From: Escherichia coli | Lineage (GTDB): Bacteria; Pseudomonadota; Gammaproteobacteria; Enterobacterales; Enterobacteriaceae | NCBI RefSeq assembly: GCF_048403405.1 | Contig: NZ_CP183129.1 | Strand: one strand, 5' to 3' | DNA: 64,000 bases | Shown here: in pieces, positions 1-64,000 of the stretch | Numbering within the stretch: the first letter of the stretch is position 1 | Layout of the letters: every line of letters starts with the position of its first letter | The notes under the pieces: generated by a model | Seen by the model: only the letters and a program-made list of their open reading frames with translations | Database searches by the model: none | What the model was told of the DNA's origin: nothing | Translations under genes and position numbers: made by a program

Positions 1-830
1 ATGACTGGTTGCTCTCTTTACCGCTGTTTCACGTCTCCGGTCAGGGAATTATGTGGCGCTGGTTATACGCTGGTGCGCGGATGACGGTACGTGATAAACA
101 GCCATTGGAGCAAATGCTGGCAGGCTGTACTCACGCTTCACTGGTGCCAACACAACTCTGGCGTTTGCTGGTTAACCGCAGTTCCGTTTCCCTGAAAGCG
201 GTGCTACTTGGCGGCGCGGCTATCCCGGTCGAGTTGACGGAACAGGCGCGCGAGCAGGGGATTCGTTGCTTTTGCGGCTATGGTCTGACCGAGTTTGCCT
301 CCACGGTGTGTGCGAAAGAAGCCGACGGTCTGGCAGACGTTGGTTCGCCGCTGCCGGGTCGGGAAGTGAAAATCGTTAATGATGAAGTGTGGCTGCGGGC
401 TGCCAGTATGGCTGAAGGTTACTGGCGTAACGGGCAACTGGTTCCACTGGTTAATGACGAAGGCTGGTACGCTACGCGCGATCGCGGTGAGATACATAAT
501 GGCAAGCTGACCATTGTCGGACGTTTAGATAATCTGTTCTTCAGTGGCGGTGAGGGTATTCAGCCGGAAGAAGTCGAGCGCGTTATTGCTGCACATCCTG
601 CGGTTTTGCAGGTGTTTATCGTCCCCGTTGCCGACAAGGAGTTTGGTCATCGGCCGGTAGCGGTGGTGGAGTATGACCAGCAAACCGTTGATCTTAGTGA
701 ATGGGTGAAAGATAAGCTGGCCCGTTTTCAGCAACCGGTGCGTTGGTTAACGCTGCCGCCTGAACTGAAAAACGGCGGCATTAAGATTTCACGTCAGGCG
801 CTAAAAGAGTGGGTGCAACGCCAGGATTAA
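1..830 (+). CDS. menE: o-succinylbenzoate-CoA ligase, 3' portion (5' end lies outside window)
   Basis: ORF 9..830 translation resembles the C-terminal part of an acyl-CoA synthetase; position next to pmrD and the arn operon matches E. coli synteny; open frame runs to the window edge. Confidence 0.75.
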   Translation, partial: DWLLSLPLFHVSGQGIMWRWLYAGARMTVRDKQPLEQMLAGCTHASLVPTQLWRLLVNRSSVSLKAVLLGGAAIPVELTEQAREQGIRCFCGYGLTEFASTVCAKEADGLADVGSPLPGREVKIVNDEVWLRAASMAEGYWRNGQLVPLVNDEGWYATRDRGEIHNGKLTIVGRLDNLFFSGGEGIQPEEVERVIAAHPAVLQVFIVPVADKEFGHRPVAVVEYDQQTVDLSEWVKDKLARFQQPVRWLTLPPELKNGGIKISRQALKEWVQRQD

Positions 831-872
831 GAAATCATTAGTTTCACTTCGCAATTTTGCCATTCCATTGCC

Positions 873-889
873 GTTGATAATAGGTTTAT
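873..889 (+). promoter_or_regulatory. candidate PhoP box (direct repeat GTTGAT-N5-GTTTAT) upstream of pmrD
   Basis: Hexamer direct repeat with 5-nt spacer about 50 bp upstream of the pmrD ATG; imperfect match to the (T/G)GTTTA-N5-(T/G)GTTTA consensus. Confidence 0.3.
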
Positions 890-939
890 CTGTTAATCTG
901 TAAATTAATGTGAAAATTCTTATCAAGCAGGGTGGTGCA

Positions 940-1206
940 ATGGAATGGCTGGTTAAAAAGTCATGCTGTGATAAACAAGATAACAGACATGTACTTAAGC
1001 TTTGTGATGCTGGTGGCACGATAAAAATGATCGCCGAAGTGAAGAGTGACTTCGCCGTGAAAGTGGGGGATTTACTCTCGCCTTTGCAGAATGCGCTTTA
1101 TTGTATTAATCGTGAAAAGCTGCATACGGTGAAAGTCCTCTCGGCAAGCAGTTATAGCCCCGATGAGTGGGAACGGCAGTGTAAAGTGGCAGGGAAAACT
1201 CAGTAA
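940..1206 (+). CDS. pmrD: PmrD connector protein (about 88 aa)
   Basis: ORF 910..1206 contains [10 protein letters not shown]... from its 11th codon, matching the remembered PmrD N-terminus; lies between menE and arnF. Confidence 0.7.
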
Positions 1207-1586
1207 CGTTGTTTTGTCGTGGGCAGGAAAATCAGCATCAACCCGCTCATAATACAGGCTACTCCCAGTAGTGCTTTCAGCGAAAAAGTCCCTTCCCAGC
1301 CGGGAAGTACCATTGAAGCAATCCATACCAGCACATAACTCATACTGAGCAAGGCATAGGCTTTGCTTAGTGCAAGTTTATGTAGTGTTTTATACCAACA
1401 AAAAACGGAAAGCAGATAACCCAGCAGCCCGAGTAACAGTATCCGGGCATCCAGGCCAAAAGCTAACAACGCCGCGATAAAATCCCATAAGTGCGTCATC
1501 GGCGGCAGATGACTCGCCGCAAAACCCAGGCTTAATTGCGCAGCGGAGGCGATAATGACGCTGAATAATCCCCACATCAGGCCCAT
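1200..1586 (-). CDS. arnF: undecaprenyl-phosphate-L-Ara4N flippase subunit ArnF
   Basis: Track ORF 1200..1868 (222 aa) fuses two genes; the 3' 128 codons starting [10 protein letters not shown] form a small four-helix membrane protein. Confidence 0.7.
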
Positions 1587-1921
1587 TACACGGTACTCCC
1601 GAGGATCACAATGCCACCAATAATGAACGCCACCCCACACCAGTGACGCGGCGATACCGGTTCGTGCCACAGTTTTACTGCAGCCAGCGTCACCCAGACA
1701 AAATTCAGACTTAACATCGGGTAGGCAATGCCTACCGGTACGTTCTGCAAGACCAGCAGCCAGAGCACCATGGCAAGACCAAGACAAGCCAGCGCCAGTC
1801 CCAGCCACAGCACGATATGTTTGCGCCGTTTGTTTATCGCCACAAAGCAGGTTGCCTGTTTCTGACACAACTGCCCGGCAACGCTAAGCAAGCTGGCAAA
1901 GACTAATGTTAGCCAGATCAT
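1586..1921 (-). CDS. arnE: undecaprenyl-phosphate-L-Ara4N flippase subunit ArnE
   Basis: 111-aa hydrophobic SMR-like ORF immediately downstream of arnT with overlapping stop/start. Confidence 0.75.
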
Positions 1922-3570
1922 TTGGGACGATACTGAATCAGCACCAGACGCTCCTGACGATCGATGGCATCTGCGGGCGGAATGGCGAGACTGTTGATAT
2001 CTTCATCGCGGTCAACCGAAAGCACGAGTGTAATAATCCCCTCCTGACGATGTTGATTAAGCCAGTTTGCGAACTCATCACCGCTGACAAATCTCCCTTT
2101 CGCATCCGGATAATTAAGGCCGTATTTCAACTCACCTGTCTGGCGATACATGATGATGTCATCGCGTTGCAGGCTCCATGCCAGACCTGCGGCAACACCG
2201 ACGCTATCAGTAAGAATATAGCGGCTTGGCTGAAGTGATTCTTGTGTCATCTCGACAAAAAATTGCGGATGTTTTCCTTCCATGACTCTGTCAGGAATTG
2301 AAAATCCTACCAGCAACGCCAGCCCCAGCGGGCAAAGCGCGGCAAAAGACCAGGTCTTTTCGACGTTTGTTAAGGTGTACCAGCCGAAAAATGCCCATAG
2401 CGAAAAAATCGACCAGGCACAAAAGACTTTATAGCTCTCGAAGGTTTGCCACACTGGCGTGTTCATTGGTCCCCAGGGGGAGACCACAAATGTGGCAATA
2501 ATGCCAGTGACACCAAAAGTGATGTTAATCCAGCCATTAATCCGCAGCGCCAGAGGATTATTTTTTGCTGCCAGCAAAGCGTAATGCGCCATCAGCATTG
2601 CCAGAGGTGCAAAGCAGGAAAGAATATAGGTGGGCAATTTGCCTTTAGCGACGGAGAAAAACAGCAGCGGCATTATCGTCCAGCTCAACAAATAGACGGT
2701 TGCGGAATGCTTGCGGTTTTTCCAGCCTGCGTACAGTGCTCCGGGGAGTAATCCCAGCCACGGCAGGCTACCGGCAATGATGACCGGCAAGTAGTACCAG
2801 AACGGAGCTCTATGCTGAGCATCATCCATTGCAAAGCGTTGAATATGCTCAACCCAGAAAAAATAGTGCCAGAAGTCAGGCTCCCGCTGCGCTATCGCCA
2901 GTCCCCAGGGGAGAACCGTCAGTACGCAACTGATAACCGCCAGCCAGCCGTAAATAAAGAGATCTTTCCAGCGTTTTTGCGTTGCAACCCATGGAAGCAC
3001 GCTTAATACCGGCACGGCAAGGGCGAGAAAACCTTTGGTCATCACCCCCATGCCGCAGGTGATTCCCAGCAGTAAAAATCCTGCGCTTTTGCCTTTCCAC
3101 GTCTGTGCCTGCATTGCCAGCCAGAAGCTGCACATTCCCGCCACCAGCCAGAAGGCAATAAACGGATCGAGCACGGCATAAGTGCCGATGGCATAGACAA
3201 TGAACAATGAGAGGTAAATCACTGCGGCGAGTAATGCCAGACGTTTATCGCGCCATAAGCGCAGAGTAAACCAGGCCACCAGCGCGGCAGTTAACAGGGT
3301 CGCAAAGATAACGCCTGCCCGCACACCAAAGTTATTTGCGCCAAATAGCCATTGCCCAATGCTGTTAATCCAGTATCCGGCAATGGGTTTTTCGAAATAA
3401 CGTAGCCCTAACAGATGGGGCACAATCCAGTCGCCGGATGCCAGCATTTCCCGACTGATTTCCGCATAACGCGTTTCATCGGGTTGCCAGAGCAGACGCG
3501 TGCTGATCGGTAACAGGTAATAGCAGGCAATAAACGCGAAGAGGCCGATAAGGTAACGTACCGATTTCAT
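1918..3570 (-). CDS. arnT: 4-amino-4-deoxy-L-arabinose transferase (lipid A modification)
   Basis: 550-aa polytopic membrane glycosyltransferase; overlaps arnD and arnE junctions. Confidence 0.9.
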
Positions 3571-4460
3571 CAGCGACTACCCGCAATTTGTTGGCAACCC
3601 AGCCAGCCTTCACGTCCGGCAATATTTCCGCGAACAACTTGCCCGAGCGGTAACGTCCCTGATAACAGTTCGCTTAAAGGGCAAAATGTCACGCCTTCCT
3701 GGGCTGCGCGTTTCAGGAGATCCACAAAATTATGCTGATAAGCGCAGCCTTCAACTTCTGCATGAATGGTATAAACCGGCGTGCCTTTATCTCGCAGGAT
3801 GCGGTTGAGTAACCAACCGTTAAAATCTTCTGCTTTCACATCCCGACCAATCACTTCATCCCAGGTGGGTAAGGTCACCGGAATTTGCGCAGTGCCAGGG
3901 TTTCCTGATTCGAGCAGTGGCCGAAACGGCATGGCCCCACGACAATCGCTGTTGTAGCGCAAATGGAACGCTTCTTTTGCTTCGATCACCTGCTGGTCGG
4001 CACGCCAGCCCGCAGCGGCAGAACAGGTTACCGGTTGACCTATGATCTCTTCCAGGGTGCGAAGGCCGCGTGCAATATCGTCGACCAATGTTTGCCGATC
4101 CCAGTTACCGCTATGGGCTTGCCAGGCATGGTGATCCCAGGCGTGCAGGCCGACTTCGTGATGTTTAGCTGCTTCACGAATGATATCGGCATTGGCATGA
4201 CCAATCTCTTTACCCGGCCAGGCCGTACCTGCCAGTAAAATATCCCAGCCATAAAGCGATGCCGCGTTTGAGCGCAGCATCTTCCACAAAAACTGTGGCT
4301 TCACCAGTCGCCAGAGATGGCGGCCCATATTGTCCGGGCCGACGCTGAAAAAAATGCTGGCCTGAATATTATGCTTACTCAAGATTTCCAGCAGACGCGG
4401 CACGCCTTCACGGGTGCCACGAAAGGTATCGACATCAATGCGTAAGCCGACTTTGGTCAT
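3570..4460 (-). CDS. arnD: 4-deoxy-4-formamido-L-arabinose-phosphoundecaprenol deformylase
   Basis: 296-aa polysaccharide-deacetylase-like ORF; operon position. Confidence 0.9.
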
Positions 4461-6438
4461 GATGGTTTATCCGTAAGATCAACGGTGCGCAGGAAGAAAT
4501 CTAGCGTTTCGTCGATGGTTTCCTGCATATCAATTTTGGGTTCCCAGTCCAGGCAGCGGCGGGCATTGCGGATGCTCGGTTTACGATGCTCTACGTCCTG
4601 ATATCCTTTGCCGTAGTAGCTGCTACTTTCGACAACACGAAAGCCCGCAAACGGTGGGAAGTGATGGCGCAGCGGATGTTTTTCGAAGCTCGCCAGCAGC
4701 ATCTCGCCCAGTTCCTCAATGCTCGCTTCGTTCTCAGGATTGCCAATGTTGATAATTTCGCCGTCGCAGCGATTTCCCGCATTTTCGATAATGCGGTACA
4801 ACGCCTCGATACCATCCCGGATATCAGTAAAGCAGCGTTTTTGTTTTCCGCCATCAATTAGCTTAATTGGTGAACCTTCTACCAGATTGAGAATGAGTTG
4901 CGTAATAGCGCGGGAGCTGCCGATTCGTGCCGCATTAAGGTTATCCAGTCGTGGTCCCATCCAGTTAAACGGGCGGAAGAGGGTAAACTGTAAACCCTCT
5001 TTTTCGCCATAGGCCCAGATAACCCGATCAAGTAATTGTTTAGACACCGAATAAATCCAGCGTGGTTTATTCACCGGGCCGACGATTAAATTAGAATGAT
5101 CCTCATCGAAGTATTTATCGTTACACATCCCATAAACTTCTGAAGTCGACGGGAAGATGATTCGCTTACGGTACTTCACGCAGTAGCGGATAATGCGCAG
5201 ATTCTCTTCAAAATCGAGTTCAAATACGCGCAGCGGGTTGCGGGTATATTCAATCGGCGTGGCTATCGCCACCAGCGGCAACACGACATCACATTTTTTG
5301 ACGTGATACTCAATCCATTCGGAATGAATACTGATATCGCCTTCGACAAAGTGAAAATGCGGATGATTCAGAAAACGGCTTATCGCATCGCTGCCAATAT
5401 CCAGACCGTAAACTTCATAATGATCTTCGCGCAGCAGGCGTTCTGTCAGATGGTTGCCAATAAAGCCATTCACCCCGAGGATGAGTACCCGCGTACGGCG
5501 TCGGGCGGTGCAGGCAGGCTGGCTATTCAAGCGTGAACCTTGCACCAGGCCCAGCGTCTGCGCTAATTGCGAGCCCTGCATAGTAATGCCGTCGCCCGCC
5601 TGTCCGGTGACGATTTCCAGCGCGCCATCGCCACAGGCAATCAGCAGTGGCGCTACAGAAATCACCCTCCCCGGCTGTGCTTTGCTGGCATGAGGATGAA
5701 CACGCGACGACCAGACGGTGAATTTCTGATTGCCAACATAGCTGAAGGCACCCGGCCACGGATCGGCAACGGCACGCACCATGTTGTGCAGTACAGATGC
5801 CGGCTTATGCCATTCGAGGAAACTGTCATCCGGCGTTCTGCGACCAAAACAGGTGGCTTCGTTTTCGCGCTGGGCGATTTCCAGAATATTACCGTGTTTA
5901 ATGGCGGGTAATGTCTGTTCCAGTAGCTGGCGCGCGGCATGGCACAATTTATGATGCAGCGTAATAGCGATATCGTCTGGCGCAATGGCAATGCGCAGTT
6001 GCGCCACAATGGCCCCGGCATCGGCACGTTTCACCATTCGGTGCAATGTAACGCCAGTTTCCGTTTCACCGTTCACCAGCACCCAGTTCAGCGGCGCGCG
6101 ACCACGATATTTTGGTAACAGCGAACCATGCAGATTAAATGCACCTGCGGGAGCGAGCTGCAAAATTTCGTCGCAAATAAGATGGCGATAATAAAAAGAA
6201 AAAATCACATCAGGTGATAGTTGGGCAATGCGTTCCACCCACAGCGGATGATTAACGTTATCTGGCGCATAAACCGGAATGCCTCTTTCCGCCGCCAGAC
6301 GAGCTACCGAACCATAAAAGGCTTTTTCACCGGGATTATCAGTATGAGTAAAAATAGCGCTAATTTCGTAACCGGCAGCCAGCAGGGCTTCAATACCGAG
6401 GCATCCCATATCGTGGTAGGCAAAAACGACGGTTTTCA

Positions 6439-6439
<1 letters not shown>
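4457..6439 (-). CDS. arnA: bifunctional UDP-glucuronic acid decarboxylase / UDP-Ara4N formyltransferase
   Basis: 660-aa ORF with N-terminal formyltransferase-like and C-terminal NAD-dependent epimerase/dehydratase-like halves. Confidence 0.9.
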
Positions 6440-7410
<971 letters not shown>

Positions 7411-8568
7411 TTATTGTCCTGCGAGTTGCTGAAGGGCTGTGATGACGCGGTCGGCATCGGCGGTAGTCATATCCGGAAACAGCGGCAACGAACAGATGCG
7501 TTCGCTATTCCATTCGGTATTCGGTAACGACAGCGTGGGAAAACGCTCGCGATAATATTTTTGTGTGTGAGCGGCGCGGAAATGTAACCCGGTACCAATA
7601 CCTCTTTCTTTTAACGCTTCCATCAACGCATCGCGACTGATACCACAACGTTGTTCATCGACACGAATAATAAACAGATGCCAGGCGTGAACGTGCGGCC
7701 AGGCGGGAAGGCTTAATGGCTGAAAGGGGAGAGCTGCCAGTGCTTGCTGATATTGCTGGGCAATTTCGCGCCGACGGGTGTTGAGGTGCTCTAATTTTGC
7801 TAACTGTGTCAGGGCAATCGCGGCGTTAATATCGGTCAGATTGTACTTATAGCCCGGTGTTAAGACTTCAGCTTGCGGTGCACGGCCCCAGGTTTGTCTG
7901 TCATAGGCATCGACACCCAGACCGTGAAATTTCAGCATCCGTAGCTGGCGGGCAAGGTTTTCATTATCTGTAACAATCAGGCCACCTTCCGCACAGGTAA
8001 TATTTTTGATGGCGTGAAACGAAAAAATAGCGGTACCTTTTGTGCCAATATGTCGCCCTTTGTAATACGTACCGACGGCATGGGCAGCATCTTCGATAAC
8101 TGCGATGCCGTAACGTTCGCCAATGGCGCGAATGGCGTCAATATCTGCTGGCGCACCGGCATAATGCACCGGAATGATGGCTTTAGTGCGTGGCGTAATG
8201 GCTGACTCGATCGCTTCAGGCGTGACCATCAGCGTATCGTGGTCGACATCCACCATTACCGGCGTTGCACCCAACAAGGAAATCATATTGAGGGTTGAAA
8301 CCCAGGTCAGGGAAGGCGTAATCACTTCATCGCCCTTGCCAATTTCCAACGCCATTAGCGTGATATGCATTCCGGCGGTGGCTGAACTGACCGCGATGGC
8401 ATGCTGATTTCCCGTCAACTGGCAAAAGGCTTGTTCAAGCGCCTGATTCTTCGGACCGGTTGTGATCCAACCGGATTCGAGAACCTCTTTAACTGCAGCG
8501 AGTTCCTCCACGCCCATTGCTGGTCGCGAAAAAGGCAAAAATTCTGACATTGCTTTTCCTTCCGCCAT
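7411..8568 (-). CDS. arnB: UDP-4-amino-4-deoxy-L-arabinose--oxoglutarate aminotransferase
   Basis: DegT/ArnB-type PLP aminotransferase ORF (track 7411..8583); exact start uncertain. Confidence 0.85.
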
Positions 8569-8635
8569 TGAATACCTGTCCACTTATATTTGCTATAAAG
8601 AGTGTTGTGTATATTTTGCCATTTGGAGCAAAATT

Positions 8636-8665
8636 TTAAGGATAGAATATTAACTTAACCTTAAG
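8636..8665 (-). promoter_or_regulatory. candidate BasR/PmrA box (CTTAAG-GTTAAG-TTAAT) in arnB-ais divergent promoter
   Basis: Minus-strand reading cttaaggttaagttaat resembles YTTAAK direct repeats of PmrA boxes; lies upstream of arnB. Confidence 0.4.
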
Positions 8666-8857
8666 AAACTAATATTAGACGTAAATATTGAAATTTTTAT
8701 ATTTTTTCTTATTTAGGCTTTGCATTTGGCAAAATTTTGAGGCATTTTGCCGGCATCGCAGGATTTTTAATATTACACCAACTGCTAATTATCGCCAGAA
8801 ATGTCGCTCAATTTCACGGTAATTGTCTGGTTGCGCTTGTCTATAGGTGGAGTTTAC

Positions 8858-9460
8858 GTGTTAGCTTTTTGCCGCTCTTCGTTGAAGTCAAAAAAATATT
8901 TCATCATTTTACTGGCGCTCGCTGCAATTGCCGGACTGGGTACTCATGCCGCCTGGAGTAGCAATGGTTTGCCACGTATCGACAATAAAACGCTGGCCAG
9001 ACTGGCACAGCAGCATCCGGTTGTCGTTTTGTTTCGCCATGCTGAACGTTGCGATCGTTCAACCAATCAATGCTTGTCAGATAAAACAGGTATTACGGTC
9101 AAAGGTACCCAGGATGCCCGTGAACTGGGCAACGCTTTTAGTGCTGATATCCCTGATTTCGATCTTTATTCCAGTAATACCGTCCGGACCATTCAGTCGG
9201 CGACCTGGTTTTCATCGGGTAAAAAGCTGACGGTAGATAAACGACTTCTTCAGTGCGGTAATGAGATTTATAGTGCAATTAAGGACTTACAAAGCAAAGC
9301 GCCTGATAAAAATATCGTTATTTTCACCCATAATCATTGCCTGACATATATTGCTAAAGATAAGCGTGATGCGACATTTAAACCTGATTATCTGGATGGT
9401 TTAGTCATGCATGTGGAAAAAGGCAAAGTTTATCTGGATGGGGAATTCGTTAACCACTAA
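8858..9460 (+). CDS. ais: Ais, putative lipopolysaccharide core heptose(II)-phosphate phosphatase
   Basis: Histidine-phosphatase-like ORF with signal peptide; GTG start at 8858 preceded by AGGTGGAG; track ORF starts earlier at 8801. Confidence 0.7.
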
Positions 9461-9498
9461 ATTTTCAATCTGACAGCCAGTAATGGCTGTCATCATTA

Positions 9499-9924
9499 TT
9501 ACAGAAGACCTTTCAAACGTAACGTTTTTCGGGTGGCGACATTCATATCATAGTGCGCCAGATCTTCAGGTTTTACCCACGCGTAGTCTTGAAACTCTTC
9601 GTTTATTTTCACTTCTCGGTTGGCAGAAACGCAGTCAAAAATCAGGTAAATCATATAAATCTCTTCCTTGCGACCATCTGCATACGTCTTGGTGCGAATA
9701 TCATCGCTGAAGGTCCACGGCGTGATTTCTGTCAAAAGCAGCTGTTCTCCCAGTTCTTCGCGAATTTCGCGGCGTAGTGCCTCTTCAATTCGTTCGCCAG
9801 GCTCTACGCCGCCACCCGAAAGCGCCCATTGACCGGGGAAAACGCCGCGATCGTCGGCCATTTTACACAGCAAATAAGCACCATCATTTTGAATCAAAGG
9901 GCATACAATAGTCCGTTGTCGCAC
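9499..9924 (-). CDS. nudI: Nudix hydrolase (nucleoside triphosphatase NudI)
   Basis: 141-aa ORF with Nudix box [24 protein letters not shown]. Confidence 0.85.
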
Positions 9925-10202
9925 AGGGGTATTCCTTATAAATTAAAAGAAACCATGAGAATACGGTAACTCAGAAATATGTGAAAGTGACAGTAATCTC
10001 TTTTGCGATGATAACTGCACTTATTATTATTTTTGTGTGTATCGATAAAGTGTGTTTATTTTTTCGGCGTTTAATTATTTAAGAAGTATTTAGTTACAAT
10101 AAGTGACTAGATCCCTTTTTTCGCTCATTGAATCCTCTGTGCCAGGCAGTACAATCCCGCAGCTTTGGGAATTTTGATTTATTGCTTGTGGGAGAGGGAA
10201 AA

Positions 10203-10745
10203 ATGAAAAAAATTGCGCTAGCAGGTCTGGCCGGAATGCTGTTGGTTTCTGCATCGGTCAATGCAATGAGCATCAGCGGCCAGGCGGGTAAAGAATACAC
10301 CAATATTGGTGTCGGTTTTGGGACTGAATCGACGGGCCTGGCGTTAAGCGGTAACTGGACACATAACGACGACGACGGTGACGTCGCGGGCGTGGGGCTG
10401 GGGTTGAATCTGCCTCTCGGGCCGTTAATGGCGACCGTTGGCGGAAAAGGCGTTTACACCAACCCGAATTACGGCGATGAAGGTTATGCCGCAGCGGTAG
10501 GAGGTGGTTTGCAGTGGAAAATTGGCAACAGCTTCCGTTTGTTTGGCGAGTATTACTACTCTCCGGATTCGCTCTCCAGCGGTATTCAAAGTTATGAGGA
10601 AGCGAATGCTGGCGCGCGTTACACCATTATGCGTCCAGTCAGTATTGAGGCGGGTTATCGCTACCTGAACCTTTCTGGTAAAGACGGTAACCGCGACAAC
10701 GCCGTGGCTGACGGCCCGTATGTTGGGGTTAACGCCAGTTTCTGA
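10203..10745 (+). CDS. yfaZ: outer membrane protein YfaZ
   Basis: Signal peptide MKKIALAGLAGMLLVSASVNA followed by glycine-rich beta-strand-like sequence ending in F. Confidence 0.7.
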   Translation: MKKIALAGLAGMLLVSASVNAMSISGQAGKEYTNIGVGFGTESTGLALSGNWTHNDDDGDVAGVGLGLNLPLGPLMATVGGKGVYTNPNYGDEGYAAAVGGGLQWKIGNSFRLFGEYYYSPDSLSSGIQSYEEANAGARYTIMRPVSIEAGYRYLNLSGKDGNRDNAVADGPYVGVNASF

Positions 10746-10844
10746 TCCCTTCCGGCGCGGCATTCTGTCGCGCCATTCAGTTTCTTACTACGCCTTATCT
10801 CCCTTTGCGTTATAGTGATTCGATAACAAAAGCAGGAGATAACC

Positions 10845-12047
10845 ATGTTAAAAGTGGAAATGTTATCCACCGGGGATGAAGTGTTACACGGGCAAATCGT
10901 TGACACTAACGCTGCCTGGCTGGCCGATTTTTTCTTTCATCAGGGGTTGCCTTTAACTCGCCGCAATACGGTGGGGGATAACCTTGATGACTTAGTGACC
11001 ATTCTTCGCGAACGTAGTCAGCACGCCGATGTGCTGATCGTTAACGGCGGGCTGGGGCCGACCAGTGATGATTTAAGCGCACTCGCCGCTGCGACAGCAA
11101 AAGGTGAAGGCCTGGTGTTGCATGAAGCCTGGCTCAAAGAGATGGAACGCTATTTCCACGAACGTGGACGAGTAATGGCACCGAGCAACCGTAAACAAGC
11201 GGAGCTACCTGCCAGTGCTGAATTTATCAATAACCCGGTAGGCACCGCCTGTGGTTTTGCCGTGCAGCTTAATCGTTGCCTGATGTTCTTTACCCCCGGC
11301 GTACCGTCAGAATTTAAGGTGATGGTCGAGCACGAAATCCTGCCGCGCCTGCGCGAGCGTTTTTCTTTACCACAGCCGCCGGTTTGTCTGCGTTTAACTA
11401 CCTTTGGTCGTTCGGAAAGCGATCTGGCACAAAGCCTGGACACTCTACAACTGCCGCCGGGCGTAACAATGGGCTATCGCTCCTCAATGCCTATCATCGA
11501 ACTGAAACTCACCGGACCGGCAAGCGAGCAACAGGCGATGGAAAAACTGTGGCTGGACGTTAAACGTGTTGCCGGACAGAGCGTGATTTTCGAAGGCATC
11601 GAAGGACTGCCCGCGCAGATCAGTCGCGAATTGCAAAACCGCCAGTTCAGCCTGACGTTGAGCGAGCAATTCACCGGCGGTTTATTGGCTTTGCAACTTT
11701 CTCGCGCAGGTGCTCCATTGCTGGCGTGTGAAGTGGTTCCTTCACAGGAGGAAACCCTGGCGCAAACGGCGCACTGGATTACAGAACGGCGGGCCAACCA
11801 TTTTGCCGGGCTGGCACTGGCTGTTTCTGGTTTCGAGAACGAACATCTCAACTTTGCGCTAGCCACGCCAGACGGCACTTTCGCTCTGCGTGTGCGTTTC
11901 AGCACTACGCGCTACAGCCTGGCTATCCGTCAGGAAGTGTGCGCAATGATGGCACTGAATATGCTGCGCCGTTGGTTAAACGGCCAGGACATCGCCAGTG
12001 AGCATGGCTGGATTGAGGTTGTTGAGTCCATGACTTTATCTGTCTGA
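10845..12047 (+). CDS. yfaY: CinA-like (MoCF-binding domain) protein YfaY
   Basis: 400-aa ORF, N-terminal MLKVEMLSTGDEVLHGQIVDTNAAWLA typical of CinA-type domain. Confidence 0.75.
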   Translation: MLKVEMLSTGDEVLHGQIVDTNAAWLADFFFHQGLPLTRRNTVGDNLDDLVTILRERSQHADVLIVNGGLGPTSDDLSALAAATAKGEGLVLHEAWLKEMERYFHERGRVMAPSNRKQAELPASAEFINNPVGTACGFAVQLNRCLMFFTPGVPSEFKVMVEHEILPRLRERFSLPQPPVCLRLTTFGRSESDLAQSLDTLQLPPGVTMGYRSSMPIIELKLTGPASEQQAMEKLWLDVKRVAGQSVIFEGIEGLPAQISRELQNRQFSLTLSEQFTGGLLALQLSRAGAPLLACEVVPSQEETLAQTAHWITERRANHFAGLALAVSGFENEHLNFALATPDGTFALRVRFSTTRYSLAIRQEVCAMMALNMLRRWLNGQDIASEHGWIEVVESMTLSV

Positions 12048-12266
12048 TTCCGCCACTCCGTGCCGGTTTACTGCACCGGCACATCCCCCCTCCGGCAAAA
12101 TTTGTCCAACCTGTTGTACTCAATAAGAAAAAATCCGTGCGCTGATTCACAAATTTGTGCGTAATTTCTCCAGTCCGCTGGACGAGGTGCGGGATTTGAT
12201 GCGCTTCACAATTTTACTCCCCCTGAGCAACGAGACTGATTCCAGTATCTAAGACTGGAGTCCAGT

Positions 12267-13049
12267 ATGTTGGAATCAAGCAAAGTTCCCGCCCTGACAC
12301 GGGCTATTGATATTCTCAATTTGATTGCCCGCATTGGCCCCTGTAGTGCTGCGACGATCATTGACACATTGGGGATCCCTAAAAGCACGGCCTATTTGCT
12401 GCTTAATGAACTCAGGCGTCAGCGTTTTCTTAGCCTTGATCACCAGGAAAATTTTTGTTTGTGGACCAAGCTGGTGGAGCTTTCCGGTCATGCGTTAAGC
12501 AAGATGGATCTCCGGGAACTGGCTCGACCGCGTTTGACGCAACTGATGGATACCACCGGGCTGTTATGTCACCTGGGGATTATTGATAACGGCAGCGCTT
12601 ATTACATTTTGAAAGTGGAGTCATCAGCCACTATCAGCGTGCGTTCCCATGAAGGAAAAAGCCTTTCGCTTTATCGCTCCGGAATAGGTAAATGCCTGCT
12701 TGCCTGGCAACCTGCAGCTGTACAGCAAAGTATTATCGAAGGGCTGGTCTGGGAGCAGGCGACACCCACAACGATTACTCATCCACAGCAACTTCACGAA
12801 GAACTGGCGCGTATTCGCCGTCAGGGCTGGAGTTATGACAACGGCGAAGATTATGCCGATGTCCGTTGTGTCGCTGCGCCGGTGTTTAACGCCAATAACG
12901 AGCTTACCGCTGCGATTTCGGTGGTCGGTACCCGCTTACAAATCAATGAAGAATACCGTGATTATCTGGCGGGCAAGGCCATTGCCTGCGCCAGGGATAT
13001 TTCACGTCTGTTGGGATGGAAAAGTCCCTTTGACTTACAGGCCTCATAA
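12267..13049 (+). CDS. rhmR: IclR-family transcriptional regulator of L-rhamnonate utilisation
   Basis: 260-aa ORF with N-terminal HTH and IclR-type effector domain; heads the rhm cluster. Confidence 0.8.
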
Positions 13050-13063
13050 CAATGGAGAACAGC

Positions 13064-27709: not shown

Positions 27710-28360
27710 ATGGCAGTTTCAGCAAAGCACGACGAATTTAATCACTGGTGGGCAACAGAGGGTGACTGGGTTGAAGAGCCTAACTATCGCCGCAATGGTA
27801 TGAGCGGGGTGCAATGCGTCGAGCGCAACGGCAAAAAGCTATATGTAAAGCGCATGACGCATCATCTGTTTCATTCCGTACGTTATCCGTTCGGCCGACC
27901 AACGATTGTCCGTGAGGTTGCGGTAATTAAAGAACTGGAACGGGCCGGTGTCATCGTGCCGAAGATCGTTTTTGGTGAAGCGGTGAAAATTGAGGGGGAA
28001 TGGCGCGCGTTGCTGGTGACTGAAGATATGGCGGGGTTCATCAGCATTGCTGACTGGTATGCCCAGCATGCAGTAACGCCCTATTCTGACGAAGTACGGC
28101 AAGCCATGTTGAAAGCAGTGGCGCTGGCGTTTAAGAAAATGCATAGCGTTAATCGTCAGCATGGCTGTTGCTATGTTCGCCATATCTATGTGAAAACAGA
28201 AGGTAAGGCAGAAGCTGGATTTCTTGATCTGGAGAAAAGTCGTCGCCGCTTGCGTCGCGATAAAGCGATTAATCATGACTTCCGCCAGCTGGAAAAATAT
28301 CTGGAGCCGATCCCCAAAGCGGACTGGGAGCAGGTGAAAGCGTATTACTACGCCATGTAA
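27710..28360 (+). CDS. inaA: InaA (Kdo/WaaP-like lipopolysaccharide kinase family)
   Basis: 216-aa ORF beginning MAVSAKHDEFNHWWATEGDWVEEPNYRRNGMSGV. Confidence 0.8.
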   Translation: MAVSAKHDEFNHWWATEGDWVEEPNYRRNGMSGVQCVERNGKKLYVKRMTHHLFHSVRYPFGRPTIVREVAVIKELERAGVIVPKIVFGEAVKIEGEWRALLVTEDMAGFISIADWYAQHAVTPYSDEVRQAMLKAVALAFKKMHSVNRQHGCCYVRHIYVKTEGKAEAGFLDLEKSRRRLRRDKAINHDFRQLEKYLEPIPKADWEQVKAYYYAM

Positions 28361-28413
28361 TCGTTGTAGGCCAGATAATACGCGTAAGCGTCGTATCTGG
28401 CGCTAGTACCCGA

Positions 28414-28668
28414 TCACAACTCGATTTCAATATCGCCTTTTGCCCGGCAACAACAGGGCAAAATTTCCCCCGGCTGAATAAAGGCTAACGGTTCGGCAAT
28501 CCAGTCCACCTGGCCTGCAACAAGGCGCGTGCGACAGGAACCGCAGTAACCTTCGCGGCACTGGTACTCAACCGCCACATTGTGGGATTCCAGCGCCGCC
28601 AGAAGGGAAGGGTGTTCATCCTGGCACAGCAGTTGTGTGCCAGTGATGCGCAGGGTAACGCGAGCCAT
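28414..28668 (-). CDS. yfaE: 2Fe-2S ferredoxin YfaE (NrdB diferric-tyrosyl cofactor maintenance)
   Basis: 84-aa ORF with ferredoxin cysteine motif CREGYCGSC...CC. Confidence 0.8.
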   Translation of the reverse strand: MARVTLRITGTQLLCQDEHPSLLAALESHNVAVEYQCREGYCGSCRTRLVAGQVDWIAEPLAFIQPGEILPCCCRAKGDIEIEL

Positions 28669-29798
28669 CAGAGCTGGAAGTTACTCAAATCGTCGGTGTC
28701 CACTTCCGAGTCAATCTGCCCGACCAGATAAGAACTGACTTCCACTTCCTGCGGAGCAACCTGCACGTTATCAGACACCAGCCAGGTATTGATCCACGGG
28801 ATCGGGTTGGAGCGCGTCTGGAACGGCAGATCCAAACCGACTGCCTGCATGCGGATATTGGTGATGTATTCAACGTACTGGCAGAGAATGTCTTTATTCA
28901 GACCAATCATCGAACCGTCGCGGAACAGATAATCCGCCCAGTCTTTCTCTTGCTGTGCCGCCTGGACAAACAGGTCATAGCACTCCTGCTTACATTCTTC
29001 GGCAATTTCCGCCATCTCCGGATCATCCGCACCGCTGCGCAGCAGATTCAGCATATGCTGAGTACCGGTCAGGTGCAGGGCTTCGTCGCGGGCAATCAGG
29101 CGAATAATTTTGGCGTTACCTTCCATCAGTTCGCGTTCTGCAAAGGCAAAGGAACAAGCAAAGCTGACGTAGAAGCGGATCGCTTCCAGCGCGTTAACGC
29201 TCATCAGGCAGAGATACAGTTTTTTCTTCAGCTCGCGCAGGCTAACGGTTACGGTTTTACCGTTAACGGTGTGGGTACCTTCGCCCAGCAGATGCCAGTA
29301 GCTGGTCATTTCGATCAGCTCATCGTAATAGCTGGAGATCCCTTCCGCACGTTTCTGGATCTGCTCGTTGGTGACGATATCATCAAACACAACGGACGGA
29401 TCGTTAACGATATTACGAATGATATGGGTATAAGAACGAGAGTGAATGGTTTCTGAGAACGCCCAGGTTTCGACCCAGGTTTCCAGTTCAGGGATCGAGA
29501 TCAGCGGCAGCAGTGCCACGTTCGGGCTGCGACCCTGAATGGAGTCCAGCAACGTCTGATATTTCAGGTTGCTGATAAAGATGTGTTTTTCGTGTTCAGG
29601 CAGTGCCTGGTAATCGATACGGTCACGAGAAACGTCAACTTCTTCCGGACGCCAGAAGAAAGAGAGCTGCTTTTCGATCAGCTTTTCGAAGATGTCATAT
29701 TTTTGCTGATCGTAGCGAGCCACGTTGACCGGCTGACCAAAGAACATCGGTTCTTTGAGCTGATCATTTTTCGTCTGTGAAAAGGTGGTATATGCCAT
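28668..29798 (-). CDS. nrdB: ribonucleoside-diphosphate reductase 1 beta subunit
   Basis: Translation from [14 protein letters not shown] (376 aa) matches class Ia RNR small subunit; track ORF extends 17 codons upstream. Confidence 0.9.
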
Positions 29799-29821
29799 GA
29801 ATGTGTCCTGTTGGGAGTTTA

Positions 29822-29934
29822 ATGCCGGATAAGGCATTTTACGCCGCATCCTGTGCCTGATGCGACGCTGGCGCGTCTTATCAGGCCTACAAACCGAGCC
29901 GTATGCCGGATAAGGCGTTCACGCCGCATCCGGC
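29822..29934. repeat. REP/BIME cluster between nrdA and nrdB
   Basis: Palindromic units gccggataaggcgtt.acgccgcatccggc and gcctgatgcgacgctggcgcgtcttatcaggcctac. Confidence 0.7.
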
Positions 29935-29943
29935 ATCTCAATA

Positions 29944-32229
29944 TCAGATCTTACATGCGCCGCTTTCGCAGCCATCGTCCTGGATTGACGGTACCAGATC
30001 GTCCTGCGCGTCTTCAGCGCCGTCACGGGTGTTCTGATAATACAGCGTTTTGACCCCGAATTTGTAGGCGGTGAGCAGGTCTTTCAGCAGTTGCTGCATC
30101 GGCACTTTTCCTGACGGGAAGCGTGACGGATCGTAGTTGGTGTTAGCAGAGATCGACTGATCGATAAATTTCTGCATGATACCCACCAGTTGCAGATAGC
30201 CATCGTTACCCGGCATTTCCCACAGCAGTTCATAGGCGTCGTGCAGATGCTCGTAGTCCGGCACCACCTGGCGCAGAATACCGTCTTTCGACGCTTTGAT
30301 GCTGACGTAACCACGCGGCGGTTCAATACCGTTAGTGGCGTTAGAGATCTGCGAAGAGGTCTCGGACGGCATCAGAGCAGAAAGCGTGGAGTTACGCAGG
30401 CCGTGCGTTTTGATTGACTCACGCAGTGCTTCCCAGTCGTAATGCAGCGGCTCATTAGCGATGGCATCCAGATCTTTCTTATAGGTATCGATCGGCAGGA
30501 TCCCTTTCGCGTAAGTGGTTTCGTTAAACCACGGGCACGCGCCTTGCTCTTTCGCCAGCTCATTAGAGGCTTTCAGCAGGTAATACTGAATAGCTTCGAA
30601 GGTTTTATGCGTCAGGTTGTTGGCGCTGCCGTCGGAGTAGCGTTTACCGTGCTTCGCCAGGTAGTAAGCGAAGTTGATCACACCAATACCCAGCGTACGA
30701 CGACCCATCGCTCCACGTTTGGCGGCCGGGATCGGGTAATCCTGATAGTCCAGCAGCGCGTCGAGTGCGCGTACCGCCAGAATCGCCAGCTCTTCCAGTT
30801 CATCCAGGCTATTAATTGCACCCAGGTTGAAAGCAGACAGCGTACACAGCGCGATTTCACCGTTCTCGTCGTTGACATCATTCAGCGGTTTGGTCGGCAG
30901 GGCGATTTCCAGGCACAGGTTAGACTGGCGCACTGGCGCGATGGCCGGATCAAACGGGCTATGGGTATTGCAGTGGTCAACGTTCTGAATATAGATACGA
31001 CCGGTAGACGCACGTTCCTGCATCATCAGCGAGAACAGCTCAACGGCTTTCACACGCTGCTTGCGGATGCTGTCGTCTTTCTCATATTTGGTATACAGGC
31101 GTTCAAACTCTTCCTGATCGGCGAAGAACGCGTCGTACAGCCCCGGTACGTCGGACGGGCTGAACAGAGTGATATCTTCACCTTTCAGCAGACGGGTATA
31201 CATCAGTTTGTTGATTTGTACCCCGTAGTCCATATGACGCACGCGGTTGCCTTCAACCCCACGGTTGTTTTTCAAAACCAACAGGCTTTCCACTTCCAGA
31301 TGCCACATCGGGTAGAACAGCGTTGCCGCACCGCCGCGCACACCGCCCTGAGAGCAGGATTTCACCGCTGTCTGGAAATGTTTGTAGAACGGGATACAGC
31401 CGGTATGGAACGCTTCGCCACCGCGAATCGGGCTACCCAGCGCGCGAATACGCCCGGCGTTGATGCCGATCCCGGCACGCTGGGATACGTATTTAACAAT
31501 CGCGCTGGAGGTGGCGTTGATGGAATCCAGGCTGTCACCGCACTCGATCAGTACGCAGGAGCTGAACTGACGAGTCGGGGTACGCACGCCGGACATGATT
31601 GGCGTCGGCAGCGAAATTTTAAATGTGGAAACCGCGTCGTAAAAACGCTTCACATATTGCAGGCGCGTTTCACGCGGGTAGTTCGAGAACAGGCACGCGG
31701 CAACCAGAATATAAAGGAACTGGGCGCTTTCGTAGATTTCGCCGGTCACACGGTTCTGCACCAGATATTTGCCTTCCAGCTGTTTAACGGCAGCATAAGA
31801 GAAGGTCATATCACGGTCGTGATCGATAAACGTGTCCATCTGCTTGAACTCTTCTTCCGTGTAGTCTTCCAGCAGATGATTATCGTATTTGCCCATCTCG
31901 ACCATTTTCACCACGTGGTCGTACAGCGCAGGCGGCTCAAACTGGCCGTAGGCTTTTTTACGCAGGTGGAAGATCGCCAGGCGCGCGGCGAGATACTGAT
32001 AATCCGGCGCATCACGGGAGATCAGGTCTGCGGCAGCCTTGATAATGGTTTCGTGGATGTCAGAGGTCTTGATACCGTCATAAAACTGAATGTGGGAGCG
32101 CAGTTCGACCTGGGAAATCGAAACGTTATGCAGTCCTTCTGCCGCCCAATCCAGAACGCGATGGATTTTGTCGAGATTGATGCGCTCTGTGCTACCGTCG
32201 CGCTTTGTCACCAGCAGATTCTGATTCAT
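29944..32229 (-). CDS. nrdA: ribonucleoside-diphosphate reductase 1 alpha subunit
   Basis: 761-aa ORF beginning MNQNLLVTKRDGSTERINLDKIHRVLDWAAEGL (ATP-cone then RNR large subunit). Confidence 0.95.
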   Translation of the reverse strand: MNQNLLVTKRDGSTERINLDKIHRVLDWAAEGLHNVSISQVELRSHIQFYDGIKTSDIHETIIKAAADLISRDAPDYQYLAARLAIFHLRKKAYGQFEPPALYDHVVKMVEMGKYDNHLLEDYTEEEFKQMDTFIDHDRDMTFSYAAVKQLEGKYLVQNRVTGEIYESAQFLYILVAACLFSNYPRETRLQYVKRFYDAVSTFKISLPTPIMSGVRTPTRQFSSCVLIECGDSLDSINATSSAIVKYVSQRAGIGINAGRIRALGSPIRGGEAFHTGCIPFYKHFQTAVKSCSQGGVRGGAATLFYPMWHLEVESLLVLKNNRGVEGNRVRHMDYGVQINKLMYTRLLKGEDITLFSPSDVPGLYDAFFADQEEFERLYTKYEKDDSIRKQRVKAVELFSLMMQERASTGRIYIQNVDHCNTHSPFDPAIAPVRQSNLCLEIALPTKPLNDVNDENGEIALCTLSAFNLGAINSLDELEELAILAVRALDALLDYQDYPIPAAKRGAMGRRTLGIGVINFAYYLAKHGKRYSDGSANNLTHKTFEAIQYYLLKASNELAKEQGACPWFNETTYAKGILPIDTYKKDLDAIANEPLHYDWEALRESIKTHGLRNSTLSALMPSETSSQISNATNGIEPPRGYVSIKASKDGILRQVVPDYEHLHDAYELLWEMPGNDGYLQLVGIMQKFIDQSISANTNYDPSRFPSGKVPMQQLLKDLLTAYKFGVKTLYYQNTRDGAEDAQDDLVPSIQDDGCESGACKI

Positions 32230-32306
32230 GTATGTCGTACCTGTTTTTGGAATTCTTTCCGCAATAGTTTCATGCAGACTACCTGTAGTGAGGGAAGCTG
32301 CTTAGA

Positions 32307-32352
32307 ACACTATATATAGGGGGTATGTTTGGGATTCACTGCAAGATAGTGT
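32307..32352 (-). promoter_or_regulatory. candidate NrdR boxes in nrdAB promoter
   Basis: Two palindrome-like elements acactatatataggg and cactgcaagatagtgtg about 80-120 bp upstream of nrdA. Confidence 0.4.
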
Positions 32353-32382
32353 GAAAATGGCCCTCTTGCAAGTGCATAACTT

Positions 32383-32391
32383 TGTGGATAA
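32383..32391 (-). promoter_or_regulatory. DnaA box (TTATCCACA) upstream of nrdA
   Basis: Perfect 9-mer consensus on the minus strand (plus strand tgtggataa). Confidence 0.5.
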
Positions 32392-32924
32392 CTCAGGAAG
32401 GAAAAAGTGGCTTTCGCGCACCTTAGGTCAGACAAGGTGTCCGGGAAAGTCAATGGGAAGAGAAAAATTTGTTAAAAATAACTGTTCGGCGATTTCTTGA
32501 ACGGAAGAATAGGTTAGATAAATTGATATAGATGGTTTATTAATCTTTTGGCTAATGATTGCAAAAATTGATCTAAGCACGAGTCATCACATAATCTGAT
32601 GTATCAGTTCTGGTCAATATATAAGCGAATGTAAGCGATTGTTGATATCGAAATGGTTGTTTTCTCTTCGGTTGTTGTTAAATGCGAAGCCATTTTGTTA
32701 ATTTACCTTATATTATAAGAAAATTATTCATTACTTTAATTCAGTTTAAACATAACTGATATCCCTTAAGGTGATTAACTTGAATTATGACGCACTGATA
32801 TTATTCATGAAATAATAACAAAATAGCCATTGCACCGGGTTGAACAATTTACAAAAGAAAAATAACCCATATCGTATAATGCGATTAAATATGCCGTCTT
32901 ATAGAAAATGATGGTCAGATTAAT

Positions 32925-35900
32925 ATGCGGATTATTTTTCTACGCAAGGAGTATTTATCTTTACTCCCGTCAATGATTGCATCTCTTTTCTCTGCTAACG
33001 GTGTCGCGGCGGCCATTGATTCATGTCAGGGATATGATATCAAAGCGAGTTGTCACGCCAGCAGGCAAAGCCTTTCAGGCATTACGCAGGACTGGAGCAT
33101 CGCCGATGGGCAATGGCTGGTTTTTTCGGATATGACCAATAACGCCAGCGGTGGGGCCGTATTTTTGCAACAAGGAGCGGAGTTTTCTCTATCGCCAGAA
33201 AATGAAACTGGAATGACTCTGTTTGCCAATAATACTGTCTCAGGAGAATATAATAACGGCGGGGCAATATTTGCTAAAGAAAACTCAACGCTGAATCTTA
33301 CTAATGTTATTTTTTCCGATAACGTTGCAGGTGGCTATGGTGGCGCAATCTATTCTTCTGGTACTAACGATACCGGTGTCGTCGATTTAAGTGTCACTAA
33401 CGCCGTGTTTCGCAATAACATCGCTAATGACGGCAAAGGTGGTGCAATTTATACCATCAACAATGACGTCTATTTAAGTGAAGTTATTTTTGACAATAAC
33501 CAGGCATATACATCAACAAGTTACAGCGATGGCGATGGGGGCGCAATCGATGTCACCGATAATAATAGCGATATCACGCATCCGTCAGGTTTCACAATAA
33601 TAAATAACACCGCATTTACAAATAACACTGCCGAAGGTTATGGCGGGGCAATTTATACCAATAGCGTGACGGCTCCCTATCTTATTGATATTTCGATTGA
33701 TGACAGCTACAGCCAGAACGGCGGCGTGTTACTCGATGAGAACAATAGCGCGGCAGGTTATGGGGATGGTCCTTCCACTGCGGCGGGCGGCTTTATGTAT
33801 CTCGGCTTAAGTGAAGTTACCTTTGATATTGCCGACGGAAAAACGCTGGTTATCGGCAATACAGAGAATGACGGAGCTGTTGACTCTATTGCTGGTACCG
33901 GGGTAATCACCAAAACAGGTTCCGGCGATCTGGTACTTAATGCAGATAACAATGACTTTACTGGCGAGATGCAGATAGAAAACGGTGAAGTTACCCTGGG
34001 CCGCAGCAACTCCCTGATGAATGTCGGCGATACGCATTGCCAGGACGATCCGCAAGACTGCTACGGTCTGACGATAGGGAGTATTGATCAGTATCAGAAT
34101 CAGGCTGAGCTAAACGTTGGCTCGACCCAACAAACTTTTGTGCACGCATTGACGGGCTTTCAGAATGGCACTTTAAATATCGATGCTGGTGGCAACGTTA
34201 CTGTTAATCAGGGCAGTTTTGCTGGCACCATCGAAGGTGCTGGTCAGCTCACCATTGCGCAAAACGGCAGCTACGTGCTGGCAGGGGCGCAGTCGATGGC
34301 GCTAACCGGCGATATAGTCGTTGATGATGGCGCGGTGCTTACGCTGGAAGGCGACGCGGCAGATCTTGCCGCTCTCCAGGACGATCCGCAGTCGATCGTG
34401 TTAAACGGCGGTGTGCTCGATCTCTCTGATTTCTCCACCTGGCAGAGCGGTACATCATACAACGATGGCCTTGAAGTCAGCGGCAGCAGCGGAACGGTTA
34501 TCGGCAGTCAGGATGTGGTAGATCTTGCAGGCGGAAACGATATGCATATCGGCGGTGACGGGAAAGATGGCGTCTACGTGGTGGTCGATGCGGGCGACGG
34601 GCTGGTTAGCCTGGCAAACAATAATAGTTACCTGGGCACCACGCAAATCGCTTCCGGTACGCTGGTGGTGAGCGACAACTCGCAGCTTGGCAATACCGAC
34701 GAAAACCGTCAGCTCATCTTTACTGATAGCCAACAACAAAGTGAGATGGAAATTACCGCTGACGTTGATACTCGTTCAGAGGCAGCAGGTCACGGGCGTG
34801 ATATTGAAATGCGCGCCGACGGTGAAGTGGCGGTTGATGCGGGGGTAGACACGCAGTGGGGCGCACTGATGGCTGACAGCAGCGGGCAGCATCTGGATGA
34901 GGGTAGCACATTGACTAAAACGGGAGCGGGTACGCTGGAAATGACCGCCAGTGGTACGACGCAGTCGGCGGTACGTGTCGAAGAAGGCACGCTGCAAGGC
35001 GATGTTGCGGATATCTTCCCTTATGCTTCGTCGCTGTGGGTCGGTGACGGGGCAACGTTCAAGACTGGCGCGGATCAGGATATTCAGTCAATTGATGTTA
35101 CTTCCAGCGGCACTATCGACATCAGCGATGGTACGGTTTTGCGCCTGACCGGGCAGGATACTTCCGTCGCCCTTAATGCCTCACTGTTTAACGGCGATGG
35201 GACGCTGGTGAATGCTACTGATGGCGTGACGTTGACAGGCGAGCTTAATACCAACCTTGAAACTGACAGCCTGACCTATCTTGCCGACGTGACGGTTAAT
35301 GGTGATCTGACCAATACGTCCGGTGCGGTTAGCCTGCAAAATGGCGTCGCTGGCGATACGCTGACGGTAAACGGTGATTATACCGGCGGCGGTACGCTAC
35401 TGCTCGATAGCGAATTAAACGGCGATGACTCGGCAAGTGACCAACTGGTGTTGAACGGTAATACTGCTGGCAACACGACCGTGGTAATTAATCCCATTAC
35501 GGGTATTGGTGAGCCGACATCTACAGGTATTAAAGTGGTTGATTTCGCAGCCGAACCCACGCAGTTTCAAAACAATGCGCAGTTCAGTCTGGCGGGCAGC
35601 GGCTACGTCAATATGGGCGCGTATGACTACACGCTGGTGGAAGATAACAACGACTGGTATCTGCGATCGCAAGAAGTAACGCCACCATCGCCACCTGATC
35701 CAGACCCGACTCCCGATCCTGATCCCACGCCGGATCCTGATCCAACACCCGACCCGGAACCTACGCCTGCCTACCAGCCGGTGTTGAATGCCAAAGTTGG
35801 TGGATATTTTAATAACCTGCGGGCGGCAAATCAGGCGTTTGTGATGGAGCGACACGATCACGCTGGTGGCGATGGTCAGACGCTGAATTTACGTATTATC

Positions 35901-36677
35901 GGCGGAGATTATCATTACACAGCAGCGGGGCAACTGGCTCAGCATGAAGATACTTCTACGGTGCAGCTTAGCGGCGACTTGTTTAGCGGACGCTGGGGCG
36001 CGGATGGCGAGTGGATGCTTGGGGCGGTTGGTGGCTACAGTGATAACCAGGGCGACAGCCGCTCGAATATGACCGGAACTCGCGCCGATAACCAGAACCA
36101 CGGTTATGCCGTTGGTCTGACCTCAAGCTGGTTTCAGCACGGTAATCAGAAGCAGGGGGCCTGGCTGGATAGCTGGCTGCAATACGCGTGGTTTAACAAT
36201 GATGTTTCCGAACATGAAGATGGCGTGGATCATTACCACTCATCGGGGATTATCGCCTCGCTGGAAGCCGGGTATCAGTGGTTACCGGGGCATGGAGTGG
36301 TGATTGAACCACAGGCGCAGGTGATTTATCAGGGCGTGCAGCAGGATGATTTTACCGCCGCTAACCATGCGCGCGTGTCACAATCGCAGGGTGATGATAT
36401 TCAAACGCGGCTGGGTTTACACAGCGAATGGCGTACCGCTGTTCATGTCATACCATCATTAGATCTGAATTATTATCACGATCCCCATGCGACGGAAATT
36501 GAAGAAGATGGCAGCACTATCAGTGACGATGCGGTGAAGCAACGGGGTGAAATAAAAGTGGGAGTCACGGGCAATATCAGTCAGCGAGTTTCGCTGCGCG
36601 GCAGCGTGGCGTGGCAGAAAGGGAGTGATGATTTTGCCCAGACGGCAGGGTTTTTGTCGATGACGGTGAAATGGTAG
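32925..36677 (+). CDS. yfaL: autotransporter adhesin (AIDA-type) YfaL
   Basis: 1250-aa ORF: passenger with GGAIY-type repeats, proline-rich linker, C-terminal beta-barrel ending in W. Confidence 0.85.
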   Translation: MRIIFLRKEYLSLLPSMIASLFSANGVAAAIDSCQGYDIKASCHASRQSLSGITQDWSIADGQWLVFSDMTNNASGGAVFLQQGAEFSLSPENETGMTLFANNTVSGEYNNGGAIFAKENSTLNLTNVIFSDNVAGGYGGAIYSSGTNDTGVVDLSVTNAVFRNNIANDGKGGAIYTINNDVYLSEVIFDNNQAYTSTSYSDGDGGAIDVTDNNSDITHPSGFTIINNTAFTNNTAEGYGGAIYTNSVTAPYLIDISIDDSYSQNGGVLLDENNSAAGYGDGPSTAAGGFMYLGLSEVTFDIADGKTLVIGNTENDGAVDSIAGTGVITKTGSGDLVLNADNNDFTGEMQIENGEVTLGRSNSLMNVGDTHCQDDPQDCYGLTIGSIDQYQNQAELNVGSTQQTFVHALTGFQNGTLNIDAGGNVTVNQGSFAGTIEGAGQLTIAQNGSYVLAGAQSMALTGDIVVDDGAVLTLEGDAADLAALQDDPQSIVLNGGVLDLSDFSTWQSGTSYNDGLEVSGSSGTVIGSQDVVDLAGGNDMHIGGDGKDGVYVVVDAGDGLVSLANNNSYLGTTQIASGTLVVSDNSQLGNTDENRQLIFTDSQQQSEMEITADVDTRSEAAGHGRDIEMRADGEVAVDAGVDTQWGALMADSSGQHLDEGSTLTKTGAGTLEMTASGTTQSAVRVEEGTLQGDVADIFPYASSLWVGDGATFKTGADQDIQSIDVTSSGTIDISDGTVLRLTGQDTSVALNASLFNGDGTLVNATDGVTLTGELNTNLETDSLTYLADVTVNGDLTNTSGAVSLQNGVAGDTLTVNGDYTGGGTLLLDSELNGDDSASDQLVLNGNTAGNTTVVINPITGIGEPTSTGIKVVDFAAEPTQFQNNAQFSLAGSGYVNMGAYDYTLVEDNNDWYLRSQEVTPPSPPDPDPTPDPDPTPDPDPTPDPEPTPAYQPVLNAKVGGYFNNLRAANQAFVMERHDHAGGDGQTLNLRIIGGDYHYTAAGQLAQHEDTSTVQLSGDLFSGRWGADGEWMLGAVGGYSDNQGDSRSNMTGTRADNQNHGYAVGLTSSWFQHGNQKQGAWLDSWLQYAWFNNDVSEHEDGVDHYHSSGIIASLEAGYQWLPGHGVVIEPQAQVIYQGVQQDDFTAANHARVSQSQGDDIQTRLGLHSEWRTAVHVIPSLDLNYYHDPHATEIEEDGSTISDDAVKQRGEIKVGVTGNISQRVSLRGSVAWQKGSDDFAQTAGFLSMTVKW
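35683..35769 (+). repeat. tandem PDPDPT-encoding repeats in yfaL linker
   Basis: cc(t/c)gatcc(t/a)ga(t/c)cc.ac.cc repeated; translation PPSPPDPDPTPDPDPTPDPDPTPDPEPTP. Confidence 0.6.
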
Positions 36678-36683
36678 CTGCTT

Positions 36684-36735
36684 TGCGCCCGGCATTGTAG
36701 CCGGATGTGGTGCGAGCACCTTATCCGGCTAACAA
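36684..36735. repeat. REP-like palindromic element between yfaL and ubiG
   Basis: gcccggcattgtagccggatg...cttatccggctaac. Confidence 0.5.
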
Positions 36736-36737
36736 TT

Positions 36738-37460
36738 TTATTTATTCTGCGTGTGCAGCATATAGTTCACATCGACGCCGGGGCCGAGCTTAAAGGAATT
36801 AGTGATCGGGTTGTAATGCAGCCCGGTTATATGTCGCTCTTTTAAACTGGTCTGATCCACCCAGCCCAGCAGTTCTGCCGGTTTTATAAATTTCTTCACG
36901 TCGTGCGTGCCTTTGGGCACCATGCGCAAAATATATTCCGCGCCAACCACCGCCATCAGCCATGACTTGCCGTTGCGGTTAAGCGTCGAGAAAAAGACAT
37001 CGCCGCCCGGTTTCACCAGTTGCGCACAGGCTCTGACCACTGACTGCGGATCGGGGACGTGCTCCAGCATCTCCATGCAGGTCACCACGTCATACTGCCC
37101 GGCATGTTTTGCCGCGTGCTCTTCCACGGTTTCCTGCACGTACTCTACCTGAATGCCACTTTCCAGCGCGTGCAACTTTGCCACCTGCAATGGCTCAAAG
37201 CCCATATCCAGACCGGTCACCGTCGCGCCTTCGCGCGCCATACTCTCGGCCAGAATGCCGCCGCCACAACCGACATCGAGCACCTTTTTGCCAAATAAAC
37301 CGCCAGCACGCTCGGCAATATAGCCCAGACGCAGCGGGTTAATGCGGTGCAGCGGTTTGAACTCACCTTCAAGATCCCACCAGCGGGAGGCGACAGCTTC
37401 AAATTTAGCGATCTCTTCGTGGTCTACGTTATGGTTTACCGGCGATTTTTCGGCATTCAT
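36738..37460 (-). CDS. ubiG: ubiquinone biosynthesis O-methyltransferase
   Basis: SAM-methyltransferase motif [13 protein letters not shown]; start chosen at [10 protein letters not shown] (track ORF is 16 codons longer). Confidence 0.85.
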
Positions 37461-37606
37461 TGGCACTTCTACTCCGTAATTGGCAAGACAAACGAGTATA
37501 TCAGGCATTGGATGTGAATAAAGCGTATAGGTTTACCTCAAACTGCGCGGCTGTGTTATAATTTGCGACCTTTGAATCCGGGATACAGTAGAGGGATAGC
37601 GGTTAG

Positions 37607-40234
37607 ATGAGCGACCTTGCGAGAGAAATTACACCGGTCAACATTGAGGAAGAGCTGAAGAGCTCCTATCTGGATTATGCGATGTCGGTCATTGTTGGCC
37701 GTGCGCTGCCGGATGTCCGAGATGGCCTGAAGCCGGTACACCGTCGCGTACTTTACGCCATGAACGTACTAGGCAATGACTGGAACAAAGCCTATAAAAA
37801 ATCTGCCCGTGTCGTTGGTGACGTAATCGGTAAATACCATCCCCATGGTGACTTGGCGGTTTATAACACGATCGTCCGTATGGCGCAGCCATTCTCGCTG
37901 CGTTACATGCTGGTAGACGGTCAGGGTAACTTCGGTTCCATCGACGGCGACTCTGCGGCGGCAATGCGTTATACGGAAATCCGTCTGGCGAAAATTGCCC
38001 ATGAACTGATGGCCGATCTCGAAAAAGAGACGGTCGATTTCGTTGATAACTATGACGGCACGGAAAAAATTCCCGACGTCATGCCAACCAAAATTCCTAA
38101 CCTGCTGGTGAACGGTTCTTCCGGTATCGCCGTAGGTATGGCAACCAACATCCCGCCGCACAACCTGACGGAAGTCATCAACGGTTGTCTGGCGTATATC
38201 GATGATGAAGACATCAGCATTGAAGGGCTGATGGAACACATCCCGGGGCCAGATTTCCCGACGGCGGCAATCATCAACGGTCGTCGCGGTATTGAAGAAG
38301 CTTACCGTACCGGTCGCGGCAAGGTATATATCCGCGCCCGTGCTGAAGTGGAAGTTGACGCCAAAACCGGACGTGAAACCATTATCGTCCACGAAATTCC
38401 GTATCAGGTAAACAAAGCGCGCCTGATCGAGAAGATTGCGGAACTGGTAAAAGAAAAACGCGTGGAAGGCATCAGCGCGCTGCGTGACGAGTCTGACAAA
38501 GACGGTATGCGCATCGTGATTGAAGTGAAACGCGATGCGGTCGGTGAAGTTGTGCTCAACAACCTCTACTCCCAGACCCAGTTGCAGGTTTCTTTCGGTA
38601 TCAACATGGTGGCATTGCACCATGGTCAGCCGAAGATCATGAACCTGAAAGACATCATCGCGGCGTTTGTTCGTCACCGCCGTGAAGTGGTGACCCGTCG
38701 TACTATTTTCGAACTGCGTAAAGCTCGCGATCGTGCTCATATCCTTGAAGCATTAGCCGTGGCGCTGGCGAACATCGACCCGATCATCGAACTGATCCGT
38801 CATGCGCCGACGCCTGCAGAAGCGAAAACTGCGCTGGTTGCTAATCCGTGGCAGCTGGGCAACGTTGCCGCCATGCTCGAACGTGCTGGCGACGATGCTG
38901 CGCGTCCGGAATGGCTGGAGCCAGAGTTCGGCGTGCGCGATGGTCTGTACTATCTGACCGAACAGCAAGCCCAGGCAATTCTGGATCTGCGTCTGCAGAA
39001 ACTGACCGGTCTTGAGCACGAAAAACTGCTCGACGAATACAAAGAGCTGCTGGATCAGATTGCGGAACTGCTGCGTATTCTGGGTAGCGCCGATCGTCTG
39101 ATGGAAGTGATCCGTGAAGAGCTGGAGCTGGTTCGTGAACAGTTCGGCGACAAACGTCGTACTGAAATCACTGCCAACAGCGCCGACATCAACCTGGAAG
39201 ATCTAATCACACAGGAAGATGTGGTGGTAACACTCTCTCACCAGGGCTACGTGAAGTATCAGCCGCTTTCTGAATACGAAGCGCAGCGTCGTGGCGGGAA
39301 AGGTAAATCTGCCGCACGTATTAAAGAAGAAGACTTTATCGACCGACTGCTGGTGGCGAACACCCACGACCATATTCTGTGCTTCTCCAGCCGTGGTCGC
39401 GTCTATTCGATGAAAGTCTATCAGTTGCCGGAAGCCACTCGTGGCGCGCGCGGTCGTCCGATCGTCAACCTGCTGCCGCTGGAGCAGGACGAACGTATCA
39501 CTGCCATCCTGCCGGTGACCGAGTTTGAAGAGGGCGTGAAAGTCTTCATGGCGACCGCTAACGGTACCGTGAAGAAAACTGTCCTCACCGAGTTCAACCG
39601 TCTGCGTACCGCCGGTAAAGTGGCGATCAAACTTGTTGAAGGCGATGAGCTGATCGGCGTTGACCTGACCAGCGGCGAAGACGAAGTAATGCTGTTCTCC
39701 GCCGAAGGTAAAGTGGTGCGCTTTAAAGAGTCTTCTGTCCGTGCGATGGGCTGCAACACCACCGGTGTTCGCGGTATTCGTTTAGGCGAAGGCGATAAAG
39801 TCGTCTCTCTGATCGTGCCTCGTGGCGATGGCGCAATCCTCACCGCAACGCAGAACGGTTATGGTAAACGTACCGCAGTGGCGGAATACCCGACTAAGTC
39901 GCGTGCGACGAAAGGGGTTATCTCCATCAAGGTTACCGAACGTAACGGTTTAGTGGTTGGCGCGGTGCAGGTAGATGACTGCGACCAGATCATGATGATC
40001 ACCGATGCCGGTACGCTGGTACGTACTCGCGTTTCGGAAATCAGCATCGTGGGCCGTAACACCCAGGGCGTGATCCTCATCCGTACTGCGGAAGATGAAA
40101 ACGTAGTGGGTCTGCAACGTGTTGCTGAACCGGTTGACGAGGAAGATCTGGATACCATCGACGGCAGTGCCGCGGAAGGGGACGATGAAATCGCTCCGGA
40201 AGTGGACGTTGACGACGAGCCAGAAGAAGAATAA
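37607..40234 (+). CDS. gyrA: DNA gyrase subunit A; QRDR carries Leu83 and Asn87
   Basis: 875-aa ORF; codons 83 (TTG, 37853-37855) and 87 (AAC, 37865-37867) inside ...[17 protein letters not shown]... Confidence 0.95.
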
Positions 40235-40276
40235 TTTTACTTCTTCATGCCAAAAGGGAGCTATCTCCCTTGTTTG
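40223..40276 (+). terminator. candidate gyrA terminator hairpins
   Basis: gaagaag-N10-cttcttc and gggag-ctat-ctccc followed by ttgtttg just after the gyrA stop. Confidence 0.4.
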
Positions 40277-40382
40277 AATTGAAAAGTCCAGGCTGCAAAG
40301 TCTGGGCTTTTGTCGTATTAGGGCGCGGTAAAGTTTTGCTGTGCTCATAAAAAATGGCTGGCTTTACACAAGGAATGTGGCA

Positions 40383-47230
<6,848 letters not shown>

Positions 47231-48880
47231 GTGAACTGGCGCAGAATTGTCTGGCTATTGGCGTTGGTTACTCTGCCAACGCTTGCGGAGGAGACGCCGT
47301 TACAACTGGTGCTGCGCGGTGCGCAGCACGATCAACTGTATCAGCTGTCGTCATCAGGCGTGACCAAAGTCTCAGCATTACCTGACACGCTCACCACGCC
47401 GTTAGGGAGTTTGTGGAAACTGTATGTTTACGCCTGGCTGGAGGATACCCATCAACCGGAGCAGCCCTACCAGTGTCGCGGAAACTCCCCGGAAGAGGTT
47501 TATTGTTGTCAGGCTGGGGAGAGCATAACGCGCGATACCGCGCTGGTACGTTCCTGTGGACTCTATTTTGCGCCGCAGCGGTTGCATATTGGCGCAGATG
47601 TGTGGGGGCAATACTGGCAACAGCGTCAGGCACCGGCGTGGTTAGCGTCTCTTACTACGCTGAAGCCAGAAACCTCGGTAACGGTTAAATCACTGCTTGA
47701 TTCATTAGCGACGTTACCCGCGCAAAACAAAGCTCAGGAAGTCTTACTGGATGTGGTGCTGGACGAGGCGAAAATCGGTGTCGCATCCATGCTCGGTAGT
47801 CGGGTACGGGTGAAAACCTGGAGCTGGTTTGCCGATGATAAACAGGAAATCCGTCAGGGTGGTTTTGCCGGCTGGTTAACCGATGGTTCACCGCTGTGGG
47901 TTACTGGCAGTGGCACCAGCAAAACGGTACTAACCCGTTATGCGACGGTGCTTAATCGGGTTTTGCCAGTGCCGACGCAGGTTGCCAGTGGGCAATGTGT
48001 AGAGGTGGAGCTGTTTGCCCGCTATCCGCTGAAGAAAATCACAGCGGAAAAGAGTACGACGGCAGTAAAACCCGGCGTACTTAATGGGCGCTATCGTGTG
48101 ACATTTGCCAATGGTAACCACATTACGTTTGTCAGCCACGGTGAGACGACCTTACTGAGCGAAAAGGGCAAACTGAAATTGCAGTCGCATCTTGATCGTG
48201 AAGAGTACGTTGCCAGAGTTCTGGATCGCGAGGCGAAAAGTACGCCCCCTGAGGCAGCGAAAGCCATGACCGTGGCGATTCGCACTTTTTTACAGCAAAA
48301 CGCCAATCGGGAAGGCGATTGCCTGACCATCCCCGACAGTAGCGCCACGCAGCGTGTTTCTGCTTCGCCAGCGACCACGGGGGCGCGAACGATGACCGCC
48401 TGGACGCAGGATCTTATCTATGCGGGCGATCCGGTTCATTATCATGGCAGTCGCGCTACCGAAGGGACGCTTTCCTGGCGGCAAGCCACGGCCCAGGCGG
48501 GGCAGGGAGAGCGTTACGACCAGATACTCGCGTTTGCTTATCCCGACAACAGCCTTAGCCGCTGGGGAGCGCCACGCTCAAGCTGCCAGTTATTACCCAA
48601 AGCGAAAGCCTGGCTGGCGAAAAAAATGCCGCAGTGGCGGCGTATATTACAAGGCGAGACGGGGTACAACGAACCAGACGTGTTTGCGGTCTGTCGTTTA
48701 GTCTCAGGTTTCCCCTATACCGATCGGCAGCAGAAACGGCTGTTTATTCGTAACTTCTTTACGCTTCAGGATCGGCTCGATTTAACCCATGAGTATCTGC
48801 ACCTGGCCTTTGATGGTTATCCCACCGGGCTTGATGAGAACTATATCGAAACGCTGACCCGACAATTATTAATGGACTAA
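47231..48880 (+). CDS. yfaQ: YfaQ-like exported protein (DUF2300-type)
   Basis: GTG start immediately after yfaS stop; signal peptide RRIVWLLALVTLPTLAEE. Confidence 0.7.
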   Translation: MNWRRIVWLLALVTLPTLAEETPLQLVLRGAQHDQLYQLSSSGVTKVSALPDTLTTPLGSLWKLYVYAWLEDTHQPEQPYQCRGNSPEEVYCCQAGESITRDTALVRSCGLYFAPQRLHIGADVWGQYWQQRQAPAWLASLTTLKPETSVTVKSLLDSLATLPAQNKAQEVLLDVVLDEAKIGVASMLGSRVRVKTWSWFADDKQEIRQGGFAGWLTDGSPLWVTGSGTSKTVLTRYATVLNRVLPVPTQVASGQCVEVELFARYPLKKITAEKSTTAVKPGVLNGRYRVTFANGNHITFVSHGETTLLSEKGKLKLQSHLDREEYVARVLDREAKSTPPEAAKAMTVAIRTFLQQNANREGDCLTIPDSSATQRVSASPATTGARTMTAWTQDLIYAGDPVHYHGSRATEGTLSWRQATAQAGQGERYDQILAFAYPDNSLSRWGAPRSSCQLLPKAKAWLAKKMPQWRRILQGETGYNEPDVFAVCRLVSGFPYTDRQQKRLFIRNFFTLQDRLDLTHEYLHLAFDGYPTGLDENYIETLTRQLLMD

Positions 48881-48884
48881 TGCT

Positions 48885-49661
48885 ATGCGAAAGATTTTTC
48901 TTCCGTTGTTACTGGTGGCGCTTTCGCCTGTCGCTCACAGTGAAGGTGTGCAGGAAGTCGAGATTGATGCACCGCTCTCTGGCTGGCATCCGGCAGAGGG
49001 CGAAGATGCCAGTTTTTCACAATCGATCAATTACCCGGCGTCGTCCGTCAACATGGCAGATGATCAAAATATCTCAGCGCAGATCCGCGGCAAAATAAAG
49101 AATTATGCTGCGGCGGGTAAAGTTCAGCAGGGCCGGCTGGTGGTCAACGGTGCCAGTATGCCGCAGAGAATTGAATCCGATGGTTCATTTGCACGCCCTT
49201 ATATTTTTACTGAAGGCAGCAACAGCGTGCAGGTCATCAGCCCGGATGGGCAAAGCCGACAAAAAATGCAGTTTTACTCAACGCCGGGCGCTGGAGCGAT
49301 CCGCGCGCGTTTACGGCTGGTTCTCTCCTGGGACACGGACAATACCGACCTCGACCTTCACGTTGTTACACCTGATGGCGAACACGCCTGGTACGGTAAC
49401 AGCGTGCTGAAAAACAGTGGTGCACTGGATATGGATGTCACGACGGGGTACGGCCCCGAGATTTTCGCCATGCCAGCGCCGATTCACGGACGTTATCAGG
49501 TGTATATCAACTACTATGGCGGACGCAGCGAAACGGAATTGACGACCGCCCAACTGACGCTGATCACCGAGGAAGGATCGGTCAATGAGAAACAGGAAAC
49601 ATTTATTGTACCGATGCGTAATGCTGGCGAGCTGACGCTGGTGAAAAGTTTTGACTGGTGA
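48885..49661 (+). CDS. yfaP: YfaP-like exported protein (DUF2135-type)
   Basis: Signal peptide MRKIFLPLLLVALSPVAHSEG; last gene of the module. Confidence 0.7.
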   Translation: MRKIFLPLLLVALSPVAHSEGVQEVEIDAPLSGWHPAEGEDASFSQSINYPASSVNMADDQNISAQIRGKIKNYAAAGKVQQGRLVVNGASMPQRIESDGSFARPYIFTEGSNSVQVISPDGQSRQKMQFYSTPGAGAIRARLRLVLSWDTDNTDLDLHVVTPDGEHAWYGNSVLKNSGALDMDVTTGYGPEIFAMPAPIHGRYQVYINYYGGRSETELTTAQLTLITEEGSVNEKQETFIVPMRNAGELTLVKSFDW

Positions 49662-49700
49662 TTAATGGGGTTACCTTCGCCGTCGATGTTCAAGAAAACG

Positions 49701-49730
49701 CCCGATAACTTTCGCTATCGGGTGTTTTTA
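49701..49730. terminator. bidirectional rho-independent terminator between yfaP and atoB
   Basis: Stem cccgata / tatcggg with 8-nt loop, followed by tgttttta on + and preceded by an A-run (T-run on minus). Confidence 0.55.
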
Positions 49731-49734
49731 TTGA

Positions 49735-50919
49735 TTAATTCAACCGTTCAATCACCATCGCAATTCCCTGGCCGCCACCAATGCACAGTGTTGCCAGCCC
49801 CAGCGTTTTATCGCGTGCCTGCATGGCATGTAATAGTGTGACCAGAATACGAGCACCACTGGCACCGATAGGATGCCCGAGCGCGATGGCCCCGCCGTTG
49901 ACATTCACTTTCTCAGAATCAAAGCCCAGGGTTTTCCCAACGGCAAGGAACTGTGCAGCAAATGCTTCATTAGCCTCAATGAGATCAATATCCGCCAGTT
50001 GCAGCCCCGCCAGTTGTAACGCTTTTTGCGTGGCAGGTACTGGCCCCATACCCATAAATGCGGGGGGCACGCCACCGCTGGCATAACTTTTAATGCGAGC
50101 CAGGGGGGTAAGGCCTGCTGCCAGCGCCGCAGATTCTTCCATAATCACCAGAGCGGCAGCACCGTCGTTAATACCAGACGCGTTCCCGGCGGTGACTGTT
50201 CCTGCTTTATCGAAGGCCGGGCGCAATGCGCCTAACGCTTCAGTCGTAGAATCCGCTTTCGGGAATTCGTCTTGACTGAAGACGAAGGTTTTCTTCCGAG
50301 TGACAACATTTACCGGGACGATTTCGGCTGTAAAAGCACCGGACTCAATTGCGGCTGCCGCTTTACGCTGTGAATGTAGCGCCAGTTCATCCTGCATTTC
50401 TCGGGTAATTCCGTACTCTTTGGCCACGTTCTCGGCGGTAATCCCCATATGATAACCATGGGTGGCGCACATCAGACCATCGCGCAGGATTACGTCATAA
50501 ACCTGTCCGTCTCCAAGACGATAACCAGAGCGTGCTTTTGCATCGAGTAAGTAGGGCGCTAAACTCATATTTTCCATACCCCCCGCCACAATGCTTTGCG
50601 CCTGACCTGCCTGAATTGCCTGGGCGGCAAGCGCCACACTTTTAAGACCCGAACCACACACTTTATTGACCGTGAATCCGCACACCGTTTCTGCCAGCCC
50701 GCTTTTTAACAGTGCCTGACGTGCCGGATTTTGCCCCAACCCGGCTTGCAACACGTTACCCATAATCACTTCATCAATGTGTAGTGAATCGATTCTTGCA
50801 CGTTCAATGGCGGCTTTAATTACTGTCGCCCCCAGGTCGATGGCGCTGGTGGAAGCGAGTGAGCCGTTAAAACTACCGATAGCAGTACGTACCGCACTGA
50901 CGATGACACAATTTTTCAT
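49735..50919 (-). CDS. atoB: acetyl-CoA acetyltransferase (thiolase II)
   Basis: 394-aa thiolase ORF with active-site region NKVCGSGL and C-terminal GGGQG. Confidence 0.9.
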
Positions 50920-50949
50920 TTTTTATTCCTTCTGTCTGTAGGGTTGCCG

Positions 50950-52272
50950 TCAGAACAGCGTTAAACCAATGACGAAAATGACGCCGGAGAAGAGCAGGGC
51001 AGTGATGCAATAGCCCATGATGTCGCGGACACCGAGTCCGGCGATTGCCAGTGCTGGCAGCGCCCAGAATGGTTGTGCCATGTTCATCCATTGCTCGCCG
51101 TAGGCGATCGCCATTACCGATTTACCGAGATCAGCGCCCAGCGCCTGGGCTGCGGGTATCACGAAAGGTCCCTGAATAACCCAGTGACCGCCGCCAGACG
51201 GAACGGCGAAGTTAATCAGTGCAGAACTAAAAAAGGTCATTACCGGGAAGGTGTCTTTGTTCGCAACATTGATGAAGAATTCGGTAATGAGTCCGCCCAG
51301 ACCGGAGTGCTCCATCATCAGTTGGATCCCAGCGTAGAAGGGGAATTGCACCAAAATACCGGCAGTACTGCGTGCTGCCGCGCTGATAGCACGCATATAA
51401 GCCATTGGCGTTTTATGTAGCAGCAGACCCGCAATCATAAACATCAGGTTGACGGTATTGATGGTGATGTTGAAGCCATGTTCGCTGAAGTACATCGCAA
51501 GGTAAGCGATACCGAGTGCGCCGATGATCAACGTCAGAATGCGGCTTTCTTCCAGTCGCTCGGATGGTGGGGCATCTTTCGGTAGCTGCTTTTGGAAATC
51601 AGCCTCTTCCATGAGTAGTTTCGGATCGATACTCACCACGTCAGACGGTTTTGGCATCATCATGCGGGTGATAAATGGCATCACCACAATCAACGCCACA
51701 GTGATGAAAATATTAAAACCACTGAACAGAGTATCGCCCACCGGGATCAGCCCGGCGATATGCTCAACCGGGTTGCCCGGTGTTGCAGCCAACAGAGGCA
51801 TTGAGCCAGAGAAACCGCCACCCCAGGTGAGAAAACCAATGTAGGCGCAGGCAATGAGCAACGGATAATCAGAACCGGGTACTCGGCGGGCGACTTCACG
51901 GGCAAACATTGCGCCGACAACCAAACCAAATCCCCAGTTGATGACACAAGCGACTGAACCGAAGAAAGTAACCAGCATGACGCCCTGTACGGGCGTCTTT
52001 GCGGCGGAGGCGGCAGTACGCAGCAAACTTTTTACCGGAGCAGAGCTGGCAAGGGCATGACCGGTAACGATGATAAGCGCCATCTGCATACCAAACGCCA
52101 GCAAGTTCCAGAAACCGTCACCCCACATTTTCACCATGCTGATCGGCGTTTGTGGTGTTAACCAAAGCGCGATCACGAAAGTTAGCAATGTCAGCAACAT
52201 GGCAAAGATCAGTGGATCGGGAAGCCACCGGCTGACAAAACGCGTCATAAAACGCGATATGCGACCAATCAT
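50950..52272 (-). CDS. atoE: short-chain fatty acid transporter
   Basis: 440-aa polytopic membrane ORF between atoA and atoB. Confidence 0.85.
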   Translation of the reverse strand: MIGRISRFMTRFVSRWLPDPLIFAMLLTLLTFVIALWLTPQTPISMVKMWGDGFWNLLAFGMQMALIIVTGHALASSAPVKSLLRTAASAAKTPVQGVMLVTFFGSVACVINWGFGLVVGAMFAREVARRVPGSDYPLLIACAYIGFLTWGGGFSGSMPLLAATPGNPVEHIAGLIPVGDTLFSGFNIFITVALIVVMPFITRMMMPKPSDVVSIDPKLLMEEADFQKQLPKDAPPSERLEESRILTLIIGALGIAYLAMYFSEHGFNITINTVNLMFMIAGLLLHKTPMAYMRAISAAARSTAGILVQFPFYAGIQLMMEHSGLGGLITEFFINVANKDTFPVMTFFSSALINFAVPSGGGHWVIQGPFVIPAAQALGADLGKSVMAIAYGEQWMNMAQPFWALPALAIAGLGVRDIMGYCITALLFSGVIFVIGLTLF

Positions 52273-52919
52273 AAATCACCCCGTTGCGTATTCAGATCGG
52301 CGGCGACTTCAAACCGAGCTTCTGTTTTGGCACGCACGGTGGCTAAATCACACCCGTCGGCAATTTCGGTGAGCCACATTTTGCCGTCAATAAAACGAAA
52401 GACAGCCAGTTCAGTAACCAGCATATGCACCGCATGTTGCGCAGTGAGTGGCATGGTGCAGCGGCGCAAAATTTTTGCTGAACCATCTTTGGCACAATGT
52501 TCCATGGCGATGATCACTTTGCGCGACCCGGTCACCAGATCCATCGCGCCACCCATACCGGGCACCATTTTCCCAGGCACTACCCAGTTCGCGAGGTTTG
52601 CTTCTTCGTCTACTTGCAAACCGCCGAGCACGCAGGCATCAATATGACCGCCGCGGATTAGCGCAAATGACATGGCGCTATCAAACATGGCTGCACCGGG
52701 TAAAACACCGCACGGTTGTCCGCCAGCGTTCACCAGATCTGGATGCGCTGTCGTGACCGGGCCTAAACCGAGGAAGCCGTTTTCCGATTGCAGAGTGATA
52801 TGAATACCCTCCGGTAAATAATTGGCGACCATTGTGGGTAAACCGATCCCTAAGTTAACGATGTCACCATCACGAAGCTCTTGCGCCACACGGCGCGCAA
52901 TACGTTGTTTCGCATCCAT
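52269..52919 (-). CDS. atoA: acetate CoA-transferase beta subunit
   Basis: 216-aa 3-oxoacid CoA-transferase subunit B-type ORF. Confidence 0.9.
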   Translation of the reverse strand: MDAKQRIARRVAQELRDGDIVNLGIGLPTMVANYLPEGIHITLQSENGFLGLGPVTTAHPDLVNAGGQPCGVLPGAAMFDSAMSFALIRGGHIDACVLGGLQVDEEANLANWVVPGKMVPGMGGAMDLVTGSRKVIIAMEHCAKDGSAKILRRCTMPLTAQHAVHMLVTELAVFRFIDGKMWLTEIADGCDLATVRAKTEARFEVAADLNTQRGDL

Positions 52920-53581
52920 TATTTGCTCTCCTGTGAAACGATGATGTGGTCGATAACGGCACCAGGGGTGACAATATGGTCAGGTTGCAGCTCGCCGGTT
53001 TCGACCAGTTCATCTGGCTCTACCAGTGTGATATCAGCCGCAAGGGCTATCAGGGGGTTAAAGTTGCGGGCGCTAAGTTGATAGGTCAGGTTGCCAAGTG
53101 TGTCGCAACGATGAGCGCGAATTAGCGCCAGGTCGGCGCGCAGTGGGCGTTCGAGCAGCCAGGTTTTACCGTCGAGTGTCAGTGTCTGTTTGCCTTCCTC
53201 TACGACGGTGCCGACACCCGTTGGGGTGAGAAAACCACCAAGTCCAGCTCCACCACAGCGAATTTGCTCGATTAGCGTACCTTGCGGCACCAGAACGACG
53301 TCCATCTCACCAGATATCATGCGCCGACCTGTTTCCGGGTTGGTGCCGATATGTGAAGCAATCACTTTGCGGACTCGACCATTGACGATGAGCGGACCGA
53401 TGCCAGTATCAACAAACGCGGTATCATTGGCTATCAATGTCAGGTCGCGAACACCAGATTCCAGTAATGCTTCAACCAGGCGGGATGGAGTGCCAATCCC
53501 CATAAATCCGCCCACCATGATGGTCATGCCGTCACGAAAGAAGCCGGTGGCATCTTGTAATGTCATCAATTTTGTTTTCAT
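52919..53581 (-). CDS. atoD: acetate CoA-transferase alpha subunit
   Basis: 220-aa 3-oxoacid CoA-transferase subunit A-type ORF. Confidence 0.9.
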
Positions 53582-53626
53582 TTTTTATCCCTCTTGCATA
53601 CACCGTTGTGGGTACAGTCAGGGAAT

Positions 53627-53642
53627 AGCAAGGGGAGTGCCA
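53627..53642 (-). promoter_or_regulatory. sigma54 promoter (TGGCAC-N5-TTGCT) of atoDAEB
   Basis: Minus-strand tggcactccccttgct matches the -24/-12 consensus, about 45 bp upstream of atoD. Confidence 0.55.
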
Positions 53643-53724
53643 GAATGAGATTATTGGGTTTTGTTATTTAACTAATTGAATATGAAGGGATAAATTGGAT
53701 GAGGATTTATAAGGAGAATGAGCG

Positions 53725-53765
53725 GCTATGCAGAAAATTGCGCACTGTGCAAATATCTGCATAGC
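53725..53765. promoter_or_regulatory. AtoC enhancer: 41-bp palindrome
   Basis: gctatgcagaaaattgcgca-c-tgtgcaaatatctgcatagc upstream of the sigma54 promoter. Confidence 0.55.
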
Positions 53766-53776
53766 AAGTTTTGGCG

Positions 53777-55162
53777 TTATACATCCGCCGGATCGATACC
53801 GTATTCCTGGAGTTTATACATCAATGCACGGCGACTGATGCCCAGCATTAAAGCAGTGCGGGTTCGGTTTCCTTCTTGTTGTTCCAGCACTTCCATAATG
53901 ATGCGTTTTTCGACGCGTTTAATTTCCTCTTTTAAATTACGCTCACCGACAGGGGCTGTTTTTGCCTCACCAGCATTACAGACTGGCTGACGAATCTGCG
54001 GCGGAAGATCCTCAGAGAAAATGATCGGGCCTGAGTTCATCACGACGGCGCGTTCAATAACGTTGGAAAGCTCTCGAATATTTCCCGGCCATGACCAGGC
54101 GGTAAGCAGTGACATTGCCATCGGATCGATGTCGATAATATCGCGCTGATTCTCACTACTGAATTTTTGCAAAAAGTGATTAGCTAACAGGGAAATATCT
54201 TCCCGGCGATCGCGCAGAGGCGGCAGTATTAAATGAATAACGTTAAGGCGATAAAAGAGATCTTCACGGAAGGTGCCTTCTTTTACCATTGCCTGCAAGT
54301 CACGGTTGGTGGCAGCAATGATGCGGATATCAACTTTTATGGTCTGATGGCCGCCAATCCGTTCAAATTCCCGTTCCTGCAGAATGCGTAGTAATTTGGC
54401 TTGCAGTACGAGCGGCATTTCGCCAATTTCGTCGAGGAGCAGAGTACCTTCGTTGGCACGTTCAAATAATCCCTGACGCAAGGTTTGTGCACCAGTAAAT
54501 GCACCTTTTTCATGACCAAACAGTTCACTTTCGAGCAACGATTCCGGCAGCGCCGCGCAGTTGACTTTAATGAACGGCCCCTTTGCCCGCCGCGAATTGT
54601 AGTGAATCGCTCTGGCAATCAACTCTTTCCCGGTGCCGCTTTCACCGCTAATCAAGACGCTGGCCTGAGAAAGGGCAATTTTGGCGGTGTCTTTGCAGAT
54701 ATCCATCATCGCAGGGCTGTTGGTGAGAATGTGCCCCCATTGCCAGCTGGTGCTCAGTGCCTGGTGCAGATGACGGATCTCTTTTTTCATTGACTGGAGT
54801 TGTAAAGCGCGCTGAACGATTAAATTCAACTCATCGAGATCAAACGGTTTGATAACATAGTCGAAGGCCCCGCAGCGTAGCGCTTCGACGGCGGTTTCCA
54901 CTTCAGCATAGGCCGTCATCAGAATAACGGGGGTCCGTGTCTCATGGCTGCGCATCTCCTTGAGTGCCTTGATGCCGTCCATCTCTGGCATGCGGATATC
55001 CATCAACACCACGTCAGGGTGAATATCGGCAAACAGGTGTAATGCTGTGCGTCCGTTGTTCGCACAATGTGTTTCGAATCCTTGTAGTGCAAAAGCGGTG
55101 CTCAGCATACGGCGAACATTATCTTCATCATCCACAATAAGGATGCGATTAATAGCAGTCAT
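53777..55162 (-). CDS. atoC: sigma54-dependent response regulator AtoC (NtrC family)
   Basis: 461-aa ORF: receiver domain, AAA+ GESGTGKE Walker A, GAFTGA motif, C-terminal HTH. Confidence 0.9.
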   Translation of the reverse strand: MTAINRILIVDDEDNVRRMLSTAFALQGFETHCANNGRTALHLFADIHPDVVLMDIRMPEMDGIKALKEMRSHETRTPVILMTAYAEVETAVEALRCGAFDYVIKPFDLDELNLIVQRALQLQSMKKEIRHLHQALSTSWQWGHILTNSPAMMDICKDTAKIALSQASVLISGESGTGKELIARAIHYNSRRAKGPFIKVNCAALPESLLESELFGHEKGAFTGAQTLRQGLFERANEGTLLLDEIGEMPLVLQAKLLRILQEREFERIGGHQTIKVDIRIIAATNRDLQAMVKEGTFREDLFYRLNVIHLILPPLRDRREDISLLANHFLQKFSSENQRDIIDIDPMAMSLLTAWSWPGNIRELSNVIERAVVMNSGPIIFSEDLPPQIRQPVCNAGEAKTAPVGERNLKEEIKRVEKRIIMEVLEQQEGNRTRTALMLGISRRALMYKLQEYGIDPADV

Positions 55163-56985
55163 ACAGTCTGATTTCCCTGCGGATTGATCGGTAAAATAAG
55201 CGTGAAGGTTGCGCCGTAGCCCGGCAAACTGGCGACGCGAATATCACCCTGATGGGCATTAATGATGCGTTGACTTAACGCCAGACCAAGCCCGGTTCCA
55301 GAGGCTTTGGTGGTGAAAAAGGGATCGAAGATCTTTTTTTGCAGCGAGAGATCAATGCCACAGCCGTTGTCCTCTATCGAAATGGCCTGTTGTGAGTCGC
55401 TGTATTGCCAGGTTTGAATGCGAATTTTCCCTCGTGCGCTGATAGCCTGGACGGCATTGATCAGGATATTCAGTAGTACCTGTTTGAGCAGTTCACGATC
55501 GGCGTTAATCGGGTTTAATTCATTATCCAGTTCGCTTATGAAGTCGACCCGCGCTTGTACGCCGGCGGTTTGTACCAGTACCAGAGTTTCTTCAACCAAT
55601 GCATTGAGACTGACTTGTTGCCATTGACTGTGGCGTGGACGTGAAAATTCGAGCAATTGCTGAATAACTTTGTTAATTGAATCGATTTCTTTGAGTACTA
55701 CGGACAGATATTCCTGATGTATTAGGTCGCTGGTTTGTTGGCGCAAGATCTGTACATAACCACGAATAGCCGTTAGCGGATTACGTACTTCATGCGCGAC
55801 GCCAGCCATCAGCTCACCCAGTGTGGCGAGGCGTTCTGCTTGCGCCATGCGGCGCTGGGTTTCTTTGCGGGCAGTTAAATCAGAGAAAATCACCAAAGCA
55901 CCTATCATTTCACCATGCGTGTTATGAATACGACTGGTAGTGACACTGAGTTCAATGGTGCGGTCACGGCCTGGAAAACTGATCTCCAGCGCTACATGTT
56001 CGGTGCCATGTTCCAGCGTATCCAGTACTGGACTGTAGAACTGAGTATTGTCGAACAACATGGAGTAAGGCTGCCCTACCAGTTCATGACGTTGATAGCC
56101 AGTGATGACTTCTGCTGCCGGGTTCATGGTGGTTACATCACCCTGGCGGTCAATGGCAATGACGCCATCGGCAGCGTTTTCAATAATCAGATCGTTAAGT
56201 GTCCGCGTTTCACGCAGTGCCTGGGCGAGGTTGTTAACACTCTGACTGATTTGCCCCATTTCACCGGGCAATTGTGGTAATCGAGTGGGAATATTTTGTG
56301 CCAGAGTCGAGAGGCCATCGGTGATGATATCAATATTGGCGCTCAGGCGACGGGAGAAAAGGACAATCAACAGCAGGCTTATCAGCAAACCGGCGGTGAG
56401 CACAATGATAATCCTCACATCCATTTTCCAGGCCTGGCGGCGAATATCTTCGGTTAATTCATTGGCCCAGATATAGCCGAGGATTTCACCATTACGCTCA
56501 ATGGGGATCATTGAATTCAAAATATCGCCGCGCACCTGCCTGCCTGAATAAACCAAAGGGGTATTTGTACGCATGACTTCGCGACCAGGGTGATCTGCGG
56601 CAATGGTAACGCCGACATTATTCTGATATAGCGCTGAAGGCGCGTAGGTGATTATCGCATCCAGCGTTTTGTTGTAATAACCAGCGCCGATGCCAGGGAA
56701 GGCGTGAGTGATATTTTCGGTAATGGGGGCAAGTTCTGCATTTAATGCGCGGATACGCTCCTCACGTGGTAAGTCGATGTAGAGATCATAGCGATCGCCT
56801 AGTGCCTGATTAAGCAGGTTGACCACGGCAGAAAGTTTTTTCTCTTTTTCAGATAAGACTGCTGAACGTCCTTCCGTTTCTACGATATAACCAATAGTAA
56901 GCGTTGGGACAATGACCATCAGGATTGCCATCAGAATCATTTGATTGCGTAAGCGGCGTGGATAAATCCACTTCATATAATGCAT
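55159..56985 (-). CDS. atoS: sensor histidine kinase AtoS
   Basis: Two TM segments, PAS, H-box HEVRNPLTAIRG and ATPase domain; overlaps atoC start. Confidence 0.85.
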   Translation of the reverse strand: MHYMKWIYPRRLRNQMILMAILMVIVPTLTIGYIVETEGRSAVLSEKEKKLSAVVNLLNQALGDRYDLYIDLPREERIRALNAELAPITENITHAFPGIGAGYYNKTLDAIITYAPSALYQNNVGVTIAADHPGREVMRTNTPLVYSGRQVRGDILNSMIPIERNGEILGYIWANELTEDIRRQAWKMDVRIIIVLTAGLLISLLLIVLFSRRLSANIDIITDGLSTLAQNIPTRLPQLPGEMGQISQSVNNLAQALRETRTLNDLIIENAADGVIAIDRQGDVTTMNPAAEVITGYQRHELVGQPYSMLFDNTQFYSPVLDTLEHGTEHVALEISFPGRDRTIELSVTTSRIHNTHGEMIGALVIFSDLTARKETQRRMAQAERLATLGELMAGVAHEVRNPLTAIRGYVQILRQQTSDLIHQEYLSVVLKEIDSINKVIQQLLEFSRPRHSQWQQVSLNALVEETLVLVQTAGVQARVDFISELDNELNPINADRELLKQVLLNILINAVQAISARGKIRIQTWQYSDSQQAISIEDNGCGIDLSLQKKIFDPFFTTKASGTGLGLALSQRIINAHQGDIRVASLPGYGATFTLILPINPQGNQTV

Positions 56986-57151
56986 GCTGAAATCCACTAG
57001 TCTTGTCCGGTATATGACGATTATCAGAGGTTAAGGTGATGATTTCTCGGCGGTGTATCATATTCCAGAGAAGAGAGAACATTGCGGTAACACGCTTTTA
57101 CCGCTACCTTAACCACACTCCATCGGTCACCTGAGGCGGAGCTTCGCCCCT

Positions 57152-60001
57152 TTGAAATACCTTGCTTCTTTTCGTACAACCCTGAAAGCCTCGCGCTACA
57201 TGTTCAGAGCATTGGCGTTAGTGCTCTGGCTGTTGATTGCTTTTTCATCCGTTTTTTACATCGTTAATGCGTTACATCAGCGAGAATCGGAAATTCGTCA
57301 GGAATTTAATCTGAGTTCCGATCAGGCTCAGCGCTTTATTCAACGTACCTCTGATGTGATGAAAGAGCTGAAGTACATCGCTGAAAATCGCTTATCGGCA
57401 GAAAACGGTGTGCTTTCCCCGCGTGGACGAGAAACGCAGGCGGATGTGCCTGCGTTTGAACCGCTGTTTGCCGACTCCGATTGTTCCGCAATGAGTAACA
57501 CCTGGCGAGGCTCTCTGGAGTCATTGGCGTGGTTTATGCGCTACTGGCGCGATAATTTCTCTGCGGCTTACGATCTCAACCGGGTATTTTTAATCGGCAG
57601 CGATAACCTCTGCATGGCCAATTTCGGTCTGCGTGATATGCCAGTGGAACGCGATACCGCGTTGAAAGCGTTGCATGAACGCATTAATAAATATCGAAAT
57701 GCACCACAAGATGATAGTGGCAGTAACCTCTACTGGATCAGCGAAGGTCCGCGCCCTGGCGTCGGGTATTTTTACGCGTTGACGCCAGTTTATCTGGCGA
57801 ACCGGTTGCAGGCGCTTTTGGGTGTCGAGCAGACTATCCGGATGGAGAATTTTTTCTTACCTGGTACGTTGCCGATGGGGGTTACCATTCTTGATGAAAA
57901 TGGTCATACCCTGATTTCGCTTACCGGACCAGAAAGTAAAATTAAGGGCGATCCTCGCTGGATGCAGGAACGCTCCTGGTTTGGCTATACGGAAGGGTTC
58001 CGGGAGCTGGTGCTGAAGAAAAATCTGCCACCCTCATCGCTAAGCATCGTGTATTCGGTGCCGGTTGATAAGGTGCTGGAACGCATTCGCATGTTGATCC
58101 TTAACGCAATTTTGCTGAATGTGCTTGCCGGAGCTGCATTGTTTACTCTCGCGCGGATGTACGAGCGACGTATTTTCATTCCGGCGGAAAGCGACGCCCT
58201 GCGACTGGAAGAACATGAGCAGTTTAATCGCAAGATTGTCGCCTCCGCGCCAGTGGGTATCTGCATTTTGCGTACCGCTGATGGCGTCAATATTTTAAGT
58301 AACGAACTGGCGCATACCTATCTCAATATGCTTACGCATGAGGATCGCCAACGGCTGACACAAATTATCTGTGGGCAGCAGGTCAATTTTGTTGATGTCC
58401 TGACCAGCAACAATACCAATCTGCAAATCAGCTTCGTCCATTCGCGCTATCGTAATGAAAACGTGGCCATTTGTGTGCTGGTGGATGTTTCTTCGCGCGT
58501 GAAGATGGAAGAGTCGTTGCAGGAGATGGCACAAGCAGCGGAACAGGCGAGCCAGTCAAAATCGATGTTCCTTGCCACCGTCAGTCATGAGCTGCGAACG
58601 CCGCTGTATGGCATTATCGGTAACCTGGATCTGTTGCAAACCAAAGAGTTACCGAAAGGCGTCGATCGTCTGGTGACGGCAATGAACAACTCTTCCAGCC
58701 TGTTGTTGAAAATTATCAGCGATATTCTCGATTTCTCGAAGATTGAATCGGAACAGTTGAAGATCGAACCGCGTGAGTTTTCACCGCGTGAAGTGATGAA
58801 CCACATCACCGCCAACTATTTACCGCTGGTGGTACGCAAGCAGTTAGGCTTGTACTGCTTTATTGAACCGGATGTGCCAGTGGCCTTAAATGGCGACCCG
58901 ATGCGTTTACAGCAGGTCATCTCCAACCTGTTGAGTAACGCCATAAAATTCACCGATACCGGCTGTATAGTTTTGCATGTTCGCACTGATGGCGATTATC
59001 TCTCTATCCGTGTTCGCGATACCGGCGTGGGGATTCCGGCGAAAGAAGTGGTGCGCTTGTTTGATCCCTTCTTCCAGGTCGGAACGGGCGTACAGCGTAA
59101 CTTCCAGGGGACCGGTCTGGGTCTGGCGATTTGTGAAAAACTGATCAGCATGATGGACGGCGATATCTCGGTAGATTCAGAACCGGGAATGGGTAGCCAG
59201 TTTACCGTGCGTATTCCGTTGTACGGCGCTCAGTACCCGCAGAAAAAAGGCGTGGAAGGGTTGAGTGGTAAACGCTGCTGGCTGGCGGTCCGCAATGCGT
59301 CGCTCTGTCAGTTCCTGGAAACCAGTTTGCAGCGCAGCGGCATCGTCGTTACAACATACGAAGGGCAGGAACCGACTCCCGAAGATGTGTTAATTACTGA
59401 CGAGGTAGTGAGTAAAAAATGGCAGGGTAGAGCGGTAGTGACCTTCTGTCGTCGCCATATTGGTATTCCGCTGGAGAAAGCGCCAGGGGAGTGGGTACAC
59501 AGTGTGGCTGCCCCGCATGAGCTACCGGCATTGTTGGCGCGTATTTATTTGATCGAGATGGAGAGCGACGATCCTGCTAACGCTCTGCCGTTAACGGACA
59601 AAGCGGTCAGCGATAACGACGATATGATGATTCTGGTCGTGGATGATCATCCGATTAACCGGCGTCTGCTGGCAGATCAGTTGGGATCGTTGGGCTATCA
59701 ATGTAAAACCGCGAATGATGGCGTCGATGCGCTTAATGTACTTAGCAAGAATCATATTGATATCGTGCTTAGCGACGTCAACATGCCAAATATGGATGGT
59801 TACCGCTTGACGCAACGCATTCGTCAGTTGGGACTGACGTTGCCGGTAATCGGAGTAACTGCTAATGCGTTGGCTGAAGAGAAGCAGCGGTGTCTGGAGT
59901 CTGGTATGGACAGCTGCCTGTCGAAGCCGGTAACGCTGGATGTGATAAAACAGACGCTAACGGTATATGCCGAGAGGGTCAGGAAATCGCGGGATTCGTA
60001 G
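57152..60001 (+). CDS. rcsC: hybrid sensor histidine kinase RcsC
   Basis: 949-aa ORF: H-box SHELRTPLYGI, HATPase domain, C-terminal receiver (DDHPINRRLL...D...K). Confidence 0.9.
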   Translation: MKYLASFRTTLKASRYMFRALALVLWLLIAFSSVFYIVNALHQRESEIRQEFNLSSDQAQRFIQRTSDVMKELKYIAENRLSAENGVLSPRGRETQADVPAFEPLFADSDCSAMSNTWRGSLESLAWFMRYWRDNFSAAYDLNRVFLIGSDNLCMANFGLRDMPVERDTALKALHERINKYRNAPQDDSGSNLYWISEGPRPGVGYFYALTPVYLANRLQALLGVEQTIRMENFFLPGTLPMGVTILDENGHTLISLTGPESKIKGDPRWMQERSWFGYTEGFRELVLKKNLPPSSLSIVYSVPVDKVLERIRMLILNAILLNVLAGAALFTLARMYERRIFIPAESDALRLEEHEQFNRKIVASAPVGICILRTADGVNILSNELAHTYLNMLTHEDRQRLTQIICGQQVNFVDVLTSNNTNLQISFVHSRYRNENVAICVLVDVSSRVKMEESLQEMAQAAEQASQSKSMFLATVSHELRTPLYGIIGNLDLLQTKELPKGVDRLVTAMNNSSSLLLKIISDILDFSKIESEQLKIEPREFSPREVMNHITANYLPLVVRKQLGLYCFIEPDVPVALNGDPMRLQQVISNLLSNAIKFTDTGCIVLHVRTDGDYLSIRVRDTGVGIPAKEVVRLFDPFFQVGTGVQRNFQGTGLGLAICEKLISMMDGDISVDSEPGMGSQFTVRIPLYGAQYPQKKGVEGLSGKRCWLAVRNASLCQFLETSLQRSGIVVTTYEGQEPTPEDVLITDEVVSKKWQGRAVVTFCRRHIGIPLEKAPGEWVHSVAAPHELPALLARIYLIEMESDDPANALPLTDKAVSDNDDMMILVVDDHPINRRLLADQLGSLGYQCKTANDGVDALNVLSKNHIDIVLSDVNMPNMDGYRLTQRIRQLGLTLPVIGVTANALAEEKQRCLESGMDSCLSKPVTLDVIKQTLTVYAERVRKSRDS

Positions 60002-60002
60002 G

Positions 60003-60086
60003 GCGGATAAGGCGTTTACGCCGCATCTGGCATTCAGTGCAAATGCCAGATGCGACGCTGACGCGTCTTATCTGGCCTACAGATGA
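60003..60086. repeat. REP element(s) between convergent rcsC and rcsB
   Basis: ggcggataaggcgtttacgccgcatctggca ... gccagatgcgacgctgacgcgtcttatctggcctac. Confidence 0.6.
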
Positions 60087-60737
60087 TTAGTCTTTATCTG
60101 CCGGACTTAAGGTCACAGAAGAGAGATAATTCAGCAGAGCAATATCGTTCTCGACACCCAGCTTCATCATCGCAGATTTCTTCTGGCTACTGATGGTTTT
60201 AATACTGCGGTTCAGCTTTTTAGCGATCTCGGTCACCAGGAAGCCTTCCGCAAACAGGCGCAGAACTTCACTCTCTTTTGGCGAGAGACGCTTGTCACCG
60301 TAACCACCAGCACTGATTTTTTCCAACAGGCGAGAAACGCTTTCCGGGGTAAATTTCTTCCCTTTCTGCAGCGCGGCGAGAGCTTTCGGCAGATCGGTCG
60401 GTGCACCTTGTTTCAGCACGATCCCTTCGATATCCAGATCCAATACCGCACTAAGAATCGCCGGGTTGTTGTTCATGGTCAGAACGATGATCGACAGGCT
60501 TGGGAAATGGCGCTTGATGTACTTGATTAAGGTAATGCCATCGCCGTACTTATCGCCAGGCATGGAGAGATCGGTAATCAACACATGCGCATCCAGTTTC
60601 GGCAGGTTGTTGATCAGTGCTGTAGAGTCTTCAAATTCGCCGACAACATTCACCCACTCAATTTGCTCAAGTGATTTGCGAATACCGAACAAGACTATCG
60701 GATGGTCATCGGCAATAATTACGTTCATATTGTTCAT
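60087..60737 (-). CDS. rcsB: response regulator RcsB (LuxR/FixJ family)
   Basis: 216-aa ORF from MNNMNVIIADDHPIVLFGIRKSL with C-terminal LuxR-type HTH. Confidence 0.9.
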   Translation of the reverse strand: MNNMNVIIADDHPIVLFGIRKSLEQIEWVNVVGEFEDSTALINNLPKLDAHVLITDLSMPGDKYGDGITLIKYIKRHFPSLSIIVLTMNNNPAILSAVLDLDIEGIVLKQGAPTDLPKALAALQKGKKFTPESVSRLLEKISAGGYGDKRLSPKESEVLRLFAEGFLVTEIAKKLNRSIKTISSQKKSAMMKLGVENDIALLNYLSSVTLSPADKD

Positions 60738-60753
60738 GTAATAGGCTACCTTG

Positions 60754-63426
60754 CTACAGCAAGCTCTTGACATAACTGTCAATGTCGCTGATGTATTTTT
60801 CTATTCCTGGAACATCCTTTTCACGAATCAGATGTTCCAGCGTTTCACATAACTGCTTGCCGGGTACCAGATTTAGCATGGCAAACACGCCTTTAAGACG
60901 ATGAGCCGTTTGGGCTAACGCAGCAAAGTCACTGGTTGCTGCTTCAGTATACAGCCTCTTAACATCATCCGGTACTGTGTCTACAAAGAGCGCATAATAG
61001 CCGCTGGCATGGAGTTGCGCATTTTCATCTCCGCCCAGAGGCGATTCTGTCACCTCTTCCTGCGCCAGTTGCACTTCAATTAATTGTAAGACCGCTTCCT
61101 GCATAGCGTTGCTCATATTGAAGTTGACGCACAATTGACCAGGCCCAATTTCCCGTACGCCAGACTCATCATCGCTTAAAAGCAAGCCAGAGGCAGTAAG
61201 ATTAGACGGATTATCCGTTAAAAAGATATCATAATCTTGACTAATTAATCTTTCATCGGGTGTGATACAGGTTGCACCCCAATTTTCTAACTGGCGAGTG
61301 ACAATATTCCGAATTTCTGCCGAAGTAACATCCACCATTACGCAGACATCATCCAGTAAACGCTCTTCTTCCTCTTCAACTTCCGGGTCAGCTGCGAGCA
61401 TTTTGATATGCACAGAGTAGCGTGTACCAAGCCCATCCCGCGTTTTAATGTTTAAATGACCGCCCAGTTTACGTGCCAGTTGATCGCTCAGCCAGAATGC
61501 CAGCGGGTCCGCCTTGCCATAGCGATCGTTTTGGGTCTGGTTGATAAACGGGAAGTGCAAATTATCCATTTCATGAATGCTTACGCCTTCTCCGGTGTCC
61601 AGAATGCGGAACGTCAGGCGGTCTTCGGAGGACTCATCCTGATCAACCTCAAGGGTGATTTTTCCCAATTGCGTTGAGGTCACGGCATATTGCATCAGTA
61701 GCAGCAAAATGCGTCGTAAGGCATCGCGATCGCCGCGGCGCATATCGTGTGCTTTCAGATGATTGTTAATCAGCAGTTGCAGACCTTTACGCTTGATGGC
61801 AGGCAACACTGAAGGCACAACTTCATCAATTAAATCCTGCACGGAGAACAGCACCGTCTCACTTTTCCAGCTATCATCCGCAAGCATGTTCGCTAACTGT
61901 ATTTCATCGACCAGCCGCACCAGCACATCTGCCTGATTCGCCAGTTGTTTGCTTTCCGGGGCGTTGAGTTTAGCCGCGCTCTCCGCCAGGGACTGTGCAG
62001 GTTCTTTCAGCGCATCGCCAATGTTTTTCATAAAGGTCATCCGCCCCTGCTGGTTTTTCTCATACAGACGCTGCGCCTGCTTGAGTTTCTTGTTTACCAG
62101 CACTTCGCGATCCTGATCGCGAATAATGAAAATTTGTGTGCGCGGCGCGACCTGGCTGCGGAACATGCGGATCTCATACAGCTCGTTATTGATCGTCGCC
62201 TGAATAATCCCCTGATGCTGTTCCGCCATGGTGGTGATGTTTTGCAGATTCAAATGCGGCAGCAAATGATCGGCAATTTTGTTACTTATGACAGTGCGGT
62301 TCGATTCCTGATCGTGAACCAGCAGGCCAAGCGGCAGCAGTGAGACTATCTCTTCATTGATTGCACGTAAAATGCGCAATTCGTTATTGACCGCCGTGCT
62401 GGGGACGTTTTCTGTACTGCGGCTGGAGAAATGGCGGAATGTGGTATAGCCAAATAACGCCAGCGCCAGCAAACCGATATTCAGCAGCAGTGGCAGCAGA
62501 ATGTTTTGCAACGTATCCAGCAGTAAGGTGCCATAAGGAACCTGCCAGACCAGGCGCATATCGGTAGAGTTGAGTGCCGAGGAGATTTCAATCTTCGTAC
62601 TGTTAAAGTGGATACTGACGCTATCCGTCCCTTCTTTCTCATTATCATTGTTTCCCGTTGCCGTCGCGTCTGGCTCAAGGCGGAAACTGTCCAGCGGCAT
62701 GCCCGGTGGGATCAAATCATTAATCGGCAGATCAAAAGCCACGACCGTTGCCAGATGTCCCGGCTGGTTAAAGGTAGTACGCAAGGTAAAGTAATGACCG
62801 TTCTGCCAGGCTAGGCGGCGCATGTTAGAAAAGCTTTCGCGTTCATCGAGGGCGTTGGCCTGTTGCAACATCTCTGCACGACGTGAATCAACAATGTCGC
62901 TGACGGTCGATTCTTTAAATCCGGAGGTGAGATCTTTAAGGGGCAGGGTTGAGATCAGCACCAGGCTGTTATCCTGACCATTCAGGTAATACATCGACCA
63001 CGGTACATTTTCTGCGCCCCACAATGTATCCAGATAAGTGGACATCCGTTGAGTCATCTCAAGCGTTGAGTTGTCGTGAGAGCCAAAGATTAACGCTTCC
63101 GTTTTGCGGCGCGGTTTTTCCAGATAGTAGACATCCTGTTTCAGGCGCGTCTCTTGTAAACCTTCGCCGGAGGAGGGGGAGGTCGTCGCGGCAATGTTGT
63201 CGTAGATCTGCCAGGTCACGTAACGCCAGGTATCGACGCGCTTTTGGATTGCGTGGGTAATGTCGACAATCTGGTAACTTTTATCTTTCAGCCAGGCGTT
63301 AACGGCGCTTTGTACCATTACTCCCATCGTCACCAGTAACACAATGATCAACAGTAAAAAGAAGCGGGTAATGCTCCCCGGTAGGAGTGAAAAGCGGGTC
63401 GTGGCCGTTGTCTCTTTCTGACGCAT
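60754..63426 (-). CDS. rcsD: phosphotransfer intermediate RcsD
   Basis: 890-aa ORF with N-terminal TM/periplasmic region and C-terminal HPt domain; upstream of rcsB. Confidence 0.9.
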   Translation of the reverse strand: MRQKETTATTRFSLLPGSITRFFLLLIIVLLVTMGVMVQSAVNAWLKDKSYQIVDITHAIQKRVDTWRYVTWQIYDNIAATTSPSSGEGLQETRLKQDVYYLEKPRRKTEALIFGSHDNSTLEMTQRMSTYLDTLWGAENVPWSMYYLNGQDNSLVLISTLPLKDLTSGFKESTVSDIVDSRRAEMLQQANALDERESFSNMRRLAWQNGHYFTLRTTFNQPGHLATVVAFDLPINDLIPPGMPLDSFRLEPDATATGNNDNEKEGTDSVSIHFNSTKIEISSALNSTDMRLVWQVPYGTLLLDTLQNILLPLLLNIGLLALALFGYTTFRHFSSRSTENVPSTAVNNELRILRAINEEIVSLLPLGLLVHDQESNRTVISNKIADHLLPHLNLQNITTMAEQHQGIIQATINNELYEIRMFRSQVAPRTQIFIIRDQDREVLVNKKLKQAQRLYEKNQQGRMTFMKNIGDALKEPAQSLAESAAKLNAPESKQLANQADVLVRLVDEIQLANMLADDSWKSETVLFSVQDLIDEVVPSVLPAIKRKGLQLLINNHLKAHDMRRGDRDALRRILLLLMQYAVTSTQLGKITLEVDQDESSEDRLTFRILDTGEGVSIHEMDNLHFPFINQTQNDRYGKADPLAFWLSDQLARKLGGHLNIKTRDGLGTRYSVHIKMLAADPEVEEEEERLLDDVCVMVDVTSAEIRNIVTRQLENWGATCITPDERLISQDYDIFLTDNPSNLTASGLLLSDDESGVREIGPGQLCVNFNMSNAMQEAVLQLIEVQLAQEEVTESPLGGDENAQLHASGYYALFVDTVPDDVKRLYTEAATSDFAALAQTAHRLKGVFAMLNLVPGKQLCETLEHLIREKDVPGIEKYISDIDSYVKSLL

Positions 63427-63737
63427 TCGTGTTTATGACCTGTTAAAACTTCGCGAAGTGATAGGGCAGTATAAAGGGTACAGTGTGAAATTCCAGACTC
63501 TTACCTGATTGATGATTCTCTATTCTCCCGTGATATTTATCATCCTGCATTGGGGGAAATAGATGTACAAGCGCCATTTTGCTGTACAAATAACCTACAA
63601 AAAGCCCAACGAAATTAATTGCAAATAAACGAAGATTGCTGGAAATTATGCTAATGTTAATTATTTGTGAAATAGTTAACAAGCGTTATAGTTTTTCTGT
63701 GGTAGCACAGAATAATGAAAAGTGTGTAAAGAAGGGT

Positions 63738-63830
63738 AAAAAAAACCGGATGCGAGGCATCCGGTTGAAATAGGGGTAAACAGACATTCAGAAATGAATG
63801 ACGGTAATAAATAAAGTTAATGATGATAGC
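63738..63830 (-). ncRNA. micF: MicF small regulatory RNA (antisense regulator of ompF)
   Basis: Minus strand reads GCTATCATCATTAACTTTATTTATTACCGTCATTCATTTCTGAATGTCTGTTTACCCCTATTTCAACCGGATGCCTCGCATCCGGTTTTTTTT with terminal hairpin and U-tract. Confidence 0.85.
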
Positions 63831-63980
63831 GGGAGTTATTCTAGTTGCGAGTGAAGGTTTTGTTTTGACATTCAGTGCTGTCAAATACTTAAGAATAAGT
63901 TATTGATTTTACCCTTGAATTATTATTGCTTGATGTTAGGTGCTTATTTCGCCATTCCGCAATAATCTTAAAAAGTTCCC

Positions 63981-64000
63981 TTGTATTTACATTTTGAAAC
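63981..64000 (+). promoter_or_regulatory. start of ompC promoter OmpR-binding site (TTTACATTTTGAAAC)
   Basis: Window ends in ttgtatttacattttgaaac, matching the remembered start of the ompC C1 OmpR site; ompC itself is outside the window. Confidence 0.5.

Follow-up and report, generated by a model that had tools for sequence, protein, structure and literature searches.

The PhoP box of the Escherichia coli pmrD promoter: confirmation of a catalogued site and variation among its alleles

The direct repeat at positions 872-888, upstream of pmrD in the stretch of 64,000 nucleotides of Escherichia coli DNA that we analyzed (the window), is the already catalogued PhoP box of pmrD. A preliminary description had proposed a possible PhoP box here; this observation was confirmed by a match that is unique in the window, takes the top PWM rank, is conserved and is orthologous to a footprinted Salmonella box, and the interpretation is supported and known. 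What this analysis showed directly is the presence of the motif, the geometry, the conservation and a PWM score that stands out. We are highly confident in the reading as a whole, which is that the pmrD promoter has its PhoP box at 872-888 and that PhoP-P activates transcription from it in class II style. The features concerned are the following.

Up to 830, + strand: 3' end of menE, with its stop codon at 828-830 (RefSeq annotation of strain 7/2)
826-842, + strand: repeat ATTAAG-aaatc-ATTAGT, tentatively similar to a PmrA/BasR box; it overlaps the stop codon of menE, and the PhoP box follows 46 bp downstream
872-888, + strand: PhoP box, consisting of CGTTGA (872-877), the spacer TAATA (878-882) and GGTTTA (883-888), from sequence, PWM and conservation
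889-900, + strand: 12-nt gap from the box to the -10, the defining distance of PhoP architecture I promoters, with an invariant TG at 899-900
901-906, + strand: predicted -10 hexamer TAAATT, aligning with the Salmonella -10 TAACGT; T901, A902 and T906 are invariant in 15 promoters
912-913, + strand: predicted transcription start at G912 or A913, placed by comparison with the Salmonella start known from S1 mapping; A913 does not vary among the aligned promoters and A914 hardly does
929-935, + strand: putative Shine-Dalgarno-like AGGGTGG, read and placed from the sequence upstream of the pmrD ATG
940-1206, + strand: pmrD coding sequence, 88 aa plus stop, from the list of open reading frames
8649-8665, - strand: canonical PmrA box CTTAAG-gttaa-GTTAAT between arnB and ais, a zero-mismatch match
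arnF-E-T-D-A-C-B, then ais, nudI and yfaZ: the arn operon, on the - strand, and the genes that follow it (RefSeq annotation, strain 7/2)

The sequence GTTGATAATAGGTTTAT has a single exact occurrence in the window, on the + strand at 873-889. Read as GTTGAT-aatag-GTTTAT, it is one base off the usual (T/G)GTTTA-N5-(T/G)GTTTA notation, and in the usual register the second half-site of the box is perfect and the first carries two mismatches, so that 10 of 12 positions match. The imperfect fit to the consensus that had been remarked on is therefore real. Half-sites of the GTTGA type are also found in the footprinted Salmonella boxes of ompX, ugtL and virK (Zwir 2012, PMC3335776). From the end of the box to the pmrD ATG at 940 there are 51 nt, in agreement with the earlier estimate of about 50 bp. 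The range first given for the site, 873-905, was right at its start, allowing for the shifted register, while its end takes in the spacer plus most of the -10 hexamer.

The gene downstream was identified with confidence. The open reading frame at 940-1206 is PmrD by the NCBIfam equivalog NF011994 (167 bits; cut-off 96), and its product is 97% identical to K-12 PmrD, from which it differs at N11D, M20K and A27T. Strain 7/2 (NZ_CP023820.1) is 100% identical to the window over 780-1260, and its RefSeq annotation also names pmrD across this compared stretch. An in-frame GTG at 910, which would give a 98-aa open reading frame, was considered as the pmrD start and rejected; it lies upstream of the predicted +1, and the ATG at 940 fits all orthologues. 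An intact pmrD, which the PhoPQ-PmrD-PmrAB connector circuit requires, is thus present 3' of the box. The stretch 780-1260 was matched in 5419 of 5426 complete E. coli genomes, and the pmrD region of the window is about 93% identical to most of them, making this an unusually divergent locus for E. coli.

A search with the degenerate motif KGTTTA-N5-KGTTTA, allowing up to two mismatches, returned 22 matches in the window against 13.2 ± 3.8 expected and had no discriminating power. Because the loose consensus was uninformative, we used a PWM built from footprinted sites, namely 19 nt across 25 DNase-footprinted Salmonella activation PhoP boxes (Table 1, Zwir et al. 2012, PMC3335776), with pmrD left out of the training set to prevent circularity. 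The PWM window 871-889 scored 16.9 bits and ranked first among 127,964 positions on both strands; in mononucleotide-shuffled windows, 0.05 positions reached at least this score. The training sites themselves ranged from 9.7 to 22.3 bits, and the Salmonella pmrD box scored 14.7 bits, below the site in the window. In the menE-pmrD intergenic region there was no second PhoP-PWM match of at least 9.2 bits, the cut-off of the top 25, and the nearest other match among those listed, 601-619, falls inside menE. High PhoP-PWM matches near 63.4-63.7 kb were dismissed, as they lie inside the ompC coding region and not in its regulatory region.

The predicted anatomy of the promoter agrees with activation from this position. 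In Salmonella, S1 mapping placed the pmrD start 5 nt beyond the -10, so that the leader is 27 nt long (Zwir 2012, PMC3335776). From the alignment to that promoter we infer the -10 at 901-906 and a pmrD +1 at G912 or A913, which would make the leader 27-28 nt long. The -10 TAAATT is identical in all sampled E. coli alleles. At 17-bp spacing from it the hexamer is TAATAG, which matches TTGACA at one of six positions, leaving no usable -35. A generic sigma-70 scan of the region upstream of pmrD found no + strand promoter, as expected for an activator-dependent promoter that lacks a -35. On the - strand the same scan turned up one promoter-like match, TTTACA-16-TATTAT (904-877), formed by the box region read in reverse complement; we attributed it to chance, with one such match found and 1.1 expected.

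The preliminary description had also suggested that the site could overlap the -35 region, and the box does occupy the place of the -35, 12 nt upstream of the -10. Architecture I promoters have one direct box, 11-12 nt from the -10 and lying over the -35, and are predicted to be activated in class II fashion; in Salmonella they include pmrD, mgtA, phoP, slyB and yrbL (Zwir 2012, PMC3335776). The promoter in the window likewise has one direct box, which overlaps a poor -35 and stops 12 nt short of the -10.

To assess conservation, we retrieved 18 pmrD loci via PmrD alignment from one-genome-per-species contigs, and aligned 15 promoter sequences from four genera (Escherichia, Citrobacter, Salmonella and Intestinirhabdus). 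They share the arrangement xxTTGx-N5-xGTTTA, 12 nt ending in TG, and TAnnnT, which was seen in Escherichia sp., E. albertii, eight Citrobacter species or strains, S. enterica subsp. arizonae and diarizonae, and Intestinirhabdus alba. Among the intergenic bases identical in all 15 are T874, G876, G884-A888, T899-A902, T906 and A913. Of the 109 intergenic positions, 18 belong to the half-sites and the -10, and these 18 hold ten of the 17 invariant columns (hypergeometric P = 1.2 × 10−5). Loss of the site in relatives had been named in advance as an outcome that would speak against it; instead, it is kept in the 15 promoters. Within E. coli, a 60-nt promoter core is present in 5417 of 5426 complete genomes. 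We compared six alleles nucleotide by nucleotide (the window, K-12 and four further strains); their half-site cores and -10 are unchanged, and they vary at 881-883, a stretch made up of spacer bases and the opening base of half-site 2.

Two of the retrieved loci call for separate comment. In Escherichia sp. MOD1-EC7003 (L003) the first half-site is CGTCGA, and the box scores only 7.7 bits by the PhoP PWM. A 3.1-kb contig from a metagenome-assembled genome labelled 'Citrobacter sp.' (L002, DXKH01000101.1) is 98% identical to the pmrD of the window and has a nearly identical promoter, and a genuine Citrobacter-type pmrD is carried by another contig of this assembly, of 235 kb (L008). The 3.1-kb contig probably entered the Citrobacter sp. 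bin as E. coli contamination.

Comparison with mapped PhoP sites, the check that had been proposed at the outset, gave a consistent picture. The Salmonella pmrD PhoP box, CTATTGCCGTTTTGTTTAT, was DNase-footprinted (Kato 2003, as given in Zwir 2012, PMC3335776), and it aligns base for base with CCGTTGATAATAGGTTTAT of the window. The K-12 allele of the site is in the list of PhoP sites used for submotif learning by Harari et al. 2010 (PMC2908699, Fig. S2), where the entry for pmrD, marked 'E. Coli', gives CCGTTGAT and GAGTTTAT separated by three dashes. A PhoP box is also marked in Fig. 2 of Huynh & McPhee. Binding of PhoP to the allele of the window, which has G883 where K-12 has A883, is predicted from the comparison.

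The literature also reports PhoP-dependent expression of K-12 pmrD, along with the biochemistry of PmrD. According to citing papers, E. coli pmrD shows PhoP-dependent expression in low Mg2+ (Winfield & Groisman 2004). When PhoP levels were set optogenetically in E. coli, a PpmrD-gfp reporter followed them (PMC13215669), and in a Shigella ΔphoPQ mutant pmrD is lowered to 0.48x. In Klebsiella pneumoniae, PhoP binds PpmrD directly by EMSA (Cheng 2010, PMC2919465). Discordant with these reports is the transcriptome of an E. coli W3110 ΔmgrB strain, in which phoP is 7.6-fold up and phoQ 6.7-fold up, yet pmrD is at 0.31x (PMC8355897). This fall in pmrD is the opposite of what simple activation by PhoP predicts and is unexplained. 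Induction of pmrD independent of PhoPQ has also been reported, by a later study as cited in PMC13215669. Our literature search for E. coli PhoP ChIP or whole-cell binding data over pmrD found nothing usable.

These discordant reports bear on one alternative, namely that the conserved bases are those of a core promoter only, made up of a -35-like TTGATA (874-879), an A/T-rich spacer and the -10, with PhoP dependence being indirect. TTGATA matches TTGACA at five of six positions, an analogous alternative -35 (TTGCCG, with a 21-bp spacer) has been given for Salmonella pmrD (Zwir 2012, PMC3335776), and both the PhoPQ-independent induction of pmrD and its decrease in ΔmgrB, as far as these are related in the sources above, would fit. 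However, a 21-bp spacer is beyond the working range of sigma-70 promoters, and the invariant GTTTA at 884-888 (15 of 15 sequences), which would lie inside that spacer, is left unaccounted for. The footprint of PhoP on the Salmonella orthologue and the direct binding of Klebsiella PhoP to PpmrD also argue against indirect control. We consider a bare core promoter very improbable.

A PhoP box at 872-888 is also the better account when another regulator of the OmpR/PhoB family with an 11-bp hexamer periodicity, such as PmrA/BasR or RstA, is considered as the main binder. PhoP and PmrA boxes are alike in architecture, to the point that the PhoP PWM gives the arnB PmrA box 9.07 bits, and the second-best PhoP-PWM match in the window (10075-10093) is PmrA-like as well. 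The half-sites at 872-888 are GTTGA and GTTTA, though, and not TTAAG and TTAAT, the score falls in the upper part of the range that true PhoP sites cover, and the published regulation is PhoP-dependent, which together leave such a regulator scarcely credible as the main binder. A functionless chance match in A/T-rich intergenic DNA is just as hard to credit, since matches to the loose consensus are common (22 against 13 expected) but this site ranks first by PWM (0.05 expected), has the exact geometry of architecture I, is conserved across four genera with P of about 1 × 10−5 and appears in published site lists.

With 872-888 taken as the PhoP box, regulation would proceed as follows. PhoQ would sense low Mg2+, antimicrobial peptides or acid pH, leading to phosphorylation of PhoP, and PhoP-P would bind CGTTGA-N5-GGTTTA as a head-to-tail dimer, in place of the missing -35. 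From there it would recruit RNA polymerase in class II style (architecture I, Zwir 2012). A transcript starting at about 912 would then have a leader of some 27 nt and encode PmrD, a protein of 88 aa. PmrD would in turn shield phospho-PmrA from PmrB, so that the PhoPQ signal could reach promoters with a PmrA box, for example that of arnB.

The window contains a candidate for this last target. The canonical PmrA box at 8649-8665 sits about 100 bp upstream of the arnB ATG (8550), and the arnB-ais region (8551-8857) holds no PhoP box, its best PhoP-PWM score being that of the PmrA box itself. Because arnB has a PmrA box and lacks a PhoP box, any input of PhoPQ to arn would have to be indirect, via PmrD, as in Salmonella and unlike in Klebsiella. 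The preliminary description had linked PhoPQ to the arn pathway through PmrD in the same way. The first part of that link holds, in that PhoP-dependent transcription of pmrD is well reported in E. coli; activation of PmrA and arn, in contrast, is condition- and strain-dependent in the literature. Reports on the step from PmrD to PmrA in E. coli conflict, with the step described as non-functional in K-12 (owing to a strong PmrB phosphatase) or as functional under some conditions. According to this literature the PmrD-to-arn step in E. coli depends on pmrB and on conditions, which leaves the identity of the box unaffected.

Elsewhere in the window, TTATTTAAGAAGTATTTAGT at 10075-10094 on the + strand, about 110 bp upstream of the yfaZ ATG (10202), is the second-best PhoP-PWM match, with 15.2 bits. 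It also fits the PmrA-like pattern TTTAAG-N5-TTTAGT and abuts a TACAAT hexamer at 10095-10100. A literature search on regulation of yfaZ by PhoP or PmrA found nothing specific.

The pmrD promoter varies within E. coli in ways that touch both the PhoP box and the repeat upstream of it. Position 883 is G, the consensus base, in the window and A in K-12 and most E. coli, and the PWM scores are 16.9 and 13.3 bits, respectively. The repeat at 826-842 has one mismatch per half against the Salmonella PmrA box consensus CTTAAG-N5-xTTAAT; the match is weak, as this motif class has 14 matches in the window against 7.3 expected. At the aligned position several Citrobacter have ATTAAG-N5-ATTAAT, and the repeat is shared positionally with E. 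albertii. The Salmonella counterpart, ATTAAT-N5-GTTAAT, sits 11 bp closer to its PhoP box. The K-12-type allele lacks the PmrA-like repeat (AATAAT-taacc-CTCCGT). Citing papers state that Salmonella pmrD is repressed by PmrA via a box upstream of the PhoP box (Kato 2003), and by analogy the repeat at 826-842 may be a feedback-repression site specific to one allele of pmrD.

The segment 811-870, which covers this repeat, is present exactly in 1085 of 5426 complete genomes (about 20%), including an O25b:H4-ST131 strain, and at 81.7% identity in 268 more; at the E-value cut-off applied, no match was returned for the others, and K-12 differs from the window at 11 of the 60 bases. Over 811-940 there are at least three pmrD promoter haplotypes in E. 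coli (loci L001 and L020-L023). That of the window is found exactly over 861-920 in 439 genomes. A recombinant haplotype (L020) is of the window type through 906 and of the K-12 type downstream, and falls within the 95-99% identity band of 682 genomes, and the K-12 haplotype accounts for the majority.

In sequence, the window-type allele is similar to those of E. albertii and Citrobacter. It is conceivable from these sequence comparisons, if unlikely, that E. coli is naturally dimorphic at the pmrD promoter, with about 20% carrying an ancestral-type allele with a better PhoP box and the PmrA-like repeat, and a K-12-type majority having lost the repeat. If both differences were functional, the window-type allele would be expected to give stronger induction of pmrD in low Mg2+ and a Salmonella-like negative feedback by PmrA. 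Such a dimorphism, if true, could help explain the conflicting reports on, and strain variation in, the wiring of PhoPQ to arn-mediated polymyxin resistance.

The pmrD PhoP box is the point at which the PhoPQ signal of low Mg2+ or antimicrobial peptides would enter PmrD, and from PmrD it can reach PmrA-controlled modification of lipid A (the arn operon, and with it tolerance to polymyxin and colistin). Because the Salmonella circuit has been textbook knowledge since 2000-2003 and that of E. coli documented since 2004, confirmation of the box adds annotation value only. The aspect of possible interest is the difference between the allele of the window (about 20% of E. coli) and that of K-12, in the quality of the PhoP box and in the PmrA-like repeat.

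Among known systems, Klebsiella pneumoniae pmrD also has a PhoP box ahead of the gene, and its expression depends on low Mg2+ and PhoP and is independent of PmrA (Mitrophanov 2008, PMC2565834). The genomic context differs, however, and Klebsiella pbgP/arnB has a PhoP box of its own, forming a feedforward connector loop that is absent in the window. A second known system is the promoter of Salmonella enterica pmrD. In both Salmonella and the window, pmrD lies at the orthologous position between menE and the arn operon behind a single direct PhoP box, which is followed after 12 nt by a TAAnnT -10; a usable -35 is lacking, the leader is about 27 nt long, and the first half of the box is xxTTGx (submotif S2), the second GTTTA. 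They differ in the first half-site (CGTTGA in the window, TATTGC in Salmonella), in the spacer (the A-rich TAATA versus CGTTT) and in the -10 (TAAATT versus TAACGT), and the PmrA-like repeat of the window is 11 bp farther off and a poorer match (ATTAAG-N5-ATTAGT versus ATTAAT-N5-GTTAAT). A third is the pmrD box of K-12, CCGTTGAT-aaa-GAGTTTAT, from which the window differs by three substitutions at 881-883 (TAG in the window, AGA in K-12), two in the spacer and one in half-site 2; the site is the same, and half-site cores, -10 and distances are all shared.

Follow-up and report, generated by a model that had tools for sequence, protein, structure and literature searches.

The response regulator PmrA, which corresponds to BasR of Escherichia coli, activates promoters in which a pmra-box overlaps or replaces the -35 element (PMC10570014). 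A PmrA dimer occupies the two hexamers of the box head-to-tail, reads their TAA bases, bends the DNA and contacts region 4 of sigma70 (PMC4660055, PMC3973317, PMC10570014). The box of the Klebsiella pneumoniae pbgP promoter, CTTAAT-ATTAT-CCTAAG, is represented in a crystal structure (4S05) and in a cryo-EM activation complex, and PmrA footprints exist for the orthologous sites of both Salmonella and Klebsiella (including PMC2565834). A comparable arrangement is found in the pho-box promoters controlled by PhoB, in which direct repeats in tandem, spaced by one turn of the helix, stand in for the -35 element approximately 10 bp upstream of the -10 element and activation likewise proceeds via contact with sigma70 region 4 (PMC10570014), although the cores are different (CTGTCAT as opposed to TTAA), as are the regulator and the signal. 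In E. coli, activation of BasS/BasR is known from the literature to induce arnBCADTEF and eptA. Direct work on E. coli BasR, with footprints and SELEX, was reportedly done by Hagiwara in 2004 and Ogasawara in 2012; a literature search for BasR SELEX together with arnB returned no match.

Here we describe the arnB-ais intergenic region in a 64-kb stretch of an E. coli genome (contig NZ_CP183129.1), hereafter the window, which is oriented in reverse relative to the K-12 chromosome. A 451-bp query around the gap matches 5418 of 5426 complete E. coli genomes, where the adjacent genes are annotated as arnB and ais, and the identities of arnB, ais, arnC-F and pmrD in the window come from 100% matches to annotated E. 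coli genomes. The relevant genes are the following.

1200..8550, minus strand: arnBCADTEF operon, seven full-length genes with 97.9-99.1% nucleotide identity to K-12
940..1206, plus strand: pmrD, the PhoPQ-BasRS connector, located at the operon's distal 3' end, convergent with arnF
8858..9460, plus strand: ais/pmrG, LPS core heptose(II)-phosphate phosphatase, with a GTG start, divergent from arnB

Compared with K-12, the arn proteins carry 0-9 substitutions, and PmrD differs by N11D, M20K and A27T. The window shows two indels and not a single substitution against E. coli MS 69-1 across 64 kb and, given this near-identity, comes from a very close relative of MS 69-1, as well as of TUM14771, GN02461 and MB31. 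The MS 69-1 annotation over the window comprises men, pmrD, arn, ais, rhm, glp, nrd, yfaL, gyrA, ato and rcsCBD genes. According to this annotation, which applies to the window but for the two indels, eptA-basRS, ugd and phoPQ all lie outside the 64 kb. The sequence-only reading of this DNA had held that pmrD makes the polymyxin-resistance regulon complete in the window; pmrD is indeed present, but with eptA-basRS, ugd and phoPQ absent, completeness does not hold. The rcsC, rcsB and rcsD genes (57152-63426) encode an envelope-stress phosphorelay that is also responsive to polymyxin damage and is outside the BasR regulon.

Several other features of the window merit mention in their own right. 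In yfaS, the alpha-2-macroglobulin gene (42610-47230, plus strand), a run of seven A residues at about 43450-43456 is found where MS 69-1 has six, and splits the 1504-aa gene into two ORFs; the cause is a genuine frameshift or, alternatively, an error in homopolymer sequencing that affects one of the two assemblies. In atoE (50950-52272, minus strand), 10 bp at 51299-51308, AGACCGGAGT, are present in the window and missing from MS 69-1, so that the gene is intact in the former and annotated as frameshifted in the latter. An IS1-family element resides at 25482-26179, between genes for a LysR-family regulator (24632-25480) and an MFS transporter (26439-27629).

The gap between arnB and ais is markedly AT-rich, with a GC content of 0.23-0.24 over 8600-8749 compared to approximately 0.5 in the flanking genes. 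A PmrA/BasR-box-like repeat on the arnB side of this gap was proposed by the sequence-only reading, and the quoted string, cttaaggttaagttaat, does occur there, as one copy at 8665..8649 on the minus strand. The box, CTTAAGGTTAAGTTAAT, lies at this position, on the arnB-sense strand. To place it relative to transcription, the primary starts listed for K-12 in a dRNA-seq table (arnB, 2365854 on the plus strand; ais, 2365723 on the minus strand; PMC12987492) were transferred to the window through the indel-free intergenic alignment. The arnB promoter then has the following elements.

8649..8665, minus strand: BasR/PmrA box CTTAAG-GTTAA-GTTAAT, assigned from sequence, matrix, conservation, position relative to the transcription start and a published 60-mer
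8665..8660, minus strand: half-site 1 of the box, CTTAAG, at -41..-36 of the arnB start
8654..8649, minus strand: half-site 2 of the box, GTTAAT, at -30..-25 of the arnB start
8633..8638, minus strand: arnB -10 element TAAAAT, at -14 to -9, 10 nt downstream of the box
8624, minus strand: arnB transcription start (A), from K-12 2365854 (+), dRNA-seq (PMC12987492)
8551..8623, minus strand: arnB 5' leader, 74 nt when +1 at 8624 is counted
8563..8557, minus strand: Shine-Dalgarno sequence GGAAGGA of arnB, with the AAGGA block kept before the MSEF/MSDF ATG

The box thus spans -41 to -25 of the arnB start on the sense strand, in place of a -35 element. It agrees with the pmra-box pattern, a direct repeat of YTTAAK with a 5-nt separation, except for one mismatch: half-site 2 opens with a G where the pattern has Y. 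This mismatch is the norm in E. coli and is shared by E. albertii. The same sequence can also be parsed as two TTAAnnTT units that are 11 bp apart.

The consensus itself is too loose to identify such sites: with at most one mismatch, YTTAAK-N5-YTTAAK yields 2 hits in the 64 kb, compared with 3.3 expected, so that there is no enrichment, a result that would suit a random, non-functional occurrence of the motif in AT-rich DNA. The scan with this pattern was therefore dropped as non-significant, and a position-weight matrix trained on the arnB-upstream boxes of other species, with E. coli left out, was used instead. By this matrix, the box scores 26.3 bits and ranks first on both strands of the 64 kb, far above the next unrelated site (13.5 bits). 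The significance of the box accordingly derives from the matrix score, the position relative to the mapped start and the phylogenetic conservation, not from the loose pattern.

For the assessment of conservation, the arnB loci of 80 other species were collected, and 400 nt upstream of the conserved MS(E/D)FLPFSRP start were scanned. A sense-strand box with at most one mismatch is located 80-260 nt upstream of ArnB in 59 of 78 Enterobacterales species, as against 2.3 +/- 1.4 species in shuffled sequences and 16 on the antisense strand. Nearly all the remaining species have a box with two mismatches at the orthologous position, for example, E. albertii (CTTAAGGTTAAGTTAAC) and the Citrobacter freundii group (CTTAAGGATAAATTAAC). 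When the intergenic regions of Escherichia, Salmonella, Citrobacter and Phytobacter are aligned, most of the sequence diverges and the box stands out as the best-conserved block. The Klebsiella box recovered by the scan, CTTAATATTATCCTAAG, is identical to the footprinted and crystallised site. An unusual arrangement was observed in Citrobacter amalonaticus S646, where 310 nt, as against about 100, separate the box from the ArnB ATG owing to an insert of about 215 bp in the arnB leader that is GC-rich and contains palindromic stretches, perhaps of a REP/MITE-like nature.

Taken together with the exact geometry relative to the mapped start and the orthology to experimentally footprinted sites, the matrix score and the conservation in 59 of 78 species, against 2.3 expected, effectively refute the chance-match explanation, to which we assign a practically negligible probability. 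We consider it highly probable that BasR (PmrA) binds the E. coli arnBCADTEF promoter at 8649-8665 of the minus strand, in agreement with the earlier assignment of the repeat to BasR control of the lipid A L-Ara4N operon. The sequence, position, conservation and population invariance of this site are demonstrated here; for its dependence on BasR, the mode of binding and the transcription starts, we draw on the literature, which concerns other strains and species. The box is an already known, textbook site in its normal species-wide form and has been described for the arn promoter of E. coli, within a 60-mer exactly matching 8627-8686 of the window (PMC10729948).

The -10 element TAAAAT was called because the TAnnnT motif and its 10-nt spacing from the box are invariant in the alignment of Escherichia, Salmonella, Citrobacter and Phytobacter and because the mapped start fits. 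This start lies 9 nt past the last base of TAAAAT, a distance close to the upper limit of what is usual, and the exact hexamer could be offset by 1-2 nt. A generic sigma70 scan produced only two weak candidates, neither at the mapped starts, and such a scan is uninformative for activator-dependent promoters. The short repeats in the gap, denoted D1-D3 and I1, are AT-rich two-copy matches, among which D2 joins the arnB -10 region to the conserved block on the ais side.

The arnB start codon is annotated inconsistently, as an ATG at 8568 in K-12 and at 8550 (MSEF...) by RefSeq PGAP, and the longest ORF begins with a GTG at 8583, so that the sequence-only reading took the gap to be 8584-8857, from there to the ais GTG at 8858. 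The upstream ATG of the K-12 annotation is unconserved, its frame being lost or interrupted in Phytobacter and Citrobacter MGH106. Because the AAGGA Shine-Dalgarno block is conserved and the frame of the upstream ATG is not, arnB most likely starts with the ATG at 8550, in which case the non-coding gap is 8551-8857. The leader has no match in Rfam and no significant structure (fold z = -0.30) and, on these grounds, contains no riboswitch or other leader element.

Among the related systems, the K-12 arnB promoter (also denoted pbgP/pmrH/yfbE) is the same as that of the window in the box, the -10 element, the 25 bp upstream, the spacing, the context of the start site and the operon, with no indels; the window differs by five single-base changes, all outside the box. 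The Salmonella enterica pbgP (pmrH)-pmrG region shares the divergent layout, the 98-nt distance from the box to the ArnB ATG, the 10-nt gap to TAnnnT and a conserved ais-side block, TTTAAGGCATTTT. The Salmonella box is the perfect-consensus CTTAATGTTAATTTAAT, compared with CTTAAGGTTAAGTTAAT in E. coli, and the flanking sequences of the two are largely unalignable. The Klebsiella promoter similarly has sense-strand hexamers 5 nt apart that overlap the -35 region, and these are bound head-to-tail by the PmrA dimer. However, the Klebsiella box is about 154 nt from the ATG, there is no ais neighbour, and an additional PhoP box with a second promoter creates a feed-forward loop (PMC2565834), unlike the E. 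coli gap, which contains no PhoP-box-like sequence.

Specifically, a search of 8551-8857 for the PhoP box, (T/G)GTTTA-N5-(T/G)GTTTA, found no match with two or fewer mismatches, in agreement with PMC2565834, and the region thus lacks the signature of direct PhoP control of the arn promoter of the Klebsiella/Yersinia type. The lack of a PhoP box at arnB implies that PhoPQ acts on this operon in E. coli only through PmrD. A PhoP-box-like sequence does occur in front of pmrD and is consistent with the published PhoP activation of that gene.

872-888, plus strand: PhoP-box-like CGTTGATAATAGGTTTA, with 2 mismatches, about 50 nt before pmrD (940)

On the other side of the gap, the ais start faces away from that of arnB, and the two are back to back and 131 bp apart with the box between them, which bears out the divergent promoter arrangement originally proposed. 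The ais side contains a second conserved block.

8755, plus strand: ais transcription start (A), from K-12 2365723 (-) (PMC12987492)
8716..8752, plus strand: second conserved block, predicted ais (pmrG) core promoter, from conservation and the mapped start
8720-8725, plus strand: ais -35-like element TTGCAT, with a 17-bp spacer to the -10-like element
8743-8748, plus strand: ais -10-like element CATTTT, with the ais start 6 nt downstream

The 8716-8752 block is conserved in Escherichia, Salmonella and the C. amalonaticus group. Its sequence is TTTGCATTTGGCAAAATTTTGAGGCATTTTGCC in the window and TTTAAGGCATTTTGCG in the relatives (loci L005, L006, L011, L012 and L017), with TTTGAGG in E. coli replacing TTTAAGG of the other genera. 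No matrix hit above 3 bits was detected over -41..-25 of ais, the region where a PmrA box would overlap the -35 element, and we interpret the block as a weak sigma70-type core promoter of ais, not as a PmrA box. Hence the "repeats" of the initial reading hold up for the arnB promoter and not for the ais side, which has no canonical box. A different -10 candidate for ais, at 8759-8764 (TAGGAT in K-12, CAGGAT in the window), was discarded because the published start puts +1 at 8755.

In the genomes compared, ais is a neighbour of arnB only in Escherichia, Salmonella and the C. amalonaticus group, and the GC content of its 3' half (0.35-0.41) is lower than that of the neighbouring genes. This restricted adjacency and the low GC content suggest that ais was inserted later, beside an older arn promoter.

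Whether the single box also drives ais, from a centre at about -98 relative to the ais start, as part of a shared bidirectional control region, is a question on which the evidence points in both directions. The literature uses ais/pmrG as a PmrA-activated gene of E. coli and lists it as a known member of the regulon, and the ais and arnB starts are co-induced, together with ugd (PMC12987492). Moreover, no second canonical box is available near the ais -35 region, and the arnB box scores 14.7 bits on the ais strand thanks to its near-palindromic TTAA cores. However, a centre at -98 is unusually far upstream for an activator of the OmpR/PhoB type, the core promoter block of ais is conserved independently, and weak matrix hits of 5-8 bits at 8657-8693 and 8693-8715 could represent auxiliary sites. 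We therefore treat the shared box as a possible but less favoured explanation; the alternative is that ais responds through a separate, non-canonical BasR site or via an indirect effect. The broader proposition, that one BasR box controls both promoters, acting on arnB from the -35 position but on ais from about -98, and that common variants (T/C at arnB -6; ais -2 and +5) tune the basal expression of both transcripts in a lineage-specific manner, appears rather unlikely.

By analogy with PmrA of Salmonella and Klebsiella, phosphorylated BasR would accumulate in response to Fe3+, Zn2+ or mild acid, through BasS, and to low Mg2+, by way of PhoPQ and PmrD. A BasR dimer would then bind CTTAAG and GTTAAT, 11 bp apart, head-to-tail at -41..-25, replacing the -35 element, and, again by analogy, would bend the DNA and touch region 4 of sigma70 in the RNA polymerase. 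Transcription of arnB would start at 8624, and the products of the operon would attach L-Ara4N to lipid A, lowering polymyxin binding, with ais transcribed in the opposite direction, from 8755, by its own weak sigma70-type core promoter. In K-12, where the core promoter is identical, arnB-lacZ expression rises 31- to 72-fold in the basS A20D mutant and to a similar extent in basR G53V (PMC8151780). Given the identity of the core, we infer that the promoter of the window strain behaves like those of K-12 and EPEC.

A different model has been put forward in which the site is chiefly a target of QseB and PmrA/BasR acts as a blocker of the RNA polymerase (PMC10729948). Phosphorylated QseB shifts the 60-mer that is identical to window 8627-8686, and in the absence of both pmrA and qseC, arnB and eptA are over-expressed and the colistin MIC increases 16-fold (PMC10729948). 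However, this 60-mer includes the whole PmrA box and so cannot tell a QseB site apart from it. Both QseB and PmrA are regulators of the OmpR/PhoB family. Furthermore, the activation of arnB-lacZ by the constitutive basS/basR alleles (PMC8151780), the structural work that has PmrA activating from the -35 position (PMC10570014) and the preservation of the geometry between the box and the -10 element across many species all run counter to a blocking role, so that we rate this model as quite improbable. Cross-talk with QseB is best seen as an addition to activation by BasR and not as its replacement.

The genetic background of the window is fluoroquinolone-resistant, as the sequence-only reading had maintained, given that GyrA carries both S83L and D87N, the classical pair of mutations in the quinolone-resistance-determining region.

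37607-40234, plus strand: gyrA, with S83L (TTG) at 37853-37855 and D87N (AAC) at 37865-37867

The same reading had hinted that, in this background, regulatory mutations might affect colistin susceptibility. In E. coli, the chromosomal determinants of colistin resistance are generally basRS or mcr genes. A mutation in the promoter or elsewhere in the arn locus of the window that alters susceptibility could be sought among the five differences from K-12 in the gap, at 8630 (arnB -6), 8753 (ais -2), 8759 (ais +5), 8786 (ais +32) and 8805 (ais +51), or in the 8.6-kb arn locus as a whole, whose full allele is rare, being 100% identical in 6-7 genomes and at least 99% identical in 13. However, none of the five differences, which include no indels, falls in the box or the -10 element. 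The 60-bp core at 8631-8690, which consists of the -10 element, the box and 25 bp upstream, is shared without change by 5204 of 5414 complete E. coli genomes (96%), K-12 MG1655 and O157:H7 among them. The 60-mer with T at arnB -6 is found unchanged in 1675 of 5411 genomes (31%), and this T allele is also carried by a colistin-susceptible EPEC strain (MIC of 0.25 ug/ml), whose arn-promoter oligonucleotide is the same as window 8627-8686 (PMC10729948). An evenly spaced listing gives an estimate of some 700-830 genomes that share the whole 289-bp gap allele. In addition, no arn protein is truncated, the substitutions are the few indicated above, and basRS and mcr genes are outside the window.

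A susceptibility-altering mutation in this locus is thus extremely improbable. The sequence-only reading had itself considered that identity of the promoter to susceptible references, together with a wild-type colistin MIC, would speak against its hint, and for the promoter, with its identical core, this identity was found. The five differences from K-12 are common natural alleles, the rarity of the 8.6-kb allele is ordinary mosaicism that is uninformative with regard to resistance, and, by these comparisons, the window has the species-typical arn promoter allele and not a regulatory mutant.

A real variant of promoter structure does exist in the population. In E. coli EC5931 (NZ_CP104592.1), a blood isolate from China, an IS1 element at 3036-3800 of the extracted locus (L085) is inserted immediately at the upstream edge of the box, at the point equivalent to window 8665/8666, where it parts the box, the -10 element and arnB from the ais promoter; this insertion is absent from the window.

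The window hence represents a fluoroquinolone-resistant lineage in which the cis-regulatory region is intact and wild-type and the arn operon is full length, and, with promoter and operon intact, any colistin resistance in it would have to come from basRS, phoPQ/mgrB or mcr elsewhere. The map of the box, the -10 element and the starts of both arnB and ais, combined with a core that is identical in 96% of the genomes, provides a baseline for spotting real promoter variants.

Follow-up and report, generated by a model that had tools for sequence, protein, structure and literature searches.

The question raised by this locus is what the short palindromes between nrdA and nrdB are, and what they may be expected to do there and at the other gene ends where they recur. 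The window, by which the whole analysed stretch of 64,000 nucleotides of E. coli DNA is meant, spans the chromosome from micF to the glp region and corresponds, in comparison with MG1655, to the reverse complement of micF-rcsDB-rcsC-ato-gyrA-ubiG-yfaL-nrdAB-yfaE-inaA. An Rfam search placed MicF at 63738-63831 on the minus strand, and a 1.2-kb piece around the nrd site, carrying the genes nrdA and nrdB, was 100% identical to several E. coli chromosomes. Since nrdA and nrdB share the minus strand, the former ending at 29944 (stop codon at 29944-29946) and the latter starting at 29798, the space between them is an intercistronic junction. The genes are convergent at the junctions of yfaL (plus strand, stop at 36675-36677) with ubiG (minus strand, stop at 36738-36740) and of rcsC (plus strand, stop at 59999-60001) with rcsB (minus strand, stop at 60087-60089). 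The initial annotation had assigned REP palindromes to the nrdB/nrdA, yfaL and rcsC/rcsB junctions, and its gene names and junction types proved right by the MG1655 comparison and annotation.

Palindromes were visible at once on direct reading (GCCGGATAAGGCG...CGCCGCATCCGGC and GCCTGATGCGACGC...GCGTCTTATCAGGC). The core GCCKGATAAGRCG, with at most one mismatch, was matched six times in the window against 0.25 ± 0.5 times in shuffled sequences, none of 100 shuffles reached six matches, and all six were intergenic and lay inside the three junctions named above. Chance is excluded as the origin of these core-motif matches. When two mismatches were accepted, 19 matches were observed against 4.6 expected, a surplus that corresponded to the true sites, and the remaining ones were rejected as being at chance level. 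A scan by structure alone, which asked for an outer stem of 7 bp with GAT at its end, an interior of 12-24 nt and a complementary 3′ arm, returned five perfect units, all intergenic, at 28370-28401, 29855-29886, 29905-29934, 36700-36729 and 60045-60076, and two more units, at 29824-29853 and 60002-60031, were found to be degenerate. The window thus holds a total of seven REP units over four intergenic sites, the fourth of which, where inaA and yfaE converge, was absent from the initial list:

28366-28401, plus strand: Z2-type REP between inaA and yfaE; GTAG at 28366-28369 followed by a 32-nt imperfect palindrome at 28370-28401; -19.5 kcal/mol, z -5.3

29824-29853, plus strand: degenerate Y REP between nrdA and nrdB; no GTAG, outer stem truncated; -9.4/-11.8 kcal/mol

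29855-29890, minus strand: Z2 REP between nrdA and nrdB; palindrome at 29855-29886 followed by CTAC at 29887-29890; -21.9 kcal/mol, z -5.2

29901-29934, plus strand: Y REP between nrdA and nrdB; GTAT instead of GTAG at 29901-29904, palindrome at 29905-29934; -23.9 kcal/mol, z -5.8 (mRNA strand)

36700-36729, minus strand: divergent Y REP between yfaL and ubiG; GTTA instead of GTAG (36730-36733, minus strand); -20.6/-23.1 kcal/mol

59998-60031, plus strand: Y REP between rcsC and rcsB; GTAG at 59998-60001 followed by the Y palindrome at 60002-60031; -12.9 kcal/mol

60032-60044: linker of 13 nt (ATTCAGTGCAAAT) between Y and Z2, in the position of the "l" in the naRNA4 model

60045-60080, minus strand: Z2 REP between rcsC and rcsB; palindrome at 60045-60076 followed by CTAC (as read on the plus strand) at 60077-60080; -21.9 kcal/mol

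Two further candidates were discarded: the match at 10440-10460 is due to chance and falls within a coding frame, and 24598-24625 is a perfect 10-bp hairpin (CAGGATGGCG...CGCCATCCTG) whose resemblance to a REP, through GGATG/CATCC, is superficial. This latter hairpin sits 8 nt past the glpQ stop codon.

Other repeats were also observed within coding sequences of the window. On the minus strand, a 319-aa ORF (16662-17621), which we take to be of the RpnB/YfaD type, is followed downstream by a 57-aa ORF (16476-16649) that duplicates its C-terminal region and presumably resembles K-12 ypaA; the two share direct repeats of 102 and 70 nt with 83-97% identity. Within yfaL, a tandem 18/36-nt repeat at 35694-35767 encodes a Pro/Asp-rich linker, and its length differs by 24 nt (35711-35734) between the window and strain CFSAN061763.

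Following the definitions of Y and Z types and of BIMEs with alternating orientation (PMC3333891), the units were typed by full-length alignment to both halves of the Rfam naRNA4 (Y-l-Z2) model. The comparison with REP families bore out the initial reading, in that the units matched the Y and Z2 types. Pairwise identity between units was 89-92%, the inaA/yfaE unit being 92% complementary to the rcs Z2 unit; all of them lie between annotated genes, and the orientation always alternated from one unit to its neighbour, across linkers of 2-18 nt. The arrangement is that of BIME-2 elements, with Y-Z2-Y at nrd and Y-Z2 at rcs in inverse orientation and a copy number that varies among strains. These are dispersed sequences: a query with the nrd site matched 5,425 of 5,426 E. 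coli genomes, at a median of 28 places per genome.

REP palindromes were present at all three junctions of the initial annotation, where it had drawn them give or take a few bases. Its range for nrd was correct within a few bases, the one for yfaL/ubiG began 16 nt too early, and the one for rcsC/rcsB overlapped the REPs but ended 5-6 nt late and omitted GTAG. The description of the units as canonical held for some of them, but two have degenerate stems (29824-29853 and 60002-60031) and three are without an intact GTAG/CTAC. The five intact units folded at -18 to -24 kcal/mol, with z about -5 to -6 and a 2x2 or 1x1 internal loop, and the two degenerate ones at -9 to -13 kcal/mol; in the rcs Y unit (60002-60031), it is the outer stem that is weakened (GGCGGAT...ATCTGGC). 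The tetranucleotide is intact in four of the seven units (28366-28369, 29887-29890, 59998-60001 and 60077-60080), altered to GTAT at 29901-29904 and to GTTA at 36730-36733 on the minus strand, and missing at the 29824 unit. In the yfaL/ubiG unit, the inner stem reads GGTG/CACC instead of the GGCG/CGCC of K-12, a compensated change by which the hairpin is kept.

The nrd spacer measures 145 nt and is read on the nrdAB mRNA in the order nrdA stop codon, 7-9 nt, Y, GGCTCGGTTT, GTAG-Z2, CA, degenerate Y, 28 nt and nrdB ATG. The first unit on the transcript is the Y at 29901-29934, which ends in ATAC, not CTAC; the CTAC at 29887-29890 of the plus strand reads GTAG on the mRNA strand; and the third unit, at 29824-29853, is without CTAC, has the same sequence in K-12 and ends 28 nt upstream of the nrdB ATG, in a segment that includes AGGA. 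The whole cluster folds at z -5.1, and the nrdB ribosome-binding site is unpaired in its centroid fold. The rcs cluster folds at z -6.4 and -8.6 on the two strands. In both clusters, the minimum-energy folds pair neighbouring REPs together and do not leave them as separate hairpins, which makes the RNA structure in the cell uncertain.

Two gene-calling observations belong to this spacer. Mechanical ORF calling lengthens nrdB by 17 codons (29799-29849, minus strand), up to an ATG at 29849 inside the REP (GGATGCGG), and the comparison with K-12 placed the real nrdB start at 29798. On the plus strand, an 11-codon ORF (29797-29832), antisense to the nrdB start, corresponds to the small protein YoaM (b4779) annotated in K-12, and its last three codons and TAA stop fall within the degenerate Y REP (GCC GGA TAA).

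These units are very probably ordinary E. coli Y and Z2 REPs, placed singly or paired as BIME-2-like elements after stop codons, with the mRNA and DNA roles published for the family. Their sequence type, hairpin potential, dispersed copies, extragenic position, copy-number polymorphism and use as IS1397 targets were observed directly. The functional roles at these particular sites are those that published work on the family would lead one to expect. Liang et al. (2015), in the account given in PMC12306157, found that a REP within 15 nt of a stop codon stalls ribosomes and lowers the translation of the upstream gene, the nrdAB transcript being included. In the window, the distance from stop codon to stem is 0-2 nt for rcsC (whose TAG stop is itself part of the GTAG at 59998-60001), 6 nt for ubiG, 7-9 nt for nrdA, 9 nt for inaA, 10 nt for rcsB (to the Z2 stem at 60045-60080, on the rcsB mRNA strand), 12 nt for yfaE and 18-22 nt for yfaL. 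Six of the seven genes thus have a REP stem within 12 nt of their stop codon, inside the 15-nt spacing, and yfaL falls outside it, a distribution that fits the published roles in mRNA protection and ribosome stalling.

The roles in question would be exerted at two levels. First, on the mRNA, each REP would form a stable hairpin without a U-tract, which would block 3′-to-5′ exonucleases and protect the upstream message; a stem no more than 15 nt from the stop codon would also stall the terminating ribosome and reduce the output of the upstream gene (nrdA, inaA, yfaE, ubiG, rcsC and rcsB). The REPs between nrdA and nrdB would in this way tune the ratio of the two reductase subunits. Second, on the DNA, the inverted Y/Z2 pairs would allow Y-Z2 units to be gained or lost by unequal recombination, and the REPs would serve as substrates for the REP-associated tyrosine transposase and as targets of IS1397. 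Because this transposase requires GTAG and the stem mismatch (PMC3333891), it is predicted not to act on the three units that lack GTAG.

The initial annotation had pointed to strain-to-strain differences in copy number, and such differences were found at three of the four sites. Relative to K-12, the window has three REPs instead of five between nrdA and nrdB, where K-12 has one 88-nt Y-Z2 unit more; two instead of four between rcsC and rcsB (K-12 longer by 114 nt); one instead of two between yfaL and ubiG (K-12 longer by 67 nt); and one as in K-12 between inaA and yfaE, with no length difference. The MG1655 annotation used carries no REP features. The first nrd Y of the window has the 5′ flank and 5′ half of K-12 Y1 and the loop and 3′ half of K-12 Y2; from this, we infer a mosaic of the kind that an unequal crossover between K-12-type Y1 and Y2 would leave.

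For the allele survey, genomes were drawn at regular intervals from the ranked BLAST matches, which gave about 59 chromosomes for each site. Between nrdA and nrdB, the window length was found in 11 of them, the K-12-like length (+88/+89 nt) in 21, +81 nt (O55/O157) in 4, +93 and +96 nt in 2, +44 nt in 3 and -57 nt in 18. The rcsC/rcsB site was window-like in 11 and K-12-like in 48, and yfaL/ubiG was window-like in 7, longer by 67 nt in 31 and longer by 78 to 80 nt in 21. The inaA/yfaE junction had a constant length in all 39 genomes sampled.

Two of the nrd alleles hold something other than a Y/Z2 array. In the +44 allele, as in strain 536, there are four REPs, of the Y type and of a short Z-like type. 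The -57 allele, for instance in strain JCH8249, replaces the segment equivalent to 29799-29943 of the window by a REP-free 88-nt spacer with the palindrome CCCCTCTCCCCTTGCGGGAGAGGGTTAGGGTGAGGGG, and this spacer was recovered at a coverage of at least 80% in 1,684 of 5,426 genomes (31%). The REPs are therefore dispensable at nrdA-nrdB. A core of about 55 nt of this spacer is itself a dispersed repeat, at a median of 7 places per genome, and a copy of 52 nt, 86.5% identical, lies just upstream of fabI in K-12. We take the palindrome to be boxC, the fabI upstream region being where boxC was first described. The size given for boxC, 51-59 bp (PMC5172473), fits the 52-nt K-12 copy.

The boxC-type spacer was also observed in strain CFSAN061763, which is near-identical to the window up to 29811, carries that spacer, differs by about 1.5% across nrdA and the greater part of yfaL (29812-35734) and becomes identical again after 35734. 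Judged by its sequence, the divergent segment is a recombination tract that the nrdAB spacer bounds on one side.

Across lineages, the nrdA-nrdB space is thus filled by Y/Z2 arrays of three or five units, by the four Y/short-Z units of strain 536 or by the boxC-like element, and the distance from the nrdA stop codon to the hairpin is about 7 nt in the REP alleles vs. about 28 nt in the boxC-type allele. A tentative reading, which we consider rather doubtful, is that the space after the nrdA stop codon may be selected for some stable hairpin of any origin, in which case the 15-nt rule would make NrdA output and the NrdA:NrdB ratio vary among natural strains.

The IS insertions that the initial annotation expected in some strains also came to light, as IS1397, an IS3-family element, was found exactly in the hairpin loop of two REPs, those of inaA/yfaE and yfaL/ubiG. 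In AR_0077, IS1397 interrupts the GTAA loop of the former, with GTAA duplicated, and in SK1402 the insertion point is the loop of the Y unit between yfaL and ubiG. The junction of the latter insertion recurred with 100% identity in at least 8 further genomes, mostly of O25:H4 type, which suggests a clonally inherited insertion. A query made of a REP half plus an IS end found a place covering at least 80% of it in 1,884 genomes; the counting of IS-occupied alleles by such junction queries was abandoned as non-discriminating, since IS1397 ends elsewhere are also flanked by REP halves. The target specificity of IS1397 for REP units has been documented (PMC1525189).

An alternative that must be weighed against the published roles is that the units are selfish or neutral, have no host function at these sites and are found after stop codons because insertions are tolerated there. 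The free variation of copy number among strains, the replacement of the nrdA-nrdB REPs by an unrelated palindrome in 31% of genomes, the degeneration of several units and the persistence of REP-splitting IS insertions in natural strains all speak in its favour. In the same direction, the loss of GTAG in three of the seven units and the weak stems of two of them suggest decay rather than maintained function. Against this stand the compensated stem change at yfaL/ubiG, which keeps the hairpin, the invariant length of the inaA/yfaE junction in 39 of 39 sampled genomes and the published effects of REPs on mRNA decay and translation, which in the account of PMC12306157 include the nrdAB transcript. 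A selfish or neutral nature without host function at these sites is a possible account, although an unlikely one, and the interpretation as REPs with the roles of their family is preferred.

It is less probable still that these REPs act chiefly as signals for transcription stop or attenuation, at the convergent gene ends and within the nrdAB operon. Transcription attenuation associated with BIMEs has been reported, and the REPs are the sole strong hairpins in the three convergent junctions, where no intrinsic terminator was predicted. However, no unit is followed by a U-tract, and nrdB lies downstream of the nrd cluster, which must be transcribed through. Indeed, the search predicted no intrinsic (Rho-independent) terminator at any of the REP sites, no unit being trailed by a T-run, and terminators of this kind were ruled out as the identity of the units. 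Between the genes at the nrd, rcs and inaA/yfaE sites there was likewise no promoter-like match; the sole one near the yfaL site, at 36660-36631 on the minus strand, falls within the yfaL coding sequence, upstream of the REP.

A third alternative concerns the rcsC/rcsB unit, and perhaps the nrd cluster, which could represent a functional naRNA4-like, nucleoid-associated noncoding RNA, that is, a 3′ UTR transcript that binds HU and bridges DNA cruciforms. The rcs unit matched naRNA4 (RF02564) at 60001-60077 on the plus strand with 73.4 bits, over the full model and above the gathering score of 59.5, and has both of the hairpins, Y and Z2, that PMC4550694 names as required for the effect. However, the naRNA4 model is itself one 77-nt Y-l-Z2 unit of REP325 (PMC4550694), which is why the rcs unit passes its threshold; any Y-l-Z2 BIME would score well, and even the opposite strand of the rcs unit reached 51.6 bits. 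In addition, the sequence of the rcs linker is unlike that of the model, and the published function comes from REP325, an array of six units at another locus (PMC4550694). The nrd, yfaL and inaA units are below threshold, the scores at the other REP sites of the window ranging from 28.9 to 53.7 bits (two placements at nrd, with 53.7 and 42.5 bits, and the single units with 31.6 and 28.9 bits). The match at rcs does not imply the published HU-dependent function, and such a function here is improbable.

Lastly, a CRISPR-like array or a new structured RNA, which repeated palindromes as short as these (about 30-37 nt), grouped between genes, might call to mind, is practically negligible as an explanation, as adjacent units are inverted and not direct, the linkers of 2-18 nt leave no unique spacers, there are at most three units per site and TRF reported no tandem array at any REP site, and the same units, which match a known family, occur at four loci of the window and at tens of places per genome. 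The warning in the initial annotation that these units should be mistaken neither for CRISPR repeats nor for novel RNAs was thus upheld by anatomy and TRF, with the qualification that the rcs unit nonetheless formally matches the curated naRNA4 family.

Altogether, the observation of REP palindromes is confirmed and their reading as REP/BIME elements is supported, and this is already known, including copy-number variation and IS1397 targeting. It matters little beyond correct annotation. Their recognition as REP/BIME elements avoids miscalling them as CRISPR repeats, new structured RNAs or a true naRNA4 gene, prevents the false extension of nrdB to the ATG inside the REP, and guards against misreading length polymorphism and IS1397 insertions in genome comparisons. 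The natural allele series between nrdA and nrdB (three REPs, five REPs, four REPs of another type and the boxC-like element), set in an essential operon, would lend itself to testing what has been published on how REPs control mRNA decay and translation.

Among the known systems, BIME-1 elements (Y plus Z1 with a long L linker that binds IHF; RIP/RIB) resemble the present sites in having an inverted REP pair with Y; they were ruled out, since no Z1 unit and no L linker are found here, the linkers measure only 2-18 nt and the IHF core WATCAANNNNTTR has no match in any of the four intergenic regions. The boxC element is, like the REPs, a dispersed GC-rich extragenic palindrome, and it fills the nrdA-nrdB space in 31% of genomes, but its sequence is unrelated to REP and it is absent from the window. 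The likeness to naRNA4/REP325 (Qian et al. 2015, PMC4550694) lies in the rcs site being a 77-nt Y-linker-Z2 unit above the gathering threshold; it differs in its locus, in having one unit and not six and in the sequence of its linker. The Y/Z2 REPs in BIME-2-like arrangement (Gilson, Bachellier, Hofnung; Ton-Hoang et al. 2012, PMC3333891) are the system to which the units correspond. The window departs from it in its short arrays (1.5 units at nrd, one at rcs and an isolated REP at each of the two remaining sites), in the loss of GTAG from three units and in the weaker stems of two. Its units share with this system the imperfect palindromes of 30-32 nt with an internal mismatch, the GTAG/CTAC at the foot of four of the seven units, the Y and Z2 types in alternating orientation with short linkers, the extragenic position after stop codons, the dispersal over the genome and the variable number among strains.

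Follow-up and report, generated by a model that had tools for sequence, protein, structure and literature searches.

The nrdA-yfaL interval of Escherichia coli as two adjoining control regions, with copies of the nrdA promoter segment in phage-plasmids

In Escherichia coli, nrdA (29944..32229, minus strand) and yfaL (32925..36677, plus strand) diverge from an intergenic gap of 695 bp (32230..32924). This locus raises the question of why the two genes lie so far apart, and whether a small RNA or a small protein is encoded between them. Positions are those of the window, that is, the whole stretch of 64,000 nucleotides that was analyzed (contig NZ_CP183129.1). The original prediction, made from the sequence without database searches, described a single long AT-rich regulatory interval carrying DnaA and NrdR sites, in which a small RNA or a small ORF would not have been seen.

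Size, composition and conservation of the interval

The nrdA-yfaL gap was the longest of the 37 annotated gaps in the surrounding 50 kb (RefSeq annotation), the second longest being 307 bp, in agreement with the spacing of about 700 bp that had been claimed. The nrdA-yfaL stretch was found in 5423 of 5426 complete E. coli genomes, and 32130..33030 was 100% identical to the sequence of E. coli strain VCSW7. The strong AT-richness predicted for the yfaL side was confirmed: the GC content of the 421 bp at 32504..32924 was 29.2%, compared to 51.2% for the whole window, and was the minimum among all 421-bp windows. The homopolymer runs mentioned as a feature of this part were ordinary (two runs of 5). 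As predicted, no ORF of at least 60 aa was present in the gap; however, a 47-aa ORF, ypaB, is annotated there.

Comparison with E. albertii, E. whittamii, Escherichia sp. E1V33, another Escherichia representative, and a Pseudocitrobacter MAG revealed that the DNA homology extending from nrdA ends at approximately 32503. Up to this point, identity was 92-98% within the genus Escherichia and 83% in the Pseudocitrobacter MAG. Past it, DNA homology was undetectable between Escherichia species over 32504..32924, and YfaL was still encoded in the four Escherichia genomes with 67-79% amino-acid identity (the Pseudocitrobacter contig ends before YfaL could appear, and the YfaL comparison is thus one of four Escherichia genomes).

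In E. coli, yfaL is located between ubiG and nrdA. The order gyrA-ubiG-nrdA without yfaL was observed in Salmonella, Enterobacter, Klebsiella aerogenes, Siccibacter, and Kluyvera. The ubiG-nrdA spacer was approximately 350 bp in the genera lacking yfaL, except in Kluyvera, where it was approximately 610 bp. Buttiauxella harbored a YfaL homologue (54% identity) at the same position. The conservation break and the yfaL-free gene order of the relatives indicate that the interval is made up of two components: an ancestral nrdA control region of approximately 275 bp, and approximately 420 bp of 5' DNA belonging to an adhesin gene that was inserted and evolves fast. The predicted length of the interval therefore stands, but its unity does not, as two regions are juxtaposed with a sharp break near 32503.

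We conclude that the interval is very probably a pair of independent control regions placed back to back, one for nrdAB (32230..32503) and one for yfaL (32504..32924), and that neither hides a new gene. The anatomy, conservation, lack of coding and RNA signals, and synteny on which this conclusion is based were obtained in this analysis; protein binding and the direction of regulation were taken from the literature. The length and composition of the interval are explained because the control region of an essential gene abuts an H-NS-silenced adhesin promoter, both of which are known. The locus is already well described in the literature, and its reading in terms of DnaA, NrdR, and H-NS is essentially right apart from the functional NrdR boxes. 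The residual novelty is the extent and the conserved context of the promoter copy in phage-plasmids.

The nrdAB control region and ypaB

The promoter geometry was read from the sequence. On the minus strand, a -10 element TATCTT (32343..32348) is separated by a 17-bp spacer from a -35 element TTGCAA (32366..32371). Transcription of nrdA probably starts near 32336, 7 nt downstream of the -10, which would give a 5' untranslated leader of 32230..32336. A 13-bp deletion (32249..32261) was present in the leader of B2 strains. The perfect DnaA box that had been predicted at 32383..32391 was present on the minus strand as TTATCCACA (32391..32383), and is among the known nrdAB control sites. A second DnaA box, TTATGCACT (32379..32371), lies 3 bp from it on the same strand and abuts the -35. 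Both high-affinity boxes, spanning 32371..32391 near the core promoter, agree with the consensus TTATNCACA, and TTATCCACA occurred twice in the window against 0.33 expected.

Thirty-one distinct variants of the segment, from chromosomes and phage-plasmids, were compared. The last five bases of the -35 (TGCAA) and both DnaA boxes were invariant in all 31, although this invariance is partly by construction because the retrieval pattern itself contained both DnaA boxes and all but one of the six -35 bases. The invariant columns were xTGCAAGTGCATAA-NNN-TGTGGATAA, i.e., the -35 and the pair of DnaA boxes, whose 3-bp spacer varied. A genome-wide scan for the 21-mer containing both DnaA boxes also gave matches beyond Escherichia and one Pseudocitrobacter MAG; these were scattered over unrelated taxa and were taken as chance occurrences or replication-origin sites.

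In the literature, nrdAB is activated or repressed by DnaA through these boxes: DnaA is an activator at low occupancy and a repressor when DnaA-ATP is abundant. Fis and IciA also regulate the promoter. The anatomy is consistent with leftward transcription that would be driven by the sigma-70 promoter (-35 TTGCAA, -10 TATCTT), with DnaA on the two boxes abutting the -35 expected, from these published results, to activate at low occupancy and to repress when DnaA-ATP is abundant. Fis, IciA, and HusR would act within the approximately 110 bp farther upstream of the DnaA boxes. This upstream activating region (32392..32503, minus strand), delimited by conservation and by sites from the literature, showed 92-98% identity across Escherichia species and about 83% in the Pseudocitrobacter MAG, and Salmonella, Klebsiella, and Buttiauxella had DNA homologous to its distal part upstream of nrdA. 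It includes an A/T tract (32463..32482, minus strand) and two proposed HusR (YnfL) boxes (32394..32409 and 32429..32444, minus strand), which we located here from a 2026 genomic SELEX study that reported a HusR peak at the nrdAB upstream region.

The DnaA boxes are located upstream of the -35 in Escherichia, in the Pseudocitrobacter MAG, and partly in Hafnia. Perfect TTATCCACA boxes, two in inverted orientation, were found in the nrdA leader beside NrdR box 1 in Salmonella, Enterobacter, Klebsiella, Kluyvera, and Buttiauxella, and one perfect box each in the leaders of Siccibacter and Pantoea. The stretch in which Escherichia departs from its relatives is roughly the stretch that is common to the phage copies described below, which may reflect either promoter modularity or an exchange.

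Two NrdR palindromes had been predicted within 32307..32352. One of them, NrdR box 1 (32307..32322, minus strand; ACACTATATATAGGGG on the plus strand), was the only site in the window within 3 mismatches of the ideal palindrome, and was mostly kept across the aligned enterobacterial nrdA leaders, being weakest in Hafnia. The other (32337..32352, minus strand) overlaps the -10 and corresponds to the historical NrdR "box 0", for which NrdR binding is weak or absent (PMC12176259). The real partner of box 1 is NrdR box 2 (32276..32291, minus strand), a newly recognized, non-canonical box in the leader with a central AG that matches the oligonucleotide used in the same study; the 15-bp spacing between boxes 1 and 2 falls within the 15-16 bp of a two-box operator. 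The Kd of NrdR was approximately 100 nM for boxes 1 and 2 and >6000 nM for boxes 0 and 1 in this 2025 study (PMC12176259), and the functional operator is, on these published binding data, box 1 plus box 2. Compared to K-12, the present strain had two substitutions at the outer edge of box 2 (TCAC in place of GTAC).

The remark that a small ORF might have gone unseen is answered by the existing annotation, since RefSeq already lists ypaB (32357..32500, plus strand, 47 aa), which overlaps the nrdA promoter on the opposite strand. If ypaB encoded a real 47-aa protein, with UpfO and Upf91.6 as its phage homologues, the sequence common to the phages would have been kept for that protein. This is very unlikely in our estimation, although RefSeq annotates the ORF in most E. 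coli genomes, most non-B2 strains (K-12, O157, and the present strain among them) have it intact, and an overlapping ORF is annotated in both P1 and P7. Across the 31 variants, substitutions in the ypaB frame showed no third-position excess (minimum substitutions of 29/36, 29/34, and 32/35 sites at codon positions 1, 2, and 3, respectively). The frame itself was repeatedly broken. Codon 18 was changed from TGG to the stop TGA in E. albertii and in the Escherichia sp. E1V33-type sequence; SSU5-like phage copies lacked the ATG, and most had a stop at codon 18 and one lineage at codon 14; another lineage (L009) had a stop at codon 35. In B2 E. coli the ATG is replaced by CTG, and RefSeq does not annotate the gene there. 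The length of a poly-A tract also varied, shifting the frame.

Sequence inspection found no Shine-Dalgarno sequence before the ypaB ATG, and YpaB and UpfO had no protein family matches in Pfam, NCBIfam, or PHROG. Database homologues of YpaB were limited to Escherichia/Shigella, one 27-aa fragment labelled Salmonella, and P7 Upf91.6, and tracked DNA homology only. Furthermore, the invariant positions coincide exactly with the -35 and the DnaA boxes and not with a set of codons, and upfO is dispensable in P1. Expression has nevertheless been assigned to ypaB: the signal increased >5-fold in stationary phase in a HusR-dependent manner by RT-qPCR (HusR study), and 9.6-fold after AZT in an RNA-seq study. 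These two studies indicate that some transcription across 32357..32500 exists. A CRISPRi study noted that ypaB "contains the promoter of nrdA". From the pattern of sequence change, ypaB is probably the reverse strand of the nrdA promoter and not a functional protein gene, and signals assigned to it are then read as nrdA promoter activity or divergent transcription. This bears on current resources, because RefSeq and EcoCyc-type annotation still list ypaB, and expression and SELEX tables treat it as a "gene".

The AT-rich region upstream of yfaL and the search for small RNAs

The AT-rich region upstream of yfaL (32504..32924, plus strand; 29% GC) is a published promoter island. Its K-12 equivalent is island 2342143_534 yfaL/ypaB, one of 78, which was H-NS-bound in every ChIP study compared and was associated with genes predicted to be foreign (Panyukov and Ozoline 2013). 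The prediction of an H-NS-silenced adhesin promoter on this side is thus backed by the published listing of an H-NS-bound island at the K-12 locus. An island of this type is expected to be strongly AT-rich and to precede a gene gained by horizontal transfer; here, the GC content was 29.2%, and yfaL was missing from this position in six other genera. A candidate -10 (TATAAT) was present at 32875..32880 on the plus strand. The high-affinity H-NS motif TCGATAAATT was represented by one site with 1 mismatch at 32515, and its count in the window (9 against 4.8 expected) was uninformative. In four E. coli phylogroups, 4-14 variable sites per 50 bp were observed in the AT-rich part, and 1-3 in 32280..32480. 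According to the literature, yfaL (EhaC) is an autotransporter adhesin gene, and its AT-rich 5' DNA would be coated by H-NS, keeping yfaL silent.

A long region of this kind might also encode an unannotated small RNA or small protein, and a two-hexamer sigma-70 scan of the AT-rich part found six promoter-like sites (3.5 ± 2.0 expected). The literature on promoter islands describes RNA polymerase binding with short abortive products. A scan of the interval found no terminators, including in 32504..32924, and an Rfam search at E-values up to 10 gave only spurious matches to snoRNA and viral families below gathering scores, those in the AT-rich part being to snoRNAs. Small ORFs of 20-29 aa were present in this part; most of those that could be located in other E. 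coli strains were interrupted by stop codons there. Within E. coli, this region is also conserved less than any other part of the interval, and it cannot be aligned between Escherichia species. A small RNA or small protein encoded in 32504..32924 is therefore very improbable.

Folding of the promoter-proximal segment gave a similar result. The consensus fold of the 141 nt common to the phage copies (ten lineages) had an energy of -5.1 kcal/mol with a covariation term of -0.07, and the single-sequence fold of the E. coli segment was no better than shuffled sequences (z = -0.88). A stem that appeared compensatory between E. coli (CACCTT/AAGGTG) and P1 (CACGGC/GCTGTG) failed in the SSU5-like variants. 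A small regulatory RNA, recognizable by its own promoter and terminator, a conserved fold, or a known family, was not found in the interval. A small RNA or small protein that might have gone unseen left no sign in these searches, ypaB evolves as non-coding DNA, and the suggested search for conserved secondary structure, made on the 141-nt segment, returned none. These results agree with the preferred reading of two adjoining control regions.

Copies of the nrdA promoter segment in phage-plasmids and comparison with known systems

The segment 32343..32482, which corresponds to "upfO" and the "nrdA-like promoter with dnaA box" of P1, is common to P1-, P7-, and SSU5-like phage-plasmids. A stretch from 32343 or 32353 to 32467 or 32482 recurred in 318 PLSDB plasmids and 15 phage records, and the carriers were P1, P7, SJ46, and SSU5/pLF82-like phage-plasmids. 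The homologous stretch is 115-140 bp long: it begins at the -10 or in the promoter spacer and reaches about -145. Over 32367..32482, identity to Escherichia ranged from 66 to 95% among the compared lineages (at least four sequence lineages). A pattern search of IMG/VR matched 74 contigs, 71 of which carried phage-plasmid copies. One contig (L030) was rejected as a further copy; it shares only a 25-nt core beside a phage primase/helicase gene and is unrelated.

The -10 hexamer was identical in the SSU5-like copies, and the P1/P7-like copies had a different -10-like sequence at the same place. No phage copy retained a full NrdR box, and part of box 0 was kept only in the SSU5-like copies. Every IMG/VR copy with enough flanking DNA was located between a leftward ORF encoding a 45-aa hydrophobic product and hot and/or humD. 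In P1/P7-type elements, the putative leftward promoter is followed by this ORF, which is unannotated (2094..2231, minus strand, in P1 locus L003). The 45-aa ORF kept the same length and pattern of hydrophobicity at 58-60% identity. In SSU5-like elements, humD is preceded by a LexA box, and a bidirectional terminator was located approximately 60 nt past the -10.

This distribution and context suggested that the segment could be a mobile regulatory cassette that serves phage-plasmids in its own right, an idea that is compatible with the explanation given above for the interval and that we regard as possible but doubtful. Such a cassette would drive a leftward operon with the 45-aa membrane protein, and it might also set hot/humD expression, or titrate DnaA, in line with the DnaA-ATP state of the host. 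The number and diversity of the copies, their constant neighbors, the conservation of the 45-aa ORF, and the absence of a full NrdR box from all of them are consistent with this idea. The -35 and both DnaA boxes also remained invariant while the flanks drifted, but for the core this is partly a product of the IMG/VR retrieval pattern. Exchange with phages could also explain the differing DnaA-box position of Escherichia; Salmonella, Klebsiella, Enterobacter, Buttiauxella, and others have two inverted TTATCCACA boxes in the leader (Pantoea has one), and Hafnia resembles Escherichia in this respect.

Other observations point toward the chromosome as the source. In the identity matrix, the P7 and SSU5-like copies were each nearer to Escherichia chromosomes than to each other, a pattern that fits repeated capture or gene conversion and not an independent phage function. 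The distal segment was homologous to nrdA upstream DNA of all the enterobacteria examined, which favors the chromosome as donor and the phage as recipient. For these two reasons, we prefer an origin by capture of host DNA or by repeated gene conversion from it. Moreover, upfN, upfO, and hot are non-essential for lytic growth of P1, and this part of P1-like plasmids has been classed as "highly variable", both of which speak against a cassette with its own role. Phage-plasmids appear to have taken the promoter/DnaA-box core from the host chromosome, and they may use it as a DnaA-responsive promoter.

It is rather unlikely, judging from sequence comparison, but conceivable that the nrdAB core promoter and the DnaA-box pair form a portable DnaA-responsive cassette, free of full NrdR boxes in the P1, P7, and SSU5/pLF82-like lineages, which may tie the 45-aa gene, hot/humD, or DnaA availability to the host replication cycle and whose exchange may account for the box position in Escherichia. 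The phage-plasmid copies offer an example, open to experiment, of a replication-cycle sensor that a phage may have borrowed, and the nrdA promoter/DnaA-box module is far commoner in phage-plasmids than had been suggested by a 56-bp note on P1.

That note belongs to the nearest known counterpart of the copies. GenBank M95666 (P1) carried the annotations "nrdA-like promoter" and "dnaA box" in 1993, and the P1 genome record of 2004 noted, over 56 bp overlapping upfO, 94% identity to E. coli DNA that carries two DnaA boxes. The homology and the DnaA boxes are the same as those described here, in the region of hot, humD, phd, and doc; in contrast to the 56 bp of the P1 note, the homology really extends over 115-140 bp and is also present in P7-, SJ46-, and SSU5/pLF82-like phage-plasmids.

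[quoted passage not shown] 2010), with the -35, the -10, and the two DnaA boxes at the published sequences and no functional difference in the present strain. NrdR boxes 0, 1, and 2 were likewise at their published sequences (Torrents 2007; Rozman Grinberg et al. 2025). The density of promoter-like sites upstream of yfaL showed a modest excess by our simple two-hexamer scan, which on its own falls short of reproducing an island density; another algorithm had been used to define the published island. Compared to the nrdAB promoters of Salmonella and other Enterobacteriaceae (Panosa et al. 2010), NrdR box 1 and a distal block (GTCAAT ... GATTTCTT.A.CG) were homologous. In those other Enterobacteriaceae, the TTATCCACA boxes are located in the leader and flank the position of NrdR box 2, whereas the boxes of Escherichia are located upstream of the -35.

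Predicted transcription units of the phage-plasmids

The nrdA-like promoter is the copy of the nrdA core promoter and two DnaA boxes found in P1-, P7-, and SSU5-like phage-plasmids. In P1 (NC_005856), an unannotated hydrophobic ORF of 45 aa (MTAFFQFLSAFLDAPVISQILAIILIIVLILLLRSVKNGIMHWLT) was located at 2094..2231 on the minus strand, opposite the annotated upfM and approximately 300 nt downstream of the leftward promoter. Equivalents were present in L002, L011, L012, and L025, and the ORF was found in 49 of the 74 IMG/VR contigs matching the promoter pattern. Its length was unchanged in a diverged lineage, with an identity of 58–60%. Comparison with Pfam matched no family, and the match to PHROG 1184 was no more than marginal (E = 0.056).

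In the SSU5/pLF82-like plasmids, a bidirectional intrinsic terminator was observed approximately 60 nt past the -10 element of the leftward promoter, and humD was preceded by a LexA box (TACTGTATGTGTATACAGTA); in L006, these features lay at 1405..1445 and 1735..1760. This promoter and terminator would yield a transcript of approximately 80 nt.

One contig, L020 (IMGVR_UViG_2778261537_000017), was chimeric, running from E. coli nrdA through the shared element into P7-like DNA with humD. Another contig of the same genome, L076 (_000004), terminated within the shared element, with the 45-aa ORF to its left. These structures reflect either an integrated P7-like plasmid, with the shared 130-bp segment as the site of homologous recombination, or an assembly mis-join at the repeat.

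Strain variation in the nrdA leader and ypaB

The B2-phylogroup E. coli strain EcPF7 carried a 13-bp deletion (GGAATTCTTTCCG) in the nrdA 5' leader (window 32249..32261) and a change of the ypaB start codon from ATG to CTG (window 32357). The outer margin of NrdR box 2 (window 32290..32291) read GA in the window strain and the B2 strain and AC in K-12 and O157.

The nrdA upstream region in other genera

In Buttiauxella (L136), a 1301-aa YfaL homologue (1..1799, minus strand; 54% identity to YfaL over approximately 600 aa) was encoded divergently from nrdA, with approximately 700 bp between the two genes. Thus, the yfaL-nrdA arrangement is not restricted to Escherichia.

A second perfect DnaA box (TTATCCACA) was present in the window at 45661..45669 on the minus strand. 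Positions of approximately 2400..2500 in the nrdA loci L128–L132, L135, and L136 were compared with window 32270..32400. The nrdA leaders of Salmonella, Enterobacter, Klebsiella, Kluyvera, and Buttiauxella contained two inverted perfect DnaA boxes adjoining NrdR box 1, and those of Siccibacter and Pantoea contained only one perfect box. In Escherichia, unlike these genera, the DnaA boxes were located upstream of the -35 element rather than in the leader, and the layout in Hafnia resembled that of Escherichia.

Follow-up and report, generated by a model that had tools for sequence, protein, structure and literature searches.

The yfaL gene in the analyzed stretch of Escherichia coli DNA (64,000 nucleotides, hereafter the window) encodes a proline-rich acidic spacer between the passenger and the membrane anchor of its autotransporter product. 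Within this spacer a hexapeptide is repeated four times as a conserved peptide repeat on diverged DNA copies, and the length of the spacer differs modestly between strains. As a whole, the locus is likely to represent an extended acidic proline-rich spacer that tethers the passenger to the barrel helix, encoded by an old array in which alleles arise by slippage, deletion and recombination.

The plus-strand ORF at 32925-36677 (1250 aa plus stop codon) is identified by its sequence as yfaL/ehaC, coding for a classical autotransporter adhesin of the AIDA-I type. It matches the NCBIfam YfaL/EhaC equivalog NF007285 over residues 1-1250 of 1250, scoring 2774.7 bits where the cut-off is 1459, and it is 100% identical to the annotated yfaL of the E. 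coli soil isolate VCSW7 (NZ_CP082357). The gene order nrdA-ypaB-yfaL-ubiG-gyrA, as annotated in this 100%-identical record, is that of the E. coli chromosome. The full-length match above the cut-off and the gene order bear out the name yfaL, which a sequence-only reading of the window had already given to the gene. A total of 5,419 out of 5,426 complete E. coli genomes carry yfaL. By sequence comparison the allele of the window is uncommon among them, with at least 99% identity to positions 35400-36100 found in only eight of the 5,419 genomes and about 94% identity in K-12. A minus-strand ORF of 148 aa at 35415-35861, which lies entirely within yfaL, is presumably just a consequence of the reading frame of yfaL on the opposite strand. 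YfaL display was reportedly described by Ko et al. in 2012.

The anatomy and position of the spacer were established from domain matches, translation and a structure model. The N-terminus of YfaL, MRIIFLRKEYLSLLPSMIASLFSANGVAA, resembles a Sec signal peptide. The autochaperone domain (Pfam AC_1, PF18883, E 2.8e-18) occupies residues 794-904 (35304-35636, plus strand), matches the IcsA autochaperone structures 3ml3 and 5ke1 and aligns to the AIDA-I structure 4mee. The autotransporter beta-barrel (PF03797, E 8e-33; also TIGR01414) occupies residues 990-1228 (35892-36608, plus strand), with model strands covering 986-1249. Since both the barrel and the autochaperone domain were found by profile and model, YfaL is classified as a type Va autotransporter of the AIDA-I type. 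The spacer PPSPPDPDPTPDPDPTPDPDPTPDPEPTPAYQP spans residues 920-952 (35682-35780, plus strand), as delimited by translation, composition and the AlphaFold2 model, and the four units within it span residues 924-947 (35694-35765, plus strand). The repeat was thus correctly placed between passenger and beta-barrel by the sequence-only reading. The AlphaFold2 model, built for residues 787-1250 from an alignment of 20 sequences (mean pLDDT 86), gives a finer placement. The last predicted beta-helix strand ends near residue 918 at WYLRSQ (query residue 132), beyond the Pfam end of AC_1, and the repeat lies between this strand and a predicted alpha-helix at residues 956-970 (35790-35834, plus strand; query 170-184), which is followed by the barrel. 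Residues 919-949 are modelled without secondary structure at a pLDDT of about 50-57, a value that reflects model uncertainty only. By likeness to other autotransporters, helix 956-970 is predicted to be the pore-running helix of the barrel. The composition of the spacer is extreme, with 17 Pro, 7 Asp, 1 Glu and 4 Thr among 33 residues (52% Pro), and it holds 17 of the 32 prolines in the whole protein.

The yfaL frame (frame 1 of the ORF) reads ...WYLRSQEVT-PPSP-[PDPDPT]x3-PDPEPT-PAYQPVLNAK... through this region. The four tandem 18-bp units lie at 35694-35711, 35712-35729, 35730-35747 and 35748-35765, encode PDPDPT three times and PDPEPT once, and are themselves built of 6-bp Pro-X sub-units; the interval 35683-35769 given earlier corresponds to the four units plus a PPSPP lead-in. 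In Tandem Repeats Finder the array scores 65, with a period of 18 bp, 3.9 copies and 75% matches; a 36-bp and a partial 6-bp period are given as well. The repeat had been described from sequence alone as near-perfect 18-bp units encoding PDPDPT, which holds for the peptide, where 23 of 24 residues are identical across the four units. It does not hold for the DNA: any two units agree at 12-15 of 18 positions (67-83%), and the longest exact direct repeat in the array is the 11-bp GATCCTGATCC. The differences between units all fall at third codon positions (three to six of the six per pair), with none at positions one and two. Six of the 18 alignment columns are variable and all of them are third positions, for which p = 1/18,564 under the assumption that each of the 18 columns had the same chance of varying. 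Differences confined to third positions argue for purifying selection on the peptide and against a recent expansion of the DNA. We also considered whether codons had been scrambled against slippage and found no support. Proline codon usage in the linker (CCA 5, CCT 5, CCG 4, CCC 3) is not significantly different from that elsewhere in the gene (Fisher p = 0.45), and a comparison with shuffled codons showed no depletion of identical neighbouring proline codons (p = 0.54).

Two further observations concern this and another array. Consecutive prolines followed by Asp (PPS, PPD) are motifs at which ribosomes stall in the absence of EF-P. TPPSPPD at 35682-35699 is such a consecutive-proline motif, and from its sequence the synthesis of YfaL may need EF-P. 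At a Tandem Repeats Finder score of at least 50, the whole 64-kb window holds two arrays, the yfaL repeat being one. The other lies at 16776-16847 (24-bp period, three copies) within the minus-strand ORF 16662-17621 and encodes 24 residues close to the C-terminus of a 319-aa protein, which resembles a recombination-promoting nuclease of the Rpn/YhgA type.

The unit-specific synonymous codons of the window are common to K-12 and O157:H7, and mostly to Nissle too. It follows that the copies are positionally orthologous and predate the diversification of the species, and that they have not been homogenised. Between strains of equal linker length the changes within the four units are nearly all synonymous, the sole exception seen being one Pro to Gln in O157:H7.

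Length polymorphism was observed directly among 60 records, which were drawn at even intervals from the 5,419 complete E. coli genomes as ranked with a 341-bp query centred on the repeat; this ranking by BLAST score groups linker lengths by construction and is not evidence that length tracks haplotype. The linker has the length of the window in 39 genomes, is shorter by 18 bp in 13, by 24 bp in two and by 36 bp in one, and is longer by 6 bp in four and by 12 bp in one. An earlier sample of 40 rows gave the same length picture. The repeat count is thus not the same in all strains: 21 of the 60 sampled genomes deviate, as the sequence-only reading had predicted for yfaL orthologues, and the step is 6 bp instead of 18. 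Among the sequenced alleles the proline-rich segment ranges from 21 to 37 residues. K-12, Nissle and O157:H7 show no length change. PEC011 and MEI4B carry 6 bp more (...PDPAPDPT), and Rb-50 has an additional 12 bp owing to an exact tandem duplication of CCCGACCCAACC. The deletion alleles read PPDPDPDPTPDPDPTPDPIP in 504211 and CUVET18-789 (-18 bp), PPDPDPTPDPTPDPEPT in 4069 (-24 bp) and PPDPDPDPTPDPIP in OkiPb01679 (-36 bp). The record with the 36-bp deletion (H100) first appeared as a partial match, which raised the possibility of disruption by an IS element; this was rejected, for the gene is intact and BLAST had simply not bridged the shorter linker. Matches in the protein database include more arrangements, among them a 37-residue linker from an Escherichia cryptic-clade genome. 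In the alleles retrieved, all in-frame length changes are multiples of 6 bp and not of 18 bp, and strict Pro-X alternation is kept in every one. Length thus changes with the Pro-X pair as the basic unit, on which the hexapeptide is superimposed as a pattern of higher order.

Flanking sequences were compared for the tempo of these changes. The window (0), PEC011 (+6) and 4069 (-24) differ at zero to six sites across flanks of 250-300 nt. MEI4B (+6), CUVET18-789 (-18) and OkiPb01679 (-36) have a common upstream flank with zero or one difference, and Nissle (0) and Rb-50 (+12) have a common downstream flank. Downstream, 25 of 300 sites differ between MEI4B and CUVET18-789, and an indel confounds the comparison with OkiPb01679. 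Such differences in linker length between nearly identical flanks point to recurrent indels, to recombination with breakpoints at the linker, or to both. The idea of strictly lineage-linked stable alleles was dropped, because near-identical or mosaic flanks carry differing lengths. The flanks near the linker appear mosaic across strains, and this sequence pattern suggests intragenic recombination in yfaL around the linker. The junctions fit short-homology slippage as the putative mechanism. The exact 12-bp duplication in Rb-50 is one example, and the -24 allele could have arisen by deletion between copies that contain GATCC. In VTB97022v (L011), 168 bp have been lost in frame, with two copies of GATCCCACGC joined at the junction.

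Several observations relate to larger rearrangements at the linker. In-frame deletions with one end in the repeat lose the last autochaperone strands in VTB97022v (168 bp) and in P0009, a protein from a metagenome contig, in which DYT is joined directly to PAYQP. The yfaL gene of VTB97022v is annotated as intact and, judged by the sequence that it has lost, is probably non-functional. Hundreds of partial YfaL pieces were found on draft contigs of Shigella sonnei (L013, L015, L017; P0012, P0024-P0116). These pieces stop inside the repeat (...PPSPPNPNPTPDPDPTPDP) or begin just past it (APTPAYQP), and the upstream contig also starts within yfaL. Contig ends without overlap suggest an unassembled interruption of the linker, possibly by an IS element. 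In addition, an exact 12-nt inverted repeat, ACCATCGCCACC at 35684-35695 and GGTGGCGATGGT at 35865-35876 (169 nt apart), flanks the segment coding for the repeat and the predicted pore helix, and is not conserved in the Nissle-type allele. One protein match, P0016, starts with MGSGSGVGSGSG, a reverse-complement reading of the repeat. We rejected it as a real inversion allele: its contig (L018, positions 1-600, from the single NCBI draft assembly GCA_045750765.1) is a contig-end fold-back joined exactly at the 12-nt inverted repeat, and probably arose as an artefact of the library or of assembly, or by template switching.

A repeat in a surface adhesin may also be read as a contingency locus, in which a simple-sequence tract switches yfaL on and off through slipped-strand frameshifts. 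Rare frameshifted products that end within the repeat were indeed found (P0029, P0032 and P0041, all from run-level assemblies), but these may be assembly errors. The degree of divergence between the DNA copies and the short longest exact repeat described above also speak against such switching, as does the period, which is a multiple of three, with all length alleles of complete genomes in frame and in multiples of 6 bp. Moreover, a single linker length is seen throughout the K-12 laboratory derivatives and O157:H7 genomes in the sample. From diverged copies, a period that is a multiple of three and a single length in K-12 derivatives and O157:H7 we conclude that this is not a phase-variation tract; the switching explanation is largely refuted and keeps only a minimal probability.

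The closest architectural match among known systems is TibA, the self-associating autotransporter of ETEC, which is described as having "an additional proline-rich domain" between its junction region and C-terminal domain at residues 627-677 (PMC3835316). YfaL carries a proline-rich segment at the same architectural place, residues 920-952 lying between AC_1 and the helix and barrel. The YfaL segment is shorter (33 residues) and has a regular PDPDPT hexapeptide repeat. Functional data on the TibA modules and the proline-rich domain were reportedly presented by Cote and Mourez in 2011. For the polymorphism, the closest match is pertactin of B. pertussis, in which the copy number of the GGFGP and PQP repeats in regions 1 and 2 varies among isolates (PMC3966384). 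Short proline-containing tandem peptide repeats with isolate-variable copy number are shared by both proteins. However, the motif differs, the polymorphism of pertactin, a pathogen's protein, is known to be antigenic and to matter for vaccines, and the DNA copies of YfaL are strongly diverged. We know of no antigenic or vaccine-relevant polymorphism for YfaL.

Alternating Pro-X stretches also serve as extended spacers between folded domains in TonB, with (EP)n(KP)n, in the OmpA hinge and in the Pro-Thr linkers of cellulases. These are unrelated proteins from other compartments and offer an analogy only; the 1994 review by Williamson is cited in PMC11166332. Within the autotransporters, the AIDA-I structure 4mee aligns over residues 808-1244 (E 6e-35) on either side of the spacer, with WYLTS in AIDA-I versus WYLRS in YfaL at the autochaperone end, a linker region that in YfaL is predicted to span the pore, and a 12-stranded barrel. 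In AIDA-I the junction has about 17 fewer residues and is not proline-rich. Relative to AIDA-I, the YfaL repeat is therefore an insertion at the junction. The arrangement of WYL[RT]S followed by a proline-rich spacer also occurs in autotransporters that are only 30-35% identical (P0081, P0082, P0091 and P0117-P0120), and one of these, the metagenomic P0081, has at least seven PDPxPT-like units. The homologues P0090, P0099, P0101 and P0113, like AIDA-I, are without such a spacer. By sequence comparison the proline-rich spacer is thus recurrent yet optional in the family, and its absence from AIDA-I and several homologues implies that autotransport itself does not require it. The range of 21 to 37 residues, together with the deletions in L011 and P0009, indicates that its length is not tightly constrained.

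As a putative mechanism, the alternation of Pro-X with acidic and Thr side chains would favour an extended, polyproline-II-like chain with no globular fold, and the lack of modelled secondary structure and the place just outside the barrel fit such a chain as well. This chain would link the folded beta-helical passenger, via the autochaperone cap, to the alpha-helix that is predicted to plug the outer-membrane beta-barrel. Located just outside the barrel mouth, it would determine how far the passenger is held from the membrane surface. The geometry of an extended chain is about 0.31 nm per residue. The 33-residue spacer would accordingly have a maximum length of about 10 nm, with about 0.6 nm gained per Pro-X pair, so that the observed alleles may cover about 6.5-11.5 nm. 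In physical terms it is thus reasonable that repeat number would alter the reach of the passenger, as the sequence-only reading proposed. The corresponding change of reach over the alleles (about -3.7 to +1.2 nm) is small compared with the passenger of about 900 residues. At the DNA level, the coding sequence would be an old (CCN-GAY/ACN)n array in which almost every synonymous site has come to differ between copies and the peptide has been kept. Occasional replication slippage in 6-bp steps, or deletion and duplication at short homologies, together with intragenic recombination, may have produced the alleles of 21-37 residues. A literature search found no paper pairing "YfaL" with "proline-rich" and no experimental work on the YfaL spacer.

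The segment could also be neutral low-complexity filler. Lack of structure would then be all that the junction requires, neither its length nor its repeat pattern would serve a function, and drift would explain the polymorphism. The short junctions of AIDA-I and several relatives, which are not proline-rich, would fit this, as would the occurrence of all lengths from 21 to 37 residues in intact genes and the finding that about 65% of the sampled genomes have one length with no obvious association. On the other hand, the Pro-X alternation and the Asp/Thr composition have been kept despite synonymous divergence between the copies at three to six of six third positions per pair, the alternation is unbroken in every allele, and similar PDPxPT spacers exist in proteins just 30% identical. 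In sequence terms these patterns point to selection on the character of the peptide, not necessarily on its exact length, and we regard pure filler as rather unlikely.

Selection could conversely act on variation itself. The spacer might be a surface epitope under diversifying selection by immunity or phages, as in pertactin, with the change in length or sequence as the selected trait. In the model the spacer lies at the outer end of the anchor and is probably exposed, isolates differ in repeat number as they do for pertactin (PMC3966384), different lengths occur on near-identical flanks, and a published list of E. coli genes that show a signal of positive selection includes yfaL (PMC9110714). 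That signal is not mapped to the spacer and could be an alignment artefact of indels; the linker may contribute to it or may create it by misalignment. The changes within the units are overwhelmingly synonymous, there are about six length classes, one of them dominant, in the 60 sampled of 5,419 genomes, and the literature yielded no immunological data on YfaL. An epitope of this kind is therefore quite improbable. A related adaptive reading, in which lengths between 21 and 37 residues are re-tuned to the thickness of O-antigen or capsule so that the passenger just clears it, or serve escape from antibodies or phages, is improbable as well. Such re-tuning, if true, could account for the differing lengths on near-identical yfaL haplotypes. 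We favour the extended spacer on an old array.

Proline-rich spacers between passenger and anchor have already been described in TibA and pertactin, and yfaL is an annotated and near-universal gene of E. coli, so that the length polymorphism makes a modest contribution, of a descriptive kind. It nevertheless bears on the use of yfaL sequences, because linker indels in 6-bp steps could produce false signals in the alignments of selection scans, and it is relevant to YfaL scaffolds for surface display. The linker is also a recurrent end of in-frame deletions that trim the autochaperone domain, by which the adhesin is probably inactivated yet annotated as intact. Finally, the series of alleles with 21-37 residues offers a natural set in which spacer length may be related to exposure of the adhesin through LPS.

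Follow-up and report, generated by a model that had tools for sequence, protein, structure and literature searches.

A CC38-type chromosomal gyrA carrying the known quinolone-resistance substitutions S83L and D87N in an Escherichia coli genome closest to the gut strain MS 69-1

The stretch of Escherichia coli DNA that we analyzed, a 64-kb segment referred to here as the window, carries gyrA at 37607..40234 on the plus strand. This gene encodes DNA gyrase subunit A (875 aa) and is the sole long open reading frame (ORF) over the reported site. Its assignment draws on the ORF list, the translation, an alignment to 6rks, and the annotation of strain MS 69-1 at the same position. The neighboring genes are ubiG and yfaA, which also flank gyrA in the MS 69-1 annotation, and the regional gene order runs from menE, pmrD, and the arn operon through glp, nrdAB, yfaL, ubiG, gyrA, and yfaA and on to ato and rcsCBD. 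This is an ordinary chromosomal context, and the gene is the E. coli gyrA orthologue at its conserved ubiG-gyrA-yfaA position. Across the genomes that we searched, gyrA was present in 5425 of 5426, with a median of one copy.

To place the residues in reference numbering, we aligned the window GyrA to 6rks_A (PDB), a wild-type E. coli GyrA of 875 aa. The alignment was full length and free of gaps, with 872 of 875 residues the same, and the three differences were S83L, D87N, and D678E. The first two fall within the quinolone resistance-determining region (QRDR; 37805..37924, plus strand), whose limits at codons 67 to 106 follow the conventional definition and which is wild type at every other position. 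Counting from the ATG, codon 83 (37853..37855) reads TTG, for Leu, where the wild type has TCG, for Ser (C>T at 37854), and codon 87 (37865..37867) reads AAC, for Asn, where the wild type has GAC, for Asp (G>A at 37865). Codons 84 to 86 (GCG GTT TAT) lie between them, so that 37853-37867 spans precisely codons 83 to 87. Sequence comparison also showed the codon for the catalytic Tyr122 (TAT, 37970..37972) to be unchanged.

A preliminary description of this DNA had reported exactly this pair, at these codons, each produced by a single transition. The reference alignment bore this out, with Ser83 and Asp87 in 6rks_A, as did a comparison with the gyrA of strain GN02461, from which the window gene differs at only two nucleotides, C>T at nucleotide 248 (37854) and G>A at nucleotide 259 (37865). 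With Leu83 and Asn87 in reference numbering, the gene is a gyrA S83L/D87N resistance allele, and the two changes are indeed the classic chromosomal quinolone-resistance substitutions (PMC2714960). The third difference, a GAA codon for Glu at 39638..39640, departs from K-12-type GyrA. Because GN02461 has a wild-type QRDR and no other amino acid difference from the window, it must also have D678E. This substitution is a lineage polymorphism and does not count as a resistance change, and a report on sequence type 38 (ST38) lists it with an "unknown phenotype" (PMC11246641).

When a 25-kb query around gyrA was searched, the best match was E. coli MS 69-1 (NZ_CP146675.1), a Human Microbiome Project (HMP) strain from the human colon (BEI HM-347). 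Over the whole 64-kb window the MS 69-1 chromosome showed 0 substitutions and 2 indels. The first indel is at 43450, where the window has a run of seven A and MS 69-1 (CP146675.1), GN02461, TUM14771, MB31, 190693, and 266917_2 all have six. Because of the extra A, the alpha-2-macroglobulin gene (yfaS) reads as two ORFs in the window, 42610-43464 and 43358-47230. A homopolymer error in the sequencing behind the window's assembly is the most likely cause, rather than a true pseudogene. The second is a stretch of ten bases, AGACCGGAGT, at 51299-51308, which the window shares with all five relatives and which the complete MS 69-1 record lacks. Here the window has an intact 440-aa ORF for atoE (50950-52272), and the complete record annotates the gene as "frameshifted." The missing ten bases imply that the window and the complete record do not share one assembly or stock; judged on the near identity of the two, the window probably represents another assembly or stock of MS 69-1.

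The window also contains a 768-bp IS1 element (25467-26234; IS1B in the MS 69-1 annotation) flanked by a perfect 9-bp target duplication, AAGCCACCG, at 25458-25466 and 26235-26243. The element sits ~44 nucleotides into a gene for a LysR-family regulator (minus strand, 24632 onward) that runs divergently from the gene for an MFS transporter (26439-27629), and it probably inactivates the regulator. Among the top-ranked 25-kb matches of complete genomes, the insertion was found only in MS 69-1, 4621, TUM1226, and OX030728; it is absent from the close relatives GN02461, TUM14771, and MB31 and is thus a clone-specific marker. Between yfaU and glpC, on the minus strand, an ISNCY-family transposase/rpnE gene occupies 16662-17621, next to a truncated ORF at 16476-16661. 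This locus is also found in close relatives, and the rpnE of 190693 and 266917_2 is annotated as a shorter, different protein. An Rfam scan of the window returned nothing related to gyrA and only two RNAs, both above the gathering score and both ordinary for this part of the chromosome: the MicF antisense RNA (63738-63831, minus strand, 116.8 bits), upstream of the expected place of ompC, and naRNA4, a REP-derived nucleoid-associated RNA (60001-60077, plus strand, 73.4 bits), between rcsC and rcsB.

We assessed how common the two substitutions are by searching exact 30-mers over codons 80 to 89 against 5426 complete RefSeq E. coli genomes, a collection skewed to clinical, multidrug-resistant isolates. 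Leu83/Asn87 was found in 1701 of the 5426 (31%), 1370 of them with GTT and 331 with GTC at codon 85. The wild type accounted for 2653 genomes (49%; 2014 with GTT and 639 with GTC), and other states made up the remaining ~20%. The pair is clearly commonplace despite the bias of the collection, and its occurrence on both codon 85 backgrounds points to recurrent selection. S83L plus D87N double mutants are known in ST131-H30, ST1193, ST410, and ST648 and in clinical urinary tract infection isolates. These share with the window the gene, the residues, and the codon changes (TCG>TTG and GAC>AAC); the window differs in its background, which is a CC38-type gyrA allele. We also considered mobile resistant gyrA genes on plasmids. 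This idea was rejected, as most of the PLSDB records with gyrA are mislabelled chromosomes of 4.8-4.9 Mb or large fragments. In all, 16 PLSDB "plasmid" records gave gyrA matches, among them the 148-kb E. coli record NZ_CP051662.1, whose gyrA is flagged "fluoroquinolone resistant"; that record may be a fragment of an assembly or hold an insert of chromosomal origin.

The window gyrA is 100% identical in 32 complete E. coli genomes, and a gyrA with 99% identity to it or more occurs in just 140 of 5425 genomes, which marks its background as a minority allele. To ask whether the same allele exists with Ser83 and Asp87, we rebuilt the window gene with both codons reverted, 83 to TCG and 87 to GAC. 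This reverted query matched the gyrA of at least 53 complete genomes at 100% identity, including one named "strain ST38" (OZ204848), and several genomes were one mismatch away from the mutant and the reverted query alike. One of these is the ST38 strain 266917_2, whose gyrA differs from the window at 37865 only and thus carries S83L alone, in agreement with the publication on that strain (PMC6249433). Wild-type, single-mutant, and double-mutant states on one allele background form a classic stepwise series.

The close relatives of the window allowed the placement of these changes to be weighed against the rest of the region. Over ~48 kb of aligned sequence, the window differs by 4 SNPs from GN02461 (human blood, USA) and by 3 SNPs from TUM14771 (human feces, Japan), both with wild-type gyrA, and in each case two of these SNPs are the C>T at 37854 and the G>A at 37865. 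MB31, from poultry in Cuba, is the same double mutant and has 0 SNPs relative to the window over ~48 kb. The probability that at least two of three to four SNPs would fall inside one pre-specified 15-nt stretch of ~48 kb is ~3-6e-7, so the changes at codons 83 and 87 are not due to chance. This bears directly on the idea that Leu83 and Asn87 are neutral lineage polymorphisms or sequencing errors, with no link to drug selection. Nothing specific speaks for that idea, although D678E in the same gene is a polymorphism of just this kind. Both changes at codons 83 and 87 are nonsynonymous, otherwise identical alleles with the wild-type residues are common, the pair recurs on different synonymous backgrounds, and its resistance effect has been seen in isogenic constructs (PMC2714960). 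In addition, the exact allele occurs in 32 independent assemblies, which a sequencing artifact would not produce. On SNP placement, recurrence, the shared allele, and the isogenic MICs, we rejected both neutral polymorphism and sequencing error, to which we give practically no credence.

A more serious alternative is that this lineage did not generate the resistant allele, or an S83L precursor of it, but acquired it from a different resistant CC38 sublineage through homologous recombination. A route of this kind has been proposed for ST1193. Two ST38 strains, 190693 (a double mutant) and 266917_2, provide the evidence for recombination close to the gene. From ~36000 to 62000 each differs from the window by 0-1 SNP. 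To the left of ~36000, across yfaL, nrdA, and the glp genes, they differ by 10-43 positions per kb (1-4% divergence). The sharp mosaic boundary at ~36000 lies in the 3' part of yfaL (32925-36677), 1.6 kb upstream of gyrA, and is a recombination endpoint. A tract of at least 26 kb that includes gyrA (~36000 to beyond 62000) is thus identical between two CC38 sublineages, and at least one recombination event within CC38 had an endpoint adjoining gyrA. In situ mutation would also be mimicked by the import of a short tract if the flanks of the donor were identical.

GN02461 and TUM14771, whose flanks are of the same type as the window's, carry the shared tract together with a wild-type QRDR, so the mosaic need not involve the resistance mutations. 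Comparisons of these two genomes with the window showed no cluster of flanking SNPs marking an imported tract, and the wild type, the single mutant, and the double mutant are all found on the same allele. Two in situ transitions fit these data with no additional event. We therefore regard import of the window's allele or its precursor as highly improbable. The related proposition, that homologous recombination carried the resistance allele, or its S83L precursor, from one CC38 sublineage to another with no independent origin in each, seems to us distinctly unlikely; if it were true, chromosomal QRDR alleles would be partly "mobile" within CC38. The comparisons instead indicate point mutations on a native CC38-type allele that were, as far as the sequences can tell, fixed by selection and inherited clonally.

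The assignment of this background to CC38 comes from published genomes. The gyrA background of the window is that of 266917_2, 190693, and "strain ST38" OZ204848, and from this local identity to published ST38/CC38 genomes we infer that MS 69-1 belongs to CC38. The chromosome of strain 190693 served as the reference in a study of CC38 in which QRDR mutations were absent from some sub-clusters and reached up to 82% in another (PMC12946264); such an uneven distribution fits repeated acquisition within the complex. The mutated and unmutated sublineages of the ST38/CC38 literature match the wild-type, single, and double states that we observed. TUM14771 also appears in an ST38 paper, where its accession is cited merely as a BLAST match (PMC11246641). 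Most described ST38 isolates are ciprofloxacin susceptible or carry qnr, and lack the full QRDR triple. Relative to these, the MS 69-1 clone is a resistant minority among ST38/CC38.

How much resistance the gyrA pair would confer depends on the rest of the genome. Isogenic derivatives of MG1655 provide a scale: the ciprofloxacin MIC was 0.016 mg/L for the wild type, 0.38 mg/L with gyrA S83L, 0.25 mg/L with gyrA D87N, and 0.38 mg/L with both, equal to S83L alone; adding parC S80I to S83L gave 1 mg/L (PMC2714960). Strain LM693 of the same isogenic set, with gyrA S83L and D87N plus parC S80I, had an MIC of 32 mg/L and a relative fitness of 1.01, and the same triple was found in 15 of 30 resistant urinary tract infection isolates (PMC2714960). 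In a recent survey, resistance to ciprofloxacin and levofloxacin involved at least S83L, D87N, and S80I (PMC12937200).

The preliminary description had called the gyrA pair a high-level determinant and had pointed to parC codons 80 and 84 as the place to look next. Given 0.38 mg/L for the pair and 32 mg/L once S80I is added, the first of these statements holds for the triple genotype but not for the gyrA pair alone. The genes parC and parE lie outside the window, and we located them by synteny in the MS 69-1 chromosome. There, parC (L004, 24192-26450) encodes S80I (ATC) and a wild-type Glu84, so that a ParC QRDR substitution accompanies the gyrA pair in the same genome. MS 69-1 ParC also differs from PDB 1zvu by A108T and D475E, the latter of unknown phenotype in the ST38 report (PMC11246641), and ParE is wild type at 416, 444, 445, 458, 460, and 529. 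Because the MS 69-1 assembly differs from the window by two indels, we infer the parC and parE state of the window's source from that assembly. The gyrA/parC triple of LM693 is exactly that of the MS 69-1 genome, and from these isogenic strains a raised quinolone MIC, with nalidixic acid resistance and an increased ciprofloxacin MIC, is predicted for MS 69-1 (PMC2714960). The TraDIS paper that used this strain gives its origin only, with no ciprofloxacin or nalidixic acid susceptibility (PMC10958030).

The two residues changed in the window have a well-described role in drug binding. Biochemical work on the E. coli enzyme concludes that two residues on GyrA helix 4, Ser83 and the acidic residue that follows four positions later, anchor a water-metal-ion bridge through which quinolones interact with gyrase, and that this bridge mainly positions the drug (PMC9917921). 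In E. coli gyrase the bridge is reported not to supply binding energy, unlike in the Bacillus anthracis enzymes (PMC9917921). Bridge mutants of other type II topoisomerases, at ParC S80/E84 and at the Ser/acidic pair of GyrA in other species, affect the same pair of helix 4 anchors (PMC9917921, PMC3632122). In this mechanism, Ser83 and Asp87, on helix 4 and adjoining the DNA-cleavage site, anchor the water-Mg2+ bridge that holds and positions the keto-acid group of the quinolone in the gyrase-DNA cleavage complex. With S83L and D87N both anchors would be lost, and because both are replaced the drug would no longer stabilize gyrase cleavage complexes. Topoisomerase IV would then become the limiting target, and ParC S80I would complete a three-mutation genotype expected to raise ciprofloxacin resistance to a high level with no measurable loss of fitness.

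Taken together, the explanation that we hold with high confidence is that of a native CC38-type gyrA with two selected in situ mutations, loss of the bridge anchors, and parC S80I completing the high-level genotype. In an ancestor of the clone, a CC38-type E. coli of phylogroup D, the native chromosomal gyrA would have acquired two transitions, TCG>TTG and GAC>AAC, one after the other while exposed to quinolones. Both would then have been inherited clonally, and the clone that carries them now occurs in humans and poultry. The genotype had been taken to mark a quinolone-selected isolate as opposed to a reference strain. Selection stands, but the same double-mutant region in MB31, from Cuban poultry, suggests that it most likely acted on the ancestor of the clone and not necessarily on the window's own isolate; as for the second part, the best match is itself an HMP reference strain.

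The gyrA genotype of the window is an already-known resistance genotype, carried by roughly a third of complete E. coli genomes, and neither gyrase biology nor the study of resistance gains anything new from it. Its interest lies with the strain. MS 69-1 (BEI HM-347) is a widely distributed HMP gut strain that has served in work on choline metabolism in the gut and in TraDIS testing, and it is predicted to be ciprofloxacin resistant through chromosomal target mutations. This predicted resistance matters to users who apply quinolone selection to MS 69-1 or treat it as an ordinary commensal. More generally, the strain illustrates that quinolone-resistant clones circulate in the gut when there is no infection, in humans as well as in poultry.

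Follow-up and report, generated by a model that had tools for sequence, protein, structure and literature searches.

The atoC-atoD spacer of an Escherichia coli genome as the very probable control region of atoDAEB, with a sigma-54 promoter and the AtoC operator

Genes and features of the atoC-atoD spacer

The window (the whole 64-kb stretch of E. coli DNA that we analyzed) contains two neighboring minus-strand genes, atoC and atoD, which are separated by a spacer of 195 bp. Along the minus strand, the order is the TAA stop codon of atoC, a gap of 11 bp, an inverted repeat of 41 bp, an A/T-rich stretch of 82 bp, TGGCAC-TCCCC-TTGCT, another 45 nt, and the ATG of atoD. The features, in that order, are:

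53777..55162, minus strand: atoC, an NtrC-family sigma-54 enhancer-binding response regulator, with its TAA stop codon at 53779-53777
53725..53765, minus strand: AtoC operator (UAS), the 41-bp inverted repeat GCTATGCAGATATTTGCACA-G-TGCGCAATTTTCTGCATAGC, with the left arm at 53765-53746, the centre at 53745 and the right arm at 53744-53725
53755, minus strand: T in place of A at left-arm position 11 (in the alignment, K-12 and three further E. coli strains all have A)
53669..53681, minus strand: IHF-like block ATTCAATTAGTTA, with one mismatch to WATCAANNNNTTR, between the operator and the promoter
53627..53643, minus strand: sigma-54 promoter CTGGCAC-TCCCC-TTGCT, with the -24 GG at 53641-53640 and the -12 GC at 53629-53628
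53582..53619, minus strand: 5' leader of atoD, with the Shine-Dalgarno sequence AAGAGGGA at 53594-53588
52919..53581, minus strand: atoD, the first gene of atoDAEB, encoding the alpha subunit of acetate CoA-transferase, with its ATG at 53581-53579

We checked the gene calls with protein families. AtoC scored 1004 bits against the NCBIfam equivalog for AtoC (the cut-off is 714), and it has the Pfam domains Response_reg (110.7 bits), Sigma54_activat (252.9 bits), AAA_lid_14, and HTH_8 (54 bits). Its GAFTGA motif is at residue 220, and its DNA-binding part is a Fis-type HTH (the HTH_8 domain). The product of atoD scored 444.7 bits against its NCBIfam equivalog (the cut-off is 315). AtoS also exceeds its equivalog cut-off, and AtoA, AtoE, and AtoB follow downstream.

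Over 281 bp that include the spacer, the window has 100% identity to E. coli CFSAN061763 and 97.5% identity to K-12 BW25113. In E. coli genomes that bear the identical sequence, RefSeq labels its flanks as atoC and atoD. The atoC-atoD junction is present in 3923 of 5426 complete E. coli genomes, and the ato locus is lost or disrupted in about 28% of these genomes. One copy of the junction is plasmid-borne, and in genome H20, just 67% of the query is matched. On the plus strand, an ATG-initiated open reading frame of 90 amino acids (53718-53990) overlaps the operator and atoC's 3' end in antisense, and it is probably not a real gene. A search of 53300-54100 against Rfam at E ≤ 1 found no match, so Rfam offers no family for the spacer.

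A sigma-54 promoter upstream of atoD

The -24 and -12 elements are contained in TGGCACTCCCCTTGCT, at 53642-53627 on the minus strand, and exactly 45 nt lie between its last base and the ATG of atoD. The pattern TGGCAC-N5-TTGCW has a single exact match in the window, where 0.14 matches would be expected, and at least one match was seen in 14 of 100 shuffles. Matches with one mismatch occur elsewhere in the window at the background rate (5 seen vs. 3.3 expected).

Published data identify the same site. Table 1 of PMC4591121 (Bonocora et al. 2015) lists a sigma-54 ChIP-seq peak, OS21, upstream of atoD, and its motif, CTGGCACTCCCCTTGCT, is the identical 17-mer to 53643-53627 of the window. The row for OS21 is marked “C” in the EcoCyc column, which we read as the class of experimentally confirmed promoters. 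PMC8743547 describes a gSELEX peak for the RpoN holoenzyme within the atoC/atoD spacer, and PMC3118216 (Pilalis et al.), which cites Matta 2007, describes the expression of atoDAEB as sigma-54 dependent. Three sequence features of an activator-dependent sigma-54 promoter are found here: the -24 and -12 elements with their spacing, an adjoining activator with GAFTGA, and a dyad UAS 105 bp away, within the usual range of roughly 80-150 bp.

Transcription would start in the zone 53616..53619 on the minus strand, or about 35-38 nt before the ATG of atoD, with an uncertainty of about 3 nt. The geometry of sigma-54 promoters puts +1 near 53616, because the start is about 12 nt after the -12 GC and the C of this element is at 53628. 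AtoC is also said to leave a footprint from -146 to -107 relative to the start site; combining this with the ATG-based coordinates of the operator's left half-site (-184 to -165) puts +1 at about 53619. By our own arithmetic, the “Distance” of 35 that PMC4591121 gives for OS21 is the distance from 53616 to the ATG.

The AtoC operator

The inverted repeat is formed by two 20-nt arms around a single central base (20 + 1 + 20 = 41 bp), and the arms are complementary at 17 of the 20 positions (85%). If we require 20-nt arms and at least 17 matches, this is the one repeat in the window, and no such repeat arose in any of 200 random 64-kb sequences that shared its dinucleotide statistics. From the centre of the palindrome to the G of the -24 element is 105 bp, or about ten helical turns. 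An earlier note on this DNA, which was made from the sequence alone, had placed TGGCAC-N5-TTGCT about 45 bp upstream of atoD and a “near-perfect” 20-bp inverted repeat about 80 bp further upstream. The first distance is right to the nucleotide (the note did not give the strand, which is the minus strand), and the second is 82 bp. The repeat is indeed present, and beyond chance, while “near-perfect” slightly overstates 17 matches out of 20.

Two other inverted repeats with 20-nt arms, at 36695-36734 and 60018-60058, match at 15 of 20 positions. About one of these is expected per random 64 kb, so they may be due to chance. A direct repeat (D1; 53595-53611 and 53758-53774, 71% identity) was also considered, and it is probably a chance match whose two copies merely have TATGCA in common.

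PMC3118216 describes an AtoC operator that was published earlier (Matta 2007; J Bacteriol 189:6324), and the palindrome is this operator. According to PMC3118216, the site controls inducibility by acetoacetate, and ChIP detected AtoC on it in vivo, with binding that acetoacetate induces. The half-site that PMC3118216 locates at “-184 to -165” is, when counted from the ATG of atoD, exactly the left arm (53765-53746). PMC3118216 gives motif 1 as GCkATrCrrnnATTTrCwCA, and its motifs 1 and 2 match both arms in the window. The operator of K-12, GCTATGCAGAAATTTGCACA / TGCGCAATTTTCTGCATAGC (-184 to about -144 from the ATG), is identical to ours at 40 of 41 positions, and the sole difference is at 53755. 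Even in K-12, the published phrase “two identical 20-bp sites” does not hold literally. There, 2 positions differ between the arms, and here, 3 do. An asymmetry between them (GCACA in the left arm vs. GCGCA in the complement of the right arm) is kept in every lineage that we examined.

Conservation across species

Scanning genomes for AtoC gave at least six close orthologous loci (one from a divergent Escherichia and five from Citrobacter), in which AtoC is 83-90% identical and atoD is directly downstream. Besides E. coli, the footprint covers one divergent Escherichia and Citrobacter, which makes three clades. Across the six other species-level lineages, the mean identity to the window was highest in the palindrome (0.86), followed by the IHF-like block at 53681-53669 (0.79), the sigma-54 element (0.78), and the leader (0.75). 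The mean was 0.41 for the spacer between the palindrome and the IHF-like block and 0.55 for the spacer between that block and the promoter. The alignment shows, in other words, four conserved blocks between diverged spacers: the palindrome, the ATTCAAnnnnTTA block that resembles an IHF site, the promoter elements at -24/-12, and the leader.

The spacing is conserved as well. In all of the orthologous loci, the centre of the palindrome is 105-108 bp from the -24 G, and the promoter is exactly 45 nt from the ATG. Within the promoter, TGGCA and CTTGC are unchanged in 9 of 9 aligned sequences. In the divergent Escherichia (L005), G9 is replaced by A in both arms of the palindrome, which is what a symmetric protein site predicts.

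We also found the operator's layout in more distant bacteria. In a Nitrospiraceae MAG (L011), with AtoC 56% and AtoD 66% identical, the strict motif YGCA-N6-TGCATAG is directly past the stop codon of the regulator, a second unit (CGCA-N6-TGCG) is 20 bp from it, and TGGCAT-N5-TTGCT and then the atoD homologue lie downstream. A Deltaproteobacteria MAG (L012) encodes an AtoC-like protein that is 57% identical, and it has the same layout ahead of a homologue of AtoE (34% identity, E = 4e-84). In both loci, the CGCA-N6-TGCR units come as a pair, 20 bp apart, and immediately follow the stop codon of the regulator:

L011: paired units at 3389-3428, sigma-54 element at 3492-3507
L012: paired units at 3375-3408, sigma-54 element at 3519-3534

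Overall, the strict motif was found in 11 of the 11 ato-type loci that we fetched and in 0 of 72 loci of NtrC-family paralogues.

The block between the operator and the promoter resembles the binding site of IHF. The window contains 67 matches to the IHF consensus with one mismatch, where 54.6 would be expected; this is the chance level, so a match is not significant by itself. Because of this, the argument for the site comes from its position and its conservation: the block is kept across genera while its flanks diverge (79% cross-species identity). IHF is reportedly required for the induction of ato. We looked for evidence of IHF at ato in the papers available to us and found none; one paper contains both terms and uses them unrelatedly.

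The strain's allele and a possible pair of dyads

The window differs from K-12 by 7 substitutions in 281 bp, and one of these is inside the left arm of the operator. The T at 53755 reduces the symmetry of the arms from 18/20 (as in K-12) to 17/20. This is a minority allele: of 3902 genomes that match the region, 142 have the exact 61-bp allele with T at 53755. The position is an “n” in the published motif 1, and it varies between species as well.

More broadly, the palindrome's variation, whether between strains or between species, is limited to positions 11-12, 21, and 29-31. These are the centres of TGCA-N6-TGCA (in the left arm), of CGCA-N6-TGCA (in the right arm), and of the entire repeat. 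Because the variation falls at the centres of the dyads, it suggests two adjacent sites for AtoC dimers, an arrangement known from other NtrC-family activators. The palindrome might then be two adjacent 14-bp dyads, with centres 19 bp apart and one AtoC dimer on each, and the YGCA-N6-TGCR code and its position after the stop codon would be conserved from Enterobacteriaceae to the MAGs of Nitrospiraceae and Deltaproteobacteria. L011 and L012, each with two such units 20 bp apart upstream of an exact sigma-54 element, speak for this reading, and we would put the chance that it is correct at about even. (Against it, the relaxed unit YGCA-N6-TGCR is frequent by chance in the loci of paralogues; for the argument on specificity, we therefore use the strict form alone, which includes the TAG extension.) If the palindrome does comprise two dyads, then the A->T change at 53755 would lie at the centre of the left dyad, where AtoC makes no contact, and would be neutral.

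The leader and Spot 42

Between Escherichia and Citrobacter, the stretch 53582-53626 (the promoter-proximal region and the leader) is conserved almost to the degree of coding sequence. Within the leader, GTACCCA, GTATGCAA, and AGGGA are kept in all lineages. A small hairpin is predicted by RNAalifold at 53617-53596, with 6 of its 8 pairs invariant and with variation only in the loop and a bulge. The RNAalifold consensus has no covariation or compensatory change, which speaks neither for nor against the hairpin.

The start of the leader might be a target for a small RNA. Beisel et al. 2012, as cited in PMC7618054, reported that atoD is a target of Spot 42, and PMC6127932 includes atoD among the Spot 42 targets, in the Spot42-A1 motif group. 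In the window, CUGUACCC (53617-53610) could form 8 contiguous pairs with nucleotides 4-11 of Spot 42, whose sequence we checked against E. coli genomes. The compact duplex between nucleotides 1-12 of Spot 42 and nucleotides 2-13 of the leader has a predicted energy of -15.7 kcal/mol. In total duplex energy, the leader is no better than shuffled leaders (the fraction at or below the observed energy was 0.73 across 1000 shuffles), and it is not distinctive when compared to 3654 tiles from the window. (Duplexfold favors sprawling alignments, and we give only the compact 8-bp contact.) In the leaders from Citrobacter, the contiguous pairing shrinks from 8 bp to 6 bp. Given the complementarity, CUGUACCC is likely the site on the atoD leader where Spot 42 pairs.

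Alternative explanations

Instead of binding AtoC, or besides doing so, the inverted repeat might fold, as the last part of the atoSC mRNA, into a hairpin that terminates the transcript or stabilizes its 3' end. It adjoins the stop codon of atoC (11 nt), all of the orthologous and distant loci have it there, and the predicted fold of its RNA has an energy of -20.5 kcal/mol (z = -2.97 relative to shuffles). We consider this unlikely. A scan for terminators on the minus strand of the spacer found none, and the hairpin lacks a U tract downstream. All lineages keep a mismatched A.C pair in the stem (..GCACA on the left, TGCGC.. on the right), and conservation is concentrated in the TGCA-type tetrads, not in the potential for pairing. 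L011 and L012 have no single long inverted repeat, yet they keep the tetrads and the 20-bp spacing, which argues for selection on recognition by a protein. Binding of AtoC to the palindrome, moreover, is already published, according to PMC3118216.

The palindrome could also be used mainly by another NtrC-family activator, such as NtrC itself. NtrC has TGCACC-type half-sites, which resemble the inner TGCAC/GCGCA; TGCAC is included in the inner part of the palindrome. Also, in PMC8743547, the gSELEX peak in the atoC/atoD spacer rises from 48% with the RpoN holoenzyme alone to 77% when NtrC is added, though this rise may be just an effect of normalization, without meaning. We find it highly improbable that NtrC is the main user of the site. 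The ChIP and footprinting results described in PMC3118216 assign the site to AtoC, in an acetoacetate-inducible manner, and the motif accompanies the orthologues of atoC and is missing from the 72 loci of paralogues. Even less credible, and close to negligible in our view, is that TGGCAC-N5-TTGCT is silent or a chance match and that atoDAEB is driven by a sigma-70 promoter in the spacer. An exact sigma-54 consensus does arise by chance in 14% of shuffled 64-kb windows, and for many of the sigma-54 sites in E. coli, no function as a promoter has been assigned (PMC4591121). But sigma-54 occupies this exact motif in vivo, and we read its EcoCyc class as confirmed (PMC4591121); the core bases are invariant across genera, at a fixed 45 nt from the ATG; a scan of the minus strand of the spacer for sigma-70 promoters found nothing sigma-70-like; and the regulator next door, AtoC, is an obligate activator of sigma-54, with GAFTGA.

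A model for the control of atoDAEB

The spacer is very probably the canonical control region of atoDAEB, which would combine a sigma-54 promoter, the AtoC operator, DNA looping, and a layer of control at the leader. RNA polymerase with sigma-54 would wait, in a closed complex, at the -24/-12 element (53643-53627). Once AtoS has sensed acetoacetate, it would phosphorylate AtoC, which would then bind the 41-bp inverted repeat (53765-53725). AtoC would assemble into an AAA+ ring, and looping of the DNA would bring it into contact with sigma-54, probably aided by an IHF-induced bend at the ATTCAAnnnnTTA block (53681-53669). ATP hydrolysis would then open the promoter, and transcription would start about 35-38 nt before the ATG of atoD. 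After transcription, the 5' end of the leader, CUGUACCC, could pair with Spot 42, the published catabolite-repression regulator of atoD.

These features are those of an already characterized and well-studied switch, and an ordinary one, and nothing that we found contradicts the model. For K-12, the binding of AtoC to the palindrome, the occupancy of the same 17-mer by sigma-54, and the regulation of atoD by Spot 42 have been published, according to the sources cited above. Our analysis gives the exact sequences, their statistical significance, and their conservation; from sequence and geometry, we infer the details of looping, the use of IHF, the start site, and the contact with Spot 42. The earlier note had viewed the arrangement as the enhancer/promoter geometry expected for an NtrC-family regulator, AtoC, and this agrees with the published AtoC site, the OS21 17-mer, the domains of AtoC, and the conservation. 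The comparison that it proposed with published data on the AtoC site came out as the exact match of the left arm to -184 to -165 from the ATG (PMC3118216). Its calls of atoSC and atoDAEB are borne out by the equivalog scores of AtoS, AtoC, and AtoD and by AtoA, AtoE, and AtoB following. It omitted the IHF-like block and the conserved leader.

Beyond annotation, these results have little import. In the window, the atoSC-atoDAEB regulatory unit is intact and canonical. The gene calls can therefore be trusted, as can the prediction that acetoacetate or short-chain fatty acids induce the operon. The variant of the operator, the two-dyad reading, and the conserved leader might mainly interest engineers of AtoSC-based biosensors for acetoacetate and those who study DNA recognition by the NtrC family.

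Comparison with known systems

At glnAp2, phosphorylated NtrC binds paired dyads about 100-140 bp upstream of the -24/-12 elements and acts by looping and ATP hydrolysis. AtoC belongs to the same family, and it too would bind what may be paired dyad sites upstream of a -24/-12 promoter. In contrast to glnAp2, the ato units are of the form YGCA-N6-TGCR and are 19-20 bp apart, centre to centre, which is a different spacing. Also, the signal at ato is acetoacetate, via AtoS, and the operator abuts the stop codon of its own regulator.

The promoters of nifH and pspA, and Pu, are sigma-54 promoters that are assisted by IHF. As in these systems, ato has an A/T-rich block that resembles the IHF consensus between the activator's site and the promoter, and the position of the block is conserved. 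The ato block differs in having one mismatch to the consensus and in being a putative site, predicted from the DNA.

Within the Spot 42 (spf) regulon, atoD is a listed target, and Spot 42 has, in its single-stranded 5' region, the complement of CUGUACCC. The site at ato is predicted by complementarity, and it would take up the very first nucleotides of the mRNA (+1/+3 to +10).

The closest system is the promoter of atoDAEB in K-12. The window differs from it by 7 of 281 bp, including the A->T change at 53755, but the locus, the gene order, the sigma-54 17-mer, the position of the palindrome, and the spacing to the ATG of atoD are all the same.

Follow-up and report, generated by a model that had tools for sequence, protein, structure and literature searches.

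A micF gene with the common allele and a truncated ompC promoter at the end of a 64,000-nucleotide Escherichia coli sequence

The end of the window, i.e., of the whole 64,000-nucleotide stretch of Escherichia coli DNA analyzed here, corresponds almost certainly to the standard rcsD-micF-ompC junction of E. coli, which the window edge interrupts. The micF gene is present with its common allele at its textbook locus, which is already known and makes for a correct boundary note rather than a discovery; for routine annotation, it means an intact micF with an intact stress-responsive promoter at the window end.

The genes leading up to the edge are rcsC (plus strand, 57152..60001), rcsB (minus strand), rcsD (minus strand, 60754..63426) and micF. 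The order rcsC-rcsB-rcsD-micF-(ompC) is that of K-12, read in reverse, and that of the RefSeq annotation of the genomes with an identical edge; the micF-ompC locus was found in about 99% of the complete E. coli genomes. The spacer separating the 3' end of micF from the start codon of rcsD (63426, minus strand) is 311 nt long (63427..63737) and shows six base differences from K-12 in the alignment. Three mechanically called open reading frames in and around this region (63443..63682, minus strand; 63636..63773, plus strand; 63657..63884, minus strand) were rejected as coding sequences on account of their overlap with micF or its promoter and of the lack of any RefSeq gene annotated there in K-12 or in the relatives. 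Between rcsC and rcsB, a match to the Rfam family naRNA4 (RF02564) was recorded at 60001-60077, scoring 73.4 bits on the plus and 51.6 bits on the minus strand; it is an ordinary REP/BIME-type palindromic element located directly after the rcsC stop codon.

The micF gene and its product

The micF small regulatory RNA gene occupies positions 63738..63830 on the minus strand: it is 93 nt long and its +1 is the G at 63830, based on the alignment with the K-12 ncRNA b4439. The Rfam family RF00033 matches at full length (63738..63831, minus strand, model positions 1-94 of 94) with a score of 116.8 bits (E 5.9e-19), the gathering score being 79, and 92 of the 93 bases are the same as in MG1655 b4439 in the alignment. 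The initial annotation, which had called micF unambiguous on the minus strand, was thus borne out by both comparisons, and the position at which it had placed the beginning of this region, 63738, is exactly the 3' end of the gene. A match to micF is missing in only 52 of the 5,426 complete E. coli genomes.

The sole difference from K-12 in the alignment is at 63749 (minus strand), where the 3' arm of the terminator stem has C for U in the window, so that a G-C pair replaces a G-U pair. The C allele is the Rfam consensus, and the 93-nt sequence of the window is identical in 3231 of the 5374 complete E. coli genomes, i.e., it is the majority allele, K-12 belonging to the minority class.

The predicted secondary structure has the anatomy expected of MicF: the 5' region is free, a small hairpin follows internally, and the RNA ends in a strong terminator and its U8 tail. 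The 5' seed, which consists of nucleotides 1-13 (GCUAUCAUCAUUA; 63818..63830, minus strand), is identical to that of K-12 and is unpaired in both the minimum free energy and the centroid folds; these 13 nucleotides have been reported to play a role in target pairing, and they pair with the ompF and lrp mRNAs (PMC11676804). The intrinsic terminator hairpin detected by the terminator scan (63744..63766, minus strand) has a 10-bp stem including six G-C pairs and a 3-nt loop, and its U8 tail, the 3' end to which Hfq is known to bind, extends down to 63738. The minimum free energy of the fold is -21.4 kcal/mol (z = -5.4), as compared with -18.5 kcal/mol in the case of the K-12 allele, the predicted structure being the same.

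Since a single base change from K-12 could in principle matter, it might be asked whether the match corresponds to a decayed or non-functional copy of micF, but nothing else speaks for this reading and its probability is negligible. The change at 63749 restores a G-C pair and makes the terminator 2.9 kcal/mol more stable, the allele carrying it matches the Rfam consensus and is the commonest one in the species, and neither the seed nor the promoter differs from K-12. Taken together, the Rfam match, the K-12 alignment, the fold and the allele frequency effectively refute the idea of a non-functional copy, and the gene is read here as an ordinary micF.

Known inducers of micF are MarA, SoxS, Rob and OmpR, and its known repressors are Lrp and H-NS (PMC3617542, PMC11676804, PMC12152304, PMC5175337). 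With the help of Hfq, the unstructured 5' end of MicF pairs with ompF, lrp and other mRNAs in their translation-initiation regions, resulting in their repression (PMC12152304, PMC11676804). In the following scheme, what was obtained here (sequence identity, the predicted structure, the positions of the sites and synteny) is combined with Hfq binding, target pairing and regulator occupancy as described in the literature. The window micF would be transcribed leftward, on the minus strand, from its own promoter, in which a weak core is combined with a class II marbox; under antibiotic or oxidative stress, activation of micF by MarA, SoxS or Rob would proceed via this marbox. The resulting 93-nt RNA, with its predicted single-stranded 5' end, internal hairpin and Rho-independent terminator ending in a U tail, would bind Hfq, as established in the literature, and its seed would pair with the translation-initiation region of the ompF mRNA and also with lrp and others, so that less OmpF would be synthesized and the permeability of the outer membrane would be lowered. 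OmpR-P bound at C1-C2-C3 would activate the divergent ompC gene and contribute to the activation of micF as well. The ompF gene lies outside the window; given that the pairing region of MicF is identical to that of K-12, it is very likely that the window micF pairs with the ompF translation-initiation region and represses OmpF.

The micF and ompC promoters

The window retains 170 bp upstream of micF, and the promoter from -1 to -81 shows no difference from K-12 in the alignment. The -10 hexamer, TAGAAT (-13 to -8; 63838..63843, minus strand), is identical to that of K-12 and was assigned by its spacing to the annotated +1. The micF promoter was not called by a strict scan for the sigma-70 consensus, as is to be expected because this promoter is activator-dependent. 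A plus-strand sigma-70 match at 63665-63692 was set aside as being within chance (one found versus 1.8 expected).

The MarA/SoxS/Rob marbox of micF (ACAGCACTGAATGTCAAAAC) is located at 63862..63881 (minus strand), i.e., from -51 to -32, in a class II position overlapping the -35 region, and is also identical to that of K-12. It shows a single mismatch to the consensus AYNGCACNNWNNRYYAAAYN and includes the exact 15-mer gcactgaatgtcaaa, which a MarA ChIP-seq study has assigned to ompC<>micF in E. coli (PMC5684230). The signature described in the case of the class II micF promoter, CACT-7N-AAA centred near -41 (PMC8811837), is present in the marbox with the same arrangement and centre. The scan with the marbox consensus gave four matches in the window versus 1.45 expected, a number which was reached in 7 of 100 shuffles; since these consensus statistics alone are not significant, the assignment is based on the identity with the ChIP-seq site and on the position. 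MarA, SoxS and Rob act here on micF, via the marbox overlapping its -35 region, and not on ompC. According to the initial annotation, the remaining control sites of OmpR and those of MarA, SoxS, Rob and Lrp were cut off by the edge: this holds true in the case of the OmpR sites C2 and C3, but the marbox lies wholly inside the window. On the micF side, the edge removes solely the OmpR-dependent upstream element, which starts about 156 bp from the micF +1. As regards Lrp, the consensus YAGHAWATTWTDCTR with up to two mismatches gave 17 matches in the window versus 8.8 expected, one of which is at 63639..63653, and none were found in 63832..64000.

On the ompC side, the window stops inside the first OmpR site, as had been noted from the outset. 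The 15 bases TTTACATTTTGAAAC at 63986..64000 (plus strand) match exactly the beginning of the 20-bp C1 core, the last 5 bp of which lie beyond the edge, and of the last 24 bases of the window, 23 agree with the 5' part of an oligonucleotide published for C1 of the ompC promoter (PMC2586830), with no matches expected by chance. In K-12 and the edge-identical genomes, the sequence continues with ATCTA, which completes C1, followed by C2, C3, the TTGGAT and GAGAAT hexamers, a 5' UTR of about 79 nt and the ompC start codon. The ompC core promoter and 5' UTR are therefore beyond the edge, and so is the gene, in line with the statement that ompC was cut off: its ATG is 165 nt past base 64000 in K-12 and in the five to six edge-identical genomes. 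The ompC start site was taken from the spacing to the -10 hexamer and from the literature, and positions were counted on the continuation of strain 144 and on K-12. We take C1 to extend from about -100 to -81 and the window to end at about -86 from the ompC start site, with a margin of 2 nt either way.

Between 63738 and 64000 there are three differences from K-12 in all (63749, 63912 and 63984). Apart from the one in micF, these are a C for the K-12 A at 63912 (plus strand), in the spacer, at -82 from the micF +1 and about -174 from the ompC start site (shared by all five close relatives aligned), and a T for the K-12 C at 63984 (plus strand), 2 bp upstream of C1 and at about -102 from the ompC start site in the alignments. 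The last 60 nt of the window, including the T at 63984, are identical in 454 of 5153 genomes and therefore constitute a minority allele. This number is close to those of the genomes carrying the 574-nt edge (63427..64000) at an identity of at least 99% (just 511 of 5376) and an ompC coding sequence of ST38 type at an identity of at least 99% (518). The edge is 100% identical in many genomes and has no match in 50 of the 5,426 complete E. coli genomes. The proximity between the number of ompC alleles (518) and that of edge alleles (454-511), which are counts over genomes rather than per-genome linkage, is consistent with co-inheritance.

Whether these variants (the T at about -102, the C at 63912 and a C at about -2, outside the window) alter OmpR occupancy or promoter strength is a separate matter. 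The similar counts do suggest that the promoter haplotype is co-inherited with an allele found by experiment to lower beta-lactam permeability (PMC6970295), and if the variants had such effects, ompC and micF would be regulated unlike those of K-12 within the low-permeability phylogroup-D ompC haplotype. This seems very unlikely, as the variant at -102 is outside the 20-bp C1 core and every base of C1-C3 is unchanged, the effect on permeability has been credited to the pore-lumen residues D137 and E195 and not to the promoter (PMC6970295), and shared ancestry alone would lead one to expect linkage with a divergent gene at a distance of 250 bp. There is correspondingly little chance that the minority haplotype accompanying the phylogroup-D ompC allele may itself retune OmpR-dependent ompC and micF expression; if it did, recombinant lineages importing the tract would gain a regulatory change in addition to the pore change. 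The reading retained here is that of a standard junction with lineage-specific base differences.

ompC and the closest genomes

The first 24 kb of the window are about 100% identical in seven genomes only, four of which (MS 69-1, TUM1226, strain 4621 and isolate 68) also share an IS1-sized insertion with it and are the closest. The closest genome overall is that of MS 69-1, which is exact over 1-41000 and, in the last 24 kb, shows two indels and no mismatches. The genome of strain 4621, isolated from blood in Houston, has about 100% identity to the window and the same linear order, the IS1-sized insertion included. The region 63427..64000 is identical in the five genomes aligned (strain 144, 4621, MB31, MS 69-1 and TUM1226), and beyond the edge these five are mutually identical save for one base in 4621.

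Some other differences among these genomes were recorded inside the window. The IS1-sized insertion is located at about 25467-26234 and amounts to about 777 nt (768 nt together with a duplication of 9 bp), with a terminal repeat at 26212..26234 (minus strand); it is present in the window, MS 69-1, TUM1226, 4621 and isolate 68 and absent from MB31, GN02461 and TUM14771, and marks a narrow sub-lineage. In a gene of the alpha-2-macroglobulin family (about 42715..47230, plus strand), the window has seven A at 43450-43456 where MS 69-1 has six, a number which the remaining top genomes seem to share (24000-nt spans versus a 24001-nt query). The extra A splits this 4.5-kb gene into two open reading frames (42610..43464 and 43358..47230) and reflects either a genuine frameshift or a sequencing error in the homopolymer. 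In atoE (minus strand), 10 nt present in the window at about 51299-51308 are deleted in MS 69-1, where atoE is annotated as frameshifted; the window allele is intact.

The relatives encode an OmpC of 364 amino acids (WP_000865539.1), which is only 90% identical to that of K-12 and has Asp in place of G137 and Glu at the position of R195. D137 combined with E at the R195 position is the signature of the phylogroup D (ST38-type) OmpC; the ST38-type allele has been reported to reduce susceptibility to several beta-lactams including ertapenem, and the phylogroup-D ompC has spread by recombination, for example in a 22.7-kb tract introduced into an ST167 subclade (PMC6970295). The same study connects ompF, the OmpR boxes of the ompF promoter and ftsI with this resistance trajectory. 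As far as the interpretation of resistance is concerned, the edge tract carries the reduced-permeability ST38-type OmpC in every edge-identical genome examined. The edge and the ST38-type ompC were both found to be 100% identical in strains such as M217, WCHEC005237, CRE1493 and AR435, which are absent among the matches listed for the 24-kb segments deeper in the window, a pattern which fits the recombinational spread of the phylogroup-D ompC tract (PMC6970295).

Not all the relatives have kept this porin. The ompC gene of strain 4621 (NZ_CP103479.1) has a GAA>TAA change at codon 237 (Glu237-stop), its annotation being that of a pseudogene interrupted by an internal stop, so that among the four closest genomes ompC is intact in three and nonsense-mutated in one. 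The source strain of the window may likewise have lost OmpC by a nonsense mutation, an insertion sequence or a promoter lesion located directly past the edge, in which case the truncated promoter would drive a dead porin gene and the loss would contribute to beta-lactam or carbapenem non-susceptibility. The stop codon occurring in 4621, in spite of its near-identity to the window and its shared IS1-sized insertion, lends some weight to this idea, and so does the history of antibiotic selection to which the GyrA substitutions S83L and D87N testify. OmpC loss is nevertheless rather improbable: MS 69-1, TUM1226, isolate 68, MB31 and strain 144 all encode the intact 364-residue protein (WP_000865539.1 in every case), the promoters of these relatives are identical to one another, the genomes with an intact ompC include that of MS 69-1, the closest overall, and no sequence inside the window bears on the question.

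Since three of the four closest genomes are intact and 4621 carries the Glu237-stop, the porin state of this strain cannot be inferred from them; the initial annotation had rightly considered that ompC variation was not assessable from the window, and the split among the relatives agrees with this view. The gyrA gene (plus strand, from 37607) encodes the classical fluoroquinolone-resistance double mutation in the quinolone resistance-determining region (QRDR), S83L plus D87N, and this supports the premise that the strain is antibiotic-resistant. A porin-loss allele being present in the immediate lineage of the window, in strain 4621, the next 1.3 kb would be worth reading, which is a matter of the extent of the data. 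The standard rcsD-micF-ompC junction remains the reading of the window end itself.

Comparison with known loci

The region expected beyond the edge resembles the phylogroup D/ST38-type ompC region described by Patino-Navarrete et al. (2020; PMC6970295) in that both diagnostic residues occur in all the edge-identical genomes examined; it differs in that the gene is outside the window, its assignment to this strain being deduced from the relatives.

In comparison with the C1-C2-C3 region of the K-12 ompC promoter, the 15 bp of C1 retained are identical, and in the edge-identical genomes C1-C3, the -35 and -10 hexamers and the UTR are all alike save for a T>C change at about -2. The dissimilarities are the C>T change at 63984 and the fact that three quarters of C1 are in the window.

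A third likeness is that between the window micF and K-12 MicF (b4439; RF00033). They share the length of 93 nt, the 5' seed, the internal hairpin and the terminator architecture, as well as the promoter from -1 to -81 with its -10 hexamer and marbox, and the position between rcsD and ompC. They differ by the single base at 63749, C for U, the window carrying the majority allele of the species and K-12 a minority one.
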